Below, piece after piece: positions 1-64,000 of a stretch of DNA of 64,000 bases (positions within the stretch are counted from its first letter, which is position 1; each line of letters opens with the position of its first letter). The notes beneath the pieces are model-generated. The model worked only from the letters and a program-made list of their open reading frames with translations, did not search any database and was not told the origin of the DNA. Made by a program: the position numbers and the translations under genes. The stretch is from a virus, in IMG/VR virus record IMGVR_UViG_3300046665_000434, positions 32,001 to 96,000 of that record, one strand, 5' to 3'.

Positions 1-226
1 CGGCTTTGACCGGGCCTTGAAACGCGGCGTTGTCAACGTGATGGACAGTAAAGGTATTGCGTATTACGAACGTGCTCAAGCTGAGTATCTTCGTCGTGCC
101 GCACTGGCCCCTGCGCGATATCGAGTCATCGATGCCAACCGTCCGTTGCAAGACGTCCAGAACGAGGTCATCGACCAGCTGGAAGTCTTCATCAATGACC
201 GCTGGAAAAACACCTACCTGAAATAA
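1..226 (+). CDS. tmk: thymidylate kinase, C-terminal part (gene starts before the window)
   Basis: YYERAQAEY...YRVIDANRPLQDV resembles the dTMP kinase C-terminus; lies two genes upstream of thyA. Confidence 0.7.
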   Translation, partial: GFDRALKRGVVNVMDSKGIAYYERAQAEYLRRAALAPARYRVIDANRPLQDVQNEVIDQLEVFINDRWKNTYLK

Positions 227-235
227 GGAGTTACC

Positions 236-1675
236 GTGACTGACCCAATTGATCAAGACGTGTACGAAGCGTATCCTTACGAGAAGCAGCTCGAGACCAT
301 TTTCTGTGTCGACAAAGCTTCCGTGTTTTACAACCTCCCGGCCCAGGCCAACGGCGTCATCCCGATCGAGCTGAACGCAGTTTGCACTGCTCTGCGCTGG
401 GCTGTGAGCTGGATGCCTCGCAAGATGGCCGAGATGTCTCAGTCGGTCCTGCATTGGATTCCGTACGGCCCTATCCTCAAGATGTCCGCCACTGGTGACT
501 TCGATCTGGCCGTGTATCAGCGCCCCACCAAGAACAATGGTGAAGCACGCCTAGCTGGCAAGTACTCGTGCGGCTGGGCAGGACATGTCGATGTTGCTGA
601 CCAAGTGATTGACCATCGCTCCGTGGTCAATGTACAACACACGCTGACCAAATCGTTCCTGCGCGAGATCAGCGAAGAAGCGGTCTTCACTCTGAATGGT
701 GAAGTGATCACGGTGGAATCCCGCCCTGATATCTTCCGCATCGTGGTGATGGGCCTGATCTACGACAACACCGACAACGTCGGTCTGACTCACCTGGGTG
801 TCGCCTACGCGATCATCATCAATAATCCTGACGTGCAGATCTCGAGCGTCCGGCCTGATGAGATCGTCAACCCTCACTTCATCGACCTGAGCCTCGTCGA
901 AAGCAAAGGCTACGACTTCGAAAACTGGTCGAAGTTCCTGGTGGCGGAGCTTAGTAAAGACTATCTGTCGAAGCCGCAGACAAGTGTGTTTACGGCGACC
1001 TCTCTGGGTGAAATGGCGGGTGAAACTGACCTGGCGATGGACGACTTCATCGCCAAGTATCGTTCCACCGAACCTCAGACCTTCTGGACTCAGGTTGAGC
1101 GTGACGGCAAAACGGTCTGGGAACATCCGGCGCTCAAAGCACTGATCGACGGCGATAAACCGCTGACCGATGCTTACGACTTCGACACAGAAGAAGGTCG
1201 GGTCGAGTTCACTAAGCTGGTAAAAAACACGACTGCCGCAGCTGATGTCGCCGCCGCATTGACCAGCGCCAATAACACCGTTCGCGGTCGGAAAGGACCT
1301 ATCACTCCGGTTGATGGCTCACCTTATCTCTCTGGCGCCGCTGCTTACAAGACCACCGCTGTCGATGAGTCTCCGGAAATCGACAAACGGATGTTCGAAA
1401 TCGAACTGGCGGCTGAAGATGAGCAGAAGGTTCAGACAGCGCTCTGGCTGAAGAACCAATACTTTACTCAACTCGAGCAGAAGTATCCTGAGGTCGCCGA
1501 ATCTATTCGCGAGGCCTCTTCCCTCATGGAAGATATCATCAAAGTTGACCCTCGCCTGGCGAAGCAACCTGATGATCAGCCTCGTGCGACGGTTTCCGTT
1601 TCTTACGAATTTCGTATTAACGGCATTCCTCTCGATGCTACCAGCGCCATCCTCAGAGTCCGTCCGCCACAATAA
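236..1675 (+). CDS. Nudix-fold phosphoesterase-like protein with long C-terminal extension
   Basis: GWAGHVD...REISEE Nudix-box-like motif, HLG and ENWSK motifs; SD AAGGAG before GTG. Confidence 0.6.
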   Translation: MTDPIDQDVYEAYPYEKQLETIFCVDKASVFYNLPAQANGVIPIELNAVCTALRWAVSWMPRKMAEMSQSVLHWIPYGPILKMSATGDFDLAVYQRPTKNNGEARLAGKYSCGWAGHVDVADQVIDHRSVVNVQHTLTKSFLREISEEAVFTLNGEVITVESRPDIFRIVVMGLIYDNTDNVGLTHLGVAYAIIINNPDVQISSVRPDEIVNPHFIDLSLVESKGYDFENWSKFLVAELSKDYLSKPQTSVFTATSLGEMAGETDLAMDDFIAKYRSTEPQTFWTQVERDGKTVWEHPALKALIDGDKPLTDAYDFDTEEGRVEFTKLVKNTTAAADVAAALTSANNTVRGRKGPITPVDGSPYLSGAAAYKTTAVDESPEIDKRMFEIELAAEDEQKVQTALWLKNQYFTQLEQKYPEVAESIREASSLMEDIIKVDPRLAKQPDDQPRATVSVSYEFRINGIPLDATSAILRVRPPQ

Positions 1676-1690
1676 CGCGTAAGCCTAGGT

Positions 1691-1712
1691 GACCCTACCG
1701 AAAGGTGGGGTC
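1691..1712 (+). terminator. hairpin (terminator or processing site)
   Basis: GACCCTACC-GAAA-GGTGGGGTC. Confidence 0.45.
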
Positions 1713-1735
1713 TCTATGTCCCTTGGAGACTATGT

Positions 1736-3268
1736 ATGTTAAACGCTGTTGATCAAACGTTCCATGACCTCTATTCCAACATCCTTGAAAATGGCCACTT
1801 CAAAGGTGACCGTACGGCAGTCGGTACGTTGATGCTGCCGGCACAGATGATGCGATTCGATACCAGTAATGGGCAGATTCCGATCCTGTCGACTCGCTAC
1901 GTGCCTACCAAAGCGTTCCGTCGTGAAATGCTCGATCTCTTCGTTGCCGGTACGTCGAGTATCAAGGAACTGCGCGCCAACAAAGTCGGTATCTGGGACA
2001 GCTGGTTTATCAAAGGTACTGATCGGTACGAAGAAGCCGTATTGCACACGGTAACTGAAATGATGGATCTTGCCAAAGAAAAGGTAGGGTGGGCGGAAGT
2101 AACTAAATTGGTCGACCCGCTGGCAGGTAACGGCGAACAGTCCATCAATCGGCCATACCGAGCAATGAAGATCCGTGAAGCTTTGGCCAAAGAATTCGGC
2201 ATCCCTCTTTATAAATCAACCCCAACACCAATCTCGATCCAGCGCCGCCTGGCCCGTGTATCGAAGAATAACCTAGTAGCGTGGGGAGCTATTGCCGCCA
2301 CAATCGACGGCCTGGGCACTCCTGACGTTGAACACACGGTCATCAAACTGGTGGTGTTCAGCCCTACTGAGAAAGTCTTCGGGGAACTTGACTTCCCTGA
2401 GCGCTGGTTGCCGCAGCTGGAGGCAGTGCTCGATCTGCTGAAGATCCCCAAATACGAACTGGTCGATGCCGACATCGGCAAAGGGTCGTACGGTATCCAG
2501 TGGCGGAAGTGGAAGGACACTCAGGTTGTCCGTGCTGACGAGAACCTGATCGACTGGACCGACCGGGGCTACAAGGTTCTCGGCGTGGTCAACAGCCCTG
2601 ATTTGCCGCGTGGTACTGTGGTCGTTGAACGGGAGATCGATCAGCTGCAAAATATGATCGATCAGCTGAGATACGAGCCCGATGACCGCCGCATCATCGT
2701 CAGTGCGTGGAACCCCGGCCGTATCTGGCAAGCTGCACTGCCTCCTTGCCATCTGTACTTCCAGTGCGTCAGCTGGGAACTCAGTACTCGTGCTGAATTC
2801 GAAGAACAAATCAACAAGGCCAATCTGGGTAAAGACTACCTAGTGGCGTTGATGGAGACGGATTACGATCCAGACTCTGACGAAGAATCGGTAGAGTTTG
2901 CGCGCAAGTTCTGCGTAGAACATCAGCTGCCTATCCGCACGATGACCATGTTCGTTGTCCTGCGTTCCAGCGATACTCCCCTCGGCGCCGTCTTCAATGC
3001 AGCCCAGTACGCGTACCTGCAACACATGATCGCTCATGTTACCAACCATGCTACTTCTGAATTGGTAACGGTAGGTGTAGACTCCCACATCTACACGAAC
3101 CAGATCGAGAAGGTCAAGGAACTCCTTACCCGGGAAACCCCAGAAGGTAGCAATCCTCGAGTCGTCTTCAACCGCAAGGTTACTGACATCGATGATTTCA
3201 AACTGGAGGATATCGACATCGTCGATTACTTCCCTGGTCCGAAGCTGGATATTCCGGTAGCCGTGTGA
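1736..3268 (+). CDS. thyA: thymidylate synthase (ThyA type) with large insertions
   Basis: DRTAVGT, IWDSW, YGIQWR, DDRRIIVSAWNP, ALPPCH, RSSD..LG..FN, DSHIY motifs. Confidence 0.95.
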   Translation: MLNAVDQTFHDLYSNILENGHFKGDRTAVGTLMLPAQMMRFDTSNGQIPILSTRYVPTKAFRREMLDLFVAGTSSIKELRANKVGIWDSWFIKGTDRYEEAVLHTVTEMMDLAKEKVGWAEVTKLVDPLAGNGEQSINRPYRAMKIREALAKEFGIPLYKSTPTPISIQRRLARVSKNNLVAWGAIAATIDGLGTPDVEHTVIKLVVFSPTEKVFGELDFPERWLPQLEAVLDLLKIPKYELVDADIGKGSYGIQWRKWKDTQVVRADENLIDWTDRGYKVLGVVNSPDLPRGTVVVEREIDQLQNMIDQLRYEPDDRRIIVSAWNPGRIWQAALPPCHLYFQCVSWELSTRAEFEEQINKANLGKDYLVALMETDYDPDSDEESVEFARKFCVEHQLPIRTMTMFVVLRSSDTPLGAVFNAAQYAYLQHMIAHVTNHATSELVTVGVDSHIYTNQIEKVKELLTRETPEGSNPRVVFNRKVTDIDDFKLEDIDIVDYFPGPKLDIPVAV

Positions 3269-3485
3269 ATAAATAGCCTCAAGGATGAGGCGTTTACGGA
3301 GATTAGATCATGGAGCGAGTATTCCTCGTCGCCGATAAACGCGATGGTCAGCAATTGAAAGTGGCTGGCGTTGATCGGCTTGCAGATCTGTTGCAGATAA
3401 AGGTGGAAGAGATCCCGGAACTCCGACTGTATAAATGGAGTGTTGATCCTTACGTCGTCGTCGAACTCAATCAGGAATAGAATTA

Positions 3486-3887
3486 ATGGCAACTCCAGAA
3501 ATTACACTGACCAACCCAACTATCGGCAAATGGGTAATGGAAGACGGGATACCGGTAGCTAAGGACCTCATCACGTTCACTGGACCGATGGTTCTGGTTT
3601 GTCATCGCGATGATGGTAATCTGTTTAATGGACGGTATTCCTACGTGGACCAACACGTAACCATCGAGGTCCAGCTGTTTCACAAAATCCGTTCAGGTGA
3701 ACTTGAACTCAGTTTGGTAAAACTGGAATTCGCTCCCGGATACCAGAGCCAGGAAGAAAGTGGGTACTCGCTAGTCTCAGTCACCCCTGTGGCGCAGACC
3801 GGCGATGCGGCTAATGTATTACCTCAATTGCAAATTACGCCATTAGCTTCTTGGGCTGTAGGGTCTGTTAAGATCGAAGCTGTCTGA
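3486..3887 (+). CDS. hypothetical protein
   Basis: 133 aa ORF with SD-like AGGA. Confidence 0.65.
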   Translation: MATPEITLTNPTIGKWVMEDGIPVAKDLITFTGPMVLVCHRDDGNLFNGRYSYVDQHVTIEVQLFHKIRSGELELSLVKLEFAPGYQSQEESGYSLVSVTPVAQTGDAANVLPQLQITPLASWAVGSVKIEAV

Positions 3888-3950
3888 CAGTAAATCCTCA
3901 CAAACAATCCTTTTAGTGTGAACAAGATCAATTAAACCAGGAGAAGTACA

Positions 3951-5588
3951 ATGACTGACGTCCAAGACCCTAACGCAGCTTCTGCTGCTAGCCCTTACGC
4001 CAAAGAAGCCGTTAACGACCGCTTCACCCACGTCGGTGCGTTCGTGCGTCAGACGTTCGATGAGCGCCTCAAGGAACACAAGGGCCAACTGTTCCACACC
4101 AAGACCAAAGGTCTGTCCACCGCTTACCTGGATAGCTTCGAAGATCCGGCGTTCAAGCAGTCGGTCAACTGTGTGTGCTGTCAGCAGTTCATCCGCAACT
4201 TCGGTGGCTTGTGCTTCATCACCGACACCGGCGAGGTCGTCTCGGCTATCTGGGATGCCACCAACGTCTCTGACGAGTACAAGGTAGCCTTCGGTGCACT
4301 CGAGAAAGAAGTCTCCTCTCGGCGCCCAGTAGGTCGTTTCTGGGGCCCTCTGGAACCTTGGGGTCGTAGCGAAGTCAACGGCTGGAAACACTTCAGCCTG
4401 CCGATGATGGAAGAGTTCTCGCACGCCGCTCCTTCTGGCCGTAACGGCGCTTCGCGTACCGCAGCCACAACGCTCAACCTGGCTCTGAACGACTTCTCGC
4501 TGGAAGACTGCAATCGTGCCATGCACGTCCTGTCCTCCGGTGCGCTGAACAACCAGAAGAAGTTCGTCCCGATGATGCAGTTCCTCATCGACCTGCATCA
4601 AGACATCGTCAAGTACGGCAACCGTTCTGAACTGGTAGTGAAAGCTGCCGGCTACTGCCCGGACGGCTGGTCGACTCCTCGTGACTCGATGATCGGTAAC
4701 CTGATCGGTTGGGTACGTGAAGGCAAGAACGGTACGTGGATCACCCGTAACTGGAACGACCGTGTCCGTCCTGAAGTGTTCAAACGTCCAACCGAAGCGC
4801 CAGCGGCTGGTCAGATCCGTTCTGCTGAGAAGCTGATCGAAGAACTGGGTCTCAAGGAATCGTTGAAGCGTCGTCTGGCGACCTTCGACGAAATCAAACC
4901 GTTCGCTCTCTGGGTCAAACCTGAAGCGGTTCCTGAAGAACCAGCAGCTGACGGCGGCGTATTTGGCCATCTGACGCCTAAGGGTAAGGCTGAGGCCACC
5001 AAGCAAGAGATCGAACTGCCTCCAGTCGGTGTGTCGCTCAATGAGTTCATCTCGGACATCTTGCCGAAAGCCAAGTCGATCGAGGTCAGCTTGCTGCGCC
5101 ACCAGAAGTTCCGCTTCTCTGGCTTCATGACGGCTGTCGATCCTGAGGCACCGCCAATCCTGAAGTGGGACAGCGAGACTGACCGTAACCCGTTCAGCGG
5201 CTGGGCGATTCGTGGTACTGACGATGCCGGTATCCATCCGTATCACCGTGGACTGCCTAACCAGCAGTGGCACGAGATCAGCGGGTTCTTCGCTCCATGC
5301 TCCGACTGGTCAGACTACGGCCGTTCTATCAACCAGGGCGGTGCAATGATCGTTACTGTACCGGGCCAAATCCCGTACACCGATCTGGGTCAGGCGTTGT
5401 TCCCTGACTGCGTCACCAGTAAGTTGCATGCGGTTCGTGCCACCATCGAATCGTACAGCAACAACACTCCATGCCCTAACCCGGATGAAGTGTCTGGCCT
5501 CGGTTTGGTATTGGGCGTTAACTCGGTCCTGCGCGTCAAGACGGAGTCTGGTTCTGTCACCTACCACATCGCTTACGTAAACCGCTAA
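3951..5588 (+). CDS. hypothetical protein with CxCC motif
   Basis: 545 aa ORF, SD CAGGAG, strong codon bias, NCVCCQQFIRNFG motif. Confidence 0.85.
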   Translation: MTDVQDPNAASAASPYAKEAVNDRFTHVGAFVRQTFDERLKEHKGQLFHTKTKGLSTAYLDSFEDPAFKQSVNCVCCQQFIRNFGGLCFITDTGEVVSAIWDATNVSDEYKVAFGALEKEVSSRRPVGRFWGPLEPWGRSEVNGWKHFSLPMMEEFSHAAPSGRNGASRTAATTLNLALNDFSLEDCNRAMHVLSSGALNNQKKFVPMMQFLIDLHQDIVKYGNRSELVVKAAGYCPDGWSTPRDSMIGNLIGWVREGKNGTWITRNWNDRVRPEVFKRPTEAPAAGQIRSAEKLIEELGLKESLKRRLATFDEIKPFALWVKPEAVPEEPAADGGVFGHLTPKGKAEATKQEIELPPVGVSLNEFISDILPKAKSIEVSLLRHQKFRFSGFMTAVDPEAPPILKWDSETDRNPFSGWAIRGTDDAGIHPYHRGLPNQQWHEISGFFAPCSDWSDYGRSINQGGAMIVTVPGQIPYTDLGQALFPDCVTSKLHAVRATIESYSNNTPCPNPDEVSGLGLVLGVNSVLRVKTESGSVTYHIAYVNR

Positions 5589-5596
5589 ACCGCATA

Positions 5597-5636
5597 TAGC
5601 CACAGGTGGGATGTCCCACCTGTGGTCTATTCTTTT
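5597..5636 (+). terminator. intrinsic terminator
   Basis: CCACAGGTGGGA/TCCCACCTGTGG stem plus T-rich tail. Confidence 0.7.
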
Positions 5637-5655
5637 ATAGAAGGATGATCTACCG

Positions 5656-5898
5656 ATGGCCAAGAAGAACCATGTACCGAACTCCCTGCAATTCGGTATG
5701 AGTAACCGCGAACTCAAACGCCGCCAAGCCGAAGAGTTCAACCGTAACTACAACACCAGCAAAGCCCTCGACGCCGCAGTGAAGATGCAGCACAACATGC
5801 GTTTCGTTAATGGCGAAGCATCGCATCCACAACTGACCCCTCCGCCGGTCCCTATCGATGAAACTCCGATCCCTATCGGCGAAGTAGTCCTGGAGTAA
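5656..5898 (+). CDS. hypothetical protein
   Basis: 80 aa ORF with SD AAGGA. Confidence 0.7.
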   Translation: MAKKNHVPNSLQFGMSNRELKRRQAEEFNRNYNTSKALDAAVKMQHNMRFVNGEASHPQLTPPPVPIDETPIPIGEVVLE

Positions 5899-5902
5899 CG
5901 CC

Positions 5903-6751
5903 ATGTTCCACGATATCATCAAAGCTGGCCCCATCGTGGAACGCGCTCTGCTCTTTGCTGCCGCAGCTCATGCGGCAGTTGAACAGAAGCGTAAGTACAG
6001 TGGCGAAGACTACATCAATCATCCGATGGAAGTATGCCGCATCCTCATGCACCACGGCGTTCACAACCAGACGATTTTGGCAGCTGCTTTACTCCACGAT
6101 GTCATCGAAGATACGGGCGTTACAGAAAAGCAACTGCGGATGTATTTCAGTAAAGACGTGGCCGATGTGGTCATGGACCTTACCGATGTGTCGAAACCTG
6201 AAGACGGTAACCGAAAGACCCGTAAAGACCTCGATCGCCAACATTCGGCAAACGGTTCCTGGGAAGCTCAGACGGCCAAGTACGCCGACTGTATCAGTAA
6301 CGCCAGGTCAATTCGAAAAGACGATCCTGATTTCTGGAAAGTCTATCGTCACGAAATGCTGGCGCTGCTTGACATCATGACTGATGGCGACCATGTATTA
6401 CGTCATTTCGCGCTCCTTGAACTCGGGGCTGCACCACCTATCAGTGTATCGTACCGCGAACACCGTTGGGGTTGGGAAGGTCGCGAGGGTGAGGAACCAT
6501 TGGTCGAAGGGACTGTCAGTTCTCTGGAAGAGTTGATGAAAGTGCCCTTCATCAAGCGCCGGCGGGAAGGAAAGGGTTTTCATCAGTTTAGCGTCGCAGT
6601 CCCCGGGGACTCGAAGCTTATCGACACCGCCGTCTCTCACTTGATGGTGGAGTCCGGTAGCCCACGGGAGAGTAAGGTCATCGGGATCTTGGTAGGTGAC
6701 TTTAAGCTACTGGGTCTCCCGTACTGGGATGATTGGCAGATTCAGGCGTGA
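5903..6751 (+). CDS. RelA/SpoT-type HD hydrolase (small alarmone hydrolase/Mesh1-like) with C-terminal extension
   Basis: AH..QKRKYSGEDYINHP, AALLHDVIEDT, KYADCISN motifs. Confidence 0.85.
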   Translation: MFHDIIKAGPIVERALLFAAAAHAAVEQKRKYSGEDYINHPMEVCRILMHHGVHNQTILAAALLHDVIEDTGVTEKQLRMYFSKDVADVVMDLTDVSKPEDGNRKTRKDLDRQHSANGSWEAQTAKYADCISNARSIRKDDPDFWKVYRHEMLALLDIMTDGDHVLRHFALLELGAAPPISVSYREHRWGWEGREGEEPLVEGTVSSLEELMKVPFIKRRREGKGFHQFSVAVPGDSKLIDTAVSHLMVESGSPRESKVIGILVGDFKLLGLPYWDDWQIQA

Positions 6752-7023
6752 CAGCCGCGACCGATAAATGGACAAAGCCCGAAGATCTCACTGAGGAACA
6801 GGAGGCTTTGTCCATCGTGGCGCAGTGGAAGTACATCGAAGTGCCAGACGTCGGAGATGGTAAAGCCGTCAATCTCAAGACCGGTACACTTGCGCCGATT
6901 ACTGGCACTGTACTCAAACTTCAAGAGATACAGGTAGGTGATGTCTCTGAAGTGCGAGAAGGAGATACTCGGGACAAGGATGTTGTCGTCCATTATAGAA
7001 ACGGAACCCCAGAATGTCCTTGA
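6748..7023 (+). CDS. hypothetical protein
   Basis: ORF coupled by a GTGA overlap to the upstream gene. Confidence 0.55.
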   Translation: MTAATDKWTKPEDLTEEQEALSIVAQWKYIEVPDVGDGKAVNLKTGTLAPITGTVLKLQEIQVGDVSEVREGDTRDKDVVVHYRNGTPECP

Positions 7024-7238
7024 TGCGAAAGTTTACATGGGTGTTGGTGATCACCATCGCCACGCTTTTCTTTTCTGTCGTTCTGCCAGAATGGCGCAAG
7101 CATGAAAACAAGGCGGCAAATGTTGTCAAACGGATGGATGATTGCGTATCGTCCGAGAAACAGAAGGGGGTAGGACAAGACCATTTGGATTCGGTCTATC
7201 GAATTTGTTGGATGCGGGCACAACGCAACACTAACTAA
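7014..7238 (+). CDS. small membrane/secreted protein
   Basis: N-terminal hydrophobic helix and two Cys. Confidence 0.6.
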   Translation: MSLMRKFTWVLVITIATLFFSVVLPEWRKHENKAANVVKRMDDCVSSEKQKGVGQDHLDSVYRICWMRAQRNTN

Positions 7239-7259
7239 AATACTGGAGAACTAACTAAC

Positions 7260-8075
7260 ATGACTACAGTCGTATTTGATGGGAAGATTCTGGCAGCCGA
7301 TTCGCGGTGTACTGTTTTTCACAACACTACCGAAGAGGTCTGCACAAACTGTGCGACATCAGCTAACCGTACTATCAAGTCCTACGTGAAACTCCGCGTA
7401 CCGAAGAAGCCGGTGAAGTTCAAAGGCCAGACAGTGGCGGCAGTTACCGGCGCCGGTGCGACTGACTGGACGCACGGTATTCTCCACTGTATCGAGAATG
7501 AACTCGATATCGCAGCAACCCTCACGGCCATGTCGATGTTCGTCGCCAATACGTCCAGACCGCGACTGGTCTTTTCGGGGCGGGTGATGGTGGTTACTGT
7601 AGACGGCGCTTGCTGGCTGCTGGAAACCGAGGGTAATAAACTCAAAGAGACTGAAATCAAGGAGTTCCCGATCTCCATCGGCAGTGGTAGCAAAGCCGCA
7701 ATGACTGCCATCAAGTTCATGGGCCTTTCTCCTGTCGAAGCGGTCATGGTGGCCTCAGACATTGATGAAAGCACCGGCGGCGATGTGTCGTGGATATCGC
7801 TTGACGCTCCTGAGAAATTGGAGACCGTGAAGTTCAAACCTGGTTTCGCTGATAAGTTCAAGAAGGCCAGCAAAACTCCCACTGCCGCCAAGACACCTGC
7901 GGCTACACAGTCATCGGCCCCCAAGCGCTCAAACCCAGCGGCTGCTACCACCGCCAAAGCCCTCGACGCTGTTATCAAACACACCAAGGAGAATGTGAAA
8001 CCGAAGCAACTCGCTAAGAAACCACTTCGCCGCGGTGAAGCTGGACTCAAATCAACGCAGGAGACTAAGAAATAA
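7260..8075 (+). CDS. Ntn-hydrolase (HslV/proteasome-beta-like) peptidase with Ala/Lys-rich tail
   Basis: N-terminal MTT..., LAADSR, IGSGS and STGG motifs. Confidence 0.75.
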   Translation: MTTVVFDGKILAADSRCTVFHNTTEEVCTNCATSANRTIKSYVKLRVPKKPVKFKGQTVAAVTGAGATDWTHGILHCIENELDIAATLTAMSMFVANTSRPRLVFSGRVMVVTVDGACWLLETEGNKLKETEIKEFPISIGSGSKAAMTAIKFMGLSPVEAVMVASDIDESTGGDVSWISLDAPEKLETVKFKPGFADKFKKASKTPTAAKTPAATQSSAPKRSNPAAATTAKALDAVIKHTKENVKPKQLAKKPLRRGEAGLKSTQETKK

Positions 8076-8776
8076 TGCGCCCATCGCCATTAACGATTCG
8101 TTTCTTGGCCCATGATGACTACGCTTACGAGGTGGTCAGATCGGAAGTCAGTAAGGTCACCTTTGATCCGGAGTTTGCTGAGCGATTCACTATCCAGATT
8201 TATTCTGGCGAGTTGGATCGTTCGATGGTAACTTCTGTCGATGCGGTAGCTTGTCCAGGCAATACGTTCGGCGTTATGTCTGGCGGTTTGGATCTGGCGA
8301 TTGCTGATCTGCTGCCTGGCCTGAGTGAGGGTGTCGCCAAGTCGGTAAGGCTTACGGCTGTCGGCGAACTCAATATCGGCGACTGTCGAGTCATTCCTCC
8401 GGTAGTGTGGGCGAATGAAGAATCCGTCGAGTTTGGTGTCTGTCTACCGATAGTTATCTACGCACCTACTATGCGATACCCTGGGCCGCTGCCGCAGCCT
8501 AACGATACCGCATACGCCGCGATGACGGCCGTACTGAATGCGATTTGGGATTATAACTACCCAACTCGACCTCTGCGCTATCGAGCAACTGGTAAGGACA
8601 TCACCAGTGTACTGATCCCACTGTTCGGCGCAGGTACTGGAATGGTCCCTGTCCGTACTGCCATCAGGCAACAGTTGCTGGCACTCACCAACACAGTGAA
8701 GAAGCCGATCGTTCGAGATGTCCACGAATACGCCAAAGCGCGTAATGACGAAATCGCTGCTACTTGGAGAATCTGA
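8075..8776 (+). CDS. macrodomain protein (ADP-ribose binding/hydrolase)
   Basis: DAVACPGNTFGVMSGGLDLAI, YAPTMRYP and PLFGAGTG motifs. Confidence 0.85.
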   Translation: MRPSPLTIRFLAHDDYAYEVVRSEVSKVTFDPEFAERFTIQIYSGELDRSMVTSVDAVACPGNTFGVMSGGLDLAIADLLPGLSEGVAKSVRLTAVGELNIGDCRVIPPVVWANEESVEFGVCLPIVIYAPTMRYPGPLPQPNDTAYAAMTAVLNAIWDYNYPTRPLRYRATGKDITSVLIPLFGAGTGMVPVRTAIRQQLLALTNTVKKPIVRDVHEYAKARNDEIAATWRI

Positions 8777-8777
8777 C

Positions 8778-9047
8778 ATGCATCACGGTGTTCTCTTCTA
8801 TAATGGAAAGCTTCCCGAATACGGACGCCTGTTAGAGCTCGGAGAAGTTGAGTTCGAAGCATTGAAATCGACGGGGATCTTTTCGTTACCGACCTGTAAC
8901 GCCGATGATGGTCAGCGAGTGATTGATCTCAAGATCTTCTGCGTCCGAGTGACTCAGATGACCCAGTGGCACCATCTCGCGAATCAGTTCTCTGAGCTAA
9001 GTAAGAAATACAAATACTTGGCGATTGACTGGGAGAGCCTCGGCTAA
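8778..9047 (+). CDS. hypothetical protein
   Basis: ATG after SD GGAG. Confidence 0.6.
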   Translation: MHHGVLFYNGKLPEYGRLLELGEVEFEALKSTGIFSLPTCNADDGQRVIDLKIFCVRVTQMTQWHHLANQFSELSKKYKYLAIDWESLG

Positions 9048-9136
9048 GGCTGAGGTTTTTCCTCCGTAACTTTTTATGCCCTATCGGAATGGTAGGGATT
9101 CACAATGCAAGTCCATTAAAGGAACGGGGAATCAAC

Positions 9137-10177
9137 ATGCATACTGGTTTTGAAGAATATCTCAACGAACGTCAAAACAACCAACTGAAAGGCATTCTGC
9201 GTTGCCGCTCGATAACGAGTTTTACTGCTGAAGAAGAGATTGCCTTCGATCTCCTCAAGCATGATTTCTTCTACAGTTTCTCCGACTCCGGTAACACACT
9301 GCGTACCGGCGCCATCAACGAGAAACGTCTGCTCGACTACATCCACATCTCTACCGCTATTAGCGAAGAGGCGCGGGCCAACATGGCTGCCTTGTTTGAA
9401 GTCTCTCCTGAGCAGGCTCTGCAATGGCTGGACCTCAACTACGGCTACTTGAACGGTCGTCACTATCTCGAGAAGAACCCGACTGGCATCGTCGGCGCTA
9501 TCCTCGACGGCCTGACAATTGAAGAGTACAAATCGTTTCGTATCGTTAACGAGCGTCTGCTCGAGATCCACGATGCGCTCGATAAGGCCGGCCTGTTTGG
9601 CCGTATCCTGGATACTACTGACCTGCCAGACTTTGGCAAACTGCGCACGCTTGCGGCTAACCGGTTTATCGAAACCAAGAGCCGTTACTATTTCGGCATC
9701 CTACTGCCGCTCAGTATCCAGGCTATGGTCGATGACCTGGTTCGCTTCTACAAGCAGGACCTGCTGACTCTCTCGAAGAAATGGGGCGATGTACTCTTCC
9801 CTGAATTCGAGACCGTCAAGTGGGAACATGACGAACGCATCATCGAGTTGCGTATTGCGGTGACTGGTGACTTCTCGAAACACTTCGGGATCTTCCTGAA
9901 CGTCAACGAGTCTCGTCCTCGCCGTAACTCCCAGCCCGCAGCCTACAAGCCAAAACCTCACGTACCGGCCGTAACGCCTGCACCTGAACCAACACCAGTC
10001 GCCGCTGCTCCAAAGCCTCCTGTGGGCAAACCACGGCCCCTGGCACCTTCTAAACCGAAGCCTCTGGTAACGGAAACGGCTGCCAAGAAGCCTACTCCTA
10101 AAGTAGCTCCCAAGAAGCGCGAAGGTCGCGTGGTACTGGGCAGCGGGTTCGAAGCGCTGAAAGCCCTTCAAGCCTAA
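9137..10177 (+). CDS. hypothetical protein with Pro/Lys-rich C-terminus
   Basis: long ORF followed by a terminator. Confidence 0.8.
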   Translation: MHTGFEEYLNERQNNQLKGILRCRSITSFTAEEEIAFDLLKHDFFYSFSDSGNTLRTGAINEKRLLDYIHISTAISEEARANMAALFEVSPEQALQWLDLNYGYLNGRHYLEKNPTGIVGAILDGLTIEEYKSFRIVNERLLEIHDALDKAGLFGRILDTTDLPDFGKLRTLAANRFIETKSRYYFGILLPLSIQAMVDDLVRFYKQDLLTLSKKWGDVLFPEFETVKWEHDERIIELRIAVTGDFSKHFGIFLNVNESRPRRNSQPAAYKPKPHVPAVTPAPEPTPVAAAPKPPVGKPRPLAPSKPKPLVTETAAKKPTPKVAPKKREGRVVLGSGFEALKALQA

Positions 10178-10189
10178 GCCGCACGAACA

Positions 10190-10237
10190 GCATACAGCGG
10201 GGCGTTGAGCCCCGCTGTATGTCTCATCTTTTTTTTT
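10190..10237 (+). terminator. intrinsic terminator (CATACAGCGGGGC family)
   Basis: GCATACAGCGGGGC/GCCCCGCTGTATGT stem plus poly-T. Confidence 0.85.
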
Positions 10238-10251
10238 GACGTAAATTAACA

Positions 10252-10265
10252 CAGATATACATTAT
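10252..10265 (+). promoter_or_regulatory. putative phage early promoter motif
   Basis: CAGATATACATTAT, one of 8 intergenic copies of the consensus CAGTCATACATT. Confidence 0.6.
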
Positions 10266-10312
10266 CATCATGGGACTGGACGCAAGTCCTAATAACTAGA
10301 ACTCAATTAGGG

Positions 10313-10807
10313 GTGCAGCAAATGTCGTATCACAATCCAAAGACGGGGAAACCAGTTTCACAAGAAGTCGCATTGCTTAACATCGGTGTACCTAACGCCT
10401 CCGGCACGGTATACAAGCTCAACAATGAGCTGCGCCGCCAAGTACGCGAGATGGCATTGAAGGAGGTGTTGGTCGAATACACCACCGGCAAGCGACTCGA
10501 AGGGGCCGCTCTCTCACCTAATCCCGATCGGATCTGTGGGAAGATCAATGACCTTCGTTTGGTCGAATCGATCATGGATAAGGATCTTGCGTCCATCGTA
10601 GGCACCATCCATCCGTACGGTCCGTACGCAGTATATTTGCGCGACACGCTACTCGGCATCAATTCAAGTCCGGCGAAGTTCACGGTCAGGGCTCGGATTA
10701 CCCACATGGACCCTGAGAACCCAGGCCATCTGGTTGAACAGTCTGGTAAGAAACAGGTGTCTTTGGCCAAGATCATCTGCTGGGAGTTGACCTATGGCGA
10801 ACAGTAA
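10313..10807 (+). CDS. hypothetical protein, possible degenerate prohead-protease-fold paralogue
   Basis: PNASGTVY...GTIHPYGPY...FTVRA pattern. Confidence 0.55.
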   Translation: MQQMSYHNPKTGKPVSQEVALLNIGVPNASGTVYKLNNELRRQVREMALKEVLVEYTTGKRLEGAALSPNPDRICGKINDLRLVESIMDKDLASIVGTIHPYGPYAVYLRDTLLGINSSPAKFTVRARITHMDPENPGHLVEQSGKKQVSLAKIICWELTYGEQ

Positions 10808-11582
10808 GCGTGAGCTACCGCACTACATCCACAAGATCACCCATTCCAGCGGGTACTACCATCTGGCGGTCAGCAAAGACTCATCCTACAATCTGAGTGC
10901 GTTCATTGCACGGCTGAAGGTCTTGCGTAACCAGAGCCCCGCAACGCGGGTCAGTAACTTCCCGTTGAAACTGTTTGTGCACAAGTATCCTGACTTGACC
11001 CACTCAGACTTCAAGGTGGACGTGCTCAACAAAGGCGTACCATTTGACAGTTACGCTACGGCCAGTACGAACGCCGTTATCATCCTCACGGTGTTAGGGA
11101 CAGATATGCTGTTGACCACGGGGTATATTCCGCCCCTGAAGTGGCCTGCGTATCAGAAGGCTCGGTATGATTACGAAAACTGTACAGAACTAACGCCTGC
11201 GAAGCCTGAGCGTGAACACACGTTACATGAGATTCTCACTTCATGGGGCGGTACTGATACGTTTCGAGTCGATATCGCGATGTGTCCCATCGCTGATGTG
11301 ATCAGTTATCAACAACTCGAGATGTCGTATATCGACACCCCGACTGTGGATCTTACCCTGGACCGGGATCAGGTGTTAGTTGACATCATCCGCGCTCGAA
11401 CGCTGGTTGTTTGTAAGATCACTGCGGAACTGCCTCGCAGGCGTCGCACATCGGATGTCGGTGAGATCGACTTCATCGTCTTTGGCTCGATGATCTACGA
11501 GACCGTCCGTCAGATGGATCAAGAGTTGCGGAAGAAGATCTCCGAACATACTCCAACTACCCAGTACAAGTATACCCAATAG
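10794..11582 (+). CDS. hypothetical protein
   Basis: 262 aa ORF overlapping the upstream gene. Confidence 0.7.
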   Translation: MANSKRELPHYIHKITHSSGYYHLAVSKDSSYNLSAFIARLKVLRNQSPATRVSNFPLKLFVHKYPDLTHSDFKVDVLNKGVPFDSYATASTNAVIILTVLGTDMLLTTGYIPPLKWPAYQKARYDYENCTELTPAKPEREHTLHEILTSWGGTDTFRVDIAMCPIADVISYQQLEMSYIDTPTVDLTLDRDQVLVDIIRARTLVVCKITAELPRRRRTSDVGEIDFIVFGSMIYETVRQMDQELRKKISEHTPTTQYKYTQ

Positions 11583-11590
11583 GTGAGCGC

Positions 11591-11833
11591 GTGAGCCTTA
11601 GTCCTAAGATGGCGTTGATCAGGCTTGACATCTATTCGAAGACCTACGGGATATTCAGAGATGTCAAGCCGCTCGATAACCGATTGACAATCCTTGAGTT
11701 GAGGTTACATCAGATCAGCCCGTATAGCGCTGAGGCCCGAAAGCTGAATAAGGAATTCATCGATCTTACGAGGTATCGTGAGGCCGTCTGTTCGTTGTAC
11801 GAACTAAACAATCAAACCTTACCGCAATGGTAA
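11591..11833 (+). CDS. hypothetical protein
   Basis: ORF with SD AGGTG. Confidence 0.55.
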   Translation: MSLSPKMALIRLDIYSKTYGIFRDVKPLDNRLTILELRLHQISPYSAEARKLNKEFIDLTRYREAVCSLYELNNQTLPQW

Positions 11834-11845
11834 ATAGGAGTTATC

Positions 11846-12103
11846 GTGAGCAGAGCAGGTCAGCGCCAGCGCGCTCATCACCAGCAGAACCAAAAGTTCT
11901 ACGAGCTCGGTGTCAAGTTCGGCAAAAATGAAATCCCTTACGAGAGTATCGAGGGGATGAAAGCCACGAAATACGCTTGGAGTCGTTTCTATCTGGGCAT
12001 CAAGCACGGCATGAAGGAGGCCGGGGACATTGATCCTACCCGCCAGACCCATACGCCTGTACCTCATCACGGCTTCCAATCCAAGACTGATCCGCACATT
12101 TAA
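11846..12103 (+). CDS. hypothetical protein
   Basis: ORF with SD AGGAG. Confidence 0.65.
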   Translation: MSRAGQRQRAHHQQNQKFYELGVKFGKNEIPYESIEGMKATKYAWSRFYLGIKHGMKEAGDIDPTRQTHTPVPHHGFQSKTDPHI

Positions 12104-12117
12104 CTAAGGGGAATACC

Positions 12118-12780
12118 GTGGGTAAAGCAAGCCGTCTCAAGAAAGAACGTAAACAACCAGGTTACGTAGAACCGACCAAACCCGTTCAGCGGTTGGGCAA
12201 CTCGCGGCAGTCCGTGACGACTCAGTGCATGACTCCCCAAAAACAAACCACCGCCACATTCGAAACCGATCCTGAAGCCTTCGGCCCCGGTACTATCGGC
12301 TGGTGTTCTCGGGAAACGATCCAGGGCCTGATGGTCTCTACCAACGTGATCAGTATCGGGTTTGACTATCAGGTAACTCCCGCATTCCCGGTCACCCACA
12401 AACGGGTCCTGCGCGTATCGCTCCCGGTGTTGGAACGCGGTGACATTCTTGATCAAGGAGTGGCCAAAGCGATCTATGACTTCGTTATCGCCTGTGGTCA
12501 AGAGAACATCGTTGTCCACTGTGGCGAGGGTCGGATACGCTCCCCGGCGGTAGTCAACGCGATTGCCGCAGAGTTTGACCGTGTGCCTACACCTCGTCGG
12601 ATGTTTGGTGGCGGCTCTCTCAGCGATACCAACATGGACCGCGAACTGTTCTGTCAGTTGTCTGAGTATTTCGAGACCATGATCGCGATGGATGCTGACG
12701 GCATCGGCGTTGCTTCGGCCGAAACCCATGCTGCAATCGAGACCGCTCTGGACGCCGGCCAGATCATCGATAACCGTTAA
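12118..12780 (+). CDS. protein-tyrosine/dual-specificity phosphatase-like protein
   Basis: P-loop VVHCGEGRIRS (HCx5R). Confidence 0.75.
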   Translation: MGKASRLKKERKQPGYVEPTKPVQRLGNSRQSVTTQCMTPQKQTTATFETDPEAFGPGTIGWCSRETIQGLMVSTNVISIGFDYQVTPAFPVTHKRVLRVSLPVLERGDILDQGVAKAIYDFVIACGQENIVVHCGEGRIRSPAVVNAIAAEFDRVPTPRRMFGGGSLSDTNMDRELFCQLSEYFETMIAMDADGIGVASAETHAAIETALDAGQIIDNR

Positions 12781-12839
12781 ACGGCAAATACTCTGTCCCG
12801 ATAGTGGGACAGAGTAGCTAACTAACAAGAGCCTACAAC

Positions 12840-13469
12840 ATGATAATTCGTAGTCGTGCTAAACCTGTCGGCATTATCCCTCTCTGGCCAGAGTTCACAG
12901 GTATTCAAGTACAGATGATGGAGTTCAGCCCGCGCAGGCAGCAGCTGGGTAAGGACCTCTTGCCTTATAAGGACATCATCGCTGGACTGTGTAAGTACTT
13001 CGTTAGCCTCGATCAGAAATTGTTTCTGACGATCGATGAACGTGAACTGGTCCCAGGCGAAACCCATCGCCGCGCTGGCGCGCACATCGACGGTTGGTAT
13101 TTGAAGGACCCTAAAGCCGGTGAACTGACTGAAGGTTGGAGGCCAGGAGGTTATTGGGGAACTGATCGTAATCCAGGCATTACCTACGATTCGAAGTTCC
13201 CAGATGCTGGAATGTTGATCGCCAGTAACTATCCGGCCTGTGATGTCTGGACAGGTGATGTCGAAGGCGAGGTTGGTAAAGGTGGTGATTGCGAGCACCT
13301 GCGTGACCAGTTTGGTGGCATGGAGAAATTCACCATGCCCTCTGATATTGTCTACGCCACAAACGCGATGTGTATTCATGAATCGCGGCCAGTTACAAAA
13401 CCCGTGCGGCGTCAGCTTATCCGCATCACCACTTCAAACCTCCCCCATGTGAGGAATCTGTTTCTATGA
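12840..13469 (+). CDS. putative 2OG-Fe(II)/double-stranded beta-helix oxygenase-like protein
   Basis: HID ... HES ... R motif spacing. Confidence 0.5.
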   Translation: MIIRSRAKPVGIIPLWPEFTGIQVQMMEFSPRRQQLGKDLLPYKDIIAGLCKYFVSLDQKLFLTIDERELVPGETHRRAGAHIDGWYLKDPKAGELTEGWRPGGYWGTDRNPGITYDSKFPDAGMLIASNYPACDVWTGDVEGEVGKGGDCEHLRDQFGGMEKFTMPSDIVYATNAMCIHESRPVTKPVRRQLIRITTSNLPHVRNLFL

Positions 13470-14032
13470 AATCCAAACCAATCCTTGCTTTGCTCGTCGC
13501 TGCCACACCTGCTGGCGAGATCGGCTACCGTAACACCATCCCTTGGCGCCTCAAAGGCGATCTGCCGCGTTTCAAGCAGTTGACTGAGGGTAACGTGATC
13601 GTCAGTGGCCGTAGCACTCACGAGACACTCCCGGCGGTAATGGGAGGTCGTATCCGTATCGTGATGTCCAGATCTCCCGAGTATGTTTCTCAGGTCCATG
13701 ACCCGGAGAACAACATCTACGGCGTGGCAAATTTCGACGAAGCGCTGGAATTGGCCCGTACGTTCAAGACGGAGGCCATCTTCTTTATCGGAGGTGCCTC
13801 CGTCTACGAGGACGCTATGAAGTTTGTTGACAAGGCGTTCGTTACGCTGGTCCACAAGACCGCACCGAAGTACGACACCGTCATCAAAGGTTTTACGTTC
13901 GCCCCTGAAGACTGGGTAGTGGTGTCTGAGCGCCACATCACCGAGCCTGATTCACTCCACCCCCAAATCAACCTGCCTTCTCACACGTACTACGTGTTTG
14001 AGCGCATCGAGAATAAGGTAACGAAATCGTGA
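13466..14032 (+). CDS. folA: dihydrofolate reductase
   Basis: IGYRNTIPWRLKGDLPRFKQLT, GR.THET and FIGGASVY motifs. Confidence 0.95.
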   Translation: MKSKPILALLVAATPAGEIGYRNTIPWRLKGDLPRFKQLTEGNVIVSGRSTHETLPAVMGGRIRIVMSRSPEYVSQVHDPENNIYGVANFDEALELARTFKTEAIFFIGGASVYEDAMKFVDKAFVTLVHKTAPKYDTVIKGFTFAPEDWVVVSERHITEPDSLHPQINLPSHTYYVFERIENKVTKS

Positions 14033-14946
14033 TCACGCTCACCAAGAAACTGAAAGACGACTATTCGACGGTCTACGAGTTCCTCGATGACCTGTTCCCG
14101 GCTACCGGACAGATCCCCGTTGCTCTTTTCAGCGCCGGTAGTAGTAATGGCGTCCTCATGTACGACGCCGTGTTCACTTATCCGGCAGCTCCAATGGAAC
14201 GGGAAGTGCCTCCACCAGCGCCTAGCACCGGGCGTAAAATCGCCCAGTTCTTAGGTATGATCAAACCCCGTCCATCTACATTCACACCTGTCGAAAGGAC
14301 TGATAAATCCAACTGTCATCAGTTCAAGAACTTTACCGTAACTCTCCTCGAGCTGTCAGCCGTCGTAACTCTTCTGCTGGATAACGTCTGGTCAGCCCAT
14401 TACGCCGTCGCTGGGATCAACCTGGCCTCGGACTGGTGGTCAGAATCTGTCCACAACGATGACGAGCAGTTTGCAGCGCTCTACGATTACGCAACTCGCG
14501 GCTTGCAAGAACTGTCGCGCGAATGGGCAGATCACCTGGTTATCGAGAAGCAATTGCTCGAAGATCTGGCAGATTGCAAACGACGACTCACCAACGCCAT
14601 CGGCGGTAGCTTAGCGACAGTAGGCCCAACGATCGAGTACGTAAGCACGGCCTACCTTGCCCGCAGCTGGCGATTCGGTAATAGCCTGTACGCCGACTTC
14701 GACAATCTGGCTACGACCTACCATCCGCCTGAGATCATTGCTGAGATCAGTGCGTATCTGTCGCAGACGAAAGAAGCTACCATACCGCCGTCCCAGGCGT
14801 TCAACAGCTTCATCGATAACGTCCTCGAGATCGGCCCTGATTTCGATAACGTCAAGCCGCCTGTACCGAAGACGATTCGCCCTGAGAAGAAGCTTGAAAA
14901 CTTCCTCGGTGCAATCAACGATCAGGTCAACCAGATGTACAAGTAG
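14029..14946 (+). CDS. hypothetical protein
   Basis: 305 aa ORF, GTGA-coupled. Confidence 0.75.
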   Translation: MITLTKKLKDDYSTVYEFLDDLFPATGQIPVALFSAGSSNGVLMYDAVFTYPAAPMEREVPPPAPSTGRKIAQFLGMIKPRPSTFTPVERTDKSNCHQFKNFTVTLLELSAVVTLLLDNVWSAHYAVAGINLASDWWSESVHNDDEQFAALYDYATRGLQELSREWADHLVIEKQLLEDLADCKRRLTNAIGGSLATVGPTIEYVSTAYLARSWRFGNSLYADFDNLATTYHPPEIIAEISAYLSQTKEATIPPSQAFNSFIDNVLEIGPDFDNVKPPVPKTIRPEKKLENFLGAINDQVNQMYK

Positions 14947-14955
14947 GGACACTGC

Positions 14956-15063
14956 ATGAACTTGAAGAAAGCAGCCATTGAATTTGCAGTGGCTGCGCTG
15001 GCAACTCTCGTAGCGTACGTTATCGTAAACGTGGTCCTCACTGTGATCTCTGAATACTTCTAA
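14956..15063 (+). CDS. small membrane peptide
   Basis: MNLKKAAIEFAVAALATLVAYVIVNVVLTVISEYF fills the intergenic gap (below the ORF-track cutoff). Confidence 0.5.
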   Translation: MNLKKAAIEFAVAALATLVAYVIVNVVLTVISEYF

Positions 15064-15074
15064 GGATATCTGCA

Positions 15075-15281
15075 ATGGTAGAAACTCTGTCGATCAACAA
15101 ACCAACCACCCTCCCCGAAAAAGGCCAGACTTGGTATCGCAACAAGAACAAACGCAATGAAGTCGTTTATGTCGACGAAGTCAAGAAGTCGACAGTGAAA
15201 GTCAAGCGTGATGTTGACGCTAAAGACTCTCGCACCATCGCTCTGCCGGCCTTCCTTAAAGAATTCAAGTTGAGGTCGTAA
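15075..15281 (+). CDS. hypothetical basic protein
   Basis: ORF with SD AAGGA. Confidence 0.7.
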   Translation: MVETLSINKPTTLPEKGQTWYRNKNKRNEVVYVDEVKKSTVKVKRDVDAKDSRTIALPAFLKEFKLRS

Positions 15282-15556
15282 TGGAGTATCTAACGGTATT
15301 CCTTATTGTATTCGGCGTAATCGGTCTGCGCGCCTTCCAACAGAAAGTGGTCAATGCCAACAAGTACCCTCTCATGGGGATTATTGGCATGTGTATCTAC
15401 GCTGGGGAAGGTTCTGCAATCTTGCTCATCGCCAAAGGAACTATCGTCCACGTCTTGTTCGGCGCCTTAGGTGCCGGGCTTGGCGTGATGACTTTCGTTT
15501 ATGTCTATAACCGCATCTTCATCCCCGCACAAATGCGAAAGGATCATTACCGATGA
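15281..15556 (+). CDS. membrane protein
   Basis: three hydrophobic segments. Confidence 0.7.
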   Translation: MEYLTVFLIVFGVIGLRAFQQKVVNANKYPLMGIIGMCIYAGEGSAILLIAKGTIVHVLFGALGAGLGVMTFVYVYNRIFIPAQMRKDHYR

Positions 15557-16311
15557 ACATTGATCTCCGCCAAGTTTTCAAAGACTCCCCGTTTGACCAC
15601 ATTGTCGTCGAGATTAACAACTCGCGTAATCATGGCAGTATGATGAATAGTCGTACAGCAATCGTATCGGCCATGGCTGATCAGGGTTACACCTGTGTCT
15701 CGGTTTCTGTTCACGACACAATGGTCCAGCTCGGTTTCCTGACCAATGCCGATGCAGAAACCTATCGTGAGAGCATCGTGGCCTCGTGCCGCAACTCGCT
15801 TGGCGGATCTACTGTCCCCGAAGATCCAGACCGTATGACCACCAGTCAGCACACTCAGTATTTATTGGAGTTGATGGGCAAAGATCACGTTGATCTGGAA
15901 GACGTCCCCATGGGCTTGTTCTTCGAGAACTTAGAGCACTTGCTGACATACCCGCAACCTGTACTCCTCGATACTCTCGCGGCAAAGACGGCATGGTTCT
16001 ACCGAGTATTGGAAGCTATTGAAGACAAGCCACAATGGCAGGTCCGGGCCAAAGAAGGGCTTGCTAAAATCGAGGAGATCATTGGCGCTAACCGCCTCGA
16101 AAGCTTCAGAAATAGTGCGCTTTACAAAGCCACTAAACCTTTCGGTAAATTTGACTGGGCGACATTACGTAGCCGCGTTATAGCACCTCGATCGATTGCC
16201 GAATACATGGAGCAGCAAGATCGCCCACCATCCCCAACTGCTGTAAAGCGGAACGAGGATGATGACGAAGATATTCATTACCGCCTTCGTCGTGCCGCTG
16301 AAGAAGAGTAA
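15553..16311 (+). CDS. hypothetical protein
   Basis: 252 aa ORF, ATGA-coupled. Confidence 0.75.
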   Translation: MNIDLRQVFKDSPFDHIVVEINNSRNHGSMMNSRTAIVSAMADQGYTCVSVSVHDTMVQLGFLTNADAETYRESIVASCRNSLGGSTVPEDPDRMTTSQHTQYLLELMGKDHVDLEDVPMGLFFENLEHLLTYPQPVLLDTLAAKTAWFYRVLEAIEDKPQWQVRAKEGLAKIEEIIGANRLESFRNSALYKATKPFGKFDWATLRSRVIAPRSIAEYMEQQDRPPSPTAVKRNEDDDEDIHYRLRRAAEEE

Positions 16312-16317
16312 TTTCCC

Positions 16318-16545
16318 ATGTCTCAAATCGACTATATGGTCATGTATCGAGCCAATAGAAATCAGCCAGCTGATGGGAAAGTGATGGTGGAATCGACTGA
16401 TTCTTCATACCGCCTCTATGAACTCGGATTAGAGAAACTGGAAGCTCGGATCAAAGAAATGAATAGCCTGCCTGATCCTCCCCGGTCTCTTCTCGATGGT
16501 CTGTTGTTCCTTGGCGTAAATGTAACTTCCAACAAACCTTCCTAA
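16318..16545 (+). CDS. hypothetical protein
   Basis: 75 aa ORF. Confidence 0.55.
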   Translation: MSQIDYMVMYRANRNQPADGKVMVESTDSSYRLYELGLEKLEARIKEMNSLPDPPRSLLDGLLFLGVNVTSNKPS

Positions 16546-16569
16546 TTAGATGCATTGAAACTGGTGATG

Positions 16570-16581
16570 GTCACACATTAC
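16570..16581 (+). promoter_or_regulatory. putative phage early promoter motif
   Basis: GTCACACATTAC, intergenic variant of the repeated motif. Confidence 0.45.
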
Positions 16582-16624
16582 CCAACTAGCAACACCTCCC
16601 ATTAATGCGAAAAGGTAAGTCAAC

Positions 16625-16915
16625 ATGCAAATCTCCACCGCTGATCTGACCAAACTGAAATCTGACGACGTAGGCACCTTTGCCATCATGGCGCTGCAAA
16701 GCGAAACCACCGCCGTCCTGCTGGGCGAAGGCGATGTGCAAGTTACCGCGACCCTGGATGCTGTGAAAGAAGGCGAAACCCCGGTTATCACCGCTCCTGG
16801 CACCAAGGTCTACTTCAGCGCCGACGGCGTCGTCTTCCAGACCCATGCTCCAAAGTACTCGGCTCCTAAGGCCAAAGCTGCCCAGGGCTCCGTGACGATG
16901 CGTCAACAAGGCTAA
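16625..16915 (+). CDS. hypothetical protein (strong codon bias)
   Basis: 96 aa ORF between the promoter motif and a terminator. Confidence 0.8.
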   Translation: MQISTADLTKLKSDDVGTFAIMALQSETTAVLLGEGDVQVTATLDAVKEGETPVITAPGTKVYFSADGVVFQTHAPKYSAPKAKAAQGSVTMRQQG

Positions 16916-16939
16916 ACCCTATCCGGCCGTAAGCGCCTA

Positions 16940-16985
16940 AATATAGAGCGGGTCGATGACCCGCTCTATATGTCCTTTTATTTTG
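16940..16985 (+). terminator. intrinsic terminator
   Basis: ATATAGAGCGGGTC/GACCCGCTCTATAT stem plus T-rich tail. Confidence 0.8.
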
Positions 16986-16997
16986 CGGAGACGTGCA

Positions 16998-17567
16998 ATG
17001 TCGTTGGTTCTCTACCATAATGGCCAATTGGCTGGTGACCGTTTAGGTCGGTTGTTTGCTCACAGTCATCTTGAAACTTGCGAAGACATGCAGAAGATCT
17101 TCGTCAATGATGCCAAGACGATCGCGATCGGTTACTGTGGTAACGCGGTGGATAGCGCATCTATCTTTGCCGTCATGGAAATCCTCAAGATTCGGATGAT
17201 GAGCCGAGAGGCCGAGTTATCAGAAGAAGGGTTCCTAAACGATGCTGAGGTTGATTGGGGGCCGATCAACAAACTGCCGACTTCGATGATTGCCATGACG
17301 CATACCCAGGCCTGGCATTTCGATAATGTCAAGGATAAACAGTTCACCGACATCACCGATGCTCGGGTAGCCATGGGGAATGGGTCGTACATGGGCTACG
17401 TCTGTCTTGCCCATGGCCTTACTCCTCACGATGCGGTGATCGAAGTGAGTAAGCTGTCTACTGACGTAGGTTACGGTGTTGACTCGGTCAAGATGTCAGA
17501 CCTCAAGCCTCTGAACCCTGCGGTCAAGAGAAAGCCTACCCCGCGCCGTAAAGGAACTCAAAAATGA
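16998..17567 (+). CDS. Ntn-hydrolase-like paralogue of 7260..8075
   Basis: MSLVLYHNGQLAGDR...MGNGS pattern parallels MTTVVFDGKILAADSR...IGSGS. Confidence 0.6.
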   Translation: MSLVLYHNGQLAGDRLGRLFAHSHLETCEDMQKIFVNDAKTIAIGYCGNAVDSASIFAVMEILKIRMMSREAELSEEGFLNDAEVDWGPINKLPTSMIAMTHTQAWHFDNVKDKQFTDITDARVAMGNGSYMGYVCLAHGLTPHDAVIEVSKLSTDVGYGVDSVKMSDLKPLNPAVKRKPTPRRKGTQK

Positions 17568-18109
17568 GTAATCTCGTACTGATGCAGGATGATCGAATCT
17601 CAATCCCCACTACCCTCATGAAGACCAACGAACTACCAACCCGGATTGCGGTCGATACGTTGATGCTTCCGGCCGGGTTGGTCATTCCGTTGGAGTGGAA
17701 CTACGGCAGTGTTGTGGACTATCTCGAAGGTAACTACAATACCGAATGGCAGGCACGGTCTGTTCCGGCGTTACTTGTTACGCCAAGTGGTAAGCTTTAT
17801 GAGTTCTTCATTGCCGAATCAAGGGAGCCGTTAGGCAACGAGGATTGTATCTATCCGATCACTGCCAGACGGTTGCTGCATGGTAAGGGTACGCGTTACG
17901 CTCGTGCTCAAGATATTAAACATGAAGAGATCGGCACCATGGCTCTTCACCTAACCGGAGACATTGACAAAGCGTTTGCGTTGGCAAAGAAGGTTGAGAC
18001 AAGACTTCAGTGGAGTTACGAAGTCTGGTCCATCGAAGAGATTACGAAGGCCCTGCATGCTAAGGGCTATACCGAAGACAAACCCTGGGGAAGGATGTTT
18101 AAACAATGA
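17564..18109 (+). CDS. hypothetical protein
   Basis: ATGA-coupled ORF. Confidence 0.7.
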   Translation: MSNLVLMQDDRISIPTTLMKTNELPTRIAVDTLMLPAGLVIPLEWNYGSVVDYLEGNYNTEWQARSVPALLVTPSGKLYEFFIAESREPLGNEDCIYPITARRLLHGKGTRYARAQDIKHEEIGTMALHLTGDIDKAFALAKKVETRLQWSYEVWSIEEITKALHAKGYTEDKPWGRMFKQ

Positions 18110-19257
18110 GTATCGATACGCTGATCATTGATGAAGGGCGCCACATCACCATCGACTTACTCGACCTGTCCAAACGGATCGATAAAGTTCCTGCCATGGT
18201 CTATCACATTCGGATGACCGCCGATGGTCGCTCGGTTCTGGCGAAGTCTCGTGATAAGTTTGTCGTCCCGAAGAAACGGTTCGGTAAACACGAGCTCTAC
18301 AAGAAAGAGATCCTCGCTCGTTATCTCGAGTGTAAGGACTCCATGGGCGCTCTGTTCAACGGCCTGAAAGGTGCCGGTAAGTCGATGCTTGCAGAAGATC
18401 TCTGCAACGAAGTGATCAAGATGGGTTATCCGATCATCCACATCGACAGCGAACTCCCGCCGAGTTTGATCCGCAAGTACATGAAGTTCATCGGGCCGTG
18501 CGCATTGTACTTCGACGAGTTCGGCAAGTACTACAAAGAAGAGCAGCGTAACGGCATGCTGACCTTCTTCAGCGACACTTCGCACGAGAAGGTTCTGTTC
18601 CTGGTGACCTCGAACACCACCATGGAGTTGAATGACTTCATGATTGATCGACCTAGTCGGTTCCTGTTCCGTATCAACTTCGATGGCGTGGACGCCGAGC
18701 TGATGACTGAGATCATCGAGGACTGGAAGCTTGAGCCAACTATCAGCGAGTATTTGATCGAGTACTGTAAAGTACATCGGGTCTCGTTTGATGTGATCAA
18801 TGCTATCTCCAGGCCAGCAATGGACAGCCGTACGGTCAAGGAGTTCGCCGATAAACTCAAGGTACTCAACGTCCCTCAGGCGATCTTTCCTCGCATCCGT
18901 GTTCGCAGTGTGATTTACAATGGCGAACCTTGGAAGGGCGATTACAAGGTCGATGAAGAGAACGGGAAGCTGTCTATCCAGCTCTTCAAACTGGGTGAAG
19001 TTGAGGCTGAGTATTCCGGCGAAGTCGAATGGCTGACCGCCAAGAAGATCATGCTCTCCACCGGCGTGTACAACGTCGAGTTTGATGCGGCGTTGACTGT
19101 CAAGCTGAACCGGTCATTCGCACCGTACAAGTTTGCCGCGGAACGCGAGTCGCCGGATTATGATTCTGAAGAAAAGGGTCCGCGGCGCCGTGGCGGATAC
19201 CTGGGTGACGGACACATGCCACCACCGATGATTTCGCCATTCACTAACGGGGGTTAA
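18106..19257 (+). CDS. AAA+ ATPase
   Basis: Walker A GLKGAGKS, Walker B LYFDEF, sensor TSN and RPSR arginine finger. Confidence 0.9.
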   Translation: MSIDTLIIDEGRHITIDLLDLSKRIDKVPAMVYHIRMTADGRSVLAKSRDKFVVPKKRFGKHELYKKEILARYLECKDSMGALFNGLKGAGKSMLAEDLCNEVIKMGYPIIHIDSELPPSLIRKYMKFIGPCALYFDEFGKYYKEEQRNGMLTFFSDTSHEKVLFLVTSNTTMELNDFMIDRPSRFLFRINFDGVDAELMTEIIEDWKLEPTISEYLIEYCKVHRVSFDVINAISRPAMDSRTVKEFADKLKVLNVPQAIFPRIRVRSVIYNGEPWKGDYKVDEENGKLSIQLFKLGEVEAEYSGEVEWLTAKKIMLSTGVYNVEFDAALTVKLNRSFAPYKFAAERESPDYDSEEKGPRRRGGYLGDGHMPPPMISPFTNGG

Positions 19258-19656
19258 TTGACCATGACCAAATACGTCAAAGGTGACATCATAGTTCACC
19301 GTAAAGGTGGGCGGTACGTCGTCGCCTACACGCCAGACGACGGGTTTCGTCTGGAACACAATAATGAGCCAGCGTATGCCTATCGTCGAGTGACTTCGGC
19401 GGGGGTTGTAAACGATACCTGGTTGCGTGGACAATCGGAAATTGAAGACGAAGCTCGTTTTCGTCATCTGTTCCTTAAAATCAATATCCCGGTGACCAAG
19501 AGTCCTCCCGGCCAGTTCGTTTTCATGACCCTCGATATCCTCGGAGCGTTGAAGCAGGTTCTCGATCCGATCCATATCGGCACTCTGATGGGCGATTTCG
19601 TACCAGCCGACGACGGAGCGAATCTCTCGTTCATGGAGGCTCCTGCTCCGGTGTAA
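19258..19656 (+). CDS. hypothetical protein (DUF1653-like N-terminus)
   Basis: HRKGGRYVV motif. Confidence 0.6.
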   Translation: MTMTKYVKGDIIVHRKGGRYVVAYTPDDGFRLEHNNEPAYAYRRVTSAGVVNDTWLRGQSEIEDEARFRHLFLKINIPVTKSPPGQFVFMTLDILGALKQVLDPIHIGTLMGDFVPADDGANLSFMEAPAPV

Positions 19657-19667
19657 CATAGACGATA

Positions 19668-19712
19668 CCATGGAGGGGCTTGCGCCCCTCCATGGATCTA
19701 CTTTCTTTTTGT
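19668..19712 (+). terminator. intrinsic terminator
   Basis: CCATGGAGGGGC/GCCCCTCCATGG stem plus T tract. Confidence 0.8.
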
Positions 19713-19729
19713 TTCAATGAACTTTATTT

Positions 19730-19742
19730 CAGTCATACATAA
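19730..19742 (+). promoter_or_regulatory. putative phage early promoter motif
   Basis: CAGTCATACATAA directly after a terminator. Confidence 0.6.
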
Positions 19743-19776
19743 CGCACATGAATACACATATCCCCTGGAGATAGTC

Positions 19777-20163
19777 ATGTCGTACCTGAAGATCGCTCTT
19801 GCTGCCGTTGGCGTTGTAGTTGTAAGCGCCGCCGCTATCAAGGCGGTCAAGGTTTACAACGAAGAACTCTCTGAGAGTAAGGTCAAAACTAAAACAACTG
19901 CCGAACAAGCAGAACAGGATATTGCTGACGCTAAAGCTGAGACTGAAAAAGTCAGAGAAGAATGCGAACGCAAGATGAAAGAAACTGCCAAGAACATGGC
20001 GGAAGATAGACGCCAACATGAAATGAAAATGGAGGAGTTGGCTAAGCAAGCAGAAGAGCAAGCCCGTAAGACGGCTATCCGCAAACAAGCACTCACCGAT
20101 TGGGAGGACAGTAAACTCAGTACAGCCGAACTCAATAAAATTCTCATGGACACAACACTCTAA
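19777..20163 (+). CDS. membrane-anchored coiled-coil protein
   Basis: N-terminal TM helix then E/K-rich helix; SD GGAG. Confidence 0.75.
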   Translation: MSYLKIALAAVGVVVVSAAAIKAVKVYNEELSESKVKTKTTAEQAEQDIADAKAETEKVREECERKMKETAKNMAEDRRQHEMKMEELAKQAEEQARKTAIRKQALTDWEDSKLSTAELNKILMDTTL

Positions 20164-20181
20164 TACGTACAGGACATTATC

Positions 20182-20499
20182 ATGTCAGCCATCAAAGTCG
20201 TTTGCCATATCCTCGGGTATGGTGCTGTAGCCGCAGGTTCCTACTACCTCGGACGTTATCAATCCACTGTCCAGCATGATCGGGATGCTGAGAAGTATCT
20301 CAAGTCGAAGTTGGACAAGTTGGCTACCGAGTATGCCGATCTACTGGTGCTGGTCGAGAAGGCCAGTGACAAGAAGCGCGAAGCTCTCAAAGATCGGATG
20401 GAAGCGCTGAAAACAAAGATGGCCGGTCGTCGCGATACGCTGCGTACCGTAACTGAACTTCGCGACGAAATCGTCGCCATCCTCATGGAGTTGACTTGA
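20182..20499 (+). CDS. membrane-anchored coiled-coil protein
   Basis: N-terminal hydrophobic segment; SD AGGA. Confidence 0.7.
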   Translation: MSAIKVVCHILGYGAVAAGSYYLGRYQSTVQHDRDAEKYLKSKLDKLATEYADLLVLVEKASDKKREALKDRMEALKTKMAGRRDTLRTVTELRDEIVAILMELT

Positions 20500-20898
20500 A
20501 TGAAATACGTACTGGGCTTCCTCGCAGTTATCGCACTGTCGTTCTCGTCGATGGTCAGTGCCAAGATCATCGAACCTGATCGATTGTCGGCAAAGAACAT
20601 GGGCGTCGACATCAAGATGCATACCGTCAATACCAGCGATTGTGAAAAGTACGCTGATCTGATGCGCGCCTCTGCCGGTCTGCGTGACCAGGGCGATAGC
20701 AAGGACTTCGTAGTCCAGGCTCTGCTCTCCAACGCAGACATCTCCCGCTCTGCCTACCGCGCCCTGCTGCCAATGCTGCTGGTCGATATCGGCGACATCT
20801 TTCGTACATCGGCCATCAAGCCAAATGAAGTACGCGAGATTTACAGCCGTTCCTGCAAAGCGCATATCGGCCAGGAGCTGATGTACGTCGAAGAGTAA
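20500..20898 (+). CDS. secreted hypothetical protein
   Basis: Sec-type signal peptide ending VSA, two Cys. Confidence 0.75.
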   Translation: MKYVLGFLAVIALSFSSMVSAKIIEPDRLSAKNMGVDIKMHTVNTSDCEKYADLMRASAGLRDQGDSKDFVVQALLSNADISRSAYRALLPMLLVDIGDIFRTSAIKPNEVREIYSRSCKAHIGQELMYVEE

Positions 20899-20983
20899 CA
20901 AACGCCAGGTGGGGATTCGTCCTCATCTGGTACTTTCTTTTTTTTTGTTACGATGGCCCGATAGTGTATGGACAACTGAAATA

Positions 20984-20997
20984 CAGTCCTACATTAC
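20984..20997 (+). promoter_or_regulatory. putative phage early promoter motif
   Basis: CAGTCCTACATTAC. Confidence 0.6.
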
Positions 20998-21046
20998 AGT
21001 GATGAATCTATCCATCATGAATGTACCAATGACCGAGGAGGTCGAC

Positions 21047-21949
21047 GTGGGTGATCGAGAATCTGAAGCCCCCAACCTTACCCCCGCTGAACTTAGCGAG
21101 TCGATGCAGGCCGTCCGAGCACTCATCCGTCCAGAGGTAATTGGGTCCACCTCGGAATACACCAATAGGAAGCTAATTCTGATGGGAGTGAATGGCGATT
21201 TCGATGGTAACTACCTGTCTGATTTCACTGATGAAGAGGATGGTAGTAACCGTAACTGGAGCGACCAGACTTACGAAGGCACAGCGTACCCGGTTGCTAA
21301 GTTGGTTAATCTTCCGCGATTCATCATGGAAGATACCAAACCGTTCGAGTTCGCACTCTCGTCACAATCTGTACCGGACAACCTAAGGGTTCCTTACGAC
21401 AAGATGTTGTTTGAACTGGGACCTGAGGACGATCGTCATCTGATCGTAATCCACCAGATCGATGAACGCGCAATCGTTCTTTATTACCTACAAACTGACC
21501 AACCTAATCCATTCACGATCGGCATGCGCGCGAATACTTACTTACAGGCAGACGGCTCGCTTGTCATCAAGCTGGCAAAGAAGGTGTTTGATCGAGCGAT
21601 CTCTGAACGTTGTGTCAATACGATCATTGGTTTCATTGCAGAGTTCAGCGTAGGCAATACCATCATTGGTACGCAACCTCGGCCAAAGCCTGAGAACGTA
21701 CCTAACGCTCGTGACGGTCATGCGTATCGAATCGTGCGAGTAGTGATGGGTGTGAAGACTATCGCTCAGCCTTGGCAAGGCGGCACTCACGCAAGTCCTC
21801 GAGAACACGAACGTCAAGGTCACTGGCGGCGCGTCAAAGGCGAGCGGCGTTGGTTCGATGCCGTAACTGTAAACAAAGGCGTACCTGGGCGAGTCGATAA
21901 AGCCTACTACGTCAGCAAAAACAACCCCTCTCCAACTGAGACCCTGTGA
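21047..21949 (+). CDS. hypothetical phage protein
   Basis: GTG after SD GAGGAGG; C-terminal GGTHASPREHERQGHWRR motif. Confidence 0.75.
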   Translation: MGDRESEAPNLTPAELSESMQAVRALIRPEVIGSTSEYTNRKLILMGVNGDFDGNYLSDFTDEEDGSNRNWSDQTYEGTAYPVAKLVNLPRFIMEDTKPFEFALSSQSVPDNLRVPYDKMLFELGPEDDRHLIVIHQIDERAIVLYYLQTDQPNPFTIGMRANTYLQADGSLVIKLAKKVFDRAISERCVNTIIGFIAEFSVGNTIIGTQPRPKPENVPNARDGHAYRIVRVVMGVKTIAQPWQGGTHASPREHERQGHWRRVKGERRWFDAVTVNKGVPGRVDKAYYVSKNNPSPTETL

Positions 21950-22215
21950 TGACGCAAGACACTGAAACAGCCAGCCGTGAAGATCTCGAAGACCGATTCT
22001 TTGAAATCGGCGATACGTTCGGATATCAGCCAGTTGATGACAGCATCCCCGAAGCGACAGTCATTGTCCTCAAAGAGTTCTACGTGTCGGAAACGATGGA
22101 AGCGGCAGACGTAGAACTCAACGATGACGGAACCATCCTCGGCGGAGACCTCAATCGCTGGATCGAATACCTGCTCGAAAAAGGCTTTATCGAAAACGCA
22201 ACTTCTGTCCATTAA
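21946..22215 (+). CDS. acidic hypothetical protein
   Basis: 89 aa, strongly D/E-rich. Confidence 0.65.
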   Translation: MMTQDTETASREDLEDRFFEIGDTFGYQPVDDSIPEATVIVLKEFYVSETMEAADVELNDDGTILGGDLNRWIEYLLEKGFIENATSVH

Positions 22216-22249
22216 CTGAAACACCACTACCCACCAAAAGGAAGTACCC

Positions 22250-23149
22250 ATGAAACGAATGCTCCTCTCCCTGTGTCTTCTGCTCACGGCATCGTTTGCC
22301 TTCGCAGATACCGCTCCCCTGAAAACCATGTCGTTCTGCGGCGGCGCTACCGGCGGCTTCTACGACGCCGTTGCCAACCAGATCGGCTACACGCTGAACA
22401 AGACCAACAAAGTCAAAGTCAACGTGGTCAGCACCAACGGCAGCCTCGACAGTGCCAACAAACTGAAAGACGGCGATTGCGATATGGCCATCCTCCAGTC
22501 TGACGCCGTCATCAGTCGTCCGATGCCGATCAACATCACCGTCATCGACGGTCATGAAGAAATGATCTTCTGGCTGCACAGCAAGAAGGGCGTCAAAGAC
22601 TTTGCTGATCTGACCGACAAGGACAACATCAACAAAGGCGTAGCCGTGATTGAGAAGGGCGGCACCGAGATTACCATCCGTAACTTCGGCCGTTCGGACA
22701 AGGCTCTGGAAAACCTGAACGTCATTCCGTTCGATTCGTGGTGGGATGCGGCGCGGGCCGTGGTCGAAGGCACTGCTCGTAACTCCGGCAAACAGATCCC
22801 TATCGCAGGCATGCTGTATATCGGTCGTCCAGGCACCATCCCTCAGGAAATCCTGGCTGACTACAAGGCTGATCTGATCGTCGGTTCGACGTCCGTTGAT
22901 TCTCTGAAGTCGCTCAAGGACGCTAACGGCCAACCTCTGTATACGAACTGTTCGGTTGACGATAAGGCTTCCAACGGCATCACAGTGCCTGGCATGTTCA
23001 CCAACCCGTCGACGTTCTGCCTGAAGGCTCAGGTGGTCTACAATAATGACTTCTTCGCAGGCATGCCTGACAAAGATGCACGGGAGTTGCGTAAAACCGT
23101 TGATCAAACGGTGGTCCGTACATTTCGCATCCAGCAAGGCGCGAAGTGA
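22250..23149 (+). CDS. TAXI-family TRAP-type periplasmic solute-binding protein
   Basis: signal peptide; GGATGGFY, STNGSLDSAN and DMAILQSD motifs. Confidence 0.8.
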   Translation: MKRMLLSLCLLLTASFAFADTAPLKTMSFCGGATGGFYDAVANQIGYTLNKTNKVKVNVVSTNGSLDSANKLKDGDCDMAILQSDAVISRPMPINITVIDGHEEMIFWLHSKKGVKDFADLTDKDNINKGVAVIEKGGTEITIRNFGRSDKALENLNVIPFDSWWDAARAVVEGTARNSGKQIPIAGMLYIGRPGTIPQEILADYKADLIVGSTSVDSLKSLKDANGQPLYTNCSVDDKASNGITVPGMFTNPSTFCLKAQVVYNNDFFAGMPDKDARELRKTVDQTVVRTFRIQQGAK

Positions 23150-23382
23150 GCGATTCCGCGGAAGATGTAATTCCCCAATATGTCGCCGGTTTGAGACGAC
23201 TACTTCTGTCATATCGCCGACTCACCAACTGCGACATGCCAACCTGGATTAAGTTATCCCAAGTTGGCATGCAGACACTGGCTGACGGTGGGGAAGTAAA
23301 GATGGTGGTGGATTCTAACGGTCCCCGTATAGAGTTCATCATCAAACCTGCCCCCAAGAAACGGGTCAGGAAGAAACCGTAA
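23146..23382 (+). CDS. hypothetical protein
   Basis: GTGA-coupled ORF. Confidence 0.5.
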   Translation: MSDSAEDVIPQYVAGLRRLLLSYRRLTNCDMPTWIKLSQVGMQTLADGGEVKMVVDSNGPRIEFIIKPAPKKRVRKKP

Positions 23383-23454
23383 CATCTCGGGGTGGGGAAA
23401 CTCACCTCGAGCTTTATTTTCAGTATGCTGCACTTTTATAACGGAGTATAAAAC

Positions 23455-23613
23455 ATGGCTAAGAAAAGCAAGCAGGCTATCGCAATTTTGATCATCCAGT
23501 TACTGCCGGTGGTCTTGCTCATCGCTGCATTTATTTATCAAGCCGCTACACGAGAAGCCTCTCTCGGCGATAAGATCGGCGAACAAATCCAACTAAGAAT
23601 CAGCAACCGCTAA
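23455..23613 (+). CDS. small membrane protein
   Basis: MAKKSKQAIAILIIQLLPVVLLIAAFIYQ...; SD GGAG. Confidence 0.6.
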   Translation: MAKKSKQAIAILIIQLLPVVLLIAAFIYQAATREASLGDKIGEQIQLRISNR

Positions 23614-23622
23614 GGAGTAGTT

Positions 23623-24138
23623 ATGATTACCTACAGTACAATTCGAGACGACGGTATACCTGGCATCAATCTCTGGACCATTGAGAAATCACTCAAAGTC
23701 TTACTCGAGTGTGAGATCGCCTTTGGCGGTACGATAACTCGTCTTGATGAGACTGTGGTCTGTATCGAGACCAATGTAATGGGCTGTGTCGACAAGTCTC
23801 AATTCTCAGGCAGTCCTGAAGACATGAAACTACTGGTAACTGCTGCGATATATGCAGCCGAAGTGCGCCACCACTTTGTTCACGGCGAAGGCCGCGCCGA
23901 GGTTGTAAAAGAAGCCATGGAATTTACCGAAGGTAATCCGCGACTGCTGGATCTCAGCGCTGAGATGATACTCGGCGGTAAGCTCATCAACATCGTCGTC
24001 GTTGCTGTCCTGGCCGATGGGGAGATGGACCGCGTTGCAGAGCTGAGGAATATTCCTCTGGGTACTCTGTACGCCATGTTGTATCTGCGTGCCAGCGAAG
24101 GCTGTTCCTACGAGGAGCTGATGGAGCTGGCTGCATGA
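23623..24138 (+). CDS. hypothetical protein
   Basis: SD AAGGAG. Confidence 0.75.
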   Translation: MITYSTIRDDGIPGINLWTIEKSLKVLLECEIAFGGTITRLDETVVCIETNVMGCVDKSQFSGSPEDMKLLVTAAIYAAEVRHHFVHGEGRAEVVKEAMEFTEGNPRLLDLSAEMILGGKLINIVVVAVLADGEMDRVAELRNIPLGTLYAMLYLRASEGCSYEELMELAA

Positions 24139-24581
24139 ATAACCCAGTACGGAAGTATCGTGAGGTGACGGTAATCGCTAAGCGTAATGTCAGTATTTGG
24201 GGGAAAGTGTATCCGACCGTACGCCAGGCTGCGAGGGAAACTCGTATCAGTCCCAACTCTATCTATCGCTACATAGCGGACCCTAATAAACCGGCGTTCT
24301 TCTTTGTTGATCTCGGCATGCCAGTTACTCACCGGGTCGCCAACAACGAAGGAAGGGAGCATTCGCCGGAAATAAGGGAGAAGTATCGTAAAGCAGCTCT
24401 GATGCGAGAAGCCCGCAAACGGAACGAGGCTATACCGATCAGTGTCAGGGGCGGGATCTATCAAACTACTCAGCTTGCAGCAGATGCTACAGGCTTGAGC
24501 CCTAGGACGATCAATCGGTATCTTCGAGATCCGAGTAAAATAGACTTCTTTTACGTGGGCGGCTACACCCCAGTTGTCTAA
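24135..24581 (+). CDS. protein with two NUMOD1-like HTH DNA-binding repeats
   Basis: GKVYPTVRQAARETRISPNSIYRY and GGIYQTTQLAADATGLSPRTINRY repeats. Confidence 0.7.
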   Translation: MNNPVRKYREVTVIAKRNVSIWGKVYPTVRQAARETRISPNSIYRYIADPNKPAFFFVDLGMPVTHRVANNEGREHSPEIREKYRKAALMREARKRNEAIPISVRGGIYQTTQLAADATGLSPRTINRYLRDPSKIDFFYVGGYTPVV

Positions 24582-24638
24582 GTTGATGATTGATGTGTAC
24601 CAATGCCGTTTTTATTATTCACTAGCGGAGCAATATTC

Positions 24639-25139
24639 ATGGACACTTTCAGCATGTACGCCAACTATTGCGCCTATCTGTTAATCGGTAAGCCAGTACT
24701 GACCGTCTACGAGTTCCTGAAGTCCCTCAGCCTGAAATGGCGGATGAACTACCTGATGAAGAAGTACGGCGGTATCGAGAGTACGCCCGATTCGAAGTTC
24801 CCAACCATCAGCACCTCAGGCCTTGGCGATATCGTGTTCCACCACGCCATGAAAGAGATGGCTAAGCTCACCGGAATCAACCTTGAGACCCATCCGGTAG
24901 GTTACGTGATCTGGCGCTGCCTGAGCTATAACTTCGCAACACCTCTAGCGCTCAAGGAAGCGATGGATCTGCTGCGCGCCAAGAACATCAATAGGGCCGT
25001 GTACGACCACTTCTACCGGTACGAAGCTATCCCGCCTCACGTACTGGTCGATATCTCTGCTGAACAAAAGCAAGAGTTCGACGACTGGTTCGCCGGCAAG
25101 ACCACCGTTATGTTTACCCCAACCCAAAAGGATGCATGA
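24639..25139 (+). CDS. hypothetical protein
   Basis: ATG after SD GGAG. Confidence 0.7.
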   Translation: MDTFSMYANYCAYLLIGKPVLTVYEFLKSLSLKWRMNYLMKKYGGIESTPDSKFPTISTSGLGDIVFHHAMKEMAKLTGINLETHPVGYVIWRCLSYNFATPLALKEAMDLLRAKNINRAVYDHFYRYEAIPPHVLVDISAEQKQEFDDWFAGKTTVMFTPTQKDA

Positions 25140-25732
25140 GTATGTTGAACCGCCTGTATTTTCCAATCTCCAAGGATGATGATGTCGCGCTGAACGTCCT
25201 CGAACTCGAACGCATGGGACGCAATTCAATGCCTACCATGGCCGCCGATGGTTACAGCGCAACGGCCTTGGGTAATGGCTGGCATGTCTTCCAGCAAGAT
25301 CCTGAGCTGTACAAGAAAGATATCACCGAGCATCTGACCCTGGTGAACGGCCGCACCGGCCAGCAGATCCAGATCAAGCTGGATATCAAGGCACCCAAGC
25401 CTCGGACGATGATCGATATCATGCCGGACTTCGATACCTTCAGCTCAGAGCTGGAACAGATCTTCACTTGCGATGAAGACGGTTACGCCCTGAGCTGGCA
25501 GGGCCTGACCAAGGAGGCTATCGCTAAAGGTCAGCAATTCCACTACATGCGTATCGAGAACAAGATGTTCTCGGTTGACGCCATCCGGCGCCTGTCCGAA
25601 AGCCACGATATCAAGATCGGGGCCGGTACAGGTGGCGCTGATTACACCCGGTTCCCTGAAATGGCGGAGGAGTGTAAGAAACTTATCTCGGCCTACGACG
25701 CGATGGTCTCTACGCTGAAGGGGGTGGAATAA
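25136..25732 (+). CDS. hypothetical protein
   Basis: ATGA-coupled ORF. Confidence 0.75.
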   Translation: MSMLNRLYFPISKDDDVALNVLELERMGRNSMPTMAADGYSATALGNGWHVFQQDPELYKKDITEHLTLVNGRTGQQIQIKLDIKAPKPRTMIDIMPDFDTFSSELEQIFTCDEDGYALSWQGLTKEAIAKGQQFHYMRIENKMFSVDAIRRLSESHDIKIGAGTGGADYTRFPEMAEECKKLISAYDAMVSTLKGVE

Positions 25733-26286
25733 TGACAATGATTGACGGTTCCATCTCCATCGAGAAATGGAGCGACGCTCACCCGGAGTTGGATGTAGGC
25801 TCTGTTGTCAGTAGCCCGACGGATGCAGGAGCAGCAGCCCGTGAACGGCTCGCTGCTCGCGCTCTGCGTAAAACCAAATGGTTCCTGAAATGGACCTTCC
25901 TGACTACTATGTTACTGGCAATTGCGGTAGTAACAGGGTCAGGTTGGTGGGTGTATGAGCACCGTCATCAAGGCTACGACATCGTCTACCGCAACTGCAA
26001 ATGGAAACTGGGCGATTCGGAACTCACCGGCACGCGCACCTACAGTTATCCTTACCAAGAGTATCTAGGCTACCGACTCATACAGCGCGATGGCGTTGAA
26101 GAGAAGACAGTCGTTACAGTCAATGGCGGCGGACTTACCGTCATCGGACTCAAAGATACTGACTTCTGGGTCAACAACGTGAAGGAAGGCGAGCGGGGTC
26201 CTGTCACCCTGAAGGACGCCAACAACTACGTCTTCCAACAAGGTAAGAACTGGGCAGCGGCGAAGTATTCCGAATTCTGTAAATAG
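25732..26286 (+). CDS. single-pass membrane protein
   Basis: one TM segment followed by a Cys-containing domain. Confidence 0.75.
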   Translation: MTMIDGSISIEKWSDAHPELDVGSVVSSPTDAGAAARERLAARALRKTKWFLKWTFLTTMLLAIAVVTGSGWWVYEHRHQGYDIVYRNCKWKLGDSELTGTRTYSYPYQEYLGYRLIQRDGVEEKTVVTVNGGGLTVIGLKDTDFWVNNVKEGERGPVTLKDANNYVFQQGKNWAAAKYSEFCK

Positions 26287-26311
26287 AACAACTTATAACG
26301 ATAGGTTAGCA

Positions 26312-26536
26312 ATGGAACGTTTTGTTGGAGCGGGTGTAGTCTCTGCGCAAATCATCGCAATGCACGTCACCCATCAACTCACTTGGGAGATCACGCAATT
26401 TCTGCTGGATTGTATTAACACTAGCCTCAAGTACCCTACGCTTGAGATCATCAATTGCAACAGTCGCGAAGAACTCTGCCTGACCTACGGGAAAGGTAAA
26501 GCTGTCTTCGTCCCTATAGAGGTCAGTAATGCCTAG
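26312..26536 (+). CDS. hypothetical protein
   Basis: 74 aa ORF. Confidence 0.5.
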   Translation: MERFVGAGVVSAQIIAMHVTHQLTWEITQFLLDCINTSLKYPTLEIINCNSREELCLTYGKGKAVFVPIEVSNA

Positions 26537-26930
26537 CGATATCAAGACATTCATTGGCGACAAGTTTGACAGAGAACTCCGTCAGCGGTTTGAAGTTCTG
26601 GTTGAAGAGAATCAGATCCCTCTCGACCTGTTCCGTAATGAGCCTAACCAGCAAGTATTGGCGCGGTTCATTACCGGACAAATGGCTGAGGTACTCACTG
26701 ACATCGGCCGCCCCAATGCCCACATCGATGGTGCCATCTACATGTTCATTCTCCATGTACTGGGGTCTGAAAGCATCGGTGACATGCTTGATGGTGGTCG
26801 CACTGCCGAAGTGAAGGCTACCGGTCTTGCAGAGGCCTATGCCTTTGACATCGGTGAAGAAAACGAACCTCCCCGTAATGAAGCACCTAAGGTGCTCTTC
26901 GGCGGAATCAAAGATGAGACTAAACCATGA
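26529..26930 (+). CDS. hypothetical protein
   Basis: 133 aa ORF, SD GAGG. Confidence 0.7.
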   Translation: MPSDIKTFIGDKFDRELRQRFEVLVEENQIPLDLFRNEPNQQVLARFITGQMAEVLTDIGRPNAHIDGAIYMFILHVLGSESIGDMLDGGRTAEVKATGLAEAYAFDIGEENEPPRNEAPKVLFGGIKDETKP

Positions 26931-27035
26931 TCGCCACATTCATCGGTACAATCTTTATCGCACTACTGGCTATTCGCGGCCTGTTCGCCTTTGGTGGCGA
27001 CATCCTGCGGATCATCACTCGTAAGAACACGAAGT

Positions 27036-27080
27036 GACATAGGGCGGGGCGAAAGCCCCGCTGTATGCCTTCTTATTTTG
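27036..27080 (+). terminator. intrinsic terminator (CATACAGCGGGGC family)
   Basis: GCGGGGC-GAAA-GCCCCGC within CATA...TATG, T-rich tail. Confidence 0.75.
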
Positions 27081-27083
27081 TTA

Positions 27084-27097
27084 CAAACATACATTAT
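27084..27097 (+). promoter_or_regulatory. putative phage early promoter motif
   Basis: CAAACATACATTAT directly after a terminator. Confidence 0.55.
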
Positions 27098-27132
27098 CGT
27101 ACGGATACCACACACTTACTAGGGCACGCAAT

Positions 27133-27786
27133 ATGGGATTCGACGCACAGCACGCACTACTGGTGCTCGCACTGATCGCCACTAATGTCACTGACAAGAA
27201 GGAGTTCAAGAAGCGGGCTATTAAGGTATCGAAGAAATGCGATCCGCTCGTAGCTGCCGGAATAATGAATGACATCATCAATTCACCTACTCCTCGTCAG
27301 GCAGTGTTTGACCATCTTGATGGCCGCGACAACCTCGCTGAAGTGACAGCTCAGCTACGGGCCGAAAGGTTCCCAGGTATGGTTGTCTATAAAGGAGAGG
27401 CTTACGGCGTCCAGATTGAAGTACCGAACGCTGAGACGCGCTTTGAGCTAGACCCATCCAAGACTATTGCTGAGCATAAGCTCGCAATCGCAACGGACGG
27501 CAAATGGGCCATGGCTAACGAAGATGAAATGACTGTGGCGTTCGCGCATGCTGTCATGAACCATCTCAATCTCAACCGACTTAAAGCTAAAGTGCTGCTC
27601 TTCAAGGAGGCTGGCTTTTCAGGCGTGATCGTCGAGCGAGAAATAGAACGAGGGGCGATGAGACACTTTGATGTTAAGGTGAACAAAAGCTCCAACTATC
27701 ATGTCACTCCTATCACCATCCCGGTACTGACCGATTCGTCTGAAGGTCTGTCGGTAAAAGAAACTGTTTTCGTCTCAAAACGTTAA
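27133..27786 (+). CDS. hypothetical protein
   Basis: 217 aa ORF. Confidence 0.75.
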   Translation: MGFDAQHALLVLALIATNVTDKKEFKKRAIKVSKKCDPLVAAGIMNDIINSPTPRQAVFDHLDGRDNLAEVTAQLRAERFPGMVVYKGEAYGVQIEVPNAETRFELDPSKTIAEHKLAIATDGKWAMANEDEMTVAFAHAVMNHLNLNRLKAKVLLFKEAGFSGVIVEREIERGAMRHFDVKVNKSSNYHVTPITIPVLTDSSEGLSVKETVFVSKR

Positions 27787-27795
27787 GGAACCAAC

Positions 27796-28314
27796 ATGTC
27801 CCGCAAGAAGAAAAAGTTTTACATGTCTCTGTCCCGTAAGAACAACGATCAAGCCTGGGCATACTTCGAATGTCAGAACTACAACCTGCTCGAACGTTCC
27901 CTGACTCGTAACGCCAAAGCTCTCCTCGGTGCCTGTGAGTTCCGTCTGGTGCGTATTCTGGTCGATGATCCACAGACCTGGTATCTCGACATCAACACCG
28001 GCGATAACCAGTGGCGCACCATCATGCTGAACGACCCAGCGGCTGATGAGAAAGCCAAACAGTTCTACATCGAACCTCCTGAGTGGGAAGGGATGTCTGA
28101 TGAACAACTGTTGGAGCAGATCGCTCCGATGCGTCTGGGTGCTAGCGATGCCGAGCTGCGCGAACATCTGAATAAACATGCCGCAGGTATGGATATCGAC
28201 AAGTTCAAGGAAGCTTTCGGTATCACAGATGTAGTCAGTCAGCCCCTGCAACCACACATCTCCGATTGGACTGTCAATGTTCCGACAGACGGTACTTCAC
28301 TGAGGAATACCTGA
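27796..28314 (+). CDS. hypothetical protein
   Basis: SD AAGGA. Confidence 0.8.
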   Translation: MSRKKKKFYMSLSRKNNDQAWAYFECQNYNLLERSLTRNAKALLGACEFRLVRILVDDPQTWYLDINTGDNQWRTIMLNDPAADEKAKQFYIEPPEWEGMSDEQLLEQIAPMRLGASDAELREHLNKHAAGMDIDKFKEAFGITDVVSQPLQPHISDWTVNVPTDGTSLRNT

Positions 28315-28817
28315 TGAAGAAGAAATTCCAGATCGATAACGACATGCCTACTGTCACTGAAAAACTCGTAGCCGTCTCGCAAGAACTGGCGGACGAGTTC
28401 GAAACATTGGTGCGGGGTATCTTGGGGCGTCTCGTAGCCAACGGGCTTAACCTCAACTATCTCACCAGTATGTTGTCGAATAACGTCGTATTGATCAACG
28501 GGGTGCACCGAGGAGCGAAGCCCCTTAACGGGAAAGAGACTTACGTCTTTCAGCTCCTCACCCTCAACGCTCGCCGTAAGCCGGTAAAGTTGCATGCTCA
28601 GATACTCATCAATGTAGATGAGAAGAAGATCTGGCACGTTACCGACAATACCACCGCGTTACCTGACCCTTGGTCCGAAGATCTAACTGAGGAACAGAAG
28701 AAGTCGATCACGACGTTGTGTCAAAATGATCCAGAGTACTTCTTCAATGAAGTCGCCAGAATCACTGCTGGTCAGGATAGCCTTCAGCCACCAGATACCA
28801 AACCTACGGTGCATTAA
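28314..28817 (+). CDS. hypothetical protein
   Basis: TGATG-coupled; SD GAGGA. Confidence 0.7.
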   Translation: MKKKFQIDNDMPTVTEKLVAVSQELADEFETLVRGILGRLVANGLNLNYLTSMLSNNVVLINGVHRGAKPLNGKETYVFQLLTLNARRKPVKLHAQILINVDEKKIWHVTDNTTALPDPWSEDLTEEQKKSITTLCQNDPEYFFNEVARITAGQDSLQPPDTKPTVH

Positions 28818-29522
28818 ATGACCAGGCGTCTGATCATGGATACGGTAGAACTTATCTCGCACAAGAGCCTTGACAAAGAAGGCTTATCTGCTTTGGAAGA
28901 TCTGGTCGGTATCCATCGATCAGATATTCTCTGCGCGGCGCTACTGTGGGTGCTGTATCGTAAAGGCGGCCCTCTCTGCCGGCTGGACACGTATCGTGAA
29001 CTAGGCGAGACTGGGAGGTCCGCTAAGACGGGTCCAATCATCGAGAAGTGGGTGACCAAGAATGCGGCTGAGTTAGCTGAGGCATTCAGCCCACTGCTCG
29101 AGCACGAAGGATTGATCCTGGATTACGTGACGTTCGATAGTATCTTCGTCATGTGTTCGCTGAAGCCTGAACCGATAACGTATCCCCCGATCGTCATCAT
29201 CCGCAATAGCATGTCGGTCAATGACATGACCGTCAGAGCGAGGAACGCGATCAAGGGTAGCATTAACCTTGCCGTGCCGTGGTACTTGTCAGCGAGTTTC
29301 GCTTATTACAAGGAAGATGTTTCGCTAATGACCGACACGTATTACGATGACATCTGTATCTTACTCAATGAGCGTTGGGACGATATAACACATCGTCATA
29401 AATCGCTCATTGAACGAGATGCACTTTCAGCAGGGACTGGTTATAATCTCAAGTACGATAAATGGCCACTCATTCTCCAATCAGCTACCAGGCAGTTGAT
29501 GTCTGAACTCAACACACTGTAG
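28818..29522 (+). CDS. hypothetical protein with C-terminal NAD-dependent DNA ligase subdomain-Ia-like module
   Basis: YLSASFAYYKEDVSLMTDTYYDDI resembles the YY..D...(S/T)D..YD motif. Confidence 0.55.
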   Translation: MTRRLIMDTVELISHKSLDKEGLSALEDLVGIHRSDILCAALLWVLYRKGGPLCRLDTYRELGETGRSAKTGPIIEKWVTKNAAELAEAFSPLLEHEGLILDYVTFDSIFVMCSLKPEPITYPPIVIIRNSMSVNDMTVRARNAIKGSINLAVPWYLSASFAYYKEDVSLMTDTYYDDICILLNERWDDITHRHKSLIERDALSAGTGYNLKYDKWPLILQSATRQLMSELNTL

Positions 29523-29529
29523 GTGACCT

Positions 29530-30027
29530 ATGAATAACCGAGGTAATATATTGCAGCCGCCAGTGGTCGTTACCACTGGCAGCATTCTTGATATCGCTGG
29601 ACATCTGGCTGGCCAGAAGTGGCAGGTCGATTACTACCGTCAAATACTGGGCCGTGATTCTGCGGGTGCTGATCCTCAGGTGATATCTCTGTCGATCTAC
29701 GATACCGTCGGGGATGACGACAAAACTAAACTACTGGCGGAGTGGGCTAACCGTCACGTAGTTACGGAGAACAGTGACTTCTACAAGAACTTCATGCAGG
29801 TCCTGGTCGATGTTGAGGCCAGGATTGACGCCATTAAAGATCCGGCCAGGTTCAAACAGTTCAGTGAAGGATTGATGGTGTTTGACTCAATATCGAACAT
29901 GGAGCCTGATCTCCGGTTCTCGAAGAAAGGTCAGCGTTGTTACGACCGCCCTATCTTCGCTTCTCGATCTGAGCGTATACCGCACATGCAGCGCTCTGGC
30001 CAGCGTCTTCGTAAAGGTCCTAAATAG
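29530..30027 (+). CDS. hypothetical protein
   Basis: shares C-terminal SRSERxPH..RSG...RKGP with the next gene. Confidence 0.75.
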   Translation: MNNRGNILQPPVVVTTGSILDIAGHLAGQKWQVDYYRQILGRDSAGADPQVISLSIYDTVGDDDKTKLLAEWANRHVVTENSDFYKNFMQVLVDVEARIDAIKDPARFKQFSEGLMVFDSISNMEPDLRFSKKGQRCYDRPIFASRSERIPHMQRSGQRLRKGPK

Positions 30028-30058
30028 TCAGTATTGAACAAAATAAGGAGTATTAGCT

Positions 30059-30487
30059 ATGCATTTAGTCAATGTTGACCAACAACACCTTGCTGTCGAC
30101 GCTATGAAGCACCTCAGAAATCGTGTGGTGATTCGTAGTAACCCAGGTCAGCCGGTGACGTTACAGCTCCTGACGAGTCTGAAAGAAGCTGGCTGGACCG
30201 TGATCTCTGGCGATTACGACAGCCTGTTAGTTGTCGACGAGTCCGGTAATCCGATGACGCCTGATCAACTTGAGGGGCTCGTCGTAATTGACAAGTCGGT
30301 AAAAGTCATGACAAGCGGTATCATCGAGTACCAGTATCAGGACACCGATTTGTTCTCGGCAGTAATGGCCAGCAAACATCGTCACTACTACAGTTCTCGA
30401 ACAGTACTCAGTAGCAAATCTCGTAGTGAGCGGGTCCCTCACAGACTCCGATCGGGCGAGGGTAATCGTAAGGGACCTATGGGATAA
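30059..30487 (+). CDS. hypothetical protein
   Basis: SD AAGGAG; shared C-terminal motif. Confidence 0.75.
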   Translation: MHLVNVDQQHLAVDAMKHLRNRVVIRSNPGQPVTLQLLTSLKEAGWTVISGDYDSLLVVDESGNPMTPDQLEGLVVIDKSVKVMTSGIIEYQYQDTDLFSAVMASKHRHYYSSRTVLSSKSRSERVPHRLRSGEGNRKGPMG

Positions 30488-30492
30488 TCGCC

Positions 30493-30768
30493 ATGCCGCA
30501 ATACGAAGTTGGTGATGTGGTCTATGCGATTAAGGAACTCAGAGATCCGCCTTCTGGAGATAGTCCGGGCGGGTATCTGTGTGACTTTGCAGATAAGCTG
30601 ATCATCCGTGATGTATTCCTCCCCAAGAATGGAATGCACTCGTATCTGGTGTCTCATGAGCCTAGGGTAAAACCGCCTTGGTTTCAGATATACGGTAACG
30701 AGATCAGCACCATGAAACATTTCTCCCACAACAAACCTTTTCACTGGACAAGGCCCAATGGATATTGA
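30493..30768 (+). CDS. hypothetical protein
   Basis: YEVGDVV start typical of small beta-barrel phage proteins. Confidence 0.6.
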   Translation: MPQYEVGDVVYAIKELRDPPSGDSPGGYLCDFADKLIIRDVFLPKNGMHSYLVSHEPRVKPPWFQIYGNEISTMKHFSHNKPFHWTRPNGY

Positions 30769-30954
30769 AGAACAATGCGGTTGTAATGACGAACGTATGT
30801 GTCGCGGCCACACTCAGGAAGGTCTGATCGGACTGAGTTTCCTGCTGGTCGGTTTGCTCGCCGGACTTTACCTGACCTTCTGGAAGTAATAACACACCAG
30901 CCCTTACAGGCTGGTGTGTATTTCATTTGTGCCGTAAAATATATAGGAAAGGTA

Positions 30955-31533
30955 ATGAACGATATTCGTAAAGCTAAGGCAAAACGTCATGAACAACAAT
31001 GGCACACCGCTGTAGAGTCCCTGCTACCAATATTGCCTACTTTGGAGAATGCTGGCGATACGGTAGCAAAATATCTGCTACTGTTTATTCGAAACGCCAA
31101 GGAGGTTGGTATCCAAGAGATGCGAAAGCATTGTAACTTTGACTGGAAAGTTTCTGATGTAGGTATGGACCGAATGTCGGTCTTCCATCAGTCCCGGACA
31201 ATGAAGACACCGTACTTCTCTATCGAACGTATCTACGTCGAGAAGGGTACTTACGATGGCACTAACAATGTGTCAGCTGACGAGAAATTCAGAAAGGTTA
31301 TCCTCGACAGAGTGCGCGGCTACGATGTGGTGAAAGATTCGGCTATGGCGCTCACGATGCTGATACTTGGCCCTATGCTGAAACAGCTAGCGCCAGACAC
31401 AGATAGTCGAATCGTTGAATTCAAAGAAGACGCTGGATTACATTTAGTGTTCCAGGAAAGTGATAACCCTAACCTGTTCCTCAAGGTGTTTATTGGCGTA
31501 GCTTTCGAACACCCAAATTCGACCGGTAATTAA
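30955..31533 (+). CDS. hypothetical protein
   Basis: ATG after AGGAAAGG. Confidence 0.7.
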   Translation: MNDIRKAKAKRHEQQWHTAVESLLPILPTLENAGDTVAKYLLLFIRNAKEVGIQEMRKHCNFDWKVSDVGMDRMSVFHQSRTMKTPYFSIERIYVEKGTYDGTNNVSADEKFRKVILDRVRGYDVVKDSAMALTMLILGPMLKQLAPDTDSRIVEFKEDAGLHLVFQESDNPNLFLKVFIGVAFEHPNSTGN

Positions 31534-32152
31534 TTACCGCCGATCAATGTGTTATGCAACAGAGCCCCACATCTACCAACAGTAAGGAAACGACATGGGA
31601 AGCTTTGAGCTACTCTTGTTTGTTCTAACATTGGTTTGGGTGGAAGTCCTCATCGCACTGGTCAACCTCATCGTCTACAAGAGCTTAACGTTCGAAGTGG
31701 GCGGCAAGTCTGAGTTCTGGCTGGCAAGTAAGGTGCGTAGCCGCACGGTAGGTTTCCAGGACCTACACGACGGCGTTGGCCCTTTGATGAGAACTAACTT
31801 CATTCGACCACATCTGGCCACGTCCGACTACAGCGCAGGGCATTGGCCCCTGGTCTAGCCATAGTCGCTTGGGGATAATCATCGTCTGACGTGCCACTAT
31901 GGGTACGCCACCCCAACCACAACCGATGCTCCCAACACGGGATAACCGTGACGATCGTACGGAAGAATTGTCCGTACACACTCCAGCCGGTTCTTACTCG
32001 CTGAAGGCTACACCTCCGCCCCGAGGTAAATTCCAGTGACGGTTTAATGTGCAAGGCGGATCAAGGCTGGCTGGCCGATGCTTCCGTTTTAGCCATTATC
32101 CTAGGTACTGCGACAGGGGCGGTTTTATTTTCATAACCTGAGGTATTTTGTA

Positions 32153-32362
32153 ATGGTAGATCATCCTGAAGACGCAGCACCGAAGCAATCCGATTCTTCA
32201 TTGAAAGCAGGCGATCAAGTCTGGTTGAAAAGCGGGTCTCCGGCTCTTACTGTACGTGATGAAAGCTTGTGGGGCGTCGATGTCGTCTGGATGAACGGCA
32301 GCGCACTGAATGAGGCGCGTTTCCCAGCGGCCTGTCTCACCAAATCCCCCACGTCTAACTAA
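32153..32362 (+). CDS. YodC/DUF2158-like protein
   Basis: GDQVWLKSGSPALTV...W...F...L motif. Confidence 0.7.
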   Translation: MVDHPEDAAPKQSDSSLKAGDQVWLKSGSPALTVRDESLWGVDVVWMNGSALNEARFPAACLTKSPTSN

Positions 32363-32414
32363 GCATAACGCCGGTGGTCACCCACCGGCTTTATGTCGAT
32401 ATAAGGATTGATCT

Positions 32415-32771
32415 ATGAGCCATACCAACGAGAAAGGCAACGTTGTAAAGTTCTGCACTTGCGCCGATTGCATAGCTGCTGACCCAAAAACCCTATCGTC
32501 CACCATGGTGGCTGGGGTATTGAATCGAATCTTCAATGACCTATCTGGCGCATTGCGCACGTTCGGTGTCCCGTACACTGAGGAGTATAACGTCAACGTC
32601 CAGAAGTATCTCGACAATCAACTGGCCGCACATTTCCCGCTCCTTGGTGAAGCAAACCCTCAAGCGATTGTAGAGATCCTGGAGGATGGGTCAGTCAATG
32701 GTTCTTATCGTTTCTCGATGTCTGCTTATTCAAATACAGCACATGTCGACTATTCCGTGAAGAGGGTGTAA
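32415..32771 (+). CDS. hypothetical protein
   Basis: SD AAGGA; CxCxxC near the N-terminus. Confidence 0.7.
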   Translation: MSHTNEKGNVVKFCTCADCIAADPKTLSSTMVAGVLNRIFNDLSGALRTFGVPYTEEYNVNVQKYLDNQLAAHFPLLGEANPQAIVEILEDGSVNGSYRFSMSAYSNTAHVDYSVKRV

Positions 32772-32773
32772 TA

Positions 32774-33250
32774 ATGACTATGGAACTTCCACCGATCGAT
32801 CCTAGCGATGTTAAGGAATTTGTAGGATTCTTGCTGTGCTGCGGGTTAGCCCTGACCTTGTCGTTCTGGGTAGTGGTTTGGTCTTTCGACGCTTGGCGCC
32901 ATCTCTGGGCATGGATTGATGATAATCCAGAGCCCAAAACCAATCCGATGGTAGCGGCAATCATGCGGGCGTTTGGCTACACCGAAGTAGGTCCTCGCTA
33001 TATCTGGCAGACAGGGACAATCTTCTTAAACAAACGCGGTGTATCGGCTACCCTCCCCTACATCGAGATTTCGATAGGTCTATTTATCTTACCGACAGTG
33101 GTGTACACCATCATCTGTTGGTGGGATGTGGTATTGTCGGGCATTGCGCTGGTAGCTGTGGCATTTCTGGCGCGGTATAATCGACGGTTGTTGAAGAAGA
33201 TCGATAAACACGCCGCTGATACTTCGGCGCATGTTCAGAAGGATGATTGA
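32774..33250 (+). CDS. membrane protein
   Basis: three hydrophobic segments. Confidence 0.7.
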   Translation: MTMELPPIDPSDVKEFVGFLLCCGLALTLSFWVVVWSFDAWRHLWAWIDDNPEPKTNPMVAAIMRAFGYTEVGPRYIWQTGTIFLNKRGVSATLPYIEISIGLFILPTVVYTIICWWDVVLSGIALVAVAFLARYNRRLLKKIDKHAADTSAHVQKDD

Positions 33251-33251
33251 A

Positions 33252-33542
33252 ATGGGGTTGTTTAGTTTTCTCAAGGCATTGTTCTTCCCGGCGAAAGCAG
33301 ACGCGGTTGGGGCGCAGCGTATCCCTCTCGAAGCGTTCGAAGACATGAGAGTCAAGTTCGGCCTGGATTATGAGATCCATGTCGTGACGATCACCGGATC
33401 ATCAGGTTCTGTACAGCGGTTGTTCAGCAACGGCGATGTTGCCTACCGCACCAAACTTGATCGGATGGTCATCGTTCAATACCACGACATCACCGAAGTG
33501 CGGTACACGCCACCGGTCGATACCAACGGACATGCAGTATGA
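33252..33542 (+). CDS. hypothetical protein
   Basis: ORF abutting its neighbours. Confidence 0.6.
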   Translation: MGLFSFLKALFFPAKADAVGAQRIPLEAFEDMRVKFGLDYEIHVVTITGSSGSVQRLFSNGDVAYRTKLDRMVIVQYHDITEVRYTPPVDTNGHAV

Positions 33543-34057
33543 ACAAACTCTACATCTTAGGTGAGGACCACAACAGCCTTAAAGAGATAGCTCGTATCAA
33601 CGAACGTATAAAGGCTATCAAGCCTGACTACCTGTTGCACGAGCTGCTCTACACGGATCTGTGTCTGACTCGCGAAGAGATCAAACAACGGCTCGACGCT
33701 TGCTCAGAAGGCGGTATCTGTGATCCTCGCCTCAATAAGGATATCTACGAGTTGGGGTATGCTGAAAACATTCCACTTGTCGGTATCGATCTGGATCTGT
33801 CTGGTAGTGCGCGTATGACGCTGCGTAAGCAGTTTGAACTGCGCGAGAAGCAGATGGTGAAGATGATCGAACAGTACCGCACCAAGGGTACGGTAGTCGT
33901 CGTGGTAGGGGATGCTCATCTGAGGACACAATCCACAACCGAGTTAGGTCAGTCATCACCTATCCCGAGGATCTTTGCGGCCACGGCCACTATTGAACGT
34001 AGCCTTACTGCGAAGTATTCGGCAGAGGCGTCAATCCCATCCTGGCTTAAATGGTGA
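33539..34057 (+). CDS. EreA/ChaN/TraB-like fold protein
   Basis: ILGEDHN...LHE...RE..M...VVVVGDAH motif set. Confidence 0.55.
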   Translation: MNKLYILGEDHNSLKEIARINERIKAIKPDYLLHELLYTDLCLTREEIKQRLDACSEGGICDPRLNKDIYELGYAENIPLVGIDLDLSGSARMTLRKQFELREKQMVKMIEQYRTKGTVVVVVGDAHLRTQSTTELGQSSPIPRIFAATATIERSLTAKYSAEASIPSWLKW

Positions 34058-34061
34058 GACT

Positions 34062-34433
34062 ATGAACGAGTTCTCGTACAATAGCTTCAATACGTTCCTG
34101 AAGTTTCCAGACCCTACCCCGGAAGAAGTCCGGAAGATGTGCGTCAAAGTCCTCGATGAAGTGATGACGAAAGTCTCCGACTATCTGGCGACAACGATGG
34201 TGCTTCCGAACAAGTCCCGTGTTATGGCACAGCAGAACAAACGCAAACTCGCCAATTATTACCGAGCTCTGCTGAACCATGATGTCGAGAAACAGTTCGA
34301 CATCTATTTCCCGTTCGTAGGTAAAGGTCCTCACTGGCGAGTCTTTTGGACAGCTGACAAATCCACCATCTATATCTCTGGTGTTTATCACGATCACCAG
34401 AAGACGTATGCGGTGGAAGCGGTTGAAATGTAA
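34062..34433 (+). CDS. hypothetical protein
   Basis: ORF directly upstream of the tRNA cluster. Confidence 0.7.
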   Translation: MNEFSYNSFNTFLKFPDPTPEEVRKMCVKVLDEVMTKVSDYLATTMVLPNKSRVMAQQNKRKLANYYRALLNHDVEKQFDIYFPFVGKGPHWRVFWTADKSTIYISGVYHDHQKTYAVEAVEM

Positions 34434-34550
34434 AAAGTTACGGAAGGTGATAAGGTTATGTAAAACACCGACTGCCGCACTCATGCAGCCAGGTTGGTGA
34501 ATTACGAGGGATACCCGGCAATCCCAGCGCTCTGCGCTAAATCCGGCTTC

Positions 34551-34627
34551 GCAGTATTAGCTCAGTTGGTTAGAGCGCAGCACTGTCACTGCTGAGGTCA
34601 CCGGTTCGAGTCCGGTATATTGCGCCA
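34551..34627 (+). tRNA. tRNA-Asp(GTC)
   Basis: cloverleaf; CAGCA-CTGTCAC-TGCTG anticodon arm; G73 and CCA. Confidence 0.95.
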
Positions 34628-34634
34628 CTTTCAT

Positions 34635-34710
34635 TCCAAGGTAGCTCAGTCGGTAGAGCAGCACGCTGTTAACGTGTTGGTCCCTGGTTCGAATCCAGGT
34701 CTTGGAGCCA
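34635..34710 (+). tRNA. tRNA-Asn(GTT)
   Basis: cloverleaf; GCACG-CTGTTAA-CGTGT; CCA. Confidence 0.95.
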
Positions 34711-34716
34711 CACAAA

Positions 34717-34792
34717 GGGTTAGTAGCTCAATTGGCAGAGCACCGGTCTCCAAAACCGGTTGTTGCAAGTTCGAGTCTTGCTTAGCCCGCCA
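34717..34792 (+). tRNA. tRNA-Trp(CCA)
   Basis: cloverleaf; CCGGT-CTCCAAA-ACCGG; CCA. Confidence 0.95.
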
Positions 34793-34798
34793 TGTTTT

Positions 34799-34885
34799 GG
34801 ATGATGTAGAGACAGATGGCTACTGTCAGCGGACTGTAACCCCGCCGCTTCATGCTAGAGGTTCAATTCCTTCCTTCATCCACCA
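34799..34885 (+). tRNA. tRNA-Tyr(GTA), atypical D arm
   Basis: GCGGA-CTGTAAC-CCCGC, long variable region, GTTCAATT T loop, ACCA. Confidence 0.8.
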
Positions 34886-34892
34886 CTTTAAT

Positions 34893-35017
34893 AGTCTTGT
34901 AGCTCACTGGTAGAGCGCGTCCTTTCGGTTCGACTCCGAACATGCCTCGGCTTCGGCCAACGGCGTGATCTGGATACACGGACGAGGTAGCAGGTTCGAT
35001 TCCTGCCTAGACTTCCT
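34893..35017 (+). tRNA. tRNA-Val(TAC)-like gene with 50-nt insert at 33/34 (34925..34974), 3' end TCCT
   Basis: AGTCTTG/CTAGACT acceptor, GCTC/GAGC D arm, CGTCC-TT[insert]TAC-AC-GGACG, GCAGG-TTCGATT-CCTGC T arm. Confidence 0.8.
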
Positions 35018-35023
35018 AGCAAT

Positions 35024-35192
35024 AACTCTGTAGCTCAGTTTGGATAGAGCGTCCTCATTTTTCCCCTAGGGGGATTGCAGGTTCAAGTCCTGTCCATTGC
35101 AAGTCCCCTAGGGGAGCCTTGGCTTTGGTGGCGGAATTGGTAGACGCGAACACGAGGAAGGTCACGGGTTCGATTCCCGTCATGAGTTACCT
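35024..35192 (+). tRNA. tRNA-Val(AAC)-like gene with 90-nt insert at 33/34 (35059..35148), 3' end ACCT
   Basis: AACTCTG/CA(T)GAGTT acceptor, TCCTC-AT[insert]AAC-AC-GAGGA, ACGGG-TTCGATT-CCCGT T arm. Confidence 0.8.
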
Positions 35193-35198
35193 GTTAAT

Positions 35199-35296
35199 GA
35201 TCCCCACTCCACTAAATCCCTCAAGGCGTTCTCTTAGGAGTTGCTGAGCGATGGTGGTGCGAGTAATAGCAAGTTAAAACCTTGTGGGGGTCACCT
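35199..35296 (+). ncRNA. degenerate tRNA-like RNA (acceptor stem plus T-arm-like hairpin, ACCT end)
   Basis: GATCCCC/GGGGGTC stem; GCAAG-TTAAAAC-CTTGT 5-bp/7-nt hairpin at the T-arm position. Confidence 0.55.
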
Positions 35297-35303
35297 TTTC
35301 AAT

Positions 35304-35380
35304 TGGGGTATAGCCAAGTTTGGTTACGGCAACGGGCTTTGATCCCGTCATCGCTGGTTCGAATCCAGCTGCCCCTTCCA
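35304..35380 (+). tRNA. tRNA-Gln(TTG)
   Basis: cloverleaf; ACGGG-CTTTGAT-CCCGT; 1-72 mismatch; CCA. Confidence 0.92.
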
Positions 35381-35385
35381 TTTAC

Positions 35386-35466
35386 GATCCTTTGCGACAC
35401 GGTTGCGGTGCCGATCCTGCGATAGTGAAGCATTAGTCCCGGCACTCGACGCCGGGAGGATCACCC
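35386..35466 (+). ncRNA. degenerate tRNA-like RNA (ACCC end)
   Basis: GATCCTT/GAGGATC closing stem; CCGGC-ACTCGAC-GCCGG hairpin at the T-arm position. Confidence 0.5.
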
Positions 35467-35475
35467 TTTCGTTAT

Positions 35476-35565
35476 ACTAGGTTCCTGCCTCGGGCAGGCC
35501 AGCTGTAGGTGACTGCGCGCAACTCCACCTCGGCTGTATGGATAATCGCCATGACCTGGTCACCC
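35476..35565 (+). ncRNA. three-hairpin tRNA-like RNA (ACCC end)
   Basis: ACTAGGTT/GACCTGGT closing stem; CCTGCC/GGCAGG, CAGCTG/CGGCTG and ATGG/CCAT arms. Confidence 0.5.
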
Positions 35566-35570
35566 TTTAT

Positions 35571-35659
35571 AGTCCTCTAGCTCAGTTGGTTCAGAGCGTC
35601 CCCCTATCTTGCTAACGACATGGGGAAGGTCGTAAGTTCGAATCTTACGAGGACTTCCT
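35571..35659 (+). tRNA. tRNA-Val(GAC)-like gene with 11-nt insert at 33/34 (35606..35616), 3' end TCCT
   Basis: AGTCCTC/GAGGACT acceptor, TCCCC-CT[ATCTTGCTAAC]GAC-AT-GGGGA, GTAAG-TTCGAAT-CTTAC T arm. Confidence 0.8.
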
Positions 35660-35665
35660 ATTTAT

Positions 35666-35810
35666 AACTCTATAGCTCAATTGGTAGAGCGCCATCATCT
35701 TTAGGTTGCGGGTTCGATTCCCGCATGATCCGCATGGATCATTAGCTCAATTGGCAGAGCAGAAGATCACGCGATGGAGGTTGCAGGTTCGAGACCTGCT
35801 AGAGTTTCCT
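35666..35810 (+). tRNA. tRNA-Val(CAC)-like gene with 69-nt insert at 33/34 (35699..35767) that is a permuted tRNA, 3' end TCCT
   Basis: AACTCTA/TAGAGTT acceptor, CCATC-AT[insert]CAC-GC-GATGG; insert has a T arm, ATGATCC/GGATCAT acceptor hairpin and D arm. Confidence 0.85.
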
Positions 35811-35950
35811 AATGCTAGACCCACCGGGAAGCGGGTAAAACGCCGAGGGGTTGAAATTGGCGTGATGGCCTAGAGGCTCATGTTGGCCCGAATGAGAGTG
35901 AGCGCATTGAAATAATCGGGCCCCCGCATCAACTACTACTACTAGACTAG

Positions 35951-36493
35951 ATGGTGATGCTAATGTTCATGTTGAAAATTATGTCCGGTGAAGACCGGCC
36001 AGATTCTGATGTCTCGAAGTCGTTCAAGGGCGTTATCCTTGGCGATGGGATGTCGTTCGAGTTCTCCCGTAAGGTAACGACTGAAACGGCTCTGCTGACA
36101 TTGACGAGCCCAGATGGCTCTCACGTCACTATGGACCTCGCCGGTAACGCTTACATCGTAAGTAACACCGGTAAGACCGTGGCGTCATTCGCTTACAGTA
36201 ACACCAAGCTCGTTGACGCTGAGGTAGCTAACAGGCCTACGTTCAGCGAGCACGAAGATCGTCGACAGCGAGCAGCTGCGAAGCCGCTCAACTCTGTCTC
36301 AGTGAGTGCTGAAGCGGAAGCACTTACCAGTGCCCGCATCCTCTGGTTGAGATTACACGAACCTAAACGCCTTGACCGGTTGCGTGTATGTCGAAGAGCG
36401 GACGGCAGTCTCGTAGTAAATGATCAGGTCGACACGGTCCGACAATTGGATCAGTGGGGTGTCCCAAACACCTACGGCGAACTACTGAATTAA
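35951..36493 (+). CDS. hypothetical protein inside the tRNA cluster
   Basis: 180 aa ORF; C-terminal domain paralogous to 40371..40685. Confidence 0.7.
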   Translation: MVMLMFMLKIMSGEDRPDSDVSKSFKGVILGDGMSFEFSRKVTTETALLTLTSPDGSHVTMDLAGNAYIVSNTGKTVASFAYSNTKLVDAEVANRPTFSEHEDRRQRAAAKPLNSVSVSAEAEALTSARILWLRLHEPKRLDRLRVCRRADGSLVVNDQVDTVRQLDQWGVPNTYGELLN

Positions 36494-36685
36494 AGAGATT
36501 TGGCTCCAAGCGGAATCGGGGGATTTCTAACTTGGGGCGTTGTCAGAACAGACGTTGGGCGCGGTTGCTTGAAAGATAGCGTGCTAGCCCATCGAGTTAT
36601 GCTTCCTCCGGCGGCGTTCTGATAACTAAGTGACGGGCTTCAATCCTAAGCAAGCCGGGGACCAAATTCTATTGGAGATAACAAC

Positions 36686-37024
36686 ATGGCGTTGGTAAAA
36701 GTACGGGTTGCGGTGACTCGCGAAAGTCTGCTGGGTCGTCTTCTGCAACTCGATCCAGAGATGGATCTCACTGACAGTATCAAGGCGGTTGAAGTTGAGG
36801 CGGTTATCGATGAAGCTGGCGTGAATCATCCCGATTGGGAATTCAACATCAGCACCATTGCTCCGTTCATCACCGGCGTTGGTACTGTCGCAGGCCATGG
36901 CAAGATCAGCTTTACAGTAAACATGCAAGATGGCGCCCTCACCATTGAGTCTACAGAGGCTGCTAAAGACCTGCTGCTGGTTCTCAAGGTTACGACCGAG
37001 AATCATAACCACCGTCCGGTCTGA
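36686..37024 (+). CDS. hypothetical protein inside the tRNA cluster
   Basis: SD GGAG, 112 aa. Confidence 0.75.
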   Translation: MALVKVRVAVTRESLLGRLLQLDPEMDLTDSIKAVEVEAVIDEAGVNHPDWEFNISTIAPFITGVGTVAGHGKISFTVNMQDGALTIESTEAAKDLLLVLKVTTENHNHRPV

Positions 37025-37036
37025 CAAGTTTTTTTT

Positions 37037-37111
37037 AGTATCGTAGCTCAGAGGTAGAGCGCGGCCCCGATAAGGCTGAGGTCCGTGGTTCGAAACCACG
37101 CGGTACTACCA
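37037..37111 (+). tRNA. tRNA-Ile(GAT) with C33
   Basis: AGTATCG/CGGTACT acceptor; CGGCC-CCGATAA-GGCTG; ACCA. Confidence 0.88.
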
Positions 37112-37334
37112 TGTGTGCTGATGCGCCGATGTCTTCGACTAGCAGCCTTTGAGCGGGTAGGTCGTGAGCATTGGCGCATTGGCGCCTCTTTTCCCCTCCG
37201 CAGGGGGAGACTTGAGACTATAGGGTATCTTGGTATCACGCCTGAGAATGTGTGCTGGCATATCCTGAAACCTCTGCTGGGAGGTGTCTTTCGTATGTAG
37301 GGGTACTCAGCTCCGGCATCCCGCGACTAATTTC

Positions 37335-38042
37335 GGATAGATAGGGAAGTGGCCAAACCCATCGGATTGACTTATTCTATGTATTTAAACATGGGATACG
37401 TCAATGAACTGCATCCACTGTCAGCGAGAATGTGTTAATTGGAATTCTCGGCGTGCACACGAGTGTCGTTGTCCGATGAATCCCAATCGGAAAGTCTTTA
37501 GCCCCAATCTAGGCAACCGACATTCTGAAGCTACTAAGGAGAGATGTAGGGCTGCCGCTCAACAGCAACATCGGCAAGGTTTAAGTGCCGGTTTCCCTAA
37601 CTGGGAAGGTAGAACTCATCGAGAAGAAAGTAAGTTAAGAATATCCCAAGCGCTGATGGGTAACAGGAATGGTAACCATCGAGGGGATCGACAGTCCTAC
37701 TATCGCGGGATCAGAATGGATTCTAGATGGGAGGTTCGTACTGCCGAGTGGTTAGATGACATGGGTTGTTATTGGAGATATTCTCCGAGGGGATTCCAGC
37801 TATCCGACGGGCGACACTACTATCCTGATTTCTTTGTCTATGATGATGAAGGTTGTTTAGATTACCTGATCGAAGTTAAAGGTTATTTTAGAGAAGGTAA
37901 TCGTTTGAAATTCGAAACGTTTAAACGAGAATATCCTGAAATAGAAATACGGTTGTGGGAGAAACCTCAACTTAAAGAATTGGGTATCCTTTAGAGTCCG
38001 GTCTCTATGAGTACGTCGGTTCGAATCCGACTCTGTCCTCCA
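37335..38042 (+). tRNA. type II tRNA (Leu-TAG-like) split in the anticodon loop by a 623-nt endonuclease-encoding insert (about 37369..37991)
   Basis: 5' half GGATAGA-TA-GGG..CCC-A-TCGGA-TT; 3' half TAG-AG-TCCGG, variable arm, GTCGG-TTCGAAT-CCGAC, TCTGTCC-T-CCA. Confidence 0.8.
37404..37994 (+). CDS. putative homing endonuclease (Zn finger, NUMOD3-like motifs, PD-(D/E)XK domain)
   Basis: CxxC..HxxxC, GRTHREESKLRIS, DSRWE...YYPDF...IEVKG; lies inside a tRNA gene. Confidence 0.85.
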   Translation: MNCIHCQRECVNWNSRRAHECRCPMNPNRKVFSPNLGNRHSEATKERCRAAAQQQHRQGLSAGFPNWEGRTHREESKLRISQALMGNRNGNHRGDRQSYYRGIRMDSRWEVRTAEWLDDMGCYWRYSPRGFQLSDGRHYYPDFFVYDDEGCLDYLIEVKGYFREGNRLKFETFKREYPEIEIRLWEKPQLKELGIL

Positions 38043-38060
38043 ATTGATGGAAAGGTAACC

Positions 38061-38489
38061 ATGTCCACTACGCCTCATGTTCGAGTTGGTGTCGCAGTCC
38101 TTATTCGGAGGGCTAACGGTAAGCTTCTCGTTGGTCGTCGTCAAGGAAGTCATGGCGCTGGTACTTGGACTGTCCCTGGTGGACATCTGGAGTTCGGTGA
38201 ATCGATCGAAGACTGTGCTCGACGTGAAGTGGCTGAAGAGACTGGCCTTACTCTGCTGAGCGTATCGGTAGGTTTTGCCGTAACCAATGATATCTTCACC
38301 GAAGTCAACAAGCACTACATCACCGTCTGGGTGGAAGCTACCGTCGGTGAGATTGACGAAGCCGAAAACCTAGAGCCTGAGAAGTGCGATGGTTGGGAAT
38401 GGTATCATGGACCAGAGGTTCCCACACCTCGATTCCTAGGTCTCCAGAACTTGATAGATCAACGTCCAGCCTACTGGAGTTATACTTGA
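38061..38489 (+). CDS. Nudix hydrolase (MutT/NUDT15-like)
   Basis: GGHLEFGESIEDCARREVAEETGL Nudix box; NLEPEKCDGWEW. Confidence 0.92.
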   Translation: MSTTPHVRVGVAVLIRRANGKLLVGRRQGSHGAGTWTVPGGHLEFGESIEDCARREVAEETGLTLLSVSVGFAVTNDIFTEVNKHYITVWVEATVGEIDEAENLEPEKCDGWEWYHGPEVPTPRFLGLQNLIDQRPAYWSYT

Positions 38490-38498
38490 TACCATATT

Positions 38499-38628
38499 TC
38501 CATGATAGCTACTCGGAAAGGCGCCGTCAATGGGTTCGACTCCCGTTACCCTTAGGGGTATGTTGCCACCCGTACGGGTGGCTTGGCATAGACGGAGATT
38601 GTAGGTTCGACCCCTGCTCATGGAACCT
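38499..38628 (+). ncRNA. tRNA-like RNA with a second T arm inserted in the anticodon loop, 3' end ACCT
   Basis: TCCATGA/TCATGGA acceptor, CCGTC/GACGG stem, inner ATGGG-TTCGACT-CCCGT, outer GTAGG-TTCGACC-CCTGC. Confidence 0.7.
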
Positions 38629-38669
38629 AATCTTCAGCACAGTAGCCTATTCACGTTAGGAGTATTTTC

Positions 38670-38819
38670 ATGAGTATCGAAAACGAAAAGATCGTAACCG
38701 AACGGAAAGCTTCCGGGCCAAATCTCTCGATGCCGAAATGGAAACCCAGTCAGAAGCTCGCTGATGAGATCGGCGATGAACTTGCGGAACTGATGGCGAA
38801 AGAAGCCTCGGCCAAGTAA
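38670..38819 (+). CDS. small hypothetical protein
   Basis: SD AGGAG; MSIENEKIVTERKASGPNLSMPKWKP... (49 aa). Confidence 0.6.
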   Translation: MSIENEKIVTERKASGPNLSMPKWKPSQKLADEIGDELAELMAKEASAK

Positions 38820-38834
38820 GCACAACTCTTTAAT

Positions 38835-38940
38835 CCCTGGTCGACCATGCGGGGTTGGGCCTATACCCACGATACGATACGATCTAGCTACACGTCCGTC
38901 GTGGTTATTTGTCGGGAGTTCGATCCTCTCACTCGGGGCT
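38835..38940 (+). pseudogene. degenerate tRNA-like element
   Basis: GGGAG-TTCGATC-CTCTC T arm followed by ACTCGGG pairing imperfectly with CCCTGGT; no clear D arm or CCA. Confidence 0.35.
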
Positions 38941-38955
38941 GTATTTGGAGTCGCT

Positions 38956-39159
38956 ATGCTTGACAACGTTGAAGAAAATGTTGAGTACAGGTCTCCATCA
39001 GGGATCAGGTTCAAGGTAACCAGTATAGCGAGACATGCTCAGGATTGTTCCTGGCCCATGATCGTATACACTAATCTCGAACCTACCAAAGACGCACCTA
39101 CCGGTACAGTCTGGGTTATCGCTGAGTCGATATTTCTGAGAACGTTTTCGCGGATATAG
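38956..39159 (+). CDS. DUF1653-like small protein
   Basis: YRSPSGIRFKV...ARH...VY...W...F pattern; SD GGAG. Confidence 0.65.
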   Translation: MLDNVEENVEYRSPSGIRFKVTSIARHAQDCSWPMIVYTNLEPTKDAPTGTVWVIAESIFLRTFSRI

Positions 39160-39223
39160 TTTAATGGTAGAGCCTCAGCCTTCCAAGCTGTTGACCCGAG
39201 TTCGATTCTCGGTATCCGCTCCA
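39150..39223 (+). tRNA. tRNA-Gly(TCC)
   Basis: GCGGATA/TATCCGC acceptor; CAGC-CTTCCAA-GCTG; TCCA. Confidence 0.95.
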
Positions 39224-39232
39224 ACACAGGTC

Positions 39233-39278
39233 GCCACCTACCCTTCGGGTAGGTGGCTATACCTTCTTCTTTTTTTTG
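39233..39278 (+). terminator. terminator closing the tRNA cluster
   Basis: GCCACCTACCC-TTC-GGGTAGGTGGC hairpin plus poly-T. Confidence 0.85.
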
Positions 39279-39345
39279 TTAACGTAAGTTGCGTTTATTA
39301 TGTAGATAAATTCTTCAATACAGTTTAGCAGTAAGAGAGGTACTG

Positions 39346-39627
39346 ATGTCCTCAACCGTTCACGAACTTAATGATAACGTGTTCAGAAAGTATCTGATCT
39401 ACGCAGTCGTCGAAGACAGTGATTGTCGGCCACTTCAGCTACAGCTCCACCTGATGATGGAGCACGTCTATACCCGTAAGGGCTTGCATCCTGACGTTCA
39501 GAAAGAGGAGTTCGAGAAGTCTCTCTTTTCGTGGGCGCGTAATAACCGGTTGTTCCCTGCCCGCATTACGCCGACAGTAGAACGGTTCTTGAAAGCTAAT
39601 AAATCTAACGGGAGGATTGCAGCATGA
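39346..39627 (+). CDS. hypothetical protein
   Basis: SD GAGG. Confidence 0.65.
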   Translation: MSSTVHELNDNVFRKYLIYAVVEDSDCRPLQLQLHLMMEHVYTRKGLHPDVQKEEFEKSLFSWARNNRLFPARITPTVERFLKANKSNGRIAA

Positions 39628-40328
39628 CTCAAGAATACGCAAGCACCAAGATCGTCACCGCCTGGCACGCACAAGCGCCTAACTCTGGCGGTAAAGGTGA
39701 AGACGGCTATAGCGTCAAGTACAAGAATGGCTACGTCAGCTGGTCACCGACCGCTGCATTTGAAGAGAGTAGCGTCGCTCTCGGTAACATCAGCCACTTC
39801 CCTCCATTCCTGCAACGCCTGATTGCAGAACACGCCATCTTGAGTGACAAACTCACTAAGCTCCAGGACTTCATCGATTCGTCTGATTTCCAGATACACA
39901 TCGACGATCCTGATGAGCGTGCGCGCTTGAATCTGCAAGAGTCCCTGATGGCCCGGTATGCCGAAGTGCTGGCTGTCCGTATCGCCGTCCACAAAGAGAA
40001 AGTCGTTAATGCACCGCCTGCGACCATCACTCCAGTCATCGTGAGGTACGCCGGTAAAGGCCCGCATGAACTCCAGGAGCAAACCGTCGCTTTGGGCGAC
40101 ATGCCTGAATCGTTTGATCTCGAGAAAGTCAGCGAGGCTGTTGCAGCAAAGGTTGGCGATGTCGTATATCAGGAAGACGTCTATGAACTCGACGGCCAAG
40201 GTAGTCCTGTCGTGAACGTAGGCCATGATGGACAGCAGGTGTTTGTGATCAAGCACCACAAAGGCACGCCCGTTATCCAGGAACCGATGAAGTTTGGCGA
40301 TGAGTTCAACTTCAACAAAAACGACTGA
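39624..40328 (+). CDS. conserved phage protein (crAss001_48-like N-terminal region)
   Basis: GYSVKYKNGYVSWSP..AFE...QRLIAE...KL..FI...LQ...M..Y..VL..RI. Confidence 0.65.
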   Translation: MTQEYASTKIVTAWHAQAPNSGGKGEDGYSVKYKNGYVSWSPTAAFEESSVALGNISHFPPFLQRLIAEHAILSDKLTKLQDFIDSSDFQIHIDDPDERARLNLQESLMARYAEVLAVRIAVHKEKVVNAPPATITPVIVRYAGKGPHELQEQTVALGDMPESFDLEKVSEAVAAKVGDVVYQEDVYELDGQGSPVVNVGHDGQQVFVIKHHKGTPVIQEPMKFGDEFNFNKND

Positions 40329-40370
40329 TATGGAATTGTTGTTAATTCCAAAACCTATCGGGAGAGTACC

Positions 40371-40685
40371 ATGACTAAAAAGTCCGATGCCGCTAAGGTG
40401 AAAGAAGTGGAGAAACGGTCAGTCTGGCAATCCGTTTCGAAAGAGGCGGAGACCCTGGCAGAGAAACGGCTGGAATGGCTGGAGCTCAATGACCCGGCGA
40501 ACGCTGCTCGCATCCGTACGTTGCGCCGCGATGATGGCAGCCTGGTAATCAACGAGTTGACCGGCACAGTCCATGACCTGGACGTTGCATTGGTTCCCCG
40601 GACTCTCGATGATCTGCAAAACACTGATCCGCTGGTAGGGCGTAAGTCCTATAAGCTGCAACCGGCTGATCAGAAAGCAGAGTAG
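40371..40685 (+). CDS. hypothetical protein
   Basis: paralogue of the C-terminal domain of 35951..36493. Confidence 0.75.
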   Translation: MTKKSDAAKVKEVEKRSVWQSVSKEAETLAEKRLEWLELNDPANAARIRTLRRDDGSLVINELTGTVHDLDVALVPRTLDDLQNTDPLVGRKSYKLQPADQKAE

Positions 40686-40736
40686 CTGGACACAGCGTAG
40701 GGCTTTCGCCCTACGCTGTTTATGCCGGAGATATAC

Positions 40737-40997
40737 ATGGATAATACACAGTGGCTCTTGGAACGTTACGAGAAGGCTTTGAGAGCTATCGCTAAGGGTT
40801 TGTCAGGACATAACGCTAAAGCCGTCGCTACAAGCGCTCTAGGCTGGCCTGACATACCTGCCGATCACCACGTTTGGGTTCTGTTCGACATGGCTGAAGG
40901 TGGGGCGTTCATGTGTGAGCGTTGTGCGGACTGTCAGCTCGGTTATAACCACGCCCCTCCCCCTAAAGAAGGTTGTACTGGAAGGAAAATCGAGTAA
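40737..40997 (+). CDS. hypothetical protein with Cys/His cluster
   Basis: H.W...CERC...C; SD GGAG. Confidence 0.6.
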   Translation: MDNTQWLLERYEKALRAIAKGLSGHNAKAVATSALGWPDIPADHHVWVLFDMAEGGAFMCERCADCQLGYNHAPPPKEGCTGRKIE

Positions 40998-41009
40998 GTC
41001 ATACATTAC
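40996..41009 (+). promoter_or_regulatory. putative phage early promoter motif
   Basis: AAGTCATACATTAC. Confidence 0.55.
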
Positions 41010-41068
41010 CTAACCGCTAAGTCTATGTAGGACCGGAGCACACCAATCTTACAGCGAGGAATATCCTT

Positions 41069-41227
41069 ATGTCTATTGGACTCTTGCTCCTCATCATCCT
41101 GATCGTACTGCTGATCGGAGGTCTGCCTACTTGGGGATATTCGAGAGGATTCGGGTACGGGCCATCAGGGGTGGTTGGAGTGGTACTGGTTATCGTTGTG
41201 GTCATGCTGGTACTTGGCAGGCTATAA
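41069..41227 (+). CDS. DUF3309-family small membrane protein
   Basis: MSIGLLLLIILIVLLIGGLPTWGYSRGFGYGPSGVVG...LGRL; SD GAGGA (below the ORF-track cutoff). Confidence 0.85.
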   Translation: MSIGLLLLIILIVLLIGGLPTWGYSRGFGYGPSGVVGVVLVIVVVMLVLGRL

Positions 41228-41291
41228 CGAACTACACTGCCGAGGGGCTTCGGCCTCTCGGCTTTTATGCCGCATTAACGAGGAAATATAA

Positions 41292-41972
41292 ATGACATCA
41301 CCGCAAGATGAACTCAACAAGAAACATATCGAAACACCAGAACCTGGAGATTACTGGCACGAACGTATGGTTCCGTACCATCTGGTGCTGGCGGTTCTGG
41401 AAAATGGGAACATCGTTATTGCTGAAAGCGGGGATTATTCCGGCATCAGGCTTGATCGTTGTCGCGAAGTCACCAAGGCAGAACAGAACAAGCTCGTATG
41501 TTATCATGGACATACTCAGGCGTTCTGTGCCGATGTGTTAGTAGGGTCTGAAAATGGCTTGAAGGGCGTGGATGTTTGGAAGATGCATTACCGCGGGGAC
41601 TATACTTCCATCGACGAAAGTAAGGTCAGTAAAGAATCCCCAGTGGGCGTATCTGTTGAGATCATTGGTCCAACACCGCGCATCGATCCGATGATCCCTA
41701 ACGTCATCACCGGACGGTATATCCAAATGCTGGGTAGCCGTGGATTTGAGCCCGTCCAGAATGAAGACCCCGACCAATTCACTTGTCCTGATAGCTTCGA
41801 TGGAAATCATCTTCTCTGGATGCTAATCAAGATCCGTAAAGGTGAACTCTCCGATGTAGGTAAAGCCAACCGCTGGCTGGCCTTCGTACAAACCGTAATC
41901 ATCTTCAAGGGATGGACCACGATCAAAGAAGAACGTGACTTCACCCGCCCTTATTTCAACAACACTAACTAA
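41292..41972 (+). CDS. hypothetical protein
   Basis: SD GAGGA; C-terminal HLLWML...KANRWLAFVQ motif. Confidence 0.8.
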   Translation: MTSPQDELNKKHIETPEPGDYWHERMVPYHLVLAVLENGNIVIAESGDYSGIRLDRCREVTKAEQNKLVCYHGHTQAFCADVLVGSENGLKGVDVWKMHYRGDYTSIDESKVSKESPVGVSVEIIGPTPRIDPMIPNVITGRYIQMLGSRGFEPVQNEDPDQFTCPDSFDGNHLLWMLIKIRKGELSDVGKANRWLAFVQTVIIFKGWTTIKEERDFTRPYFNNTN

Positions 41973-41984
41973 AGGAACATTGCC

Positions 41985-42353
41985 ATGAAAGTACTCACTT
42001 ACGAGCAATTCCTCGCTACCGATCGACCAGTCATCTACGCTACGATCGATCCAAAGACCGGCGAGATGTCTAACGATCTTTGCTTGAAATACAAAACGGT
42101 CGGTAAAGGTTGGGAATACACTAGCCTCTCCCCCGATTTGTCGGTAGGTACTGATTACAACAAACTGGCCACTAACTCCGACCTCGTCAAGGAATGCATC
42201 GCTAGCGGAGAAGACGTCCCCATGAACTTCGACGACAATGGTCGCCGTGAAGACGGCTCCTTTCAAGACCAATGTTTGTTTGGCGTCTTTACAGAAGATG
42301 AAGTTAAATCAATGGTCAGTGTCTTGAGGGCAGCGGCGGATTTGCCCGGTTAA
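41985..42353 (+). CDS. hypothetical protein
   Basis: SD AAGGA. Confidence 0.75.
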   Translation: MKVLTYEQFLATDRPVIYATIDPKTGEMSNDLCLKYKTVGKGWEYTSLSPDLSVGTDYNKLATNSDLVKECIASGEDVPMNFDDNGRREDGSFQDQCLFGVFTEDEVKSMVSVLRAAADLPG

Positions 42354-42413
42354 AGTTTAACGCCAAGCACGAACTATATAAGACAACCACGCAATATAAG
42401 GAAGCGTAGTAAG

Positions 42414-42845
42414 ATGTCCATTAGACCGCCAGTGTTGGCGATTGATCGCCAGAAACATTATCGTGATGCATTTACCGATAAAACGATGCGGCTCTATCTG
42501 CCCGTCAACGATCGGGACGAGGTGGTCGAGCACACTAACGGAGAGTGGTTGAAGTGCTGGACCTGGACCGATGTTGAAGGTGAGGTCCCGGTTGCGCTGT
42601 CATCGACAGCGGTGGGTATTTCCCACGCTCTGTTGTGGGCTCCTCGAGAAGATGCCCGTTTGACGCCAGATGGCGTGGTGATCGTCATGGCGCCATTACC
42701 TCGCAGTGTGGCATTCAATAGCCTCAGTAAGCTCGACCAATGGTCACGGCATCTGGAGCGGTCACCTGAATTTGATATCGAGTATCGAGTCGAGACAAAA
42801 CCGATATTCGTCGTTAATGACCCTGAAGAAAATCCACGTAATTAA
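42414..42845 (+). CDS. hypothetical protein
   Basis: 143 aa ORF. Confidence 0.65.
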   Translation: MSIRPPVLAIDRQKHYRDAFTDKTMRLYLPVNDRDEVVEHTNGEWLKCWTWTDVEGEVPVALSSTAVGISHALLWAPREDARLTPDGVVIVMAPLPRSVAFNSLSKLDQWSRHLERSPEFDIEYRVETKPIFVVNDPEENPRN

Positions 42846-42861
42846 TAAGGAGGGTATTCCC

Positions 42862-43953
42862 TTGGCTGAGAAGAAACCTTTGCTGCTGTTCTCCGGTGGT
42901 CTGGACTCCACGTACATCGCGTACAAACACTTCATTAAACAAGAACAGTTCGATATTGTCTATATCGATGGTCGCCAATCTCGTCGTAAAATCGAGGTCG
43001 AGGAGGCTGTTCGTGGTGAGATCCTCAATTGGTTACGTAAGCATACTGAGTTCTCCTGCTATCCTCGCCAACACTCCGCGGCGTCTACCGTGGACTGGTC
43101 TAACGCTACCAGCGCCGGGTTTCGTCAGGCTATGGCTTGGTTTGTATGCGCTCTGGAAGTGGTCGATCCACACGTACACTCTTGCGTGGAAATCGGCTAT
43201 GTTGCAGGTGATCAGATCTCATCCAATCTCGATACCCTGATCGCCGCTTGGAACGCGCTCTGGCCGGTAGCTAAAATCAGCGACAGCGTGGTCCCATTGA
43301 AATTTCCTCTTCGTTATACGACGAAGACTGAAATCATGAACCATATGCCGAAGGATCTGTACGAACTCACTTGGGTGTGTGAGCTTCCTAAGGGTGATGT
43401 TCGTACAGGGTATAAACCTTGTGGTGACTGTGTTCCATGCGATACCCGAGGAATGCTCGAGTACTCCAAAGCTCGTCGGAAAATGACTGCTGAAGAGCAA
43501 AGTCAGCTCGATGCATGGATCGGAAAAACTCTCGATCTGCGCCAACTGGCGAAACCTGAAATCGTGGCAGCGACTGCAAAGGACGCATATAGCGTTACGG
43601 ATAGTGTACAGGAGATCGTCGAGATCGCCAAGAAACTTTCCGAACCTGCCGATGAGAAGCCGGTCACTTACCAACTTGACTGGTCGAAGGTAAAGCAGGG
43701 AGGTACTGATGTCGCCAATGCGTTACAACAGCTTACCGATACAGCGCTGGCGATCAATAAACTCCCTCCTTCGGAAATGGCAAAACTGTTTGTGCTCGAT
43801 GATCACGGCGACCCTCTTCCAGTTGCAGACGGCGCGGTAAAATGGGTAGATCCGATGACATCTGTGCTTAAACGGGATCTTGAGGAACGCGGGTATATGG
43901 ATGCGATCCCATCGGGGCCGGTCAATGACTTACGGAAGGAGGCTGACCTGTAA
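42862..43953 (+). CDS. QueC-like PP-loop ATPase with C-terminal extension
   Basis: LLFSGGLDST PP-loop; TWVC...PCGDCVPC Zn site; TTG start after SD AAGGAGG. Confidence 0.8.
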   Translation: MAEKKPLLLFSGGLDSTYIAYKHFIKQEQFDIVYIDGRQSRRKIEVEEAVRGEILNWLRKHTEFSCYPRQHSAASTVDWSNATSAGFRQAMAWFVCALEVVDPHVHSCVEIGYVAGDQISSNLDTLIAAWNALWPVAKISDSVVPLKFPLRYTTKTEIMNHMPKDLYELTWVCELPKGDVRTGYKPCGDCVPCDTRGMLEYSKARRKMTAEEQSQLDAWIGKTLDLRQLAKPEIVAATAKDAYSVTDSVQEIVEIAKKLSEPADEKPVTYQLDWSKVKQGGTDVANALQQLTDTALAINKLPPSEMAKLFVLDDHGDPLPVADGAVKWVDPMTSVLKRDLEERGYMDAIPSGPVNDLRKEADL

Positions 43954-44705
43954 TGCTGCAATCTATCGATAGCCTCGCCCTGAAGACCATGTTCAAAGTC
44001 AGGCTCGAGAAATTGGGCCTGTTGTTCGTACATGACTTCATCAGGATTCACAACCCTGGACGTAACACGTACCACAACACCACCCACATGCTCGGTGTCG
44101 CTGAGATGGCTACTCGTCTGTGGGATATCGAAGTAGGTCCAGCTGAGCACGATGAGGCCGGTAACTGTCTCGAAGAGCTCGTGGTGGCTGCGTTATTCCA
44201 CGACTTCGACCACAGTGCTGGTGAACTCCCTGACAAGGAGAACATAGCTGACGCCAAGCTTGGCATCGAACAGATGCTGGATCGGAAAGAGTACGACGGT
44301 CAAGTCGGCCTTTACATGATCATGGACGACGGGTTTATCCCGGCCGTTCATCGATTGATGGATGTTACGGAATACCCGTTCGTACATGAGCCAGTCAGTA
44401 CGTCTGAGAAGATCATCCGCGATGCGGATATCCTCTATACGTTCCAGAGCCGTACAGGGCCGATCGTACATGGCCTGTATCGAGAGCTGATGAAGTCTGG
44501 ACGTCTGACTATCGGCATGACGTTCGGACAGTTCCTGGAAGGTCAGCAAGGCTTCCTGGATGGTGTGCAGATGTTCACCAAGACGGGGGCGGTGTTGAAG
44601 GAAGCGTTGACTGCTAAGGTCATTGCCGAACAAAAGCGTTTCGATTACGAAGTCCTCAATGAACGAGGACAGATCCTCAAAAACCAGTTCAGGAATAAAC
44701 GATGA
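43953..44705 (+). CDS. HD-domain phosphohydrolase
   Basis: YHNTTH, AALFHDFDH and IRDADI motifs. Confidence 0.85.
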   Translation: MLQSIDSLALKTMFKVRLEKLGLLFVHDFIRIHNPGRNTYHNTTHMLGVAEMATRLWDIEVGPAEHDEAGNCLEELVVAALFHDFDHSAGELPDKENIADAKLGIEQMLDRKEYDGQVGLYMIMDDGFIPAVHRLMDVTEYPFVHEPVSTSEKIIRDADILYTFQSRTGPIVHGLYRELMKSGRLTIGMTFGQFLEGQQGFLDGVQMFTKTGAVLKEALTAKVIAEQKRFDYEVLNERGQILKNQFRNKR

Positions 44706-45493
44706 GTCTACTATCCGATCGGCAGATCAGGGCACGCTGTACACCGCCTGAGTTTTACGCAGTGACTACCCATCAGAAGACTAATCAGCAACTGGTCTTC
44801 CCGTATGGTCGGGATCAACTGATCAAGAATTCGAGAGATCTTGATCAGGCCCGTGGGGATGGTGCGACCATGGTCGATTGTCCCCGGACAATGGGGCCGG
44901 TTACTCATTCCGCCACGGCTGAACTGTTGCGCAAGTCAGGCTGGAAACCAATGATCTCGCCCTTCTCACCAGAGTTGGTCAGGTATCACGGGAAGACCAG
45001 AATCATCAGCTGGGGTCTGAGCTCCTACGGGTACGACATTCGTATCTCTGGGGTTGACCTCAAGCTCTTCAACAACATCGGTGGACAGATCGTTGACCCG
45101 ATGCGGATCCAGACTGGCCGCTACGCAGTGCCGGAAGTGATGCACGATGATGAGTTCGATCTGGACTACTTCATCTTACCGCCTAACAGTCTGGTGCTGG
45201 CTCACACGGTTGAAAGCTTCTGTATCCCACGGGACATCCTCGTGACGTGCATTGGCAAGTCAACCTATGCCAGAGTGGGTGTGCACCAACTGGTGACGCC
45301 GCTGGAGCCTGAATGGGAAGGCGAATTGGTGCTCGAGATTGCATCGACTACCAACTATCACACCCGCGTCTATATCGGCTGCGGTATCGCTCAGCTGATG
45401 TTCAACAAAGCTGATGAAATCTGCGAGGTCAGTTACAAGGACCGTGACGGTAAGTATCAGGGACAGACGGGTACTCAAGATGCGCTCGTTTAA
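44702..45493 (+). CDS. dcd: dCTP deaminase
   Basis: ISWGLSSYGYDIR, CIGKSTYARVG, TPLEPEWEG and SYKDRDGKYQGQ motifs. Confidence 0.95.
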   Translation: MSLLSDRQIRARCTPPEFYAVTTHQKTNQQLVFPYGRDQLIKNSRDLDQARGDGATMVDCPRTMGPVTHSATAELLRKSGWKPMISPFSPELVRYHGKTRIISWGLSSYGYDIRISGVDLKLFNNIGGQIVDPMRIQTGRYAVPEVMHDDEFDLDYFILPPNSLVLAHTVESFCIPRDILVTCIGKSTYARVGVHQLVTPLEPEWEGELVLEIASTTNYHTRVYIGCGIAQLMFNKADEICEVSYKDRDGKYQGQTGTQDALV

Positions 45494-45520
45494 GATGGGA
45501 CTCTACCAGGATCATCGGTT

Positions 45521-45802
45521 ATGAGAACACTGTGTGTAATTCTGTTTGGCGTGTTCTTCAGTACTGGGTTATTCTATATCGCTGGTGCGTTCGTGGCCGG
45601 TGATTGGAACTCTGGTCATTGGGATGTCGTTTCCAAGCTCTTCTTGGCGATATCAATAATCATCGTCCATTTCGTGATGGTTATAGCTGGACTTGTCCAT
45701 CGTAAAGAAATTGAGACCTGGTTCAGGACTAAGCGAGCCCAAGTATCGGCAGCTAACGTAGTGCCGATTGTAAAGGAACAGGACAATGCCCGGAAAGGTT
45801 AG
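45521..45802 (+). CDS. membrane protein
   Basis: two TM segments. Confidence 0.65.
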   Translation: MRTLCVILFGVFFSTGLFYIAGAFVAGDWNSGHWDVVSKLFLAISIIIVHFVMVIAGLVHRKEIETWFRTKRAQVSAANVVPIVKEQDNARKG

Positions 45803-46193
45803 ATCTCGTAACTTCGATCTGGTGGTGGCGCAGATGCAATCCACCATTCTTCCATCGATTGGGTTATACCGCACCCAGGGCTGGAAGAAGTTCAGTTATC
45901 GAGTCAGTCGTGAGGATGCGGGGATTGGCCGCATCCGTGAAGAGCTGGTGGAGAAGGTTGTCGCCTATGGCAAGAAGGTCGGCATGATCATCTTCTACGA
46001 CAATCTCCACCACAGTTTCCACTTCGATTATGACCTCTTTTCGGTAACACTAACTGTAGATGAGGCCAAAGCGTTCAATGTAGCTTTCGAGGAGAGACGT
46101 CTTGGAACTGTGGACAATACAAATAGCCAAACACCGGTTAGCCAAAAGCCAAGGGATAGTGTTCCTCGACACAACAGTCAAGAGCGGCGATAG
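45786..46193 (+). CDS. hypothetical protein
   Basis: SD AGGA. Confidence 0.6.
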   Translation: MPGKVRSRNFDLVVAQMQSTILPSIGLYRTQGWKKFSYRVSREDAGIGRIREELVEKVVAYGKKVGMIIFYDNLHHSFHFDYDLFSVTLTVDEAKAFNVAFEERRLGTVDNTNSQTPVSQKPRDSVPRHNSQERR

Positions 46194-46470
46194 ATGTTTT
46201 GCTCCTGGGTGGGGCATGGTAATGGCCCACAAGGCTGGTGAGATCTCGGATGAGGACTATACTGAGCGTTATATCGGGATGATGCGATACACCTATCACT
46301 TTCGCAAAGAACGTTGGTTGGAGGTATTGGCTAACGAACGGCTGGCTATAGCGTGTTATTGTACGCCCGGTAAGTTCTGTCACCGCCATCTACTGGCGGA
46401 CTACTTGGTGAAGGTTGGCCAACGAAACGGTATACTCGTAACGTTTAATGGCGAATTGACATCTGTATGA
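46102..46470 (+). CDS. DUF488-like protein
   Basis: FAP.W...YTERY...ACYC....CHRHLL motif; SD GAGGAG. Confidence 0.7.
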   Translation: MELWTIQIAKHRLAKSQGIVFLDTTVKSGDRCFAPGWGMVMAHKAGEISDEDYTERYIGMMRYTYHFRKERWLEVLANERLAIACYCTPGKFCHRHLLADYLVKVGQRNGILVTFNGELTSV

Positions 46471-46486
46471 GAGAAGCGTAGTTAGG

Positions 46487-47125
46487 ATGACTGTCATGAT
46501 AAAGCACATGTTCAAGCTGTTCAAGTGGCTGAGTGACAAAACCGACCAGGAACCCACACCTGAGTCCGTAGAAGAAACACCCAAGACTATAGAACCGCCT
46601 ATCTTGCTGAGGATCGATAAGATCGATTCCGATCAGGAGAACTCACGGCAGTTCTTGGCGTATGGGTGGTGTCATGGCATCCAGACTTACCTGACTAACT
46701 TCGTTTTTGATTGGGTAGAATTCATCAATCGGCAGATAGGGCCCGATGGGCACTACACTACCCGGATGATGCACGTCCCTGTTAATGACGAGTATCAGGT
46801 CAGAGCAGACTGGATCGATTCAGTAGATGGCCGAGCTCTAAACTTTACTGGCGATACTCCGTTGTTTGTATTCATGCCGTATCCTCGTTGGGGAGATGAG
46901 GTGGCATCTACAGACATGCTGTTCGGAGGTCCTAGTCACAAAGCGTTATCTATCCTGCATGCCGTAGCACTGAGGCTGGAATGTCGGATCAATACGATCG
47001 AGACCAGCCCTAACGGCGACATGCTGGTGATATTCAAACCGCGCGATAAAAACTTCGACTTAAAAGAAGTGGTCGGTCGCATCAAAGCGGTATTAGAAGA
47101 AACAACTCAAGAAAATAAGGGGTAG
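46487..47125 (+). CDS. hypothetical protein
   Basis: 212 aa ORF. Confidence 0.7.
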   Translation: MTVMIKHMFKLFKWLSDKTDQEPTPESVEETPKTIEPPILLRIDKIDSDQENSRQFLAYGWCHGIQTYLTNFVFDWVEFINRQIGPDGHYTTRMMHVPVNDEYQVRADWIDSVDGRALNFTGDTPLFVFMPYPRWGDEVASTDMLFGGPSHKALSILHAVALRLECRINTIETSPNGDMLVIFKPRDKNFDLKEVVGRIKAVLEETTQENKG

Positions 47126-47127
47126 TC

Positions 47128-47838
47128 ATGGAACAGAAAGCTGCTAAGAAGCCTCGGGCCCGTACGATCGTAATCCCGATCGACCCTAGCCTCTCCCTGC
47201 GAGAGGTCGCTACGAGTAACTGTCAGGTATTCCATGCATTGAGAAAGCGCACCAATGCTGATATCTACCACTATGCCATTCCTGATAAAGAAGGCGGTAT
47301 CTTTCTGCGCCGTATCAGAGTGGTCAAGTCTGCAAAAGCCGACATAGGCTTCGAATTGGAAGACCTCCCGGATATCTCGGATCTGCACGATACCAATATG
47401 CCCTGGGCTGGACACTGCTCGCTCAAAGACGGAAGCCGTCAGTTTAACTCCAAGTACGTATTGTCCACCGTGATCGATACAGTGCTGGAGTTTGAGAACA
47501 TCCTGTACAACCTACATGTCTACCATGACCCGTCGGCGGGTCCTCTGCAACTGTTCGATCTACATCGAGCCGGGCGGATGGATACTTGCCATACGGTAAG
47601 TGTGCGGGACGATATCCCAGAGATCGATCGGCTACCTTTCTATGAGGAGCCTGAAGCGCTTCCAGAGGCTCTTGTGGAGTTGTTGGCGACGTACGGATAC
47701 CGTCACTCAGGAGGCACGTTGTTCGAACACCCTGACTGGTCTCACAATGCTAACGGTCGCATCAACTGCGTACCTTACGGCGTCATTCGCGAAGTCATCA
47801 TTGGTGAAAAACATGTTCAAGTTAGAACTGGTTCCTAA
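47128..47838 (+). CDS. hypothetical protein
   Basis: 236 aa ORF. Confidence 0.7.
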   Translation: MEQKAAKKPRARTIVIPIDPSLSLREVATSNCQVFHALRKRTNADIYHYAIPDKEGGIFLRRIRVVKSAKADIGFELEDLPDISDLHDTNMPWAGHCSLKDGSRQFNSKYVLSTVIDTVLEFENILYNLHVYHDPSAGPLQLFDLHRAGRMDTCHTVSVRDDIPEIDRLPFYEEPEALPEALVELLATYGYRHSGGTLFEHPDWSHNANGRINCVPYGVIREVIIGEKHVQVRTGS

Positions 47839-48256
47839 GTGGGCCTGGGTGTTGTTGGCACTGGCATTGCTGGGTGGCGTGTATCTGGGTGCCAAGCATC
47901 TTGTCGATACCTACAACGCAGCGATCGAAAATGCGGCTACGTTGAAGTCGGCCAACGACAGTCTCCTGTTCGTCAACAACAATATCAATAACGAGCTCAT
48001 CAGTCAGATCGACGATCGCAAGACGGTCAACGACATGAACGTGAAGCTCGATACTGATAAGCAACAGTTGGCCGGACAGATTGGTGATATCTCCTCTCAG
48101 CTGGATCTGGAGATAGCCAAGCGTAAGTCCCTTGAGCGTGCTGGTAAACTCCAAGTGTGCGTCGACCCAAATCCAGGACCGCCTCCTGAAGCAGCGCTGA
48201 CTTGGAAAGCTTATTGCAAAGCCTCCAAAGACCCTAAATGTAGTACCGGGAGTTAA
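47813..48256 (+). CDS. inner-membrane spanin-like (Rz-like) protein
   Basis: N-terminal TM, long coiled coil, C-terminal Pro/Cys; followed by a lipoprotein gene. Confidence 0.7.
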   Translation: MFKLELVPKWAWVLLALALLGGVYLGAKHLVDTYNAAIENAATLKSANDSLLFVNNNINNELISQIDDRKTVNDMNVKLDTDKQQLAGQIGDISSQLDLEIAKRKSLERAGKLQVCVDPNPGPPPEAALTWKAYCKASKDPKCSTGS

Positions 48257-48262
48257 CCACCC

Positions 48263-48595
48263 ATGATTCGTCCACTGTCGTTACTGTTGCTGCTGGGTCT
48301 ACTCGCGGGCTGTACCACCACTCGCGATGTTGTTGTTAAAGAAACCACCGTTCGTTATGTTACGCTTGACGATCAGTGGTTGGCTGATCTGCCGTTGCTG
48401 GTCACTCCAGCGTACGGTGAAGAGTATCAGAAAGCTACCCTGCAAGAACGTATCGACATGTGGTCGAAGTTCTACATCAAGTACGTAGAGCAGGGCGGTA
48501 GTCACAACCTGACGTTGGAAAACGCAAGGAAGTACAACGCATTGAAACGCGATGAAGTGCAGACCACCACTTGTCGCGATGGAGCGTGTAAGTAA
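48263..48595 (+). CDS. outer-membrane spanin-like lipoprotein (Rz1-like)
   Basis: lipobox LLAGC; adjacent to the Rz-like gene. Confidence 0.7.
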   Translation: MIRPLSLLLLLGLLAGCTTTRDVVVKETTVRYVTLDDQWLADLPLLVTPAYGEEYQKATLQERIDMWSKFYIKYVEQGGSHNLTLENARKYNALKRDEVQTTTCRDGACK

Positions 48596-48891
48596 TGGAG
48601 CTGGTTTATTTCTACGTGATAAACGCGATGCTGCTGTCAGGTAACGATGCGGTTAAAACACCCTCAGGGCCTGTACCGCCGTTTAACATTGGTTATATTG
48701 CCATCATCGTCTGTTTCATGGTGTGGTGCGTAATGAATGGTACATTAATCGTCAGGCAGGTCAAAGGTAAACCGATGACGGCTACTACGTGGGTTATCTT
48801 TGGCGTAGTGACTATCCTCTGTTTTGCCGGGGTTTGGGTTGGCGGTGAGTATCACACCAAGTTCTTGCAACATTGGTACGCAACACACTGA
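48595..48891 (+). CDS. membrane protein, holin candidate
   Basis: two to three TM segments, coupled to the spanin-like genes. Confidence 0.45.
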   Translation: MELVYFYVINAMLLSGNDAVKTPSGPVPPFNIGYIAIIVCFMVWCVMNGTLIVRQVKGKPMTATTWVIFGVVTILCFAGVWVGGEYHTKFLQHWYATH

Positions 48892-48925
48892 CATAGAGGG
48901 CGGGGAAACCCGCCCTCTATGCTGC
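48890..48925 (+). terminator. hairpin terminator
   Basis: CATAGAGGGCGGG-GAAA-CCCGCCCTCTATG. Confidence 0.75.
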
Positions 48926-48942
48926 TTCATTGAAAACATTTA

Positions 48943-48956
48943 CAGTCATACATTGT
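48943..48956 (+). promoter_or_regulatory. putative phage early promoter motif
   Basis: CAGTCATACATTGT. Confidence 0.6.
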
Positions 48957-48996
48957 AAACTTGCACCACCCAACCAACTATTAGGAAGAGCTAAGT

Positions 48997-49890
48997 ATGA
49001 AAGTCCCGAAAACTTATACCAAATCTGACTTCGGTCCAGAGATCGCACGCAGCTCCGATAAACATCGCGTTATCGACATCCTAACCTCGGTCATGGAAGT
49101 CATGGCTGCCGAATTCCCGGCACAGTTGGGCTTCCCCTTCACTATCAATCGTGCTGGGCTGTATTCCTCGCTGCTGAAATTTACACCAGAGGCTTATGAC
49201 CTCTATATCGCTGATGGTGACGGCCTGGCCAACACCGAGGCGTACGAGCACTTACTCAACGAGATGGTGGTACATGCATACAACCTCTCCTGGTCGCATG
49301 TGTGTTTCACTAATCGTGTCCCGTTACCCTCCGATGCTGAATATACCGTAGGGTTATTCCTGGCCAATACGGATCTTCTGCACAAACAGGCCAGTCAATA
49401 CAGTCAGCTGACTCGCAGCTTCGACCATCTGTCTGTCACGGCGGGTGCGCCTGATCCTCTTGATGTCCTCGACCAGAAGGTTAAAGACATCACTGGAATC
49501 CGAGCAGAGGACATCGCAGGACTCATCGAATTCGAAGGGTTCCTCGCGAAGAATCTGGAGGATGGGATGGTGACGATCCACAATCTCGCAAATGTGAATG
49601 AATGCATCCGTGAAGTCATTCTCGATCTGATGCACAAACGCCTGGCAGAAAAACCTCGCCAGTCTCGCGCAACGCTCGAAGACCTGACCGACATGAGCGC
49701 CGCTCGTGAAGAGATGGACCAGGACCGCGCTGGCTATACGCCCAACCGCCCCGGCCGTACTCTGGGTCGCCAGCGCAGCACTGACCTTGAAAATATCCAC
49801 CAGACGCTGGAGATCATGGAGAAACAACTCCATTTCGCAACAGACCTGCTGCTGGGTATTGCGCGGCCTAATCGTAATAAGCAATACTAA
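48997..49890 (+). CDS. hypothetical protein
   Basis: 297 aa ORF after the promoter motif. Confidence 0.8.
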   Translation: MKVPKTYTKSDFGPEIARSSDKHRVIDILTSVMEVMAAEFPAQLGFPFTINRAGLYSSLLKFTPEAYDLYIADGDGLANTEAYEHLLNEMVVHAYNLSWSHVCFTNRVPLPSDAEYTVGLFLANTDLLHKQASQYSQLTRSFDHLSVTAGAPDPLDVLDQKVKDITGIRAEDIAGLIEFEGFLAKNLEDGMVTIHNLANVNECIREVILDLMHKRLAEKPRQSRATLEDLTDMSAAREEMDQDRAGYTPNRPGRTLGRQRSTDLENIHQTLEIMEKQLHFATDLLLGIARPNRNKQY

Positions 49891-49930
49891 CACTGATGCA
49901 CCCCACTAACCGAGTAGGTAAGGAAGTAAG

Positions 49931-50227
49931 ATGTCCCAAGTCAATAGCGTGCAGTACGACGAAAACTTCATCATGACATCCAACGGATATTATGCGGAGG
50001 TAGAAGCGTTACGGATGGCTCGGTCAGCACTTGACTCGAAGTATTCCGAACTCTCGTTGAAGCGCCAAGCTGCACTCATGGCGCATGACGATCTGGCTGA
50101 GGTCAACCGCAACATTGTTGAAGTTCAGATGGCTCGCCGCGACATCAACGACAAGATCGATGAAGCCCTTCAGAAACATCTGGGGTACATCCATACCAAC
50201 ACGCACCATCGCAACATGGTCGGCTAA
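49931..50227 (+). CDS. hypothetical coiled-coil protein
   Basis: SD AAGGA. Confidence 0.7.
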   Translation: MSQVNSVQYDENFIMTSNGYYAEVEALRMARSALDSKYSELSLKRQAALMAHDDLAEVNRNIVEVQMARRDINDKIDEALQKHLGYIHTNTHHRNMVG

Positions 50228-50317
50228 CTGACCTGATGGGTAGATAGGGGAGGGAGACTTAGGTCTCCTTCTTCTATTCTTTCTTTTTTATCAGTACGTT
50301 TTGAAAAGGATAGCAGC

Positions 50318-50887
50318 ATGAATTTCCAACGCACGGATACTGCTCCGGTGCCAGCAATCCTCTTGCTGGTGAGTTCCGAAGATCTGGTAACCCCAGCTCT
50401 GGAACGTCTGGGCATTTCACCGGATGAAACGATTACCCTGGATGCTGCAACCGTATGGGATCGCCGGTGGCGCGAAGCAGACAAACAGAAGGTGTACGTA
50501 GCCGTTCTCACTGAACGTCTCTACACGCAATACACCAGTCAGGTATGGATCACGGCGAGTGGCATGCCTGATCTTGACTGGTCTGGTCTTGATGATATCC
50601 CTGAATACCATCGCCAGTTCCTGGCCCTGCGTGCTCTGGGTTACTTCTTCGGCAATACGCTGATCGATGCAAACGGCGATACTCAGTCGCTGTATCAGCC
50701 TGACGTCATCAACGAGTTCGATGTCATCCTGACTGAAACTGCAATCGATGCCTATTTGAACAAGTTCGAAAACGCATTGCTTGTCGATCCGTACGATGCT
50801 AAGAACCCAGTACCGCCAGGCGGTGGCGGTGGTCTGTTGGATCAGATGGTAGCCACTCCACCTGATGGCGACGATAACCTCATCTAA
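50318..50887 (+). CDS. hypothetical protein
   Basis: tandem paralogue of 50948..51394. Confidence 0.8.
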   Translation: MNFQRTDTAPVPAILLLVSSEDLVTPALERLGISPDETITLDAATVWDRRWREADKQKVYVAVLTERLYTQYTSQVWITASGMPDLDWSGLDDIPEYHRQFLALRALGYFFGNTLIDANGDTQSLYQPDVINEFDVILTETAIDAYLNKFENALLVDPYDAKNPVPPGGGGGLLDQMVATPPDGDDNLI

Positions 50888-50947
50888 CCTCAAGTCGAGG
50901 GACTTCGGTCCCTCGGTTTATGCCGTATCTATAAATAAGGAAGCCGT

Positions 50948-51394
50948 ATGCAATTCAATCTGCTAAGCATGATTAAGCCGCACGCCACGTTACTCATCGT
51001 CAGTGATTTTGAACAGATCGGCAAGGCCATTACCCGCCTTGGCCTTCATCCAGACGAAGTGATTACGCTTGAGCCAAACACAACCTGGAATCGGACTTGG
51101 CGAGAAGCTGAGAAAGAAAAGGTATTTGTGGCTACGTTGGATGAACATCTCTACGACCGAGCAGTTGCCAAAGAACTGTTCGACCGCCTCGAGGACTATC
51201 ATCGCTATTGCTTACAAGACATTATCCTTCCCCACTTCTTCTCTGAAGATACCGTTAACTGCACCGAGACCATTTCAAGACCTGCTAGGTTCCGGGATGT
51301 TGAATTTGACATCATCCTCATCGAAACTGATACCCACGCTTATCTACACAAGTATCGGGCAGCCACGATTCTTGATCCAATCGAGGTCAAGTGA
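50948..51394 (+). CDS. hypothetical protein
   Basis: tandem paralogue of 50318..50887. Confidence 0.8.
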   Translation: MQFNLLSMIKPHATLLIVSDFEQIGKAITRLGLHPDEVITLEPNTTWNRTWREAEKEKVFVATLDEHLYDRAVAKELFDRLEDYHRYCLQDIILPHFFSEDTVNCTETISRPARFRDVEFDIILIETDTHAYLHKYRAATILDPIEVK

Positions 51395-51458
51395 CATACT
51401 CCAGAGACAGCCGCAAGGCTGTCTCTGGATATATTCTTTTTTGTATTTAAAAAGATTA

Positions 51459-51472
51459 CAGTCATACATAGT
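51459..51472 (+). promoter_or_regulatory. putative phage early promoter motif
   Basis: CAGTCATACATAGT after a terminator. Confidence 0.6.
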
Positions 51473-51520
51473 TAGCCTGAAGGGTTGTACAATCAATTCA
51501 CTAAATGGAGAACTATCGTG

Positions 51521-51700
51521 ATGCTAACCCGCCTCTTTGCTAAGAAGAAGTCACCCGACGAGATCGAGATGCTTCGCCGTCAGGCGGGTACAGCTCGGAA
51601 GTTGTTCGAACGTGCAATGAAAGAACAAGGTATCAACAGTGAGGCCGCTACCTACTGGGCCAATAAACTCGATGATGCAGAAGATCAACTCAACGCTTAG
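51521..51700 (+). CDS. small hypothetical protein
   Basis: SD GGAG. Confidence 0.65.
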   Translation: MLTRLFAKKKSPDEIEMLRRQAGTARKLFERAMKEQGINSEAATYWANKLDDAEDQLNA

Positions 51701-51712
51701 TGGGATGACGTA

Positions 51713-51922
51713 ATGGCTAAATTCACACCGAGTGATCTTTCTAAAATACTACTCCCAGAGGGTTGGAATTCTTCTGAAGAACGATTGGCCTTAGAGATGG
51801 CGATCAAAGCCACGACCAAGAAAGTTTTCGTTGGGGGCGTAGGTAACCACATCTCGGGAGGCTCAGTAATGGATACGGATATCACGTTCAAACAAACTGG
51901 TCAAGTAGGTGTCGAAGAATAA
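51713..51922 (+). CDS. small hypothetical protein
   Basis: 69 aa ORF. Confidence 0.55.
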   Translation: MAKFTPSDLSKILLPEGWNSSEERLALEMAIKATTKKVFVGGVGNHISGGSVMDTDITFKQTGQVGVEE

Positions 51923-51975
51923 TCGCCGACATCTACAGCAACACTCTTACATCTTAACGTCCGAGGAGGACTGCC

Positions 51976-52575
51976 ATGCCCCGTACCAACGAACAAACCC
52001 CAAACATCCTCACTGCCCCAGACTCCATAACCAAATCCGCAGCCTGTTACTGGAATTCGGTCACCAAGCGGATGGAACCTTTCATCGGCCTGGGTTATGG
52101 CCGCCGGGTTTATATCTCGGTGCCTAAATGCGATCTGTGGGTTCGTCCAACCGTTCTGACTTTAGGTCTTGTCGAGTTCAACAAAGTTCTCGCTGACCTT
52201 CGTTACGACACCATCGATCCAGTCGACTGGGCAAAAATGGAACAGGCCGATCAGAAGATCGATCGCCTGACTGTGACTTTCGATAACCTGTTCGACAAAC
52301 AAATGATCACCGGGCTGGGAACTCTGGCAGAATCTCTCAGCCTGCGTTATCCGATACCTGCCAATGTATTCCAGGAGATGGCTTCAACAACATTCGCAGA
52401 GATGATTGTTGAGGTAGAGAAACTTCTGCGCGGTATTCTTTCCATCCCGTACAACGAACAGATCGCAACTCAGGCGTTCGATCCTGAACTGCCTGAGATC
52501 AAACACATTCTCGATAACTATAACCCCATCAGACATCGTGCATTGGTGTATCTGGCGTGGTTACTTTCTGAGTAG
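51976..52575 (+). CDS. hypothetical protein
   Basis: SD GAGGAGG. Confidence 0.8.
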   Translation: MPRTNEQTPNILTAPDSITKSAACYWNSVTKRMEPFIGLGYGRRVYISVPKCDLWVRPTVLTLGLVEFNKVLADLRYDTIDPVDWAKMEQADQKIDRLTVTFDNLFDKQMITGLGTLAESLSLRYPIPANVFQEMASTTFAEMIVEVEKLLRGILSIPYNEQIATQAFDPELPEIKHILDNYNPIRHRALVYLAWLLSE

Positions 52576-52585
52576 GTAAACGCCC

Positions 52586-52963
52586 ATGACGTCGTTAAAA
52601 CCTTGCATGTACCCGTACGAGCGTAAAGAAATTCACGATGCTTACGGCTGGCTCTTCACCCGTGAAGAGTACGAGTCGATCGTGACGCGTAACAAAGAAG
52701 TAGCTTGGCACATCGTAAGGAATAACGACGTCGCCGTATCTGATGTCTACATTCGTGAGTATAACGCAGATGGCGGCATTTGCCGCTATATGTCGCTCGA
52801 GTTTTTCGTGACGACAGTTATCCACGGTAAATTCAGCCTTAGTGAAAACATCACTCGTGACTATGAGAAGATGAGACTCGCTTATGCCGAGTTCCTCGGC
52901 GAGCGTATCAGAGATCTCCACTGGCACGAGCGGTTATTGAAACATTTACGCAAGCAGCAGTAG
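52586..52963 (+). CDS. hypothetical protein
   Basis: 125 aa ORF. Confidence 0.7.
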   Translation: MTSLKPCMYPYERKEIHDAYGWLFTREEYESIVTRNKEVAWHIVRNNDVAVSDVYIREYNADGGICRYMSLEFFVTTVIHGKFSLSENITRDYEKMRLAYAEFLGERIRDLHWHERLLKHLRKQQ

Positions 52964-52971
52964 GAGGTTTC

Positions 52972-53322
52972 ATGGCTGATGATGCGCGCGAAGAGGTCCA
53001 TCTTTGCGTCGAGACTTTCTCGAGGCCTTACTCAGATCGCGCAAAGATCCTGGTATCTGAGGAGTTCTTCCACAAGCGCGCTAAGCTCTTGCGGGTGATG
53101 GCCACAACTGTAGAGCAACGGGGCGAGGAGTGGGTAATGGCTACCTACTCCCCGACTGGCCTCAGGTACGAATACGCAGAGGCCCTGCGAATGTTTACCG
53201 ACGGGGAGTTACCGCCCCTGAAACCCGAACAGAAATGGTGTATCTTCGATGGCCCTACCATCAAGTACATCTTCGACCCGTCAATCCCTGATCGGGCTGT
53301 CAACCTCGCCATACCTACCTAG
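52972..53322 (+). CDS. hypothetical protein
   Basis: SD AGGAGG. Confidence 0.75.
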   Translation: MADDAREEVHLCVETFSRPYSDRAKILVSEEFFHKRAKLLRVMATTVEQRGEEWVMATYSPTGLRYEYAEALRMFTDGELPPLKPEQKWCIFDGPTIKYIFDPSIPDRAVNLAIPT

Positions 53323-53335
53323 GAATACTGAGACC

Positions 53336-53782
53336 ATGAAAAAGAAAGAACAGAAGATTGCAATCAAGTTCCACCATCGAGACCAAGGTTCGCACGGTTA
53401 CTCCACGTACGACAACGTCGTCTACAAGCGCCTGGAACTTGCGAAAAGCAAGCGCGGCTTCCTCCATCTGGAACGCAAGGGTAACACCTGGATCCTGCTG
53501 GATGGCCTTGGCCGGGATTCCGATCTCATCGAACAACTGACGTTCGTACGGGAGGAAGATAAAGCCACGGTCATTGTCTGCGATGACGCTCGTTTGGAGA
53601 TCAGTACCCATACTGAGCTTCACCTCCCCAGCCACCAATTCTGGCATCTCGACGAGTTGCCGGACCGTAAGTGGCGGTTGGCATACACCACCGGCCATGA
53701 TATCTGGAATAAACGCCTGACCTTGATTGAGTTTCTTGAGAGCGGGACTCTTGAGGAACTGGGGAAGGTGATGGGTGAGTGA
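53336..53782 (+). CDS. hypothetical protein
   Basis: ATG after AGGA. Confidence 0.7.
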   Translation: MKKKEQKIAIKFHHRDQGSHGYSTYDNVVYKRLELAKSKRGFLHLERKGNTWILLDGLGRDSDLIEQLTFVREEDKATVIVCDDARLEISTHTELHLPSHQFWHLDELPDRKWRLAYTTGHDIWNKRLTLIEFLESGTLEELGKVMGE

Positions 53783-54092
53783 AGACACCTTCAAACGCGT
53801 TCCAGGCAGGGTAGGTCCGAAAGGATCTACTCTCATCCAATCTCGGGTCACCTATGTAAAGGAGGCCTTCATCAGCGGCTACATCGACGTCCGAGAAGAT
53901 TTGATCGCACTCGGCATTCCTCACGTAGACAGTGCGATCATCACTTTCGAGTGGGAATCCATGGGGATTGAGAACAACGGATTCCGGCTGGACTCAAAAC
54001 CTGGACTCGTTACCTACTCTCGTATCAGACGAGATGACAATGAGGAGGATGCTATCACCATCATCGTTAACCTGAACTACCCCAAACCCTAA
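53775..54092 (+). CDS. hypothetical protein
   Basis: ORF overlapping the upstream gene. Confidence 0.65.
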   Translation: MSEDTFKRVPGRVGPKGSTLIQSRVTYVKEAFISGYIDVREDLIALGIPHVDSAIITFEWESMGIENNGFRLDSKPGLVTYSRIRRDDNEEDAITIIVNLNYPKP

Positions 54093-54119
54093 CACACCCA
54101 ACTACCGATAGAGGTACGT

Positions 54120-54896
54120 ATGAAAATTGACATCATCCCCCACCTGCTCACTGAGCGCACCCTCCGTCGCAACCCCATAGCGATTAAGATTAACCTTGCT
54201 GTAGAGGGGAAACTCTGCCTGCATTATAAATATCCGAAGCAGCGTACCGTTTACCATGTCTACAAATGGCTGGCGAACAAAGACTTCATCGCCGAGGAAG
54301 AACGGAGCACTGACGTCGGTGAGTTGATCTGCGACATCATGCAGATCGATGATGATACCTCTGAAGACATTGAGGTGAATCACACTCTGGCCGGTCAGTT
54401 CCCTACGGTCTGGAATCTCATTTCAGAGTTCGATTCCAGAAATCTCAGCCCTTCGGCGTTTCTGTCGGAAGCTATCGATCGCCTCTACAACGCCACTCCT
54501 GAAGAGATGATTGCTGTCCCTTCGCCAGAGAAGGCCGACGAGTTTACTCTCTTCTGCACTCGTCTGGAATTGGAAGAGCTGCGTCTTGAGAAGAACAACC
54601 CCAAAGGCCGTGACCTCAGCGACCGGACTCTGGAAGATGTCTGTGCAACGCTGCACGACATTCGCCGTTTGACAGAGGAGGCGGGTGACCTTAATCAAAA
54701 GACCTGGGTGCCTAATATAAAACTGGCCATTCAGATTCTCGAAGAGTATAGCATCACAGCCTTTTCTCAGCGTGATAACCGCAGTGAACGAGGTCGTGAT
54801 ACCCGCGATGAGCGCGATGAGAATCAACGTGACCGAGATCGTAATGACCGAGATCGCGATCGCGTTGAACGCACTGCTCGCCGCCGCGACCGTTAA
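54120..54896 (+). CDS. hypothetical protein with Arg/Asp-repeat tail
   Basis: SD GAGG; C-terminal RDERDENQRDRDRNDRDRDR. Confidence 0.8.
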   Translation: MKIDIIPHLLTERTLRRNPIAIKINLAVEGKLCLHYKYPKQRTVYHVYKWLANKDFIAEEERSTDVGELICDIMQIDDDTSEDIEVNHTLAGQFPTVWNLISEFDSRNLSPSAFLSEAIDRLYNATPEEMIAVPSPEKADEFTLFCTRLELEELRLEKNNPKGRDLSDRTLEDVCATLHDIRRLTEEAGDLNQKTWVPNIKLAIQILEEYSITAFSQRDNRSERGRDTRDERDENQRDRDRNDRDRDRVERTARRRDR

Positions 54897-54956
54897 TCCG
54901 CAACCTTCTCATCATCCTGTCGCCAGATAGTCTGGCGGCATTCAGGAGTAGTTATA

Positions 54957-56420
54957 ATGAGCGAAAACCTCGGTAGCCCTATCCACCTGTCCTTCTATTC
55001 AATGGAAGGTTTCTCCAAACCAACTGGCTTTGCATTCGGACCGTTTCTGAATGAGTCGCTGGTTCAAGACCTCCGCACTGCCTCCTACCCAGCGATCGCC
55101 AATGACTCCCTGCGTCATGCGATCGCTGCCGCGATGACTCGTGCTGAGGCATTCGAGATCGATGGCGGTTGGGAAGCTGATCGGTTCTTCTTCTCCGGCG
55201 TCATCGAACTCCCTTCCCGCAGCGCCAGTCAGCGCCGCTTCGAATCGGTGATGGGCTATACGTCACCGGCCAAAGCCATCAGTGAAGATATCAAACTCTA
55301 CGTGACGCAAATCCGTGAGTATGAGATCAACACAGCCATCGATAAAAACGGTGAGCTGGGCATCTACCATCAACGTTCGGCCTCTCTGATCAATGCCGAG
55401 TCGATCCACCCAACTAAACTGACGGAAATATTCAGTCCAGACTTCGGTAATGTTGTCCGCCGTGCTTTGGGTGAACGGGCGTTCGGTTCGATGGTAGGGT
55501 TGGTCGGCATGGACCGGTCCATGGTACGTAGCCATGTTGGCACCCAGGCCCGTACTGATGGGTTTGCGCTGTCCGGCATCAGTCCCAACGCGCTGGTCGA
55601 TAACATCGCTACGACCCATCGCCGGATGAACATCGACCAGCGATGTGTTGGCTGGGGCGGGGATGAGTTGGAAGAGGACCGGCTAACGGACCTGATCCAC
55701 GAATACGTGTTCTACAACAATAACGATTTCAAACAACGTCTGCGTTGCCGGACTCACTACCAAGGCCAGGGCTATGTAACCCTGGCTGAGTTGCGTGAAG
55801 TTATTGGCGTGTCGTCCAACCACAACGACGGCGCAGGTTGCGTTAAAAGCATCAACGGTTTCTCGTCACCGGCAACGTATGTCGACGATATCCAGGAGCA
55901 GGTCGACAAGATCATCTACCTGGCTACGCTGGCGGTCGCGGCAATCATGCCGCAATATGGTCTTCGTCGGCTGCGGTTCGATTACAAGAACTTCTACCAC
56001 AAAGTGAACCTCACGTATCTGGTAAACAATTCGGACCTGCGAGTAGCTTCTGGTGACCGCATGGACCAGATGACTGAAGACCAAGTGACACTGATCCTCG
56101 GCGATGCCATGAAAGCTGTAGACGGTTTGACTGATCGCATGTACACCCTGAATATGGATATCGTCGACGGCGCAGCAGCGAACATCATGTTTGCATTCGA
56201 TGGCGAGAAAGCGATCTCCAAGTCGCTCCCTCTCTTCGCACTGTCTGCGTTCCATCCGGGTTGTAATGCCGATACTGCGCAGTATGACCAGTTCTGCCGG
56301 GATGTCTACCAAATGGTAGTCGAACCGTTTCTGACTGCGAACGACCCCTCTGTCAACCCACTCACCGTCGATGATCCGGACCTCAATGTCGACAATACCA
56401 AGCTTCCTTGGAACGAGTAA
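54957..56420 (+). CDS. hypothetical protein
   Basis: 487 aa ORF, SD CAGGAG, followed by a terminator. Confidence 0.85.
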   Translation: MSENLGSPIHLSFYSMEGFSKPTGFAFGPFLNESLVQDLRTASYPAIANDSLRHAIAAAMTRAEAFEIDGGWEADRFFFSGVIELPSRSASQRRFESVMGYTSPAKAISEDIKLYVTQIREYEINTAIDKNGELGIYHQRSASLINAESIHPTKLTEIFSPDFGNVVRRALGERAFGSMVGLVGMDRSMVRSHVGTQARTDGFALSGISPNALVDNIATTHRRMNIDQRCVGWGGDELEEDRLTDLIHEYVFYNNNDFKQRLRCRTHYQGQGYVTLAELREVIGVSSNHNDGAGCVKSINGFSSPATYVDDIQEQVDKIIYLATLAVAAIMPQYGLRRLRFDYKNFYHKVNLTYLVNNSDLRVASGDRMDQMTEDQVTLILGDAMKAVDGLTDRMYTLNMDIVDGAAANIMFAFDGEKAISKSLPLFALSAFHPGCNADTAQYDQFCRDVYQMVVEPFLTANDPSVNPLTVDDPDLNVDNTKLPWNE

Positions 56421-56423
56421 CAC

Positions 56424-56463
56424 CGCAGGGCCTTCGGGCCCTGCATCATCTTTCTTTTTTTTT
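56424..56463 (+). terminator. intrinsic terminator
   Basis: GCAGGGCC-TTCG-GGCCCTGC plus poly-T. Confidence 0.85.
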
Positions 56464-56504
56464 GTATGAAATGGTATGCCATCATCTTAACCTGAGTATG
56501 TACC

Positions 56505-56957
56505 ATGTCCGACTCCTTCAACTATCTCGATTCTCGCGAGATCTCCCGCCGGGAATACCTGATCGGTTCAGACTTCCAGTACCGCGATAGTGTATTCGGA
56601 ATCATCACTGCCCGTAAGGGCTTCAGTACCAACTACGCCAGTATTGATGTGTTGCACAACATCTGGCTGTTCATCTTTTACGCACTGCTTGCGTCTTATG
56701 GGGATAAGGGCGCTACCATCCATGACTGGATCTACAGCGGCTACGGGATCATCAAAGCAGATGGTACGACTTACTACCCTACCCGTAAGGAGTGTGACGA
56801 TATTCTATACCGCGCTCTACGGGCAGAAGGGTTAGCCAGATGGCGAGCGTACATCTTCTACGCCGGCGTTCGTCTTGGCGGTAGTGGAGCCTACACCGCA
56901 GGTCCAGCCCTGTTCACCCCAACCCCTGTCGAACCGAACTATCTATTGGCCGCTTAA
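56505..56957 (+). CDS. DUF1353-family protein
   Basis: GF.T.YAS...A.IHDW.Y...R...D.I...AL......W.....Y.GVRLGG. Confidence 0.8.
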   Translation: MSDSFNYLDSREISRREYLIGSDFQYRDSVFGIITARKGFSTNYASIDVLHNIWLFIFYALLASYGDKGATIHDWIYSGYGIIKADGTTYYPTRKECDDILYRALRAEGLARWRAYIFYAGVRLGGSGAYTAGPALFTPTPVEPNYLLAA

Positions 56958-56966
56958 AGGTATTCC

Positions 56967-57263
56967 ATGAATCGCATACACCTGAAGAAAGAGACTGCAA
57001 CGACTGGGTTCTACTATCTGGATCATGAACCTACCGGTAAGGTATTTACTGGGACGGCCAAGAATATGCAAGCAGGTATCCTAGGGATCCTCGGTGAGCT
57101 CAAAGCCGGCACTCTCGACTATCCGGTCATGTTGCGGCTCTGGAAGGCCGAGCCTTTGTTTACAGCTAAGTGCTTCCCAACGAAGACCATCAGAGAAGCC
57201 CGAGCGCTCGAGAAGGAGTTTCGTAAAGATAAGCAGCATCTGTTGCTCAATACGTATCCATAA
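56967..57263 (+). CDS. degenerate GIY-YIG-like small protein
   Basis: GFYYL...TGKVFTG...A..LE....LN pattern. Confidence 0.5.
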   Translation: MNRIHLKKETATTGFYYLDHEPTGKVFTGTAKNMQAGILGILGELKAGTLDYPVMLRLWKAEPLFTAKCFPTKTIREARALEKEFRKDKQHLLLNTYP

Positions 57264-57264
57264 G

Positions 57265-57297
57265 GCATACAGCGGGGCTAACGCCCCGCTGTATGTT
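57265..57297. terminator. bidirectional terminator between convergent genes
   Basis: GCATACAGCGGGGC/GCCCCGCTGTATGT; same stem as at 10190. Confidence 0.8.
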
Positions 57298-57301
57298 GTA
57301 C

Positions 57302-58396
57302 TTACGCCAGAATGCGCGTGAGGTCTTTGTGAACCACTACCGCCAGTGCCATGATTCGGCCTAGGAAGTGAGTAGCTTCGCTGAGGTTCTGGAGCTCCAG
57401 CTTGGCATCTTCCTTCAACTGGGCGACAGCTTCCTTATCGTTCGCTTTCTTGACTGCCCGTTCGAGATTCTTCTCGATAATACCCCGATGCTCTTCGAGG
57501 GACTTGGCCTTGTTGGAGATCAGCAGGATCGTCCGATAGGCTTCAGTAATAGCTTTGGTCAGCTGAGGTACGTCGACCTTATATTCCATGGTCTTGGTCC
57601 CGCCCTGAGGGATCTTCTGCCAGACCCGTTGGGCTGCTTTCTTGTAGCCATTGTCATTCAGGAACTGTTTGAGGTTGCTCGTATCCTGCTTGCCGCCGTA
57701 AGCTTTCTCACCATCGGCGTAATCCATGACTTCTTTCGAAGTGAGGATACCGAGTACAGAAGTGATCTTGCTGTACTCAAGACCGTTGTTCTGCACCATC
57801 CACGTAGGGATTTTCGGCATGAGTTTCTGCTTCTCGAACTTCTTGTCCGCAGGAGCAACAAACTTCTCATGTCCGATGGTGGTGAACCCTTCGGTCTTGT
57901 ACTTGGCAGCGCTTGCAGCAGCGGCCTTGGTATCTTCGTCAGCCTTTTTGGCACGTAGACCAACCGCCGAGAGGAAACGATTGAGCAGTTTACCAAGTGC
58001 CGCCAGGCGCTCACGAATCCATTTCAGAATGGCGTCGATAGTACCTTTGATTTTATCGCCGATCGACTTCTTGTCCTTCTCGGCTTCTTCAAACGAAGGT
58101 ACGGCCACCGATACTGGAATGTCCAGGCCGCTGACTTTGATCAGCTGAGACAGAGTGAAGGTGTAGCTCTCCATCGATTCGACCGTGAATTCGGCCTTTT
58201 CGAATCGAACGTACATCGACTCAAGAGACTCTGCCAATGCGCACGCACGATTGACTTCGTCGTTGTTATTGCCGACGAGTTCGACAACATCATCGAACTC
58301 CTGTTCAGGATCACCAAGGTGTTCGCCGGTCAGGATCAGAGGCCGATCGATCTCACCTGCTTCTACCGCATAGTCGAACAGCGGGTTATTTAACAT
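57302..58396 (-). CDS. putative internal head (virion) protein
   Basis: acidic propeptide-like N-terminus with AVE/SLE/SME/SFE motifs, then IKGTIDAILKWI amphipathic helix; paralogue of 61182..62513. Confidence 0.7.
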   Translation of the reverse strand: MLNNPLFDYAVEAGEIDRPLILTGEHLGDPEQEFDDVVELVGNNNDEVNRACALAESLESMYVRFEKAEFTVESMESYTFTLSQLIKVSGLDIPVSVAVPSFEEAEKDKKSIGDKIKGTIDAILKWIRERLAALGKLLNRFLSAVGLRAKKADEDTKAAAASAAKYKTEGFTTIGHEKFVAPADKKFEKQKLMPKIPTWMVQNNGLEYSKITSVLGILTSKEVMDYADGEKAYGGKQDTSNLKQFLNDNGYKKAAQRVWQKIPQGGTKTMEYKVDVPQLTKAITEAYRTILLISNKAKSLEEHRGIIEKNLERAVKKANDKEAVAQLKEDAKLELQNLSEATHFLGRIMALAVVVHKDLTRILA

Positions 58397-58423
58397 GGAT
58401 TGCTCACTTGTGCTGAGTGTTGG

Positions 58424-61129
58424 TTATTCCGTAGTACGTTTGATATCGACTCGCATCGATGCCAGCGTCTTATAGATATCGATCGGCTCACACTTGAGGA
58501 TATACTCCTCGATCGTGTGTTGTGTCTTGTACTCGTTCTGAATGCCGTTCTGCTGATTGAGATTAGGAAACCATCCGTCTTCCGCTTCAGCTTTGATGGT
58601 GTACAAGAACACCGGCAGGCGCAGAACATCGTTCAACGTGAAGCTGTCTGGTGTTTCGATCGTGATACGTTTTGTCTTCTGATCGTAGTGATACCGATCC
58701 AGACGCCATTTCTTTTCGATCGCAGACGAGATACCCAGCATGATGGCTTCATGCCGATCCGATGAACTATACAGCCATTCATTGGATTCAGTACCGTCCC
58801 ACTCAACCAACTTACCTGAACGCAAGAAGCCAGGCATCAGCTCCTCTTGTTTATACATCGACCCGTGGTACAGGTAGTGCGGCAGCTCAAACCCTGAGGA
58901 TTCTTTACTGTAGCTACGTTCCTGTCCCCAACCTTGGCCGCTGTGGCCGCTCTGGTCAAGCGTATTGCCGATACCTAAGATGTCAGCCAGCAACTGACCA
59001 AGACCTTGCAGGAACGAGAACGTGAAGCCTTCTGACGAGTATTCGGATATGTCCACCGACTCCAGAGACAGATACGCGCCCAATGGATCAGTGACCATTC
59101 GTTTCTCAAGCGCCAGCGTGTCGAGGTCGACGTTCTTCACCGACATGATCGCAGCTACCTGAGCCTGACTCCACTCCAGGATCTCGTTACTACGAGTACT
59201 GATGTTAGGCTGACTGCCGGTATCGAGCAAGAACGAGAACACATCCACGTCCTCATCCTGACCAAGGCGCGCAGCACGAGCGATGGTCTGGATCTTGATC
59301 GCTTCACGGAATGCCTGATTGAGCAGCAGGATACGGTTGGCTGCCGTCAGCGGAACCCCGGTCGACAGGGACTGGTAGGTCGCAATCAACGGATTGAGGT
59401 CTTCGTCCTTATAGAACTTAGCCACAATCTGAGGCAGGTCTTTGTTAGTAGCGCCAAAGATACGAGCAGGGGAATACCCGTCCTTGAAGACCTTCTCAGC
59501 AACAGCCTCGACGACCTCTACCCAGCTGGTGAAGATCAGCGTCTTCTTCTTGGCACCATCGATGTATTTCTCAAAGTCGATGTACTGCACCATTTCGACG
59601 TGACACTTGGAACGCATGCCGCCAACAATCGAGCCGAGCGCCTCACCCATCACTTTGAGTGGTAGGTACTTCACGACACTCTTAGCCGATCTGAACTCAG
59701 CCTTCATTGCAGAAGGTAGAGACGGGATGATCTGCTTACGCTCGTACTGGTTGGCGAGCATCGCCTCTTCTTTCATGGTCCGTGGATCGAATCCAGAGGA
59801 CACGATCTTCACTGCCTTGTTGTACTCGACGAATTCTCTCCGTTGAGCATCATTGGTTAGTGTCTTCTCGAACCAGTCAAGACCTGCCTGATACTGGCGT
59901 TCGTAAGCCTTACGGTTGAGTTCGTAATAGTGCGTACGCTCATCGATGAATTTTCGCAACACCGTACTGATGTTCTCAAGCGTGTACTTGTCGCCGTCCG
60001 GCATCTTGACGAGAACTTGCTCTTCGGTAACGTTGGTCTTGACCACGTCTTGTTTAGGGACATGGTACTTGAGGTGCCCCATCCGGTTACGCAGGATATC
60101 GTTGGCGCGCTTTGCATCACGGCCGTAGATCTTCCTGAAGCGTTCTTCCGTATCGTTGTCAAACAACGGGTCGATACACTTGAGGAATGGGATACACTCA
60201 ACGCCCAGCGCCAAGATAGGCGTACCGGACGACCAGATGGAATAACTGACAGCCTTCATCTGGCACAGTTCGATCAGCAGTTGCGCACGGTCGGACTGGA
60301 TACGGTTGAAGTTGTGGGACTCATCAAGAATAACAAACGTGTTGTTAAACTCACGGCTGTTGGCCTTGACGTAATCCAACATTTCCTCAAGCGACTCGTA
60401 ATGGCAGATGTAGTAGTGCTTGTCCAACGTCAATGGTTGTCCGCTGGTGCTGTACCAGTAAGGACGGCGCTTGGTCAGAATACCATCGATGGTATCTTTC
60501 CAGACGGTCTCAGTTACTGGTTTAGGGCAGATCACGATCACCTTGTTAGGGTGAGTAGATTCCGCACACACCAACGTACCAACGGTCTTACCGCTACCAG
60601 CGCCTGCATCGAGCATGTAGCCCTTCAGCTGGAAGGCTGGGACCAGACGTCCAAAGATCTCGATGAACTCGCTCTGGAACGGTTTGAGAGGGAATGGAGC
60701 CAACCCGACAATAGAGTCAGGGTCAGTCGCCATCTTGAAACTCTTACCGTTAGGATTGCTGAGCTTACCGCCCTTCTGCTGAGACTGGATTTCAAGAGCT
60801 TGTCGATCAGCATCACCCAGCCAAGTGTTTTCCTTACACTCGTCAATGATCTTTTGCAGTACACGTTTTGGCGTACGTGTTTGTCTGTCGTCGTAGATAC
60901 GTTGACAGATATACAGGAAGTCAGGGCCGAAGAAGTGACGCATGCGGATCTCAGACGACCGCACCACCGAGAACATGTATTTGAAGAGGGTGTTGTTACC
61001 CCAAAGCCGATACATGTCACGACGTAGCAATTCGGTACTGATCCCTTCAATAATCAGAAAGGTTGGGGTGGATTCAACTTCGATCAACCCTAGGCGACGT
61101 TTCAATCCTGCAAACATGGTGACTCTCAC
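58424..61129 (-). CDS. SF2 (SNF2/DExH-like) helicase with extra C-terminal domain
   Basis: GAGSGKT, ILDESH, SGTP, STGVPL and QTIARAAR motifs. Confidence 0.9.
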   Translation of the reverse strand: MRVTMFAGLKRRLGLIEVESTPTFLIIEGISTELLRRDMYRLWGNNTLFKYMFSVVRSSEIRMRHFFGPDFLYICQRIYDDRQTRTPKRVLQKIIDECKENTWLGDADRQALEIQSQQKGGKLSNPNGKSFKMATDPDSIVGLAPFPLKPFQSEFIEIFGRLVPAFQLKGYMLDAGAGSGKTVGTLVCAESTHPNKVIVICPKPVTETVWKDTIDGILTKRRPYWYSTSGQPLTLDKHYYICHYESLEEMLDYVKANSREFNNTFVILDESHNFNRIQSDRAQLLIELCQMKAVSYSIWSSGTPILALGVECIPFLKCIDPLFDNDTEERFRKIYGRDAKRANDILRNRMGHLKYHVPKQDVVKTNVTEEQVLVKMPDGDKYTLENISTVLRKFIDERTHYYELNRKAYERQYQAGLDWFEKTLTNDAQRREFVEYNKAVKIVSSGFDPRTMKEEAMLANQYERKQIIPSLPSAMKAEFRSAKSVVKYLPLKVMGEALGSIVGGMRSKCHVEMVQYIDFEKYIDGAKKKTLIFTSWVEVVEAVAEKVFKDGYSPARIFGATNKDLPQIVAKFYKDEDLNPLIATYQSLSTGVPLTAANRILLLNQAFREAIKIQTIARAARLGQDEDVDVFSFLLDTGSQPNISTRSNEILEWSQAQVAAIMSVKNVDLDTLALEKRMVTDPLGAYLSLESVDISEYSSEGFTFSFLQGLGQLLADILGIGNTLDQSGHSGQGWGQERSYSKESSGFELPHYLYHGSMYKQEELMPGFLRSGKLVEWDGTESNEWLYSSSDRHEAIMLGISSAIEKKWRLDRYHYDQKTKRITIETPDSFTLNDVLRLPVFLYTIKAEAEDGWFPNLNQQNGIQNEYKTQHTIEEYILKCEPIDIYKTLASMRVDIKRTTE

Positions 61130-61181
61130 TTAGAGCCTGGGGCCCCTGAATTCATGGAACCCCAGTCAGTGTGGGGATTGA

Positions 61182-62513
61182 CTACTTCTTCTCTTCTTTC
61201 TTTTCAGCTTTCTTGAAGATGGTGTAACACTCGACGTTGGTTCTGAGGATACGAACACCGCAACGTTGGAAGTTGTCGCACTCTTGGGCGATTTCATTGT
61301 AACCCATCGACATCTTCATGAACGCATTGATAACGTACTTATAGCCTGCGTATTTCGAGATGCGTTTCTTGTAAGTGGCAAGCGCCACATTACGTGCGGC
61401 TTTCCAGTCGTCTTTCCGCTGCTGCTCGTTGGCGCTAAGGTGTTCGCCCCGAAGATTCGCCAGATCTGCACTGCCCAGACTCCAGCCGTATTCCCTGTCA
61501 GTTTCTCTCAAAATTTTATCGAGAGTATCACCTTCGGTCTTGGTGGCCTTGTCCAAGATCTGTTGGTAACGCTGACTCATGCCGGTGAATCTGCCAATGG
61601 TGGCCTGGATCGAATCGTTGATCGTCTTCTGCTCGAACGAGAAGGCTTCCAGCGCATTGACTGCCTCGACCAGATCCTTGATTTCCATCGGAGCAGTTTC
61701 GGTGACTTGGTGCGTACGATTATGCCGCTTGACGGACAGGGCGAAATGCTGCTTGGGATCGAACACCGCTTTACTGTCTTCGATGAACGGCATCTCGGTG
61801 ACCCGGTTAAAACCGATCTCGTGATAAATATCTTCAGAGCTAGTCACGCCCTCGAGAGTCGCAGGATCAAGGCGAATAACGTCTTCCTGGATCTTGGACA
61901 GTTTACGCGTGGTGTCTTGGATATGGCGAACGGCTTCATGGATGTCAGACATCTTGATGGCGAACTTACCACTGGCGGTGAATCCGTATCCAGGAGCCGC
62001 CATCGAGAACGCTCTGACCTTCTTGTCAGACAGTGTCGGAATGATCTCTTTGATCGCGCGCAGATCGTCAGCGACTTTAGCAGCGTGGTGGATACGCATG
62101 CCTAGCAGCTTTCTGAGGCCCTCCATGAACTTTGCAGCAGCTTGCTTGATCCATTCCCAGATCTTGGCGAGGAAGCTTTTCTGCTTATCCTCAGCTTCGG
62201 TAGAGTAATCCGACGCCGACTCGAACGAAGGCGCAATCAGACTGATCGGCAGATGTGCGATACCGGCAGACTGGATCAGCGCACCTACCGCTACCTCGTA
62301 CTGTTTAGCAGTCGCCGCAGTAGCTTCTATCGACAAGAAACGCAGAGACAGACTCTCCATGCTTTCGACGAAGGAGATTGCTCTTACCAAGTCATGACCA
62401 TGCTGACGGATTGCATGGACAGCCTCTTGGGAATACTCGATTGGAACTAGTACTGGCACCGCACCGGATTCCACGGCATAGCCCATCAATAGGTTATCTT
62501 CACGCATGATCAT
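61182..62513 (-). CDS. putative internal head (virion) protein
   Basis: YAVE, SME, PSFE, STE motifs then FLAKIWEWIK helix; paralogue of 57302..58396. Confidence 0.7.
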   Translation of the reverse strand: MIMREDNLLMGYAVESGAVPVLVPIEYSQEAVHAIRQHGHDLVRAISFVESMESLSLRFLSIEATAATAKQYEVAVGALIQSAGIAHLPISLIAPSFESASDYSTEAEDKQKSFLAKIWEWIKQAAAKFMEGLRKLLGMRIHHAAKVADDLRAIKEIIPTLSDKKVRAFSMAAPGYGFTASGKFAIKMSDIHEAVRHIQDTTRKLSKIQEDVIRLDPATLEGVTSSEDIYHEIGFNRVTEMPFIEDSKAVFDPKQHFALSVKRHNRTHQVTETAPMEIKDLVEAVNALEAFSFEQKTINDSIQATIGRFTGMSQRYQQILDKATKTEGDTLDKILRETDREYGWSLGSADLANLRGEHLSANEQQRKDDWKAARNVALATYKKRISKYAGYKYVINAFMKMSMGYNEIAQECDNFQRCGVRILRTNVECYTIFKKAEKKEEKK

Positions 62514-62542
62514 GTCCCAAATAAGGAAGTAGTTTCATAAAA

Positions 62543-62857
62543 TTACGCTGCCGGAAAGCAGGTCTCTGGAATGTCTGGAAGATCGACAGTAATCCCAGCT
62601 TTGTCGTGCGTACAATCGGCACAATAGATGATGGTGTTGTTCGTCACGAAGCTGTGACAGATTGAATTCAGCCAGTCTTTGGAGACCTTGACTGACGGCG
62701 TAAACGTGATCATTGAGGCATCCTGATTCCAGCCCCAGTTATAATCAGGACGGACATGGTAGACCCGTATCCAATGCAGTTCATCGCATGCGGGGCAATA
62801 GAAAGCTACTCCGTCACCGCGCTTTACCAACTTAGATCCTAACCGTTCCATAATCAC
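62543..62857 (-). CDS. DUF6527-like Cys/His protein
   Basis: CPAC...H...W.WN....TFTPSV...CHSFV......C.DCTH. Confidence 0.75.
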   Translation of the reverse strand: MIMERLGSKLVKRGDGVAFYCPACDELHWIRVYHVRPDYNWGWNQDASMITFTPSVKVSKDWLNSICHSFVTNNTIIYCADCTHDKAGITVDLPDIPETCFPAA

Positions 62858-62906
62858 ACCTCTCGTTAAAAGTTATTATATAGCCTAATCTTCTTGGACA
62901 GTCATC

Positions 62907-63704
62907 ATGCTAGCGGTCATTATTAAAGGCAATCCGAAGTTCATCAACACTCCGCTAGCTAAGTCGTACTATAGTGATATCGAGACGTTTCTAAAATCTC
63001 TCGGTTACACAGTTGAGTTTAATGCCGGTAAAGACTACACTCGTCCTAGACAGGATGCGGATCTCTATATCGGACATTCTCGTGGTGCCGACCGTTATGA
63101 CTTCATGGACGCTAAGAACAAAAGCAAGTTCTTGAAGTTCGGTGTCCTTGAAGGCTATATCCATCCGGTAGATGCCGCGTGGCAGAAAGTAACGAAGCCT
63201 GGAACCGGCGTTCCCCCAAACGAACACTTCATCTTCACTGATGAGCAGAAAGAAGCTATCCGAAGTAAAACGGCCGAGCTCTCTACGGAATCGAACTCAA
63301 CTGTCGATACGTTGATTGCTAACGCCATGAAAGAAAAGTTCCTTGGCCCAGCCTCTCTTAATAAACACATGGAGAATCTGGTTGTCATCGAGTCTAATGG
63401 TAAACCTGTAGGCTTCTATATACCGTTCCAAGAAAAGGACGGTGTCTGGCGTACGGGATCGATTTACCTGCTACCTGAATATCGTGGACGTGGGATCGCT
63501 AAAGACGTGATCGCCAAGTTCGCGAAAGAGCGGAGAGTAAGGGCATGGATAGAGCGTGGAAATACAGCCAGCGTTCGGGCCTTTACTGCGGCAGGGTTGG
63601 CGGGGACTGGACGACGCTTGCTGGTGAACGGTAAGCACTTTGATGAGTACGTTACTCTTGAAGAATCGTTAGAGCGCAATACGCGTATCCTGAGCTGGGA
63701 CTAA
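62907..63704 (+). CDS. two-domain protein: hypothetical N-terminal domain plus GNAT acetyltransferase
   Basis: IYLLPEYRGRGIA...NTASVRAF..AG GNAT motifs A and B. Confidence 0.8.
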   Translation: MLAVIIKGNPKFINTPLAKSYYSDIETFLKSLGYTVEFNAGKDYTRPRQDADLYIGHSRGADRYDFMDAKNKSKFLKFGVLEGYIHPVDAAWQKVTKPGTGVPPNEHFIFTDEQKEAIRSKTAELSTESNSTVDTLIANAMKEKFLGPASLNKHMENLVVIESNGKPVGFYIPFQEKDGVWRTGSIYLLPEYRGRGIAKDVIAKFAKERRVRAWIERGNTASVRAFTAAGLAGTGRRLLVNGKHFDEYVTLEESLERNTRILSWD

Positions 63705-63739
63705 TCATTATATGCAAGCACCGGGTAGGGTGTAAGCAG

Positions 63740-63942
63740 ACGGTGGCGGTTACGCCTGATCGAGTGACACACTCCTCGGTTAGGTAACCAGTGGTCAGGA
63801 TGTCCTCTCTGACCTAAGACGTTATTGCTGTGGGTGCGATAACGTCTGCTGAAGCGAATGCTCAGCCTACAACGTTTGGTAGCGCGGGGACATGCCAAAC
63901 GTTGTGGGGTGGACATACATACCCCAGTGTGACCACTACCGT
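63740..63942 (+). ncRNA. candidate multi-hairpin structured RNA
   Basis: six consecutive hairpins enclosed by ACGGTGG/CTACCGT; no credible ORF. Confidence 0.5.
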
Positions 63943-63992
63943 ACATCCCTCGATCCTTCCACTCCTAGGGATCGAGGGATGTACCTTTCTTT
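63941..63992 (+). terminator. intrinsic terminator
   Basis: 16-bp GTACATCCCTCGATCC/GGATCGAGGGATGTAC stem plus T-rich tail. Confidence 0.8.
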
Positions 63993-64000
63993 ATGCCGCA

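Follow-up and report, generated by a model that had tools for sequence, protein, structure and literature searches.

Encoded 3' ends of ordinary tRNA genes and aberrant tRNA-like elements in a giant-phage tRNA array

Organization of the tRNA array

The stretch of DNA analyzed here (the window) comprises 64,000 nucleotides, i.e., positions 32,001 to 96,000 of the IMG/VR virus record IMGVR_UViG_3300046665_000434. One array of tRNA and tRNA-like units spans positions 34551-35810 of the window with spacers of 5-9 nt, in which base -1 is mostly T, as in tRNA arrays. The head of the array (34551 to 34885, + strand) consists of the Asp, Asn, Trp, and Tyr tRNA genes, separated by 6-7 nt. The units of the array and those lying downstream are listed below; E1-E5 are tRNA-like genes with inserts in the anticodon loop, and D1-D3 are minimal acceptor/T-arm RNAs.

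34551-34627, + strand: tRNA-Asp, G-CCA end (ARAGORN; Rfam tRNA)
34635-34710, + strand: tRNA-Asn, G-CCA end (ARAGORN; Rfam tRNA)
34717-34792, + strand: tRNA-Trp, G-CCA end (ARAGORN; Rfam tRNA)
34799-34885, + strand: tRNA-Tyr, A-CCA end (ARAGORN)
34893-35017, + strand: E1, T-CCT end at 35015-17 (Rfam tRNA, 49.5 bits; fold)
35024-35192, + strand: E2, A-CCT end at 35190-92 (partial Rfam tRNA matches)
35199-35296, + strand: D1, ACCT tail ending at 35296 (fold z = -3.1)
35304-35380, + strand: tRNA-Gln, T-CCA end, surrounded by the aberrant block (ARAGORN, Rfam)
35386-35466, + strand: D2, ACCC tail ending at 35466 (fold z = -2.9; alignment)
35476-35565, + strand: D3, ACCC tail ending at 35565 (predicted fold; 3' end)
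35571-35659, + strand: E3, T-CCT end at 35657-59 (Rfam tRNA, 55.3 bits; ARAGORN Val(gac) i(36,11))
35666-35810, + strand: E4, T-CCT end at 35808-10 (Rfam YrlA match to the inner module; fold)
37037-37111, + strand: tRNA-Ile, A-CCA end (ARAGORN, Rfam)
37335-38042, + strand: split tRNA, 3' half with a T-CCA end (ARAGORN intron mode)
38499-38628, + strand: E5, A-CCT end at 38626-28 (predicted fold; 3' end)
39150-39223, + strand: tRNA-Gly, T-CCA end (ARAGORN, Rfam)

The Asp, Asn, and Trp genes score 66-70 bits against the Rfam tRNA model. The split tRNA is interrupted by a 196-aa endonuclease ORF (37404-37994) carrying a NUMOD3 motif (Pfam), and a search of it with Rfam gave no group I intron match.

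The anticodon loops of E1-E5 range from 18 to about 97 nt, compared with 7 nt in the canonical loop. E1 carries an insert of 50 nt (53 nt in the Rfam match), and its acceptor stem is predicted to be closed with an overhang of 4 nt. Within the 90-nt insert of E2 lie an additional T arm and a D arm of Leu type; partial tRNA matches of 27.9 and 23 bits (Rfam) fall inside E2, and its acceptor stem contains one bulge. The anticodon loop of E3 is 18 nt long (11 extra nt), and the 55-nt insert of E5 contains an additional T arm plus two hairpins. E4 takes the form of an outer tRNA body around a permuted module, i.e., a T arm, a closed 7-bp hairpin, and a D arm. This inner module (35700-35767) aligns to positions 23-88 of the Rfam YrlA model in the same order of parts, with 41.8 bits and E = 8e-7, which lies under the gathering score of 69; as a detector the YrlA model was set aside, since it also fires on tandem tRNAs. 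Against the Rfam tRNA model (RF00005, gathering score 29 bits), E1 and E3 exceed the threshold only when the insert is skipped, E2 and E4 give partial matches only (22-28 bits), and no match was obtained for E5 or D1-D3. The inserts of E1-E5 (11-90 nt) matched no intron family in Rfam at E <= 1 and contained no ribozyme core. D1-D3 have no anticodon arm; the predicted fold of D1 has a closing stem, a 4-nt overhang, and a hairpin with a 7-nt loop adjoining the 3' strand.

The outer bodies of E1-E4 are just 64-72% identical to one another, and they share 44-59% identity with E5, a value no higher than for unrelated tRNAs of this phage. Because the bodies have diverged to this extent and the trailers of E1-E5 are unalignable, recent duplication alone does not explain the shared CCT. 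The five anticodon stems all differ, yet each is paired at 5/5 positions, and the acceptor stems of the paralogues show compensating changes; the stems have therefore been maintained in RNAs that are not decaying pseudogenes. In E1-E4 the insert is flanked by U33 and by NAC-purine-pyrimidine, with four different NAC triplets. Their designation as Val-like depends solely on the NAC that adjoins the 3' strand of the anticodon stem.

Encoded 3' ends in this phage and its relatives

The preliminary description had assigned encoded CCA to the ordinary tRNA genes and CCT or CCC to the aberrant ones, and the sequence agrees with it at every coordinate. N73-CCA is encoded by each of the seven intact tRNAs and also by the endonuclease-split one; the four Val-like genes and E5 end in CCT at exactly the positions given, and the three degenerate elements end in ACCT (D1) or ACCC (D2 and D3). 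The discriminator is U (T in the gene) in three of the four Val-like genes (E1, E3, and E4) and A in E2. CCA is present in 8/8 ordinary genes, split tRNA included, versus 0/8 aberrant units (Fisher exact p = 1.6e-4), and with each paralogue family counted once (8 versus 3) p is 0.006; chance is excluded as the source of this split. In all E and D elements, together with those of the X and Y families, the 5' and 3' strands are predicted to form a closed stem that leaves a 4-nt overhang. Applied to the whole 154-kb contig, a uniform T-arm/acceptor scan returned 19 chance matches outside the tRNA region, among which one has CC at positions 74-75 and a second ends in ACC in another register.

Homologous arrays occur in five related uncultured jumbo-phage contigs. 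In the six-phage census (this phage and the five relatives, whose elements were classified by hand), CCA is encoded by 41/41 ordinary tRNAs versus 6/38 non-canonical elements (p = 2e-16), and the five relatives without this phage give 33/33 versus 6/30 (p = 4e-12). CC is kept in 28/38 non-canonical elements, against an expectation of 1/16. The split by class is thus real and non-random and recurs in the relatives, but the 3'-end code that had been proposed is not strict. The insert-bearing families X1 and Y2 of the relatives mostly retain CCA, which shows that one gene can have both an insert and a full CCA, and other families there end in GCA, TCA, GCC, or AAT or have no CC at all. Such a mixture looks like assorted single-step changes from CCA and less like a defined signal of CC plus pyrimidine.

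The D families are more uniform, with ACCC or ACCT in 6/6 phages next to unalignable trailers. D2 has homologues in the five related phages; in alignment A1 its closing stem and ACCC are invariant beside diverged trailers, and in the census five phages have ACCC and one has ACCT as its tail. For D4, ACCC is the tail in four phages. Over the four to six phages that keep D2 and D4, ACC is invariant and C76 near-invariant.

Encoded CCA was also found in 22/22 tRNAs examined in Psa21, RVTF4, and BcepSaruman, so encoded A76 is strongly kept in the real tRNAs of this group. Protein searches with a 180-aa ORF, a NUDIX ORF, and a crAss001_48-like ORF yielded no relatives, the sole match of the 180-aa ORF being itself; in GenBank phages, blastn with E4 and with E1/E2/D1 produced generic tRNA matches only; and a 15-mer from the D2 tail had 114 matches, mostly random, L226 among them. 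A pattern requiring a T arm too close behind a D arm was discarded, as it returned unrelated phage mini-tRNA-likes with truncated anticodon arms.

Proposed processing and possible roles of the aberrant RNAs

The eight elements retain an acceptor stem, a T-arm-like hairpin, a discriminator, and C74-C75; A76 is not kept. The trailer that follows CCA in the ordinary tRNAs opens with a pyrimidine in 69% and with A in 19% of cases. Because trailers so often start with a pyrimidine, CC plus pyrimidine in the insert-bearing class is indistinguishable from the loss of A76 in front of a usual trailer (family-level p = 0.23), and selection for pyrimidine 76 itself is not demonstrable in this class.

Genes for a CCA-adding enzyme, RtcB, or Ro60 and the PolyA_pol family were sought in the contig (154 kb, 62% complete) and in three relatives, and none was found; PF05731 (TROVE, Ro60/Rsr) likewise had no match in the contig. 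On these results, the idea that the phage itself supplies an enzyme adding CCA or A, an RtcB ligase, or Ro60 was dropped, and any A76 would therefore come from the host. Tagging with CCACCA requires G1-G2. It was rejected as a reason for avoiding CCA, since the elements begin with AG, AA, TC, GA, or AC. In RNase P, L15/P15 of the RNA pairs with the tRNA 3' end (PMC4919913). In E. coli, RNase T takes off the trailer and A76 and halts at CC, after which the CCA-adding enzyme adds the A (PMC5824355); in one model, RNase T does not trim CCU and CCC ends (PMC6468291). The earlier proposal that CC is kept for processing fits this picture, in that CC is far above chance and suits both RNase P pairing and the RNase T stop. 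As to the companion proposal, that these RNAs avoid charging unless the CCA-adding enzyme repairs them, U76 is no firm block: RNase T can trim to CC and Cca can add the A.

On balance, we lean toward the reading that the eight tRNA-shaped RNAs, which appear to have no working anticodon arm, are non-charged mimics processed like tRNAs. Selection for A76 in 41/41 ordinary tRNAs and its plain absence in the aberrant ones favor non-translating mimics, and the occurrence of CC plus pyrimidine in eight non-decoding genes, largely repeated in the relatives, suggests tRNA-like processing without amino-acid carrying. We infer the route, the mature ends, and the absence of charging as follows. Host RNase P, which would require the acceptor/T-arm stack and pair with C74-C75, most likely frees all units from one precursor, and 3' exonucleases would nibble the short trailers and stall at CC. 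A76 would be unselected, or selected against, because the RNAs would not act through aminoacylation, and the products would be stable mimics of tRNA that carry no amino acid. CCC tails, the usual form in the D families, probably remain unchanged, as a 3' C would block RNase T and leave no free position 76 for the CCA-adding enzyme; a CCU tail may be cut back to CC, which that host enzyme would then complete. A point against this route is that RNase T is known only from Gammaproteobacteria.

A bolder extension, which we hold only tentatively and consider rather unlikely, is that CC plus pyrimidine is a positively selected end, with the meaning of being processed like a tRNA but never charged or repaired. 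It would mark a new class, consisting of nested double-elbow tRNAs and minimal acceptor/T-arm RNAs, that acts as decoys or sponges for host readers of the tRNA shape. Candidate targets would be tRNA-cleaving defense nucleases, 3'-end-modifying toxins, RNase P, and the enzyme that adds CCA.

It is doubtful that relaxed selection alone has produced the pattern, i.e., that these are decaying or functionless tRNA derivatives with randomly hit CCA remnants, whose common CCT and CCC ends stem from descent and from T/C-rich trailers. The mixed tails of the relatives, each one step from CCA (CCT, CCC, GCA, TCA, and GCC), are what such decay would leave, the pyrimidine excess matches trailer composition, and, with A at 19% of first trailer bases, the scarcity of A76 among CC-keeping families is not significant by a rough estimate. 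However, compensating changes keep the stems while loops and trailers are saturated, the ACC of D2 and D4 persists beside unalignable trailers, CC is retained well above its expectation, and the units keep a tRNA-like array spacing.

We regard as quite unlikely a host-dependent maturation in which CCU is trimmed to CC and completed by host Cca, E1-E4 are working valine tRNAs with removed or tolerated inserts, and the missing A merely makes them depend on, or lag behind, host Cca, as in T4 or as a timing gate. Trimming by RNase T with Cca repair (PMC5824355) provides a route, and the U33 and NAC context retained around the inserts, with its four triplets, would suit decoding. Phage T4 has working Gln, Pro, Ser, and Ile tRNAs without encoded CCA, which are reported to need the host nucleotidyltransferase (reference 42 in PMC6468291); a missing A76 is therefore no proof against charging. 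On the other side, searches of the phage and three relatives gave no RtcB-type ligase and no CCA enzyme, and a self-splicing intron would not fit into inserts of only 11-90 nt. A73 is an identity element for valine, and the need for A76 is likewise established (PMC9976931), but three of the four genes have U73. Four distinct first letters in the NAC triplets are expected in 9% of cases by chance (4!/4^4). Clearly decoding tRNAs keep encoded A76, which would be expected in any tRNA meant for charging, and D1-D3 have the same tail but no anticodon arm. Coincidence or misread gene ends, with CCT and CCC not being RNA 3' ends, are extremely improbable in view of the Fisher tests in this phage and in the others (p = 1.6e-4 and 4e-12) and of the 7-bp acceptor stem adjoining the T arm, which fixes the register in each element.

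Phage tRNA genes are usually read as a codon supply or as a counter to tRNA-cleaving defenses. In this giant-phage lineage a varied, conserved set of tRNA-shaped RNAs, with 3' ends that are systematically not the acceptor end, is encoded beside the ordinary tRNAs. The 3' end may serve as a simple sequence mark by which, in phage genomes, tRNA mimics can be told apart from tRNAs that decode, and the pattern argues against the insert-bearing genes as intron-containing valine tRNAs.

Comparison with known tRNA-like systems

The T4 tRNA cluster resembles the present array in its short spacers, a homing endonuclease gene inside it, some genes without encoded CCA, and further stable RNAs of unassigned function (C and D). 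Its CCA-less genes depend on RNase BN and on the CCA-adding enzyme of the host. They are ordinary working tRNAs in which the whole triplet is missing, and the stable RNA D gene encodes ACCA; T4 shows neither a division by class nor a CC-only tail, whereas here every CC-pyrimidine gene has an aberrant body.

YrlA (RF02553) has the same T arm, closed acceptor-like hairpin, and D arm as the inner module of E4. In M. smegmatis, RNase P cuts this tRNA-like Y RNA, which also acquires an unencoded CCA end (PMC4201824); this shows that the enzymes processing tRNA ends act on tRNA mimics as well. The E4 module differs in its score below the gathering threshold, in having neither a Ro60-binding stem nor a TROVE gene in the contig, and in sitting within the anticodon loop of another tRNA body.

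Turnip yellow mosaic virus RNA carries at its 3' end a valine-accepting tRNA-like structure, which is also a viral tRNA mimic with valine-type features. The encoded end of this structure reportedly lacks the last A, and the host nucleotidyltransferase is said, after Litvak in 1970 (cited in PMC5723415), to complete it. That structure, however, is a pseudoknotted acceptor at the genome end of a plant RNA virus and is charged, whereas the elements described here are DNA-encoded putative small RNAs in a phage tRNA array. The mammalian mascRNA and MEN-beta RNAs are likewise tRNA-shaped, non-decoding, and freed by tRNA-processing enzymes, and the CCA-adding enzyme sets their fate at the 3' end (PMC4919913). 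They differ in being eukaryotic, in being cut from long non-coding RNAs, and in receiving CCA or CCACCA after transcription.

3' ends and structure of the array units

The phage contig holding the window is a 154-kb IMG/VR sequence estimated to be 62% complete, and its helicase shares approximately 40% identity with the helicases of phiKZ-like jumbo phages of Xanthomonas, Pseudomonas, Burkholderia, and Erwinia. The tRNA-like signal of the whole contig is confined to positions 34551-39223 of the window. Twelve consecutive units span 34551-35810 with spacers of 5 to 9 nt, most of which have T as their last base, an arrangement that is that of a co-transcribed tRNA array. A 415-aa open reading frame (42706-43953) with a weak match to QueC (queuosine synthesis) is located a few kilobases from the array.

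3' ends of ordinary tRNAs, tRNA-like genes with anticodon-loop inserts (E1 to E5; E1 to E4 are Val-like), and minimal acceptor/T-arm RNAs (D1 to D3) in the window
Asp, Asn, Trp, Tyr, Gln, Ile, and Gly tRNAs: N73-CCA
Endonuclease-split tRNA, 3' half: N73-CCA
E1, 34893-35017: N73-CCT, discriminator T
E2, 35024-35192: N73-CCT, discriminator A
E3, 35571-35659: N73-CCT, discriminator T
E4, 35666-35810: N73-CCT, discriminator T
E5, 38499-38628: N73-CCT
D1: ACCT
D2: ACCC
D3: ACCC

Listing the last bases of every unit confirmed the preliminary description, in which the seven intact tRNAs and the split tRNA encode CCA, E1 to E5 end in CCT at exactly the positions reported, three degenerate elements end in ACCT or ACCC, and three of the four Val-like genes have U at the discriminator. 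The split (CCA in 8/8 versus 0/8; Fisher p = 1.6e-4) persists when paralogue families are counted once (eight versus three; p = 0.006), and chance is excluded as its explanation. Scanned by one uniform criterion, the rest of the contig yielded 19 chance matches to a T arm with a pairing acceptor strand behind it; CC occupies positions 74 and 75 in only 1 of these, while a second ends in ACC in another register. Recent duplication does not by itself account for the shared CCT, given the divergence of the bodies (64-72% identity among the outer bodies of E1 to E4; 44-59% between these and E5, which is no nearer to them than are tRNAs of this phage that are unrelated) and the trailers of E1 to E5, which are unalignable.

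E1 and E3 are scored as tRNA by Rfam only when their large loop inserts are skipped. The predicted fold of every E and D unit has a closed 5'/3' stem from which four 3' bases overhang, and that of each D unit also has a hairpin (7-nt loop) directly beside the 3' strand. Although no two of the five anticodon stems share a sequence, each is fully paired, and the acceptor stems of the E elements contain compensating changes; these RNAs are therefore maintained.

Two further features were observed in the window. The intergenic element at 38835-38941, which was not counted in the preliminary description, has a good T arm (GGGAG-TTCGATC-CTCTC), a closing stem with six of seven pairs, and a G-CTG tail that departs from the CC rule. 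A 196-aa open reading frame (37404-37994) with a NUMOD3 motif and weak similarity to endonuclease I and DUF1064 occupies nearly all of the 623-nt gap in the split tRNA, and there is therefore no space for a ribozyme core.

Related phages and the identity of base 76

Protein and blastn searches for relatives recovered no homologous arrays, and retrieval via the unusual tRNA-Tyr motif and the D2 pattern yielded five related uncultured contigs that contain them.

Relatives with homologous arrays
G001: IMGVR_UViG_3300011799_000001
G005: IMGVR_UViG_3300042147_000020
G006: IMGVR_UViG_3300046542_000086
G007: RCUL01000042.1 and near-copies
G008: Ga0247820_10007037 and near-copy RCUS01003022.1

Encoded 3' ends in six phages
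Ordinary tRNAs (n = 41): CCA, 41/41
Non-canonical elements (n = 38): CCA, 6; CCT or CCC, 22; GCA, TCA, GCC, AAT, CTT, or ACA, 10

Without the window's phage, CCA is encoded by 33/33 ordinary tRNAs versus 6/30 non-canonical elements (p = 4e-12), in a census in which the relatives' elements were classified by hand, the D families were found by patterns from known members, and the counts could shift with undetected elements. In three cultured phages (Psa21, RVTF4, and BcepSaruman), each of the 22 tRNAs examined encodes CCA.

The cleanest case is that of the D families: D2 ends in ACCC in five phages and in ACCT in one, and D4, a further minimal family, ends in ACCC in four. The bases after these tails differ throughout, and a C76 conserved beside trailers that cannot be aligned is an argument that this base is under constraint. 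Among the insert-bearing families named in the related phages, X2 ends in CCT in two phages and in GCA in a third, whereas X1 and Y2 mostly keep CCA, and one Y2 copy has no CC whatever. For 69% of ordinary tRNAs, the trailer after CCA opens with C or T; CC plus pyrimidine in an insert-bearing element is therefore indistinguishable from a missing A76 followed by the usual trailer. The proposed 3' end code thus stands as a strong tendency and not as a strict code. A random mixture of CCA and CCT in homologues, which would have spoken against it, was found in part among the insert-bearing elements and was not found among the D elements.

Further tRNA-like elements were observed in the retrieved phage records (L numbers). 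In Pseudomonas phage RVTF4 (PQ015378.1), an unannotated, free-standing permuted element (L107:5905-5995) directly upstream of tRNA-Tyr has the order anticodon-like stem (3' strand), T arm, closed acceptor-like hairpin, D arm, 5' strand, and resembles the E4 inner module standing alone. In Pseudomonas phage Psa21 (MK552327.1), an unannotated gene immediately after tRNA-Tyr (L108:6393-6470; Gly(acc) by ARAGORN) has an anticodon stem of 8 bp and ends in T-GCT, without CCA. An uninterrupted 71-nt gene (L248, reverse strand 6482-6555; L245:4269-4342) with AAC at the anticodon position, G33 replacing U33, and an A-GCA tail may be a relative of the Val-like E family without the insert. Many unrelated phages (IMG/VR contigs L002-L106) have tRNA-like genes in which the acceptor, D, and T arms are normal and the anticodon arm is reduced to 9-13 nt; CCA is unencoded in most of the few inspected. 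Two longer stretches recur in the tRNA regions: a conserved non-coding one (AAAACGAGGCG ... GCAGGGTAATCAG.AACTAGGG) in Psa21 and two uncultured relatives, for which no Rfam match was seen, and a repeated unit that starts with CTTTTAACA, contains GGTTTTACC, and in several relatives lies after tRNA-Tyr and tRNA-Gln. The latter is missing after tRNA-Tyr in the window, where E1 occupies its place.

Recurrent stretches
Conserved stretch, ~120 nt: L108:6470-6575; L242, reverse strand 2420-2545; L248, reverse strand 7361-7470
Repeated unit, 130-200 nt: L122, reverse 604-800; L226, reverse 9439-9584 and 9664-9830; L248, reverse 5107-5240 and 5326-5490

Proposed processing and charging

Bacterial RNase P measures the acceptor/T-arm stack, and the L15/P15 region of its RNA pairs with the tRNA 3' end (PMC4919913). 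RNase P would release all units of the array, which would then be trimmed to or near CC. In E. coli, RNase T strips the trailer and A76 and halts at CC, and the CCA-adding enzyme restores A (PMC5824355); the same group proposed, as a model and not from direct measurement, that CCU and CCC ends are left untrimmed by RNase T, which prefers purine ends (PMC6468291). CCC ends should persist, while conversion of CCU ends may or may not occur. RNase P cuts a tRNA-like Y RNA in Mycobacterium smegmatis, and this RNA acquires a CCA that its gene lacks (PMC4201824). No gene for a CCA-adding enzyme, RtcB ligase, or Ro60 was found in the contig (62% complete) or three relatives, and any repair would therefore be performed by the host; nor do the same sequences hint at splicing machinery supplied by the phage.

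The valine identity elements include A73 and A35 (PMC9976931). The strongest argument on charging is evolutionary. Since A76 is encoded in every clearly decoding RNA of the phage group, depending on the host enzyme is evidently unfavourable where an RNA needs charging; the aberrant RNAs retain CC and not A, so charging is most likely not how they work. The preliminary interpretation of these RNAs as avoiding charging is partly supported, by the non-random class split and not by a strict 3' end code.

Comparison with known systems

Phage T4 also has genes without CCA; however, these are ordinary tRNAs that lack the entire triplet, the gene for T4 stable RNA D encodes ACCA, and T4 has no class split like that of the window's phage. 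The inner module of E4 has the arm order of YrlA but falls outside this family by its score against the Rfam YrlA (Y RNA-like) model (41.8 bits, under the threshold of 69) and by the absence of Ro60. In turnip yellow mosaic virus, the valine-type tRNA-like end is completed by a host enzyme and is a functional parallel to a host-completed end. The pattern in the window is read as a variant of tRNA mimicry.

What the first reader, a model, noticed from the sequence alone, without database searches (positions are those of the whole stretch)
35024..35192. Val(AAC)-like gene carries a permuted type II (Leu-like) tRNA as its insert
Seen: the insert order is a CCCCTAGGGG hairpin (variable-arm position), GCAGG-TTCAAGT-CCTGT (T arm), CCATTGC, a linker with a second TCCCCTAGGGGA palindrome, GCTTTGG (5 of 7 pairs with CCATTGC), then TG-GCG-GAATTGGTAGA-CGC-G. 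Established: that last segment is the typical D arm of bacterial tRNA-Leu. The inner module therefore differs in origin from the type I module in the Val(CAC) gene. Inference: the nested permuted architecture arose at least twice from different donor tRNAs, so the shape matters more than the sequence. The duplicated palindrome could support an alternative fold or dimerisation.
Basis: partly seen in the sequence, partly recalled or inferred. Interest (0 to 1): 0.78.

Follow-up and report, generated by a model that had tools for sequence, protein, structure and literature searches.

The report
Two-headed valine/leucine phage tRNA mimic
In the tRNA gene cluster of an uncultured giant phage, a 169-base RNA gene has a back-to-front leucine-type tRNA body with no anticodon arm in place of the anticodon loop of a valine-type tRNA. 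Four related phages keep this design through matching mutations, so it is a real tRNA look-alike that I found in no paper or RNA library searched, but this phage's own copy carries an extra palindrome that may spoil its fold.

Summary

The element is one copy of a conserved RNA family. I found four other distinct versions, on nine contigs of related phiKZ-like phages. All share:
- a Val-type outer tRNA body;
- one invariant 5-bp bridge helix (TCCTC/GAGGA);
- an inner T arm, a loop-closed inner acceptor stem and an invariant Leu-type D arm.

A covariance model built without this copy finds it full length (112 bits, E about 7e-28). Ten base pairs show double-sided changes, six of them in the inner acceptor stem.

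It is not a decoder. Across about 20 insert-bearing genes in five arrays only N-A-C (positions 34-36) is kept. C33 and pyrimidine-37 are common, and all end N-CCT where the normal tRNAs end N-CCA.

The "duplicated palindrome" is specific to this lineage. The homologues have a 7-nt loop there. ViennaRNA puts the palindrome-palindrome helix 11 kcal/mol ahead of the tRNA-like fold here, whereas two homologues fold two-headed as their minimum.

"Two independent origins" is plausible but unproven. Free-standing Leu-type modules in other phages offer a capture route.

This scan had already noted type-I two-headed tRNA mimics elsewhere, including in this same array.

The parts
35024..35030 (+). Outer acceptor stem, 5' strand (AACTCTG, A1)
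   Evidence: Pairs with 35182-88. It is 5/7 in register here and 7/7 in the homologues, with a C-G to U-A compensatory change in L124.
35033..35050 (+). Outer D arm (GCTC, 10-nt loop with GG, GAGC)
   Evidence: The stem is kept in all five versions; loop length varies from 7 to 10 nt.
35052..35056 (+). Bridge helix, 5' strand (TCCTC). It is the outer anticodon stem and the only helix between the two tRNA cores.
   Evidence: Invariant TCCTC/GAGGA in all five versions.
35057..35062 (+). 5' linker ATTTTT (outer positions 32-33 plus the connector to the inner variable arm)
   Evidence: Variable in the homologues (AC.., GT..). Position 33 is C in two of the four types.
35063..35072 (+). Palindrome 1, CCCCTAGGGG, the inner variable-arm hairpin
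   Evidence: The homologues have other self-complementary hairpins at this place (GCCC-TAC-GGGC; TCCT-GAAA-AGGA) or none. Its centre varies in near relatives: CTAG, CTAA, TTAA.
35077..35093 (+). Inner T arm (GCAGG TTCAAGT CCTGT)
   Evidence: Kept in all versions. The closing pair is G.U, A-U or G-C. It becomes G-C in the 91%-identical relative.
35094..35100 (+). Inner acceptor stem, 3' strand (CCATTGC)
   Evidence: 5/7 pairs with 35122-28. The homologues have two unrelated 7/7 stems. The pair 35094:35128 changes from C-G to U-A in the near relative.
35101..35121 (+). Loop closing the inner acceptor stem, 21 nt, with palindrome 2 at 35105-14
   Evidence: The homologues have 7-nt loops with no palindrome. 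35094-35115 resembles an inverted copy of 35062-35081 (read from the sequence; folds).
35122..35128 (+). Inner acceptor stem, 5' strand (GCTTTGG)
35129..35148 (+). Inner U8-G9, Leu-type D arm (GCG GAATTGGTAGA CGC) and position 26
   Evidence: The first 19 nt (35129-47, TG to CGC) are invariant in all five versions; position 26 (35148) is G here and A in the homologues. 35127-48 is identical to E. coli tRNA-Leu genes.
35149..35153 (+). AACAC, remnant of outer anticodon-loop positions 34-38; AAC is invariant in this class
   Evidence: The four homologue types read AAC+TA, AAC+AT, AAC+GT and AAC+GT. N-A-C holds in about 20 insert-bearing genes of five arrays.
35154..35158 (+). Bridge helix, 3' strand (GAGGA)
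35159..35180 (+). Outer variable region AGGTC and outer T arm (ACGGG TTCGATT CCCGT)
   Evidence: The T stem covaries among versions: ACGGG/CCCGT, GCAGG/CCTGC, GGGGG/CCCTC.
35181..35192 (+). Extra C, outer acceptor 3' strand ATGAGTT, discriminator A, then CCT (not CCA)
   Evidence: The extra nucleotide is present in 4 of 5 versions; A73 and CCT in all five. Normal tRNAs of the same arrays end N-CCA.

Best explanation
35024-35192 is this phage's copy of a conserved, non-decoding "two-headed" tRNA mimic, most likely transcribed with the tRNA array.

Anatomy (shown):
- A Val-type tRNA body: A1-U72 acceptor stem, D arm, T arm, A73.
- Its anticodon loop is opened between positions 33 and 34.
- In that gap sits a Leu-type tRNA body in permuted order: variable-arm hairpin, T arm, acceptor stem closed by a loop, D arm.
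- The inner body has no anticodon arm, so the single 5-bp helix TCCTC/GAGGA joins the two tRNA cores. A few single-stranded bases, including an invariant AAC, lie at the junction.

Mechanism (inferred): the RNA offers host tRNA-binding proteins two tRNA elbows plus one free acceptor end.
- The kept A35-C36 and A73 are the main valine identity elements. ValRS is therefore the most likely partner of the outer head, either binding only or charging after the CCU end is repaired to CCA.
- The invariant inner D arm, U48 and T loop are the hinge elements that LeuRS reads on tRNA-Leu without its anticodon arm.
- The RNA would act as a decoy, sponge or tether for such enzymes, or for tRNA-directed defence nucleases. 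It would not act as an adaptor on the ribosome.

This particular copy is derived. It has a palindromic insertion in the inner acceptor loop, two U.U mismatches in the inner stem and two mismatches in the outer stem. These are predicted to favour a long hairpin over the inner T arm and acceptor stem, so it may work poorly or differently.
For: Family and fold:
- Homologues are at L124:12716-12868, L125:7525-7674 (identical in L128, L130, L132), L126:193-337 and L127:5730-5874 (identical in L129, L131).
- Model R1, built without the window copy, scores it 111.9 bits, E 6.7e-28, full length. Tandem normal tRNAs score about 60 bits.
- 96% of cells are paired. Ten pairs change on both sides, against 3.7 +/- 1.3 in shuffles (0 of 500 reach it) and 0-2 in slid controls. 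Six of the seven inner acceptor pairs covary.
- The unconstrained minimum-energy folds of L124 and L125 are exactly the two-headed fold.
- Rejoined inner halves, with the shared helix and an added 7-nt loop, are called a tRNA by ARAGORN in all five versions.
- In a 91%-identical relative the inner acceptor pair 35094:35128 changes from C-G to U-A, and the inner T-stem G.U becomes G-C.

Not a decoder:
- N-A-C is kept in about 20 insert-bearing genes, while C33 and pyrimidine-37 are frequent. All end N-CCT, and the normal tRNAs end N-CCA.
- No canonical tRNA-Val was called by ARAGORN in any of the five array stretches scanned.

Identity elements:
- Valine: A35, C36, A73, G45. TYMV TLS-Val keeps A35/C36 with a variable discriminator.
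- Leucine: E. coli tRNA-Leu without its anticodon and variable arms is still leucylated, and depends on A15-U48, G18G19, A20a and the D/T loop contacts (PMC9976931).
- The 19-nt inner D arm is invariant, while the outer D loops vary.
Against: - No expression, processing, charging or binding data exist.
- Only five distinct sequences are available, two of them nearly identical, and the alignment used for pair counts was fitted to the model.
- In this copy ViennaRNA puts the two-headed helices 10.9 kcal/mol above the ensemble (P about 2e-8), because the two palindromes pair with each other.
- ARAGORN does not call this copy, either as it stands with introns allowed or after a natural circular permutation.
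- G20, a minor valine element, is absent.
- The 3' end is CCU, so charging would need trimming and CCA repair. No CCA-adding enzyme gene was found in the 154-kb fragment.
- The inner "discriminator" is A, U or G and has no free end, so LeuRS could at most bind it.
- No Ro60, RtcB, RNA ligase or class I synthetase gene was found in the record, so no partner is indicated by gene context.
Confidence: 0.6

Rival explanations
1. The family is real, but this window's copy is a decaying or already inactive member (pseudogene). An inverted duplication of the variable arm and 5' T-stem segment overwrote the inner acceptor loop. Both acceptor stems have picked up mismatches, and the RNA now misfolds into a long hairpin.
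For: - The second palindrome and the 21-nt loop occur only in this lineage.
- 35094-35115 is almost the reverse complement of 35062-35081 (read from the sequence; the minimum-energy fold pairs them).
- The inner stem is 5/7, which unrelated 7-mers reach in roughly 7% of cases by my estimate. The outer stem is 5/7, against 7/7 in all homologues.
- Its R1 score of 112 bits compares with 165-180 for the homologues.
- The tRNA-like fold is disfavoured by 10.9 kcal/mol.
- ARAGORN fails on it.
Against: - The 91%-identical relative shows no listed change in the second palindrome (the table is truncated). It shows a compensatory U-A at the inner acceptor pair 35094:35128 and a repaired T-stem pair. 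This is what purifying selection on the tRNA-like fold would give.
- Its two changes in palindrome 1 weaken the competing helix: the penalty drops to 4.8 kcal/mol.
- The inner D arm, bridge helix, AAC, A73 and CCT are all intact.
- Tertiary contacts and co-transcriptional folding are not in the energy model.
Confidence: 0.22
2. It is an intron-bearing tRNA-Val(AAC) gene. The 91-nt insert is removed at position 33/34 by an unknown endonuclease and ligase, or by self-cleavage, leaving a working valine tRNA.
For: - Joining the first 2 and last 5 loop bases gives a 7-nt loop with a Val anticodon in this and the sister genes.
- ARAGORN called no uninterrupted tRNA-Val in any of the five array stretches scanned.
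Against: - After such a join, position 33 is C in two of four class-B types. Position 37 is a pyrimidine in about 8 of 18 family members, whereas every normal tRNA of the same arrays has U33 and a purine at 37.
- A34 in a bacterial Val tRNA would need deamination; bacterial TadA acts on tRNA-Arg(ACG) (my own knowledge).
- Four wobble variants including AAC are more than a phage would need for decoding.
- The insert is far too short for a group I intron, and no self-splicing or self-cleaving RNA family reached even the permissive E-value threshold in Rfam. The junction is not a bulge-helix-bulge.
- No RtcB or RNA ligase gene was found in the record.
- The insert itself is under structural selection, which is unlike a spacer that is discarded.
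Confidence: 0.07
3. One reading: the two palindromes are functional and let the RNA switch to an alternative fold or form dimers.
For: - The palindrome occurs only twice in 154 kb, 42 nt apart.
- The palindrome-palindrome helix dominates the predicted ensemble.
- In near relatives palindrome 1 reads CCCCTAAGGG (X3) and CCCTTAAGGG (X1). This is a two-step path that restores self-complementarity at two positions which cannot pair within one hairpin. It would fit pairing between two molecules, or a palindrome read at the DNA level.
Against: - None of the four homologues has the second palindrome. Their variable-arm hairpins are not palindromic through the loop, and two have none. The feature is therefore not part of what the family conserves.
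- In X1 and X3 the changes in copy 1 are not matched in copy 2 as far as the table shows. That weakens copy1-copy2 pairing and argues against selection for that helix.
- The self-complementarity evidence is a single event.
Confidence: 0.1

Closest known systems
YrlA, the tRNA-like Y RNA of bacteria and mycobacteriophages (Rfam RF02553; Chen et al. 2014, PMC4201824)
   Same: Its tRNA-like domain has the same permuted order as the insert here: variable arm, T arm, loop-closed acceptor-like stem, D arm. It is a non-decoding tRNA mimic, and M. smegmatis YrlA is cut by RNase P and receives CCA.
   Different: [quoted passage not shown] Here the ends form a complete second tRNA body.
- No TROVE (Ro60) gene is in the record.
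- The Rfam model gives nothing on this insert. Its only hit touching this gene (24.1 bits, 34986-35050) spans the E1 T arm and this gene's outer D arm, not the insert.
- The D arm here is Leu-type, and there is no inner anticodon-like stem.
Type-I two-headed Val-type tRNA mimic in the same array (35666-35810) and its orthologues; known only from earlier notes of this scan, found in no paper searched
   Same: - Same outer body type: A1-U72, NAC, N-CCT.
- Same insertion point and the same T, closed acceptor, D order.
- It co-occurs with this class in four of the five arrays.
   Different: - The insert there is a type-I tRNA with a 5-nt variable region and its own 5-6-bp anticodon-like stem stacked on the outer stem.
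- Here the insert is Leu-type, with or without a variable-arm hairpin, and has no stem of its own. One helix bridges both cores.
- The discriminator is A here, and U or C there.
Valylatable tRNA-like structure of turnip yellow mosaic virus (TLS-Val)
   Same: It is a viral, non-decoding RNA that keeps the valine identity bases A35 and C36. Its discriminator is not strictly conserved (A or C), as in this phage family (PMC9976931).
   Different: It is the 3' end of a plant RNA virus genome, with a pseudoknotted acceptor stem, a normal anticodon-like loop and a CC(A) end. It is one tRNA shape, not two. Charging is shown for TYMV and untested here.
Circularly permuted tRNA genes (Cyanidioschyzon merolae, some archaea) and split tRNAs
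   Same: The 3' half is encoded upstream of the 5' half, and the acceptor ends are joined by a short linker.
   Different: Those genes keep an anticodon arm, are processed through a circular intermediate at a bulge-helix-bulge, and become normal decoding tRNAs. The insert here has no anticodon arm and no such motif. This comparison rests on my own knowledge and on reviews listed, which I did not read.
Minimal tRNA-Leu lacking anticodon and variable arms (laboratory substrates of E. coli LeuRS)
   Same: The parts kept invariant in the insert (A15-U48, G18G19, A20a region, D/T loop contacts) are the ones LeuRS needs. The parts that are missing or variable here (anticodon arm, variable arm) are dispensable for leucylation (PMC9976931).
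   Different: Those substrates have a free A73-CCA end. Here the inner acceptor stem is closed by a loop, and the base after it is A, U or G.

Membership tests
Class-B two-headed tRNA mimic (Val-type outer body, Leu-type inner body; defined here from four homologues) | Full-length match to a covariance model built from the other members | tested here: met
   R1 gives 111.9 bits, E 6.7e-28, model positions 1-153. This is lower than the homologues (165-180 bits) and only slightly above the type-I class (84-103 bits).
Class-B two-headed tRNA mimic | Invariant bridge helix TCCTC/GAGGA, AAC just 5' of GAGGA, discriminator A, and a CCT end | tested here: met
   All are present at 35052-56, 35149-58 and 35189-92.
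Class-B two-headed tRNA mimic | Inner acceptor stem of 7 pairs closed by a 7-nt loop | tested here: not met
   This copy has 5/7 pairs and a 21-nt loop with a second palindrome. The predicted ensemble prefers another fold.
Class-B two-headed tRNA mimic | Invariant Leu-type D arm, U48 and inner T arm | tested here: met
   35129-47 is identical in all five versions, TT precedes the T stem, and the T arm is 5 bp.
Canonical or intron-bearing tRNA-Val (Rfam RF00005) | Cloverleaf scoring above the gathering threshold, and a 7-nt anticodon loop with U33 and a purine at 37 | tested here: not met
   The best RF00005 hit is 27.9 bits, below 29, and is chimeric (inner D arm with outer T arm). ARAGORN finds nothing, with or without introns allowed. 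In the class, C33 and pyrimidine-37 occur.
Canonical or intron-bearing tRNA-Val | A known intron type (group I, or bulge-helix-bulge) in the insert | tested here: not met
   No intron or ribozyme family appears in Rfam at the gathering or the E-value threshold. The insert is 91 nt, and the junction is a plain helix with single-stranded linkers.
YrlA / bacterial Y RNA (RF02553) | Match to the family model at its gathering score (69 bits) | tested here: not met
   There is no YrlA hit on the insert. The 24.1-bit hit at 34986-35050 spans two adjacent genes.
YrlA / bacterial Y RNA (RF02553) | Ro60 (TROVE) gene nearby and a Ro-binding terminal stem | tested here: not met
   No PF05731 match is in the 154-kb record, which is about 62% complete. 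The termini form a tRNA acceptor stem instead.
YrlA / bacterial Y RNA (RF02553) | tRNA-like domain in the order variable arm, T arm, closed acceptor stem, D arm | tested here: met
   The order is read from the sequence and kept in the homologues. It is described for YrlA in PMC4201824.
Permuted tRNA genes (C. merolae type) | A complete tRNA, including the anticodon arm, after rejoining | tested here: not met
   The insert has no anticodon stem-loop. ARAGORN accepts the rejoined halves only when the shared outer helix and an added 7-nt loop are supplied.
Valylatable viral tRNA-like structures | Aminoacylation by ValRS | not testable with these tools
   Only the identity bases can be read: A35, C36, A73 and G45 are present, and G20 is absent.

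The most novel reading that the evidence does not exclude
Giant phages carry a modular family of two-headed tRNA mimics. A chargeable or synthetase-binding valine-type head (A35-C36, free acceptor end) is fused through its opened anticodon loop to interchangeable second heads. Here the second head is a leucine-type body reduced to exactly the elements LeuRS reads. The RNA would engage two host tRNA-handling proteins at once, for example ValRS and LeuRS, or a synthetase and a tRNA-directed defence nuclease, to rewire or protect translation during infection.
Probability: 0.3. Interest if true: 0.85.

Novelty: new variant of a known kind. Interest (0 to 1): 0.7.

Why it matters
tRNA mimicry is a recurring viral strategy, but I know of no described RNA built as two tRNA bodies joined through one helix.

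This class shows that the second body can be swapped: type I in one gene, Leu type in the next. Meanwhile the outer valine signature (N-A-C, acceptor end) stays fixed. That points to a defined molecular target and not to junk in a tRNA array.

It gives a testable handle on three questions:
- why jumbo-phage tRNA clusters are full of "broken" tRNA genes that annotation pipelines skip or call pseudogenes;
- whether phages target ValRS or LeuRS, or tRNA-cleaving defences, with RNA decoys;
- how tRNA genes recombine at the anticodon loop.

The window copy, with its recent palindromic insertion, is also a natural mutant for asking how much of the inner fold is needed.

Tried and rejected
Searches that found nothing useful:
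- blastn of the element and the array against 50,697 GenBank phages gave only generic tRNA hits.
- My first DNA pattern was too strict.
- Single-protein locus searches with the helicase and the ORF at 35951 found nothing. A call with wrong coordinates failed.
- Contigs carrying homologues of the upstream ORF (L120-L123, L133, L134) have no such array next to it. One place came back without DNA.
- The class-B pattern gave 0 hits in 185,579 bacterial and archaeal genomes. It gave only already-known contigs in JGI metagenomes.
- R1 found no class-B member in the tRNA regions of the cultured phages BcepSaruman, Xoo-sp13 and RVTF4.
- R1 hits of about 60 bits in L036 and L049 are tandem normal tRNAs.

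Attempts to fetch the 91% relative's contig failed:
- The ORF at 35951 has no homologue in the protein collection.
- Seven neighbouring proteins are singletons in their 90% clusters; three other sequences queried are not in the collection.

Sequencing runs: no RNA holder is listed. Only contigs were laid, so nothing can be said about expression, RNA ends or processing.

Gene searches in the record: Ro60/TROVE, RtcB, CCA-adding enzyme, class I aaRS and RNA ligase all gave no match in the 154-kb fragment, which is about 62% complete. This is not proof of absence.

Sigma-70 promoter and terminator scan around the element: nothing above the shuffled expectation.

Literature: searches for permuted, nested or two-headed phage tRNAs and phage tRNA mimics found no description.

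Ideas considered and rejected:
- A protein-coding reading: no ORF spans the element.
- A chance juxtaposition of two tandem tRNAs: the halves pair only in the nested arrangement.
Full report
**Setting.** The window is bases 32001-96000 of a 154-kb IMG/VR virus record, estimated about 62% complete. Its helicase is about 40% identical to those of cultured phiKZ-like jumbo phages of Xanthomonas, Pseudomonas, Burkholderia and Erwinia.

A tRNA array runs on the + strand from 34551 to 39223. ARAGORN and Rfam call six ordinary tRNAs (Asp, Asn, Trp, Gln, Ile, Gly), all ending N-CCA. Between them lie tRNA-like genes with oversized anticodon loops:
- E1, 34893-35017
- E2, 35024-35192, the finding
- E3, 35571-35659
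- E4, 35666-35810
- E5, 38499-38628

**The observation.**
- The 10-mer CCCCTAGGGG occurs only twice in the whole record, both times inside this element.
- 35127-35148 is 22/22 identical to annotated tRNA-Leu genes in all 5426 complete E. coli genomes. The statement about the Leu D arm therefore holds.
The inner D arm runs through G-AACAC straight into GAGGA. TCCTC runs through ATTTTT into the variable-arm hairpin. One 5-bp helix therefore connects two tRNA cores.

**Homologues.**
- A homologue of the upstream ORF led to a Logan contig (L124) with a similar array and a clear counterpart at 12716-12868.
- A pattern taken from the two copies found six IMG/VR contigs and one further metagenome contig.
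- That gives four distinct versions besides the window's.
- The pattern has no match in the bacterial and archaeal genome collection.
- The family was not seen in the tRNA regions of three cultured relatives.

**What is conserved.**
- Invariant in all five:
  - the outer D stem (with one G-C to G.U change);
  - the bridge helix TCCTC/GAGGA;
  - 19 nt of the inner U8-G9 and D arm;
  - TT before the inner T stem;
  - AAC two bases before GAGGA;
  - discriminator A;
  - CCT.
- Changing with compensation:
  - the inner acceptor stem: three unrelated sequences, 7/7, 7/7 and, in the window, 5/7;
  - the outer T stem;
  - outer acceptor pair 5:68;
  - the closing pair of the inner T stem;
  - the variable-arm hairpin: three different self-complementary versions, and absent in L126 and L127.

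**Tests of the fold.**
- A covariance model was built from the four homologues alone, using the hand-drawn two-headed structure.
  - It finds the window element full length at 111.9 bits, E 6.7e-28.
  - The homologues score 165-180 bits and the type-I class 84-103.
  - Tandem ordinary tRNAs score about 60.
- On the model-fitted alignment 96% of cells pair. Ten pairs change on both sides, against 3.7 +/- 1.3 in shuffles (0 of 500) and 0-2 when partners are slid. Six of the seven inner acceptor pairs covary.
- This rests on five sequences and a fitted alignment, so it is indicative only. But the unconstrained minimum-energy folds of L124 and L125 are exactly this structure.

- I rejoined the inner halves in normal order over the shared helix with an added 7-nt loop. 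ARAGORN then calls a tRNA in all five versions. The isotype it prints merely reflects the loop I added.
- A pure circular permutation with no added letters is called, with the outer body as "intron", in the four homologues but not in the window copy.
- tRNAscan isotype models were not available.

**This copy is the odd one out.**
- The homologues close the inner acceptor stem with a 7-nt loop. The window has 21 nt containing a second copy of the variable-arm palindrome.
- 35094-35115 reads almost as the reverse complement of 35062-35081.
- ViennaRNA's minimum (-63.9 kcal/mol) pairs these segments into a long hairpin. That consumes the inner T stem and the acceptor strand.
- The two-headed helices cost 10.9 kcal/mol relative to the ensemble (P about 2e-8), against P about 0.3 in L124 and L125.
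- Both acceptor stems have two mismatches that the homologues lack.
- This fits a recent inverted duplication and some decay.

**Evidence against decay, from a close relative.** Contigs of a public run hold a 91%-identical relative. Within the element the listed differences are:
- loss of one D-loop A (35044);
- 35066 C>T and 35069 G>A, both in the centre of palindrome 1;
- 35093 T>C, which turns the inner T-stem G.U into G-C;
- 35094 C>T with 35128 G>A, which turns an inner acceptor C-G into U-A (a compensatory pair);
- 35148 G>A, matching the A found in all homologues.

No change is listed in palindrome 2, but the table is truncated. With these changes the penalty for the two-headed fold drops to 4.8 kcal/mol. 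Selection for the tRNA-like fold therefore seems to persist in this lineage. I cannot tell which state is ancestral.

The palindrome-1 series CTAG (window), CTAA (X3) and TTAA (X1) restores self-complementarity at two bases that cannot pair within one hairpin. This is a single event.

**Not a decoder.** I parsed all tRNA-like genes in five arrays.
- About 20 have oversized loops.
- In all of them but E5 and one doubtful parse, the five bases before the 3' anticodon-stem strand read N-A-C-N-N.
- Position 33 is often C, and position 37 is a pyrimidine in roughly 8 of 18.
- All end N-CCT, except the type-I gene of L124 at 12476, which ends CCCA.
- The 13 ordinary tRNAs parsed in the same arrays all have U33 or C33, as expected for their type, followed by a purine at 37 and N-CCA.
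- ARAGORN called no uninterrupted tRNA-Val in any of the array stretches scanned.
- The inserts fall into classes, each with orthologues in several phages:
  - a full type-I permuted tRNA;
  - the Leu-type body;
  - a T-arm-like hairpin plus a long hairpin;
  - short inserts.
- What is kept is A35-C36 and an acceptor end, not an anticodon loop.

**Mechanism.**
- According to the identity review PMC9976931:
  - A35, C36 and A73, with G45 and G20 as minor elements, specify valine.
  - The valylatable TYMV tRNA-like structure keeps A35/C36 with a variable discriminator.
  - E. coli tRNA-Leu stripped of its anticodon and variable arms is still leucylated. Recognition rests on A73, A15-U48, G18G19, A20a and the D/T loop contacts.
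- The class-B RNA keeps A35, C36, A73 and G45 on the outer body. On the inner body it keeps exactly the Leu hinge set. It lacks the inner anticodon arm, and the variable arm is dispensable.
- My best reading is therefore a two-elbow tRNA mimic.
  - Its outer head addresses ValRS. Charging would need CCU-to-CCA repair by host enzymes.
  - Its inner head presents a Leu-type elbow without a free end.
  - It would act as a decoy, sponge or tether.
- The architecture and its conservation are shown. The partners and the effect are inferred.
- I found no Ro60, RtcB, RNA ligase, CCA-adding enzyme or class I synthetase gene in the fragment.

**Origin.**
- The inner modules of E2 and E4 are different tRNA types, and each is conserved in its own class.
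- Whether the nested design arose twice is open.
- Unrelated phage tRNA arrays contain free-standing permuted Leu-type modules. These have a T arm, a 7-bp stem with a 6- or 7-nt loop and the same D arm, closed by a terminal stem next to an ACAGCAA motif (L044, L023, L020, L034). Rfam's YrlA model does not detect them.
- Other phages carry unpermuted Leu-type bodies of about 72 nt without an anticodon arm, some ending A-CCA (L143, L140, L142, L138).
- A ready-made module could therefore have been captured into, or released from, a Val-type gene. Alternatively, one nested ancestor could have had its insert exchanged.
- In this phage the outer acceptor stems of E2 and E4 are nearly the same (AACTCTG and AACTCTA), unlike in the relatives. 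That hints at gene conversion between the two.

**Comparison and novelty.**
- The nearest described RNA is YrlA (PMC4201824). Its tRNA-like domain has the same permuted order, but it has a Ro-binding stem where this RNA has a second tRNA, and it fails the model and context tests here.
- Searches of 8.4 million papers and preprints found no description of nested or two-headed phage tRNAs.
- Earlier notes of this scan describe type-I two-headed mimics in this and at least 14 other genomes, and one twin-Leu form. I used them as leads only. The class described here (Val outside, anticodon-arm-less Leu inside) was worked out independently.
- I rate it a new variant of a known kind (tRNA mimics). 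Interest is high for the family and tempered for this copy, which may be impaired.

Noticed in passing
L143:11525-11597(+), L140:11673-11747(-), L142:4900-4971(-), L138:911-985(-): Free-standing Leu-type tRNA bodies of about 72 nt in unrelated viral contigs. They have a 7-bp acceptor stem, the Leu D arm and a T arm, but only a 17-19-nt connector in place of the anticodon and variable arms. L143 ends A-CCA and L142 ends C-CCA. They look like natural versions of the minimal LeuRS substrates made in the laboratory.
   Followed up: partly
L044:4979-5123, L023:6906-7049, L020:8779-8927, L034:5223-5380: Free-standing permuted Leu-type modules inside phage tRNA arrays. They have a T arm, a 7-bp stem with a 6- or 7-nt loop (or a long A-rich one in L034), and the Leu D arm. 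A terminal stem encloses the module, followed by a shared ACAGCAA motif. The layout is YrlA-like, but Rfam's YrlA model does not detect them at E <= 0.01.
   Followed up: partly
window 35193-35303, 35381-35480, 35476-35570: The three spacers between E2, tRNA-Gln and E3 each fold as a multi-branch RNA. Each is closed by a stem ending in GGUCACC or GAUCACC, followed by C/U-UUU (z-scores -2.9, -2.6, -1.8). L124:11690-11790 has a similar ACGATCCTTT...GGATCACC element. They may be further small RNAs or processing signals.
   Followed up: partly
window 34893-38628 and the arrays in L124-L127: All but one of the insert-bearing tRNA-like genes end N-CCT, while all ordinary tRNAs end N-CCA; the type-I gene of L124 at 12476-12623 ends CCCA. 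All but E5 and one doubtful parse keep N-A-C at positions 34-36. Discriminators are A, C or U.
   Followed up: yes
window 35181; L125, L126 and L127 homologues: Four of the five class-B versions have one extra nucleotide (C) between the outer T stem and the acceptor 3' strand. The L124 version lacks it. The L125 outer T stem also pairs poorly in the standard register.
   Followed up: no
window 34799-34885: A type-II Tyr(GUA)-like tRNA ending A-CCA is missed by ARAGORN and by Rfam's tRNA model. Its only hit is tRNA-Sec at 23.5 bits. The counterpart in L124 (12108-12189) is called tRNA-Tyr.
   Followed up: no
window 35666-35672/35801-35807 compared with 35024-35030/35182-35188: In this phage the outer acceptor stem of the type-I gene E4 (AACTCTA/TAGAGTT) is almost identical to the class-B consensus (AACTCTG/CAGAGTT). 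Its orthologues in L124-L127 have other stems. This may reflect gene conversion between the two nested genes.
   Followed up: no
L122 and L123, 10717-10803: In closer relatives that lack the big array at this site, a single tRNA-like gene with a 10-nt surplus in its anticodon loop follows the homologue of ORF 33539-34057.
   Followed up: no

Follow-up and report, generated by a model that had tools for sequence, protein, structure and literature searches.

The common view of homing endonuclease genes is that self-splicing introns or inteins allow them to persist where the gene they occupy is essential or useful. Those bulge-helix-bulge (BHB) introns of archaea that encode LAGLIDADG endonucleases require both the BHB motif and EndA. 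For bacteria, we know of no tRNA-splicing endonuclease. Several described systems come close to the locus presented here. In phage T4, according to the summary of PMC2330249 given in PMC2988022, the free-standing GIY-YIG endonuclease gene segB lies in the tRNA array between the tRNA-Arg and tRNA-Ile genes, and its product targets this region and drives its inheritance. Hairpins that sequester the ribosome-binding site restrain the T4 homing endonuclease genes I-TevI, segB and mobE (PMC2988022). The PD-(D/E)XK homing endonuclease I-Ssp6803I is associated with the anticodon-loop region of a cyanobacterial tRNA-fMet, its gene being part of a self-splicing group I intron (PMC3384342). Lak megaphages carry unexplained, non-ribozyme inserts in the anticodon loops of their tRNAs, including tRNA-Tyr and a tRNA inside a tRNA, and no endonuclease ORF is described in these tRNA introns (PMC6784885). 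A limited literature search brought up no account of a phage tRNA whose anticodon loop harbours a bare endonuclease gene.

Such an arrangement is found on the plus strand at positions 37335-38042 of the window, the 64,000-nt stretch of DNA analysed here, which corresponds to bases 32001-96000 of a 154-kb IMG/VR phage record with an estimated completeness of 62%. A type II (long-variable-arm) tRNA gene is interrupted in its anticodon loop, directly 3' of U33, by an endonuclease gene. The tRNA is situated in a cluster at 34.5-39.2 kb, for which ARAGORN with default settings reports 6 and Rfam 8 tRNA genes; the split gene is absent from both sets and is found by ARAGORN only when introns are allowed. 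A preceding sequence-only reading had placed the end of the 5' half (TCGGATT) at 37362-37368 and the beginning of the 3' half (TAG/AG/TCCGG) at 37992-38001, had recognized the TAG at 37992-37994 as the stop codon of the ORF and had put the non-coding part of the insert at about 35 nt. All of these positions proved to be exact; the stop codon occupies tRNA positions 34-36, the place of the anticodon, and the non-coding part measures 35 nt (Table 1).

Table 1. Features of the split tRNA gene and its insert (positions in the window)
Feature	Positions	Strand	Basis
5' half of the type II tRNA gene, positions 1-33 (acceptor 5' strand, D arm, TCGGA, T32, T33)	37335..37368	+	sequence; ARAGORN with introns allowed; module of L023/L024 starts here
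Predicted 16-bp local hairpin (AUUGAC/GUCAAU plus 10-bp stem) over the Shine-Dalgarno-like GGGA and the AU of the start codon	37366..37405	+	fold prediction
Non-coding leader of the insert, 35 nt	37369..37403	+	no difference from L024
Homing-endonuclease-like ORF, 196 aa, stop TAG 37992-37994	37404..37994	+	single copy in the 154-kb record; 74 homologues; dN/dS ~0.03 vs L024
N-terminal Cys/His zinc-finger-like motif (CxxC ... H ... C); C3 and C6 invariant in the family	37410..37478	+	family alignment
NUMOD3 DNA-binding motif, residues 69-89	37608..37670	+	Pfam PF07460, E 4.6e-6, 26.9 bits vs cut-off 20.4
PD-(D/E)XK nuclease domain, T7 endonuclease I / DUF1064 type, residues ~99-187	37698..37964	+	PHROG 945, 190; family profile vs 1m0d
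3' strand of the proposed bracketing stem, within the last ORF codons; unsupported as a structure	37979..37989	+	duplex -9.6 kcal/mol
3' half of the tRNA gene: TAG (34-36), A37, G38, TCCGG, 13-nt variable arm, T arm, acceptor 3' strand, U73, CCA	37992..38042	+	sequence; ARAGORN; identity to L023/L024 ends at CCA

Without the insert the two halves form a complete cloverleaf. The acceptor stem has 7 of 7 pairs (one G-U), the D stem 3 bp with an 11-nt D loop followed by A26, the anticodon stem TCGGA/TCCGG 5 of 5 pairs (one G-U) around the loop TTTAGAG, and the T arm 5 bp; the variable arm of 13 nt folds as CTC-TAT-GAG, and U73 and the CCA end are encoded. In shape, a complete type II cloverleaf whose 7-nt loop has U33 and a purine at position 37, it would suit a tRNA-Leu(UAG). 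The TT at the junction leaves the register ambiguous, as had been pointed out: between 37368 and 37992 the insert comprises 623 nt, as opposed to 621 nt in the register chosen by ARAGORN, and the former gives the more canonical fold. The atypical U73 noted in the same reading is likewise real.

The Leu identity element of bacteria is A73. The discriminator is U73 both in the window and in the relative L024 (related loci and contigs carry L numbers), and we know of no identity set of a bacterial type II tRNA into which U73 would fit. The bodies nearest to that of the split tRNA are those of phage tRNA-Tyr (72% to L027), and its anticodon stem is the same as in the intact tRNA-Tyr of L053. Furthermore, the C-terminus of the endonuclease family is normally ...LKELGI(I/L), and relatives vary in where the ORF ends with respect to the 3' strand of the anticodon stem: the ORF of the window stops 2 nt before this strand, that of L009 inside it, and in L047 the strand is overwritten. 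From the normal C-terminus and the shifting end it follows that the TAG may be simply the stop of the ORF. The dual role that the sequence-only reading had assigned to the TAG is therefore retained only in part: the stop codon does stand at the anticodon place, but it may have been overprinted on the loop there without working as a Leu anticodon. We also looked by eye for a replacement 5' half hidden in the end of the ORF, of the kind with which some relatives regenerate a full tRNA; the best candidate gave 5 of 7 acceptor pairs and no anticodon-stem pairing and was rejected.

The ORF was recovered with E values of ~4e-12 by PHROG families 945 and 190, which are endonuclease and resolvase families. 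In Pfam, at E up to 1, only NUMOD3, DUF1064, Phage_endo_I and Uma2 were matched; NUMOD3 exceeds its cut-off, whereas the DUF1064 and Phage_endo_I matches are sub-threshold. Searching 5.8 billion proteins brought up 99 candidates of similar length, 74 of which were relatives with E values up to 0.001. The alignment of the family shows the CxxC...H...C motif, the NUMOD3 region, a GNRNxNHRGDRQ block and invariant WE, PDF and EVKG motifs, with E110, P141-D142, E157 and K159 invariant. Compared with the PDB, the family profile retrieved T7 endonuclease I (1m0d, E 4e-5), the WE, PDF and E-x-K motifs being aligned; neither Pfam (E up to 1) nor this profile search, which gave 1m0d and not 2OST, placed the protein in the I-Ssp6803I family. 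The ORF thus has intact catalytic residues together with a typical DNA-binding module, and the combination of a zinc-finger-like motif, NUMOD3 and a PD-(D/E)XK domain of the endonuclease I type is the build of a homing endonuclease. The homing-type PD-(D/E)XK nuclease that had been read from the letters was borne out in this way, by the NUMOD3 match and the invariant catalytic residues. In our limited literature search the family was not found described as a homing endonuclease.

Closely related copies of the locus are present in L023, L024 and L051, three metagenome contigs from one strain of a distantly related phage. The module of tRNA plus ORF is 97.6% identical in these contigs, the copy of the endonuclease gene ~98%. 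The matching stretch runs from one base ahead of tRNA position 1 to the CCA; outside it the sequences cannot be aligned, and the neighbouring genes are either unrelated or at most 43-50% identical at the protein level. The same gene is accordingly found between unrelated flanks and with a patchy distribution, which indicates that the module is mobile as a unit and has been transferred between phages. This part of the earlier idea of a homing element, the mobility of the tRNA together with the ORF, is supported by the comparison. In L024, at ~1385-1430, a short direct repeat of the first bases of the tRNA (GGATAGAT) stands 21 nt 5' of the module and is preceded by a T-arm-like remnant; both the remnant and the GGATAGAT repeat may be scars of earlier insertions.

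Relative to L024 the ORF shows 9 synonymous changes and one conservative change (R to K), corresponding to a pS of 0.075 and a dN/dS of ~0.03. By these substitutions the ORF is a working gene under strong purifying selection. The last 48 codons and the leader contain no substitution, where ~3.6 synonymous ones are expected. In the exons one D-loop base is changed, the pair at position 43 is G-U in the window and A-U in L024, and the variable loop is TAT in the window and GAAA in L024. None of these differences (3-5 changes) breaks a base pair, for which we roughly estimate a chance of ~6-18%. The divergence of the exons (5 of 85 nt) is about that of the synonymous sites of the ORF (0.075), so the exons show no extra conservation.

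We compared ~26 distinct loci encoding relatives of the endonuclease, almost all of which lie within phage tRNA arrays. Where a 5' tRNA fragment is kept, it ends at U33 in most loci. The commonest layout (n~10; L007, L010, L011, L013, L026, L027, L035, L037, L043 and L049) consists of a type II 5' fragment up to U33, a T-rich leader often containing a TATAAATA-like box, the endonuclease gene and a complete tRNA-Tyr, which begins between 17 nt before and 6 nt after the endonuclease stop. L007, L013, L027 and L049 have a near-identical 5' fragment, with which the D arm and the anticodon stem of the downstream tRNA-Tyr do not agree. The 5' fragment may preserve, as far as the cut site, a target allele that was sensitive, with the complete tRNA-Tyr accompanying the endonuclease gene as a resistant copy. 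In three further loci the endonuclease gene follows directly after a tRNA-Tyr.

Clean splits like that of the window occur in L003, a tRNA-Tyr with the perfect loop CTGTAAA, and in L009, both with 7 of 7 acceptor pairs. The restored loop of L009, CATGTAC, matches an intact odd tRNA-like gene of L010/L029. This gene (~2128-2214), a type II tRNA-like gene with the 8-nt loop CATGTACA to which ARAGORN assigns the four-base anticodon tgta, is located directly after the endonuclease gene and the tRNA-Tyr; it is homologous to the split tRNA of L009, and its D arm is similar to that of the split tRNA in the window. Other splits are eroded. L047 has lost the 3' strand of the anticodon stem and L006 is preserved from the T loop onward only, the acceptor being 7 of 7 in both; L018 retains TAG, AA and the 3' stem and has no T arm, while L012 and L034 retain only the T arm and the acceptor (6 of 7 pairs in L034). 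Decaying halves in relatives, which together with the absence of a spliced or assembled tRNA had been named in the sequence-only reading as a sign against an intron, are seen in these five loci.

In the protein tree the endonuclease of the window belongs to a clade of 7 members, 6 of which are split forms (support 91/88). A single origin of the split architecture was considered and is unsupported, the architecture labels being scattered on the endonuclease tree. The sister endonucleases of L003 and L006 have a common leader and interrupt different tRNAs, so the cassette hops between tRNA genes. In a search for the uninterrupted allele, the exact junction pattern was matched only by chance in a non-tRNA stretch of L046, the exact patterns of the 5' half and of the 3' half gave no match, and no match was obtained in the INPHARED phage collection. 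A degenerate stem pattern led to the above-mentioned intact tRNA-Tyr of L053 with the same anticodon stem, which is not the uninterrupted allele.

Some further features of the related tRNA arrays were observed. L014/L015 contain a tRNA-Pro(TGG) at 175-778 with a 512-nt insert in the anticodon loop, adjoining another endonuclease gene of the family. L003 carries at 194-506 a tRNA-Pro(CGG) with a genuine 238-nt group I intron (93 bits) and, just upstream at 87-170, a weak HDV/CPEB3-like ribozyme match of 27.7 bits, compared with a gathering score of 35. tRNAs with the anticodon CTA, the amber-suppressor type, are present in L007 (3885-3959), L008, L017 (3077-3154) and L053 (5451-5523) and hint at TAG recoding in those phages.

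Whether the insert contains a ribozyme was addressed by running cmscan with all 4227 Rfam families on positions 37100-38300. With E values of up to 10 allowed, no ribozyme or intron was found and only three weak, irrelevant matches were obtained; neither a group I core (P3-P9, RF00028) nor group II domains, hammerhead, twister, HDV, pistol or hatchet were among them. The endonuclease inserts of L003, L006, L009, L024 and L047 likewise gave no Rfam ribozyme or intron at E up to 1. The group I intron in the tRNA-Pro of L003 served as positive control and scored 93.2 bits, whereas the endonuclease insert in the tRNA-Tyr of the same contig gave no score. The rule for the ends of group I introns, a 5' exon ending in U and an intron ending in G, does not describe the insert: for the loop TTTAGAG the insert ends in T or C, and the only register ending in G needs a 5' exon ending in C and yields a Val anticodon. 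The earlier statement that the insert has no room for a group I or II core agrees with this search, in which no such core was detectable.

The splicing route postulated for the insert fared less well. In folds of mini-precursors no BHB motif (3-nt bulges and a 4-bp helix) was formed and the leader folded on itself; the one 4-bp match that could be seen by eye is 6 nt away from the 3' junction. No gene for EndA (PF01974), RtcB, or an Rnl2-type or Rnl1-type ligase was found in the 154-kb, 62%-complete record, the Rnl1 control having matched nowhere. The absence of EndA, RtcB and ligase genes is weak evidence, as the record is only 62% complete. The eroded 3' halves, or complete tRNA-Tyr genes, that relatives carry next to the endonuclease gene are the pattern of a free-standing endonuclease gene and also argue against this route.

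The sequence-only reading had further proposed that a stem bracketing the ORF loops it out and brings the tRNA halves together. Both strands are present (37394-37405 and 37979-37989), but the pairing is at chance level. A duplex at least as good was obtained in 99.7% of shuffles, and all other tested 60-nt windows of the ORF pair better with the leader. Moreover, the 5' strand is taken up by a far stronger local hairpin at 37366-37405, with a predicted stability of -17 kcal/mol (z -5.55; none of 200 shuffles as stable). In its position over the ribosome-binding site and the ATG it resembles the hairpins of T4 segB and I-TevI (PMC2988022). Hairpins just 5' of the ATG are also present in the relatives L003, L006, L007 and L009.

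A connection had also been drawn to Val-like genes in the same cluster, which were thought to share a tolerance for inserts at 33/34 or a splicing route with the split tRNA. This link is weak. The position in the loop is a property of the endonuclease family in many unrelated phages and hence speaks for no special tolerance of this phage, and a splicing route common to the split tRNA and the Val-like genes is not supported. The Val(CAC)-like gene at 35666-35809 harbours a nested, permuted tRNA-like insert (35700-35767) that matches the tRNA-like module of the Y RNA-like YrlA (RF02553) with 41.8 bits (E 1.8e-7), below the gathering score of 69; a homologous element at 864-976 of L009 scores 40.8 bits, which is also below this gathering score. 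Because of this match the Val-like genes may be double-elbow structured RNAs and not intron-bearing tRNAs.

Two other genes of the window were noted. A 510-aa thymidylate synthase ORF at 1736-3268 is matched by a PHROG profile of only 335 positions, and a second family matches residues 401-510 only; these matches point to ~175-200 aa inserted within the ORF, perhaps as an intein or a nested element. A QueC-like gene of 7-deazaguanine synthesis at 42706-43953 suggests modification of the phage DNA.

Taken together, we consider it probable that a free-standing homing endonuclease gene without an intron disrupts this copy of the tRNA. The endonuclease would cut the uninterrupted tRNA allele where the DNA of the anticodon stem-loop forms an inverted repeat, at position 33/34 or close to it, and repair from the phage carrying the gene would then copy the endonuclease gene in, with the tRNA halves acting as homology arms. 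The gene would ride on transcripts of the tRNA operon, and the predicted hairpin over its ribosome-binding site and start codon would restrain translation. As nothing is expected to remove the insert from the RNA, the insert would stay there and this copy of the tRNA is most likely inactivated, a loss that the phage would tolerate given the accessory nature of its tRNAs. In place of an anticodon, the TAG would mainly be the stop of the ORF. Cleavage at this site, homing and the lack of splicing are what we infer from the features of the locus and its relatives. There are observations that speak against a disruption. Both halves are complete, and once the insert is taken out the loop has the canonical 7 nt, including U33 and A37; L003 and L009 are also cleanly split, and several tRNA-like genes of the same phage hold non-ribozyme inserts in their loops. 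Intact halves are, however, to be expected anyway if a young and often-moving element uses its flanks as homology arms.

Two other explanations make use of the intact halves. The halves could serve the transcript of the endonuclease gene by forming a tRNA-like domain, whose ends are trimmed by RNase P and the 3' processing enzymes to yield an end-protected mRNA, in the same layout as in tmRNA and in the laboratory 'tRNA scaffold' RNAs. Acceptor pairing indeed outlasts the loss of the anticodon stem and loop (7 of 7 in L047 and L006, 6 of 7 in L034, T arm and acceptor in L012), and the ORF may overprint loop and stem freely, as with the stop in the 3' stem strand of L009 and at the anticodon in the window. 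We nevertheless regard this as unlikely, given that the commonest 5' fragment has no dedicated 3' partner, the downstream acceptor matching it in 5-7 of 7 positions, and that recent insertion together with use as homology arms explains the survival of the halves equally well. Alternatively, the insert could be a true intron without a ribozyme, with proteins of the host or the phage, an endonuclease recognizing the tRNA body and an RtcB- or Rnl-type ligase, cutting at 33/34 and rejoining the halves to a working tRNA with the anticodon UAG. The complementary and complete halves, the exact restoration of a canonical loop, the structure-preserving exon differences to L024 and the clean splits of L003 and L009 are all compatible with this; Lak megaphages have unexplained tRNA introns (PMC6784885), and RtcB was present in many bacteria in our search control. 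Were it true, the element would be the bacterial-virus counterpart of the archaeal endonuclease-bearing introns, with an anticodon that doubles as the endonuclease stop. Yet no endonuclease or ligase candidate was found in the 62%-complete record, nor a BHB or a supported junction helix at the locus, and the 3' halves of L047, L006 and L018 cannot be rejoined into a tRNA. Most loci of the family keep a separate intact tRNA-Tyr, which would be needless if splicing existed, U73 is odd, and the exons evolve at an approximately neutral rate. Protein-dependent splicing of this tRNA consequently seems improbable to us, and we are just as doubtful about the broader notion that phages or their hosts possess a protein-based, ribozyme-free splicing that excises arbitrary inserts after U33 and is exploited by the endonuclease family.

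Least of all do we expect that the coding sequence conceals an overprinted cryptic ribozyme, either highly diverged and group I-like or self-cleaving. An overlap between group I cores and endonuclease ORFs can occur (PMC3984707), the unchanged last 48 codons and leader could reflect such a constraint, and the insert, if read to the G of the TAG, ends in G like group I introns. Against this stand the Rfam search, with no match at E up to 10 while the control reached 93 bits, and the 35 nt to which the non-coding part is confined. The ends of the insert also do not fit, since with the canonical loop it ends in T or C and the G-ending register entails a Val anticodon and a 5' exon ending in C. 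Finally, free-standing relatives, for which splicing is unnecessary, encode this protein domain as well. The chance that a ribozyme is involved is therefore very small in our opinion.

If the gene is, as we favour, a free-standing endonuclease gene that disrupts its tRNA, a whole family of endonucleases does without intron or intein. The damage would be handled in two ways, either by splitting an accessory tRNA gene, as in the window, or by adjoining a complete and presumably resistant tRNA-Tyr to the 5' remnant. The family would have a defined DNA position, U33/34 of long-arm tRNAs, which would give a concrete reason for phage tRNA arrays being recombination hot spots. The locus is also a clean test case for the question whether protein-only tRNA splicing exists outside archaea and eukaryotes.

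Compared with the systems introduced above, the analogy to the archaeal introns, which had been drawn in the sequence-only reading, extends to an endonuclease gene in an insert without a ribozyme; it was not upheld by the searches, in which the BHB motif was not found at the locus and EndA not in the 62%-complete record, and the related contigs are phages with bacterial-type tRNA arrays. The inserts of the Lak megaphages are alike in their position in the anticodon loop of phage tRNAs and in being no ribozymes, and differ in that the insert described here carries an endonuclease ORF. T7 endonuclease I (PDB 1m0d, 1fzr) has a homologous nuclease domain with the same catalytic motifs, but it is a Holliday-junction resolvase that has no NUMOD3/zinc-finger module and is not mobile. 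With I-Ssp6803I the endonuclease of the window has the PD-(D/E)XK fold class and the anticodon-loop region in common; the proteins belong to different families, that of the window having NUMOD3 and a zinc-finger-like motif, and no ribozyme was found around its gene in the Rfam search. With segB it shares the free-standing gene in a phage tRNA array and a hairpin over the ribosome-binding site, through which the T4 gene is controlled (PMC2988022), whereas the present gene encodes a PD-(D/E)XK enzyme of the endonuclease I type and is placed within an anticodon loop instead of between two tRNA genes. The closest known system in function is T4 SegB, and the closest in target is I-Ssp6803I.
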